DNA of 6,904 bases, from the IMG/VR virus record IMGVR_UViG_2778261593_000001, positions 1 through 6,904 of that record. One strand, written 5' to 3'. This DNA comes from a virus. Its lineage: Duplodnaviria; Heunggongvirae; Uroviricota; Caudoviricetes. Of this stretch, positions 1-6,904 are shown in pieces. The notes under the pieces were generated by a model that was given only the letters and a program-made list of their open reading frames with translations, was not told where the DNA came from and did no database searches. Each line of letters begins with the position of its first letter. Position 1 is the first letter of the stretch. Position numbers and translations under genes: made by a program.

Positions 1-2
1 TA

Positions 3-140
3 ATCAGTGACGAAGACAGGGAGAAGCTGAAAGCGTACCGCATTTACGCGAAATCGCTGCAGGCGATGGATTTCAGCGCTATTACGGATAAGACCACTTA
101 CAACAATATTAGCTGGCCTGAGCAGCCACAAAATACCTGA
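3..140 (+). CDS. Tail fiber assembly chaperone (Tfa / P2 gpG-like), C-terminal fragment; 5' end lies upstream of the window
   Basis: Frame-3 reading is open from the window edge to TGA at 138-140 and translates to ISDEDREKLKAYRIYAKSLQAMDFSAITDKTTYNNISWPEQPQNT. The KxYR...D.S...I.WPE.P pattern matches the conserved C-terminus of lambda Tfa-type chaperones as I recall it (lambda Tfa ends ...[29 protein letters not shown]). Position immediately upstream of the sheath gene matches P2 gene G. No start codon or RBS can be seen because the gene is truncated. Confidence 0.45.
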   Translation: MSDEDREKLKAYRIYAKSLQAMDFSAITDKTTYNNISWPEQPQNT

Positions 141-158
141 AAAAGAAGTTAATCATCT

Positions 159-181
159 GACCGCCTGAGGGCGGTTTTTTT
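159..181 (+). terminator. Putative rho-independent terminator after the Tfa-like gene
   Basis: GC stem ccgcc (161-165) / ggcgg (170-174) with loop tgag, extendable by an A-T and a G-U pair, followed directly by a run of seven T (175-181). It sits 19 nt after the upstream stop codon. Confidence 0.55.
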
Positions 182-194
182 ATGGGAGAAATGT

Positions 195-1670
195 ATGTCC
201 GGATTACATGGTGTTGAAACCATTGAACTGACGACAGGCACGGTTGCCGTGCAGACCATCTCCACGGCAGTGATTGGCCTGGTGGGGACAGCGCCGGACG
301 CCTCTGGTGGTGTGTGCGCTTCCGGCACAGCCGGCTCCTGGCTGCTGGGAACGGCGCTGGATTTCACGGCGAAACAGGAAGGTCGGGCCGGTAATAAGAT
401 TTCGGTTGTTGCTGTGGCTGCCACAGAACAAAATGCGCAGACAGTGGCCTCGCTGAAAGGTACGACCCTGACGATAACACTGGGGACGGACGAACACAGC
501 CAGGTTAACGCCACGGCGGACCGTGTGACTGAAGTGGTGAATGCGCTGGGGGATTCGCCTGTGACGGCGGCTGTCAGCACCCTGAATGCAGGAGACGCTG
601 AAAATAAAGTGGTGTTGCCGTTCAGCCTGACGTTATCCGGCGGAGAAGATGAGGCGTTCCCGGTCAATACACCAGTGGTGGTGGCAGGGGCCATTACTCA
701 GGCCGGGAAACTGGGCACAGCCGGAACATTATACCCGGCCCTGCGAGATATTTTTGACCAGACTGGGGCGCTGGTGATTGTGGTGCGCGCAGAAAGTAAA
801 ACAAAGGCGAAAGAGGCCGAACAGCGTGCGGCGGTGATTCAGGCCATGGAGGCGCTGACAGAAAGTAAGGGCGTGACAGGCTATCAACCGCGCATCCTCA
901 TCGCCACGGGGTACAGTGAGGATGATGGCGTGGCAAAGGCGCTGGAAACGTATGCCGCGAAGTTGCGGGCTGTGGCCTATATTGACTCGTCCTCAATGGC
1001 AACGCCGCAGGATGTGGTTCAGCGGCGCGCGTCATTTGGCGGACGTGTGGAGCTGCTGCGTCCGCGCGTGTCAGTGACGGATGACAGCGGGCAAACGGTA
1101 TTTCGTCCATATTCGGCTCGTGCTGCCGGGCTGCGTGCCCGTATTGATTATGAAAAAGGGTGGTGGTGGTCCAAATCAAACCAGGACGTGATGAATATCA
1201 CCGGTCTGGAGCAGGTGGATACGTTTATTCTCGGGGAGCAGAACTGCACGGCAAACCTGCTGAACATGGAAAATATCTCCACCATTATTCGCCATGACGG
1301 TTTTAAACACTGGGGTAACCGTCTGTGCACATCCCACAGTCAGTGGCGCTTTGAACCGGTACGTCGCACTGCAGATGTGATTGAGGACAGTATCCAGGAG
1401 GCCATGTTGCCTTATGTCGATCGCCCGCTTGATCGGGATGTGGCAGACGACATTCTTGGCAGCATTAATGCCTATATGCGTCAGCTTAAAAATCTGGGTG
1501 CGATCCACGGTGGCAGCGCCTGGCTGAATGATGAACTGAATACAGCAGAAACCCTGGCGGCAGGGCAGTTGTATATCGATTATGACTTTGGGCCGAAGTC
1601 ACCACTGGAGCGCCTGACACTGCGGGCAATGATTAACAATAAACTGGCGCTGGAGGAACTGACGGTATGA
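195..1670 (+). CDS. Contractile tail sheath protein (P2 gpFI family), 491 aa
   Basis: Complete ORF with SD-like GGGAG at 184-188, 6 nt before ATG 195. N-terminus MSGLHGVETIELTTGTVAVQTISTAVIGLVGTAPDA and internal motifs (GYQPRILIATG, ARAAGLRARIDYEKGWWWSKSN, RHDGFKHWGNRLCT, AETLAAGQLYIDYDFGPKSPLERLTLR) match the P2 FI sheath as I recall it ([37 protein letters not shown]..., [63 protein letters not shown]). Confidence 0.9.
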   Translation: MSGLHGVETIELTTGTVAVQTISTAVIGLVGTAPDASGGVCASGTAGSWLLGTALDFTAKQEGRAGNKISVVAVAATEQNAQTVASLKGTTLTITLGTDEHSQVNATADRVTEVVNALGDSPVTAAVSTLNAGDAENKVVLPFSLTLSGGEDEAFPVNTPVVVAGAITQAGKLGTAGTLYPALRDIFDQTGALVIVVRAESKTKAKEAEQRAAVIQAMEALTESKGVTGYQPRILIATGYSEDDGVAKALETYAAKLRAVAYIDSSSMATPQDVVQRRASFGGRVELLRPRVSVTDDSGQTVFRPYSARAAGLRARIDYEKGWWWSKSNQDVMNITGLEQVDTFILGEQNCTANLLNMENISTIIRHDGFKHWGNRLCTSHSQWRFEPVRRTADVIEDSIQEAMLPYVDRPLDRDVADDILGSINAYMRQLKNLGAIHGGSAWLNDELNTAETLAAGQLYIDYDFGPKSPLERLTLRAMINNKLALEELTV

Positions 1671-2185
1671 TTACGGGTGAAAAAAAACTGTTGCGCGCAT
1701 GGGCGTTATTTCTTCCTGGCGGGATCCGCCTTCAGGGTGCGCATGAATACACGCCGCCTGCCATTAATATCACGACAGTGGATATCAAAACCGGCGCAAT
1801 GGATGCACCGGTGGCAGTGGATGACGGCATGGAAGCGCTGACCTGTTCGTTTAAGATTTATGGTTATGATGTTGCCATGCTTACGCTGCTGGGATTGCAG
1901 GCCGGGCTTTATTCGCCGGAGATTGTTGTGCGCCAGGCTTATCAGGTGGGAAATGCGACCAGCGGACTGGTGGAAACTCTGCAGGGGATGATCACCAGTA
2001 TCACGCCGGATGCACGTCCGGCAACATCACAGGCAGAGGCTTCGGTGACGGTGGAAATGTCGCTGAGTTATTACCGTCAGGCTGTCGACGGTCTGGAAAC
2101 CATCTGTATTATTCCGGAGGAATTTGTACGTCGTATTAACGGCGTTAATGTTCTGTCGGATCTGAAAAAAATCATCCGGGTTTAA
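1667..2185 (+). CDS. Tail tube protein (P2 gpFII family), 172 aa
   Basis: ATG overlaps the sheath stop (ATGA at 1667-1670), with GGAGGA at 1652-1657 nine nt upstream. The size and the position directly after the sheath gene fit a tube protein, and the translation (KKLLRAWALFL..., EALTCSFKIYGY, YYRQAVDGLETICIIPEEFVRRINGVN) resembles the P2 FII pattern as I recall it. Confidence 0.85.
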   Translation: MITGEKKLLRAWALFLPGGIRLQGAHEYTPPAINITTVDIKTGAMDAPVAVDDGMEALTCSFKIYGYDVAMLTLLGLQAGLYSPEIVVRQAYQVGNATSGLVETLQGMITSITPDARPATSQAEASVTVEMSLSYYRQAVDGLETICIIPEEFVRRINGVNVLSDLKKIIRV

Positions 2186-2204
2186 TCCGGGTATCCTGTC
2201 ATTC

Positions 2205-2229
2205 AGGCGGCTCAGGCCGCCTTTTTTTT
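2205..2229 (+). terminator. Rho-independent terminator or attenuator between the tube and chaperone genes
   Basis: Perfect 7-bp GC-rich stem aggcggc (2205-2211) / gccgcct (2216-2222) with loop tcag, followed by eight T (2222-2229). It lies 19 nt after the tube stop and ends just before the SD of the next gene. Confidence 0.7.
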
Positions 2230-2240
2230 AGGAGATGCTT

Positions 2241-2543
2241 ATGTCGGAAAAAAACAGTGTTCCTGCCAGCTGCGTGGAAATTGTGTTATCCGTGCCGTAT
2301 GTCACCGCATCAGGACAGACGATCACGCACGTCACCATGCGTGCGCCCACCGTCCGCGATCGTCTGTTGCATCGCCGGAGTACCAAACCGGAAGCAGAGG
2401 CTGATCTGGATATGATTGCCGGTCTGTGCGGGATGGACGCGGCAGACATGATGAACATGGAAGCGTGTGATTACCTGGCCCTGGAGCGGCAGTTTAATGT
2501 TTTTTTGCTGCCGCCGGTCCGGCGGAAGAAGAAAACATCCTGA
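2241..2543 (+). CDS. Tail assembly chaperone (P2 gpE-like), 100 aa, zero-frame product
   Basis: AGGAG at 2230-2234 lies 6 nt before ATG 2241 (product MSEKNSVPAS...). The ORF track starts at ATG 2235, but that codon abuts the SD, so 2241 is preferred. A small acidic protein sitting between the tube and tape-measure genes is the canonical chaperone position. Confidence 0.75.
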   Translation: MSEKNSVPASCVEIVLSVPYVTASGQTITHVTMRAPTVRDRLLHRRSTKPEAEADLDMIAGLCGMDAADMMNMEACDYLALERQFNVFLLPPVRRKKKTS

Positions 2544-2680
2544 TGGCGATACGGCGTGCCGGAGTATGGTTCGGGTGGTCACCCGGAGATGTGATGGCAC
2601 TGCCGTATGAGGATTTTGTGGCAATAATGCTGGCAGAGGCGGAAGAGAGGAAGCAGTGTTATGGCAACGGTGGGCGATAA
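2241..2680 (+). CDS. Tail assembly chaperone frameshift product (P2 gpE+E'-like), about 146 aa, made by -1 ribosomal frameshift at 2501-2507
   Basis: Slippery heptamer T TTT TTG at 2501-2507 is in the X XXY YYZ register of the E frame. The -1 frame is open from 2507 to TAA at 2678-2680, adding AAAGPAEEENILMAIRRAGVWFGWSPGDVMALPYEDFVAIMLAEAEERKQCYGNGGR, and it overlaps the tape-measure start at 2661 by 20 nt. This is the conserved chaperone recoding architecture (P2 E/E', lambda G/GT). Confidence 0.65.
2501..2507 (+). other. -1 programmed ribosomal frameshift slippery heptamer TTTTTTG
   Basis: Seen directly: zero-frame codons GTT TTT TTG at 2499-2507. A 5-bp GC stem ccgcc (2511-2515) / ggcgg (2521-2525) begins 3 nt downstream. 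Confidence 0.6.
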
Positions 2681-4313
2681 CCTCAGAGCAAATATCCGGA
2701 TCGGCGGCACTATTGATCCGTCGTGGAAAAAATCGACAGAGGGGCTGAAGCGAGGTCTGGCTGGTGCGACACAGGAAGTGGCACGCCTGACGCGTCAGCA
2801 GGATGTACTGAAGCGAAAAATTCAGGCTGGCGTACTGGCAGGGCAGGATATTACCGATCTGCGAAAGCAGTATGAAAAGCTGAAACGGAAAATCAATGAT
2901 GCTGCAGCGGAGCAGGAGCGATTTAATCGCCAGCTTGAACGGGCAGAGCGCCTGGAACGCTGGAAAGGACGGGCAGGGACATTTCTTAAAACCGGACTCG
3001 GGCTCTCTGTTGGTTCCGGGCTGACGCTGGCAGCAGGTGCCAGCGCGGTACTGAACCGGAATTCGGAAACGGCAGAGCGGGCAGGAATAGCCCGGAGTTA
3101 CGGGGTGGATTACGAAACCTATGCGGCGTGGGATTCACTGGGCCGTCAGATGGGGTTAAACGGCGAAAACATTGGTGATCTGTTTGAGGAATACCGGAAC
3201 AAGGTTTTTGACGATGATAATGGTGCCACGGACAAAGGAGCCATTCAGGAGGTATTCGGTAAACTGGGGCTGAAAGCGGGCGTAATGGCCGGAAAAAACA
3301 ACCAGGAACAGGTCGAATTTTTGTTTGATCGCTTACTGCAGGTGGAGAATGAGCAGCAGGCGGCGGGGATGGCAGATGCGCTGTTTGGGGGGGAGGCCAA
3401 TAAAATTCTGACCTGGATGCGTCTGTCAGGAAAAACCTTCCGGGAGCTTATCAGTGAGCAGAAACGCTATAACCTGGTGACAAAAGAAGGGGCTGATGGT
3501 GCAGTTCAGGGGCATGTGGCGCTGTCAAATTTCCGTAATGTTCTGAGTTCTTCCATTGATGACATCAGTGGGAAACTGGGTAAGGAGCTGGCACCACATA
3601 TTCAACAAGTGACGGATGATCTTGCGGCCTGGTTTAAGAATGGTGGACTTGAAAAAATCCGGGCATTTATCCGTGATGATGCCCTGCCGGCGCTGATCGA
3701 CATGGCTGCGTGGATGTGGAAATTCGGAAAAGTTCTTGCCGGAATAACGCAGAAAGCCATTGAGTGGGGGCTGGCGGATGATCCGCGAGAGGACCGACGA
3801 GAAGTGCTGGAATATCTGGCAAAAATGGGGTCGCCGGAGCTGGCGAGAGCGGTGGCGCAGAAAAACGGTCAGGGTGAATGGTTTGATGAACTTCTCAGGC
3901 AAAATCCGGACCTGACGAAACAGGTTGTACAGGCCTATAAAGACACTCGCGGTTATCTCCCATGGAATCATGACGATAAAAAGTTTGATGCATTTCTCGA
4001 CCCTTTGTTGGGACCGAAAGAAGAACCTGATTTTAAGGCGATAAAAGAGAAATCCCGCACCTACATTGACAGACTTCCTGCAGCAGATCAGGGGCAGGGT
4101 AATTCGGACCCTCTCTCGGCTCTTCAGTATACCCCCGGCAGTATCAGCCAGGTGGAAGTAAAACCCACGTATCAGATACGGGCGGAATTTAACATCACTC
4201 AGAAGCCCGGCGAGGATGCCGGACAACTGGCAGACAGGGTAACGAAAAATCTGGGAGATATTAATTTTGGTCAGCGTTCCCGCATGACCGATGGTGATGC
4301 ATTCTGGGGGTGA
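2661..4313 (+). CDS. Tail tape measure protein (P2 gpT-like), 550 aa
   Basis: Position directly after the frameshifted chaperone pair. The N-terminal region is charged and coiled-coil-like (LKRKIQAG...LRKQYEKLKRKINDAAAEQERFNRQLERAERLER). A Gly-rich hydrophobic segment GTFLKTGLGLSVGSGLTLAAGASAVL spans about aa 105-131 (nt 2973-3053), as is typical of tape measure proteins. RBS-like AGGAAG lies 8 nt upstream of ATG 2661. Confidence 0.8.
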   Translation: MATVGDNLRANIRIGGTIDPSWKKSTEGLKRGLAGATQEVARLTRQQDVLKRKIQAGVLAGQDITDLRKQYEKLKRKINDAAAEQERFNRQLERAERLERWKGRAGTFLKTGLGLSVGSGLTLAAGASAVLNRNSETAERAGIARSYGVDYETYAAWDSLGRQMGLNGENIGDLFEEYRNKVFDDDNGATDKGAIQEVFGKLGLKAGVMAGKNNQEQVEFLFDRLLQVENEQQAAGMADALFGGEANKILTWMRLSGKTFRELISEQKRYNLVTKEGADGAVQGHVALSNFRNVLSSSIDDISGKLGKELAPHIQQVTDDLAAWFKNGGLEKIRAFIRDDALPALIDMAAWMWKFGKVLAGITQKAIEWGLADDPREDRREVLEYLAKMGSPELARAVAQKNGQGEWFDELLRQNPDLTKQVVQAYKDTRGYLPWNHDDKKFDAFLDPLLGPKEEPDFKAIKEKSRTYIDRLPAADQGQGNSDPLSALQYTPGSISQVEVKPTYQIRAEFNITQKPGEDAGQLADRVTKNLGDINFGQRSRMTDGDAFWG

Positions 4314-4315
4314 AC

Positions 4316-4804
4316 ATGGTGGATTTGCTGGGCTGGGGCGTAAACCGGCTTGAACGTGAAGCATGGGATGCGGTGGGTTCATTAACGGATGTCGCCTCCC
4401 GCGTCATGCTGTCGTTTGGTGAGTTTGAATTCAGTATTGATACGGCGGCCTATAACGCCATGAAGCGCACTATGGAATGGCGATGGGATGAACAGCAGCT
4501 TATCGGAAAAAACGACCTGTTGCAGTATACCGGTAAGGGGGCCAGAACAATAACCCTTGAAGGCATGGTGCATGCGGGATTTCGTGACGGTGTGGGAATG
4601 GATGCCCTTGATACGCTGGTTCAGATGGTGGATGACAATCCGGCCCCGCAGTTACTGGTCTCAAGTACAGGCGATGTGATGGGGTATTTCGTGGCAACCG
4701 CCTATTCAGATAACACCACGTCCTTTCTTCCCGGCGGGGCGCCAAAGAACAAAACGTTCACACTGGAGCTGAAATACTATGGCGAAAAACTGGCGGACCA
4801 CTGA
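4316..4804 (+). CDS. Tail protein, P2 gpU-like, about 162 aa
   Basis: The ORF track calls a GTG start at 4310 overlapping the tape-measure stop (4311-4313). I prefer ATG 4316, which is preceded by GGGGGTGA, a good SD. Size and position (after the tape measure, before gpX and gpD homologs) match gpU. The family assignment is by synteny and size more than by a motif I can verify. Confidence 0.7.
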   Translation: MVDLLGWGVNRLEREAWDAVGSLTDVASRVMLSFGEFEFSIDTAAYNAMKRTMEWRWDEQQLIGKNDLLQYTGKGARTITLEGMVHAGFRDGVGMDALDTLVQMVDDNPAPQLLVSSTGDVMGYFVATAYSDNTTSFLPGGAPKNKTFTLELKYYGEKLADH

Positions 4805-4997
4805 CGGCGATATGCTGGATGACATCTGCCAGAGACACTATGGCAGCGCCGGACTTAACCAGTCACTGGCGGCGGTACTGGAAGCCAATCCCGGACTGGC
4901 TGACCTTGGTCCGGTATATCCGGCAGGTGTGGAAATCGTGTTGCCGGACTGGGTGTATGAACCGGAGGAAAAGGAGACGTTTCAGTTATGGGACTGA
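4779..4997 (+). CDS. Tail protein X (P2 gpX-like, LysM-like small tail protein), 72 aa
   Basis: Translation MAKNWRTTDGDMLDDICQRHYGSAGLNQSLAAVLEANPGLADLGPVYPAGVEIVLPDW aligns with P2 gpX as I recall it (MKTFALQGDTLDAICVRYYGRTEGVVETVLAANPGLAELGAVLPHGTAVELPD). It overlaps the gpU-like stop by 26 nt and the gpD-like start by 10 nt. Confidence 0.85.
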   Translation: MAKNWRTTDGDMLDDICQRHYGSAGLNQSLAAVLEANPGLADLGPVYPAGVEIVLPDWVYEPEEKETFQLWD

Positions 4998-6076
4998 ATG
5001 AGTATCAGCCGGATTTCAGCCTGACAGCAGAGGGTGAGGATATCACGAAGGCCATAAAGCGGGGGCTGGCTGAGCTGCGATATACCGATAATGGTGCTGC
5101 CACAAAGCGCTCCGATGAACTGATGATAACCCTGTTCAGTGAGACGATGGCGCTGCCACCAAAAGGCGCGGTATTAACGCTGGGGCTGGGATTCAACGGA
5201 AACCTGGTAAATAAAGGCAGTTTTACCGTCTGTCAGGTGGCAAGTGGAGGTCCTCCCCGCCGAATCACCATTTATGCCACCGCAGCCCCCATGAATGCGT
5301 CAAAACATGGCGCAGACGTGACCGCACTGAAAACCCGTGCGTTCAGCGATGTCTCGCTGGGTGACCTGGTGAAAACGATCGCCACTGAAAATAATCTGGT
5401 GGCACGGATCTCACCGGCGCTGGCAAAAATTCGTATTCCGTGGTTGATGCAGTCATCTGAATCGGATGCGTCCCTGCTTTCCAGGCTTGCTGGTTTGTAT
5501 GGTGCCACCAGTAAGCCAACGAACGGTTACTGGTTATTTCTGGAGTATGGCGCATCACAGAGCACAGGCGGCAGGGATGCTCCTGTAATGACCATCACGC
5601 CGGATATGGTGTCAGACTGGGATTACCGGGAGGGGGAGCGGCAGGGCGCATCCGGAAGCGGAAAAGGAACAACAAAAAAAGGGAAAGTGGGAGTCAGATA
5701 TTTTGACCCTCGCGACGGGCGAACGCGTGAATTTAAAGTGGATGTGGAGTCCACCGACAAGCGACATCCGTTCACTCAGCCGGATCAGGACACAGCAAAA
5801 CACTGCGCAGACTCCAAGGTTAAACGTGTACAGAAAGCCGGACGCCAGATGACGATAACACTGCCCTGCAGGCCCGCATTGTTGAAAGCTGGGGCGGAAA
5901 TGCGTTTTATCACGCAGGGTTTTGGGGTACGCGAGGATCATAACTGGCAGGCTGAGTCGGTGGAGTTTTCACTGGCACCGGGGCAGGGATTTACGCTGAA
6001 TCTGTCGCTGGCCACCGATATCTCCGCGAAAGGGAAAGCATCAGGGAAGAAAAAAGGCGTGAATTATTACGGTTAA
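4988..6076 (+). CDS. Baseplate hub / late control protein D (P2 gpD family), 362 aa
   Basis: ATG 4988 lies inside the 3' end of the gpX-like gene (translational coupling). Translation motifs ELRYTDNGAATKRSDELMITLFSE, LPPKGAVLTLGLGFNGNLVNKGSFTVCQV and ARISPALAKIRIPWLMQSSESDASLLSRLA match the Phage_GPD family pattern as I recall it for P2 gpD (...LTDNAGGKADELQITLSD..., ...SGLVNKGTFTVDQV..., ...APALAGI...LDQTNESDLHLLTRLA). Confidence 0.85.
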   Translation: MGLNEYQPDFSLTAEGEDITKAIKRGLAELRYTDNGAATKRSDELMITLFSETMALPPKGAVLTLGLGFNGNLVNKGSFTVCQVASGGPPRRITIYATAAPMNASKHGADVTALKTRAFSDVSLGDLVKTIATENNLVARISPALAKIRIPWLMQSSESDASLLSRLAGLYGATSKPTNGYWLFLEYGASQSTGGRDAPVMTITPDMVSDWDYREGERQGASGSGKGTTKKGKVGVRYFDPRDGRTREFKVDVESTDKRHPFTQPDQDTAKHCADSKVKRVQKAGRQMTITLPCRPALLKAGAEMRFITQGFGVREDHNWQAESVEFSLAPGQGFTLNLSLATDISAKGKASGKKKGVNYYG

Positions 6077-6101
6077 TGGTTTTCTGAATCAGGAAATAAA
6101 A

Positions 6102-6904
6102 ATGTCTGTATTAATTTCTGGTGTGCTGACTGATGGGGCGGGGCTTCCCATGTCCGGATACCATATTATTCTGAAAGCCCGACAGAATACAGCCGCAGTG
6201 GTTATGAGAACGGTGGCAACAGTGGTGACGGGGCCGGCAGGAGAATATGCATTTGAGGCTCAGACCGGAAGATATGACGTTTATCTTCGGTCATGTATTG
6301 AAAGAGAATATTGTGTTGGTGATATTTCGGTTTACGACGACTCTAGGCCCGGCACACTGAACGACTTTCTGACTGCCCTTGATGAAGGCGACCTCAAACC
6401 CGACGTGGTGAAACGTTTTGAGGAACTGGTGGCGCAGGCGCAGCAGAGCGCGGAAGCGGCAGCGGAAAGCGAACGACAGGCCGGGCAACACGCAGCTGAT
6501 GCGCAGAAGATTAAGGGTGATTGCCAGACGCTGGCAGATAATGTTCAGCAGAATACAAATGCTGTGGAGGAAAACACGCAGCGCGTTGAACAGCTGGCCT
6601 CGCAGGTTGAGGATACCGCTGAAGAAGTCAGGCAGGATGCTGAAGCCGCCAAACAGGCCGCATCCGATGCAGAGCAGGCCAGAGATGATATTGATGTTGC
6701 GTTATCTGCAACGCTGAAAACGGCGAATCACCTGTCAGAAATTGCAGCAGAGGGGGAAGATGCTCAGCAGAAATCCCGAGACAATCTGGGGTTGAAAAGT
6801 GCTGCAACGATGGATGTGCAAACAGACATTTACGACCGTACCGAAGGCCGCCTGGCAATACCCGGTGCATTCGGATACGGAGCTATCTTCCGCTCAGAAA
6901 AATC
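6102..6904 (+). CDS. Tail fiber protein, N-terminal portion (lambdoid side-tail-fiber Stf-type N-terminal domain plus Ala/Gln/Glu-rich shaft); 3' end lies beyond the window
   Basis: Not in the ORF track because it has no stop inside the window. Frame 0 is open from ATG 6102 to the window end (267 codons), with AGGAAA 5 nt upstream. N-terminus MSVLISGVLTDGAGLPMSGYHIILKARQNTAAVVMRTV...GDISVYDDSRPGTLNDFLTALDEGDLKPDVVKRFEELV closely parallels the lambda Stf N-terminus as I recall it (MAVKISGVLKDGTGKPVQNCTIQLKARRNSTTVVVNTV...GTITVYEDSQPGTLNDFLCAMTEDDARPEVLRRLELMV). It is followed by a coiled-coil-like shaft and a ...RLAIPGAFGYG... motif. Confidence 0.8.
   Translation, partial: MSVLISGVLTDGAGLPMSGYHIILKARQNTAAVVMRTVATVVTGPAGEYAFEAQTGRYDVYLRSCIEREYCVGDISVYDDSRPGTLNDFLTALDEGDLKPDVVKRFEELVAQAQQSAEAAAESERQAGQHAADAQKIKGDCQTLADNVQQNTNAVEENTQRVEQLASQVEDTAEEVRQDAEAAKQAASDAEQARDDIDVALSATLKTANHLSEIAAEGEDAQQKSRDNLGLKSAATMDVQTDIYDRTEGRLAIPGAFGYGAIFRSEK

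Follow-up and report, generated by a model that had tools for sequence, protein, structure and literature searches.

A probable second tail fiber with a lambda Stf-type anchor is encoded after gpD in a lineage of contractile-tailed Escherichia coli prophages

The open reading frame that begins at position 6102 of the 6,904-nucleotide stretch of DNA analyzed here (the window) very probably encodes the first 267 of the 475 residues of an accessory (‘side’) fiber, carried by a prophage that joins a lambda-type head to a contractile tail of P2 gene order. We read this gene, which directly follows gpD, as that of a second, swappable receptor-binding fiber with its own chaperone in a common E. coli prophage lineage. 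Its product is called fiber 2 below, and the fiber encoded upstream of the sheath gene is called fiber 1.

All features of the window lie on the plus strand. The window opens with the 3′ end of a Tfa-type assembly gene (positions 3 to 140; PF02413, E 1.3e-8) that serves the first, baseplate fiber of P2 gpH type and has a homologous stretch at the end of L55 in phiP27. A sequence-only reading of the window had taken this gene end to imply a fiber locus further upstream, and near-identical contigs indeed carry a gpH-type fiber gene and Tfa there. In the contig L003, which is 99.7% identical to the window (21 mismatches; identical over 4818 to 6904), a 461-residue fiber with a PF12571 N-terminus is followed by a full Tfa of 181 residues. 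No exact copy of the window was present among the fetched loci, of which L003 is the best stand-in. Between the Tfa and sheath genes lies a terminator-like hairpin followed by a T run (159 to 183), a consensus match only, in which a 7-pair stem with five G-C pairs precedes TTTTT.

The genes that follow encode an FI-type tail sheath (195 to 1670; PF04984, PF17482 and PF22671), an FII-type tail tube (1667 to 2185; PF04985, E 1.8e-23) and the tail assembly chaperone E with its −1 frame extension E′ (2235 to 2680; PF10109, E 6e-12), where the slip site TTTTTTG (2500 to 2506) falls inside an overlapping −1 frame that is open to 2680. The 550-residue product of the gene at 2661 to 4313 is assigned as the tape measure protein by position and size; it gave no specific Pfam match and is 37-40% identical to the proteins at the same position in phages yong2 and Chris1. 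Next come a gpU-type tail protein (4310 to 4804; PF06995, E 1.2e-27), tail protein X (4779 to 4997; PF05489, E 2.9e-19) and a gpD-type baseplate hub (4988 to 6076, with the stop codon TAA at 6074 to 6076; phrog_52, E 5e-93). On sequence comparison the last of these is clearly a gpD-type hub, despite scoring 21.9 bits against PF05954, under the cut-off of 30.1; it is 29% identical to D of phiCTX (E 6e-23). From sheath to D, the tail genes are thus those named in the sequence-only reading.

Judged by its gene content, the element is an E. coli temperate prophage in which a lambda-type head and neck are joined to a contractile tail of P2 order. The head and neck genes upstream are of lambda type (gpW, PF02831; gpFII, PF05354; FI, PF14000; an S49 protease; a decoration protein), and the neck proteins encoded by the prophage are gpW-like, gpFII-like and Neck1-type. 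In P2, the capsid and packaging genes are Q, P, O, N, M and L, and ogr follows D; neither P2-type capsid and packaging genes nor an ogr gene after D was found in this prophage. The description of the locus as a P2-type tail module therefore stands for the order of the tail genes but not for the phage as a whole, and the suggestion that the element is a mosaic proved correct. A tailocin is ruled out by the full set of head and packaging genes upstream.

The fiber 2 reading frame starts with an ATG at 6102, 25 nucleotides past the gpD stop codon, and remains open to the end of the window (267 codons). The spacer (6077 to 6101) carries a Shine-Dalgarno sequence, AGGA (6091 to 6094), 7 nucleotides upstream of the ATG, and a consensus scan revealed neither terminator-like nor promoter-like sites within it, so that the spacing, the separate ribosome binding site and the lack of an intervening terminator are all as first described. 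The 23-nucleotide spacer that precedes the phiP27 homolog is unrelated to that of the window, and similarity between the two loci starts at the ATG. We infer that fiber 2 is cotranscribed with the sheath-to-D block. Transcription of this block would read through into the genes for fiber 2 and its chaperone, with no terminator to stop it, and these would be the final two genes of the late operon.

Fiber 2 is composed of three modules with separate histories: an anchor, a coiled-coil shaft and, at the C-terminus, a domain of high variability. The Stf-type N-terminal anchor, or ‘collar’, domain occupies residues 1 to 95 (6102 to 6386), as indicated by PF08400, PDB entry 9E7M, AF2 modeling and Foldseek. 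Residues 1 to 134 match positions 1 to 134 of the 134-position profile of PF08400, ‘Prophage tail fibre N-terminal’ (E 1.6e-56; 190 bits, the cut-off being 26.6), and residues 1 to 93 match the N-terminal domain of Ur-lambda Stf (PDB 9E7M/9MGH; phmmer E 1.4e-17), with 43 of the 93 residues identical (46%). The predicted structure of the anchor consists of six strands (residues 2 to 77) and a short helix (86 to 90), and Foldseek returns 9E7M as its top match (E 4.3e-9; TM 0.82 on the target). The lambda Stf-type domain that had been recognized from the letters of the sequence is therefore present, and the Pfam search proposed as its check places it, end to end, in the prophage tail fiber N-terminal family.

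Beyond the anchor, the AF2 model is disordered at residues 91 to 99 (pLDDT below 50), a predicted flexible linker (6372 to 6398), and then continues as a single helix from residue 100 to 228 (6399 to 6785; pLDDT above 90 over about residues 130 to 200). This helix would form a coiled-coil shaft that is presumably trimeric. The linker corresponds to that of lambda Stf at residues 92 to 101, which in Ur-lambda separates StfN (1 to 91) from a coiled coil (PMC12617516). A conserved junction between shaft and C-terminal domain (residues 229 to 259; 6786 to 6878) lies outside the AF2 model; it was recognized by a run of invariant columns in the alignment and contains …DIYDRTEGRLAIPGAFG…. The variable C-terminal domain starts within the window (residues 260 to 267; 6879 to 6904), where it is cut by the window end, and extends from residue 260 to 475 in L003.

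The separate histories of the modules are evident from comparisons with related fibers. Fiber 2 and its counterpart in the sister prophage L001 are 99% identical in the anchor, 94% in the shaft and 32% in the C-terminal domain, and relative to L56 of phiP27 the corresponding values are 76%, 95% (residues 100 to 259) and 32%. Across the family, C-terminal domains are 30-38% identical, and in a megablast comparison with ETEC1730 the similarity breaks at residue 260 (window position 6880). A second receptor-binding module had been proposed, and the gene behaves as an exchangeable module of this kind, with an anchor and shaft that are 94-99% conserved between sister prophages and a C-terminal domain that is conserved to about 32%. 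Searched by sequence, the C-terminal domain yielded no PDB match. An AF2 model of the full-length homolog P0004 was of modest quality (pLDDT 64), and Foldseek found nothing credible for it past the N-terminal domain, with fiber proteins of phi812, phage K and Pa193 at E values above 0.01. Because the C-terminal domain matches no solved receptor-binding domain, the probable role of fiber 2 in receptor binding rests on its position, its variability and its chaperone partner.

This partner lies outside the window, in the region downstream whose examination had been recommended. In L003, where fiber 2 is complete at 475 residues, a gene at 12553 to 13131, 10 nucleotides past the fiber 2 stop codon, encodes a 192-residue protein of the PF14301/DUF4376 family (E 4.4e-17). 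It is followed by Rha/Ash genes on the opposite strand and then by the chromosomal yciE/yciF and trp genes, which mark the prophage end. The downstream region thus supplied the expected C-terminal domain and a partner gene, but the partner is of DUF4376 rather than Tfa type. Searched by sequence, the DUF4376 protein yielded no PDB match. Two DUF4376 proteins of Alteromonas phages, V22 gp27 and A5 gp9, have been shown experimentally to be fiber chaperones (PMC7289586, PMC10579305), and by analogy the protein downstream of fiber 2 is a putative fiber chaperone. Partner genes vary across the prophages between DUF4376 and Tfa-type chaperones, and fiber lengths range from 465 to 854 residues. A further suggestion, that the gene might belong to a host-range cassette, does not hold for an invertible cassette of the Mu Gin, P1 Cin or e14 Pin type, because the locus has neither an invertase nor inverted repeats flanking alternative C-termini: no invertase gene was called downstream in contigs L003 to L007, and the only two inverted repeats in L003 from 10900 to 14400 are short and imperfect.

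Placement of this fiber gene after gpD had been considered the least canonical part of the window, and here the sequence-only reading fails. Among 5,426 complete E. coli genomes, 78 carry the gpD of the window, and fiber 2 adjoins it in at least 64 of these 78, a count that is a lower bound. The anchor domain was located at 247 places. Fiber 2 follows gpD in all eight of the contexts that were opened, and the genes are intact in each. A cross-species contig scan of 14 loci, whose contexts were read roughly by ORF size, is kept separate from these counts. Moreover, the first 399 nucleotides of the fiber gene are 90-96% identical where the adjacent gpD is only 85-87% identical. A fiber after gpD is therefore routine in this E. 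coli prophage lineage. Many such prophages reside in ETEC or STEC strains from pigs and cattle; lysogens with complete genomes include ETEC1730 and the strains A36 and M8.

It had been allowed that this arrangement would be ordinary if it proved standard in a well-described P2-like subgroup. The layout is indeed standard, but for this lineage rather than for a well-described subgroup, as no deposited phage with it was recovered by megablast, blastn or tblastn of gpD (the best gpD being 51% identical). Nor is the combination of two fibers new in itself, since the same set (L54 to L57) has been available from the sequenced phage phiP27 since 2002. Our literature search found no account of Stf-type fibers on temperate enterobacterial myoviruses; the ‘P27’ of PMC12502783 is an unrelated podovirus.

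The order of the genes suggests how this layout is built and how the two fibers might work together. In phiP27-type phages both fiber loci are contiguous where the tail module ends; P2 gene order puts the sheath-to-D block between Tfa and fiber 2, and fiber 2 consequently follows gpD. Fiber 1, with its P2 gpH-type N-terminus and Tfa, would be the canonical baseplate fiber. Fiber 2 would be held on the virion by its beta-sandwich anchor (residues 1 to 95), from which the linker would lead into a trimeric coiled-coil shaft of roughly 130 residues, and its fast-evolving C-terminal domain of about 215 residues, folded or capped by the DUF4376 chaperone, would bind a host surface receptor. In this manner fiber 2 would give the phage a second specificity that can be swapped, comparable to the contribution of Stf in Ur-lambda.

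In contractile tails, the junction between the tube and the tip ring is covered by sheath and baseplate. Because a lambda-type docking site at this junction would be buried, and because the sole solved precedent on a contractile tail, the collar spike gp40 of Vibrio myophage XM1, is located at the neck, the connector-terminator rings of the neck appear by analogy to be the single most likely docking site of fiber 2, although we hold this assignment at slightly below an even chance. The N-terminal domains of XM1 gp40 bind the connector gp4 and the terminator gp5 (PMC10457771), and a weak Foldseek match relates the anchor to the N-terminal domain of the A-1(L) neck fiber (8KEG; E 3.6e-3). The gpW-like, gpFII-like and Neck1-type neck proteins of the prophage itself also speak for this site. 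Candidate docking partners are the gpFII-like protein (9331 to 9735 in L001), the Neck1-type protein (9716 to 10438), a 183-residue protein (10450 to 11001), the C-terminal ring of the sheath and the gpJ/gpI wedge. Estimated from about 130 coiled-coil residues and a 215-residue head, fiber 2 would be roughly 25-30 nm long. With a tail built on a 550-residue tape measure, a neck-mounted fiber of this length would be too short to contact the cell at the same time as the baseplate, which argues against a simple neck-fiber role. Such a length would fit better at the baseplate periphery or the first sheath ring, where fiber 2 would sit beside the gpH-type fibers and both sets would engage the cell surface next to one another. 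This location is also closest to the place of the domain in lambda, just above the tail tip in Ur-lambda (PMC12617516), and is in keeping both with the position of the fiber 2 gene in phiP27-type phages, directly after the baseplate fiber and Tfa, and with a weak Foldseek match to 9D93 (E 0.018), a collar-like domain from the tail tip of Bxb1. We nevertheless consider a baseplate site unlikely. The surface used in lambda is the junction of the tube with the gpM ring, precisely the part that contractile tails cover, the only contractile-tail example among the significant PDB matches sits at the neck, and the baseplate proteins of the four fiber-bearing backbones are unrelated or of different types. 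Comparative genomics does not name a docking partner, since the window prophage, phiP27 and Rac-SA53 share only the fiber and chaperone genes even though the anchors of the latter two are 73-76% identical to that of the window.

The lack of a conserved partner detectable by tblastn of the structural proteins would also be expected if fiber and chaperone were passengers from lambdoid siphoviruses that are not built into the contractile-tailed particle, or are used only after recombination into another phage. The domain is matched at less than 60% identity in 278 of 282 phage records, and most of the matches listed come from lambda-type, Stx-converting and other phages whose annotation includes side or lateral tail fibers; moreover, fiber 2 is encoded where the late operon ends, a location in which cargo genes accumulate, and in one genome ipaH follows the cassette. 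We judge this explanation to be improbable, because the fiber gene is intact, has its own Shine-Dalgarno sequence at tight spacing and is better conserved in its 5′ part than the neighboring, essential gpD, and because the turnover of its C-terminal domain and chaperone type resembles that of functional receptor-binding proteins. In addition, anchors on sheath- or baseplate-encoding backbones are 73-99% identical to each other and 46% identical to that of lambda, which argues for a long-standing presence there and against repeated captures in recent times.

Another arrangement would be a single branched organelle in which the Stf-type N-terminal domain docks on fiber 1 or on retained Tfa. Branched receptor-binding complexes are known in phages G7C, CBA120 and DT57C, and phiP27, Rac-SA53 and the window prophage share only the C-terminal part of fiber 1, Tfa, fiber 2 and the DUF4376 gene. 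This joint transfer has a simpler explanation, namely that the four genes lie next to one another in phiP27-type phages. Furthermore, fiber 1, Tfa and the C-terminus of fiber 2 vary independently (strain M8; L001 versus L003), lambda has the same domain without any fiber 1, and both solved homologs bind ring-shaped tail or neck proteins rather than fibers. We therefore regard a branched organelle as very improbable.

With the neck as the favored site, it is tempting to propose, if only tentatively, that the Stf-type anchor is a portable adaptor that mounts extra neck fibers on contractile-tailed phages, as in XM1, serving at least four backbones of temperate E. coli myoviruses without a sequence-conserved partner and providing a receptor specificity of its own beside that of the baseplate fibers. 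If true, neck fibers combined with baseplate fibers would represent an architecture and adsorption route undescribed for enterobacterial temperate phages. Where on a sheathed tail a collar domain of lambda type would bind is a small and well-posed structural question. Because this anchor moves among four or more contractile-tail backbones and the lambdoid siphoviruses, it is a candidate general adaptor for engineering extra fibers onto phages or tailocins. For annotation and host-range prediction, such prophages should be treated as dual-fiber phages.

Comparison with named phages places this arrangement in context. P2 (V W J I H G / FI FII E E+E′ T U D) has the same order of baseplate, fiber and shaft blocks, the same TTTTTTG slip site for E and E+E′, and a gpH-type fiber with an assembly gene upstream of the sheath. 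The window prophage differs by its lambda-type head and neck, by X between U and D and by the fiber and chaperone genes after D, and the identity of its gpD to D of P2-type phages, phiCTX among them, does not exceed about 29%. The nearest deposited phages, Hafnia phage yong2 and Citrobacter phage Chris1, have lambda-type heads and the same sheath-tube-E-T-U-X-D block, with 44-63% protein identity from sheath to D. They differ in their order (V / sheath to D / W J I fiber Tfa) and have a single fiber locus, invertible in Chris1, without an Stf-type fiber. In the synteny comparison with P2 that had been suggested, the tail block thus keeps P2 order and the fiber after D is a departure from it.

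XM1 gp40 (PDB 7KJK; PMC10457771) resembles fiber 2 in its homologous Ig-like domain at the N-terminus, which leads into a coiled coil, in belonging to a contractile-tailed phage and in being encoded far from the neck genes. The relationship is distant (phmmer E 2.6e-5; Foldseek E 5.9e-7 to 7KJK; 25% identity), and the C-terminus of gp40 is a tailspike that needs no separate chaperone. Neck docking has been demonstrated for XM1, whereas for fiber 2 it is proposed by analogy.

Among phages that carry the fiber itself, phiP27 (L54 to L57; NC_003356) likewise encodes a sheath, a baseplate fiber, Tfa, an Stf-type fiber and a DUF4376 protein, the last two again being the final gene pair before the prophage end. 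Its four genes are contiguous after baseplate genes in Mu order, whereas about 5.9 kb (195 to 6076) intervenes in the window prophage, and all of its other structural proteins are unrelated to those of the window prophage. Two further, unrelated sheath- or baseplate-encoding backbones also have the cassette in contiguous form: it occurs in Rac-SA53 and prophages of E. coli W type, and in one whose baseplate is of DUF2612 type. The ipaH effector gene directly follows it in one genome. A tblastn comparison of all structural proteins of the window prophage, phiP27 and Rac-SA53 revealed no shared head, neck, sheath or baseplate proteins, and the anchors of the latter two are 73-76% identical to that of the window.

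The closest structurally characterized relative of the anchor is Ur-lambda Stf (PDB 9E7M/9MGH; PMC12617516), which is larger (774 residues, with a Tfa-type rather than a DUF4376-type chaperone) and from which the 475-residue fiber 2 also differs in its C-terminal domain, unrelated to any solved receptor-binding domain. Since the particle carrying fiber 2 has a contractile tail, the site used in lambda, the junction of the gpV and gpM rings, where twelve copies make up the collar, would not be exposed on it. In other respects the two fibers share one plan: a homologous PF08400 anchor, a linker of about 10 residues, a coiled-coil shaft and a C-terminal part that in fiber 2, too, would bind a receptor, encoded at the end of the late operon with a dedicated chaperone gene directly downstream and probably providing an accessory second specificity.

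The tail genes of the window are co-oriented on the + strand and form a single block. The 3′ end of a gene for a fibre assembly protein of the Tfa type (3-140; PF02413, E 1.3e-8) precedes the genes for the sheath (195-1670), the tube (1667-2185), chaperone E (2235-2543), a 550-aa tape measure (2661-4313), gpU (ending at 4804), tail protein X (4779-4997) and the gpD-type hub (4988-6076; TAA stop at 6074-6076). A 25-nt spacer reaching to 6101 carries AGGA at 6091-6094 and is followed by the fibre 2 ORF, which starts with the ATG at 6102 and comprises 267 codons, open at the window edge. A consensus scan of the interval between gpD and fibre 2 returned no terminator-like or promoter-like site. 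The factual statements of the sequence-only reading on the gpD stop, the spacer, the Shine-Dalgarno sequence, the missing terminator, the Tfa end and the fibre ORF were all confirmed.

Strong terminator-like hairpins with T runs are present on the + strand between the Tfa and sheath genes (159-183) and between the tube gene and E (2205-2230). The latter would attenuate transcription downstream of the high-copy sheath and tube genes and, if so, fibre 2 would share the low expression of the E-T-U-X-D genes. Close to the end of gene E, a TTTTTTG heptamer (2500-2506) accompanies a -1 frame extension (2543-2680, open to 2680); the same heptamer serves as the slip sequence of the P2 E/E+E′ programmed frameshift.

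The N-terminal domain of fibre 2 really is of the lambda Stf type, as the sequence-only reading had recognized. Residues 1-134 match the whole Pfam profile PF08400, ‘Prophage tail fibre N-terminal’ (E 1.6e-56), and among solved structures the closest relative is the Ur-lambda Stf N-terminal domain of 94 residues (PDB 9E7M/9MGH; phmmer E 1.4e-17; 43 of 93 residues identical). An AlphaFold2 model of the 267 residues places six strands (2-77) and a short helix before a disordered linker (91-99) and a single long helix (100-228), a plan shared with Ur-lambda Stf, in which StfN (1-91) and a linker (92-101) lead into a coiled coil (PMC12617516). When this model was compared with the PDB by Foldseek, 9E7M ranked top (E 4.3e-9; TM 0.82 on target). 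Fibre 2 agrees with the PF08400 family by every sequence and fold criterion, and PGAP already labels the gene routinely as ‘prophage tail fiber N-terminal domain-containing protein’.

The location of this gene directly after gpD, which had been considered unusual, is not an unusual placement. The gpD of the window (present in 58 collection blocks by exact look-up) occurs in 78 of 5,426 complete E. coli genomes, and in 64 of them a query joining X, D and the fibre start reaches a coverage of at least 80%; wherever both coordinates are listed, the fibre starts ~24-25 nt after D. All eight contexts opened (strain ETEC1730, five near-identical contigs, and strains A36 and M8) read D, Stf-type fibre, chaperone and prophage end, at three integration sites (ompW, ssrA and near potB). 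Fibre length varies between 465 and 854 aa across these contexts, with a chaperone of either the DUF4376 or the Tfa type. In M8 (L033, 7520-8122), the fibre is paired with an annotated ‘tail fiber assembly protein’ rather than with a DUF4376 protein, and fibre tip and chaperone class appear to be swapped as a unit. Fibre 2 follows gpD because, in the P2 gene order, the tail genes finish with the sheath-to-D block.

None of 50,697 deposited phage records has this layout. The nearest gpD proteins among them, from Hafnia phage yong2 (51% identity) and Citrobacter phage Chris1 (48%), belong to tails ordered V, sheath to D, then W, J, I, fibre and Tfa, with one fibre locus only. The sheath-to-D block therefore lies between V and W in these phages and after fibre and Tfa in the E. 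coli prophages, and two positions within the lambda-head, P2-type-tail group indicate transposition of the whole block inside the tail module. The possibility that the arrangement is standard in a well-described P2-like subgroup, which would have made it ordinary, holds in part: it is standard in this E. coli prophage lineage, which is not such a subgroup.

Contig L003 matches the window at all but 21 of 6,904 positions, with no difference over 4818-6904. Eighteen of the differences fall within 574 nt of the sheath gene (329-902), where five alter amino acids (residues 65-141), and the remainder of the 6.9 kb is nearly identical; this clustering points to a recombined stretch within the outer sheath domain. 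In L003, fibre 2 is 475 aa long, and the downstream partner that had been anticipated is encoded 10 nt 3′ of it as a 192-aa PF14301/DUF4376 protein, not a Tfa. Such proteins form a distinct fibre chaperone class, as shown experimentally for gp27 and gp9 of Alteromonas phages V22 and A5 (PMC7289586, PMC10579305). Rha and Ash genes on the opposite strand follow, and then chromosomal yciE/yciF and trp. Neither an invertase gene nor a substantial inverted repeat was found downstream of fibre 2, which is not part of an invertible cassette. The only protein on record that is 100% identical to fibre 2 is a 281-aa partial E. coli protein from a 6,995-nt contig. The source assembly therefore probably breaks inside the fibre gene, which fits with as many as six similar copies of the fibre in a single E. 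coli genome.

Strain ETEC1730, whose genome is complete, carries the same element (98.2% identical) as an entire prophage within ompW. It begins with lambda-type packaging, head and neck genes (terminase, gpW, portal, S49 protease, decoration protein, major capsid protein, FI and gpFII-like), followed by V-W-J-I, fibre 1 with Tfa, the sheath-to-D block, the Stf-type fibre and the DUF4376 protein. The counterpart of fibre 1 in L003 has a P2 gpH-type N-terminus (PF12571). The tail module is therefore P2-type in gene order, as had been claimed, but the element is a hybrid of lambda head and P2-order tail rather than a P2-like phage, because neither its head genes nor the gene after D are P2-like.

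Fibre 2 consists of three modules with separate histories. Its anchor (residues 1-95), shaft (100-259) and C-terminal domain (260-475) are 99%, 94% and 32% identical to those of the ETEC1730 sister prophage, and 76%, 95% and 32% identical to those of phiP27 L56; the anchor is 46% identical to Ur-lambda StfN and 25% to XM1 gp40. Nucleotide similarity to ETEC1730 ends at 6880, codon 260, just downstream of an invariant junction motif (…DIYDRTEGRLAIPGAFG…). The C-terminal domain belongs to one family throughout (30-38% identity), and neither sequence nor fold comparison finds a solved relative for it. Judged from sequence, its pattern is that of a putative receptor-binding tip under diversifying exchange with a cognate chaperone, and the swap (94-99% for anchor and shaft versus 32%) agrees with the second receptor-binding module that the sequence-only reading envisaged. 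The first 399 nt of fibre 2 are 90-96% identical in genomes whose adjoining gpD is only 85-87% identical, and the fibre and chaperone genes are intact, which argues against a decaying relic.

The two-fibre set also occurs outside this lineage. In phiP27, a tail module of Mu order closes with four contiguous genes, L54-L57 (fibre, Tfa, PF08400 fibre and DUF4376 protein); window positions 1-140 correspond to the end of L55, and from 6102 the window is similar to the start of L56. This cassette, again contiguous, also concludes the tail module in the Rac-SA53 and E. coli W-type prophages located at uspF/ompN, whose backbone encodes a sheath (phrog_205), and in a prophage with a DUF2612-type baseplate. 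In the long fibres of Rac-SA53 (tail3; 1,061 aa) and E. coli W (1,046 aa), residues ~558-674 form a second, internal segment that resembles the C-terminal domain over its first 120 residues; duplication of this domain may have contributed to the origin of the long fibres. Dual-fibre prophages also carry virulence cargo along: an ipaH effector gene directly 3′ of the fibre-chaperone pair in E. coli FDAARGOS_943 (L030, 11023-12849), LT-IIa enterotoxin genes between the endolysin and terminase genes in Rac-SA53 (L014, 1489-2629), and stx2e in phiP27.

What remains of interest is where fibre 2 docks and the apparent portability of its anchor across at least four contractile-tail backbones plus siphoviruses; we found no paper on either subject. 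In Ur-lambda, four Stf trimers contribute twelve StfN domains to a collar around the junction of the last gpV tube ring and gpM, contacted through the β4-β5 loop. In a contractile tail, a junction of this type is covered by sheath and baseplate. Apart from Ur-lambda Stf, the PDB yields just one significant relative, the Vibrio myophage XM1 protein gp40 (phmmer E 2.6e-5; Foldseek E 5.9e-7), whose Ig-like N-terminal domains bind connector gp4 and tail terminator gp5 at the neck (PMC10457771), and a weak fold match (Foldseek E 3.6e-3) links the anchor to the neck-fibre N-domain of cyanomyophage A-1(L) (PMC10966104). In both phages the neck-fibre gene is remote from the neck genes, as the fibre 2 gene is in this prophage. 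Because XM1 gp40 docks at the neck, the A-1(L) match agrees and the lambda site is covered, we tentatively rate the neck as the single most likely site, at somewhat less than even chances. Against it stands the estimated fibre length of roughly 25-30 nm, short for a neck fibre on a tail with a 550-aa tape measure; baseplate-proximal docking ranks next, with a somewhat lower probability. A further point against the neck is that the phiP27 and Rac-SA53 anchors are 73-76% identical to that of fibre 2, yet these two and this prophage have no detectable neck, sheath or baseplate protein in common, so that the contact is either shape-based and tolerant or made with a partner other than supposed.

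Beyond the domain identity, partner gene, position, modular exchange and prevalence observed for fibre 2, we propose that it would form trimers and act as an accessory fibre, transcribed together with the tail shaft genes, matured or capped by the DUF4376 protein, and supplementing the gpH-type baseplate fibre with another receptor specificity. In this it would resemble lambda Stf paired with a chaperone; Stf provides lambda with OmpC binding (PMC12617516). The phiP27-type dual-fibre set is matched by this prophage in content but not in contiguity and, as in lambda and phiP27, the accessory fibre closes the late operon.
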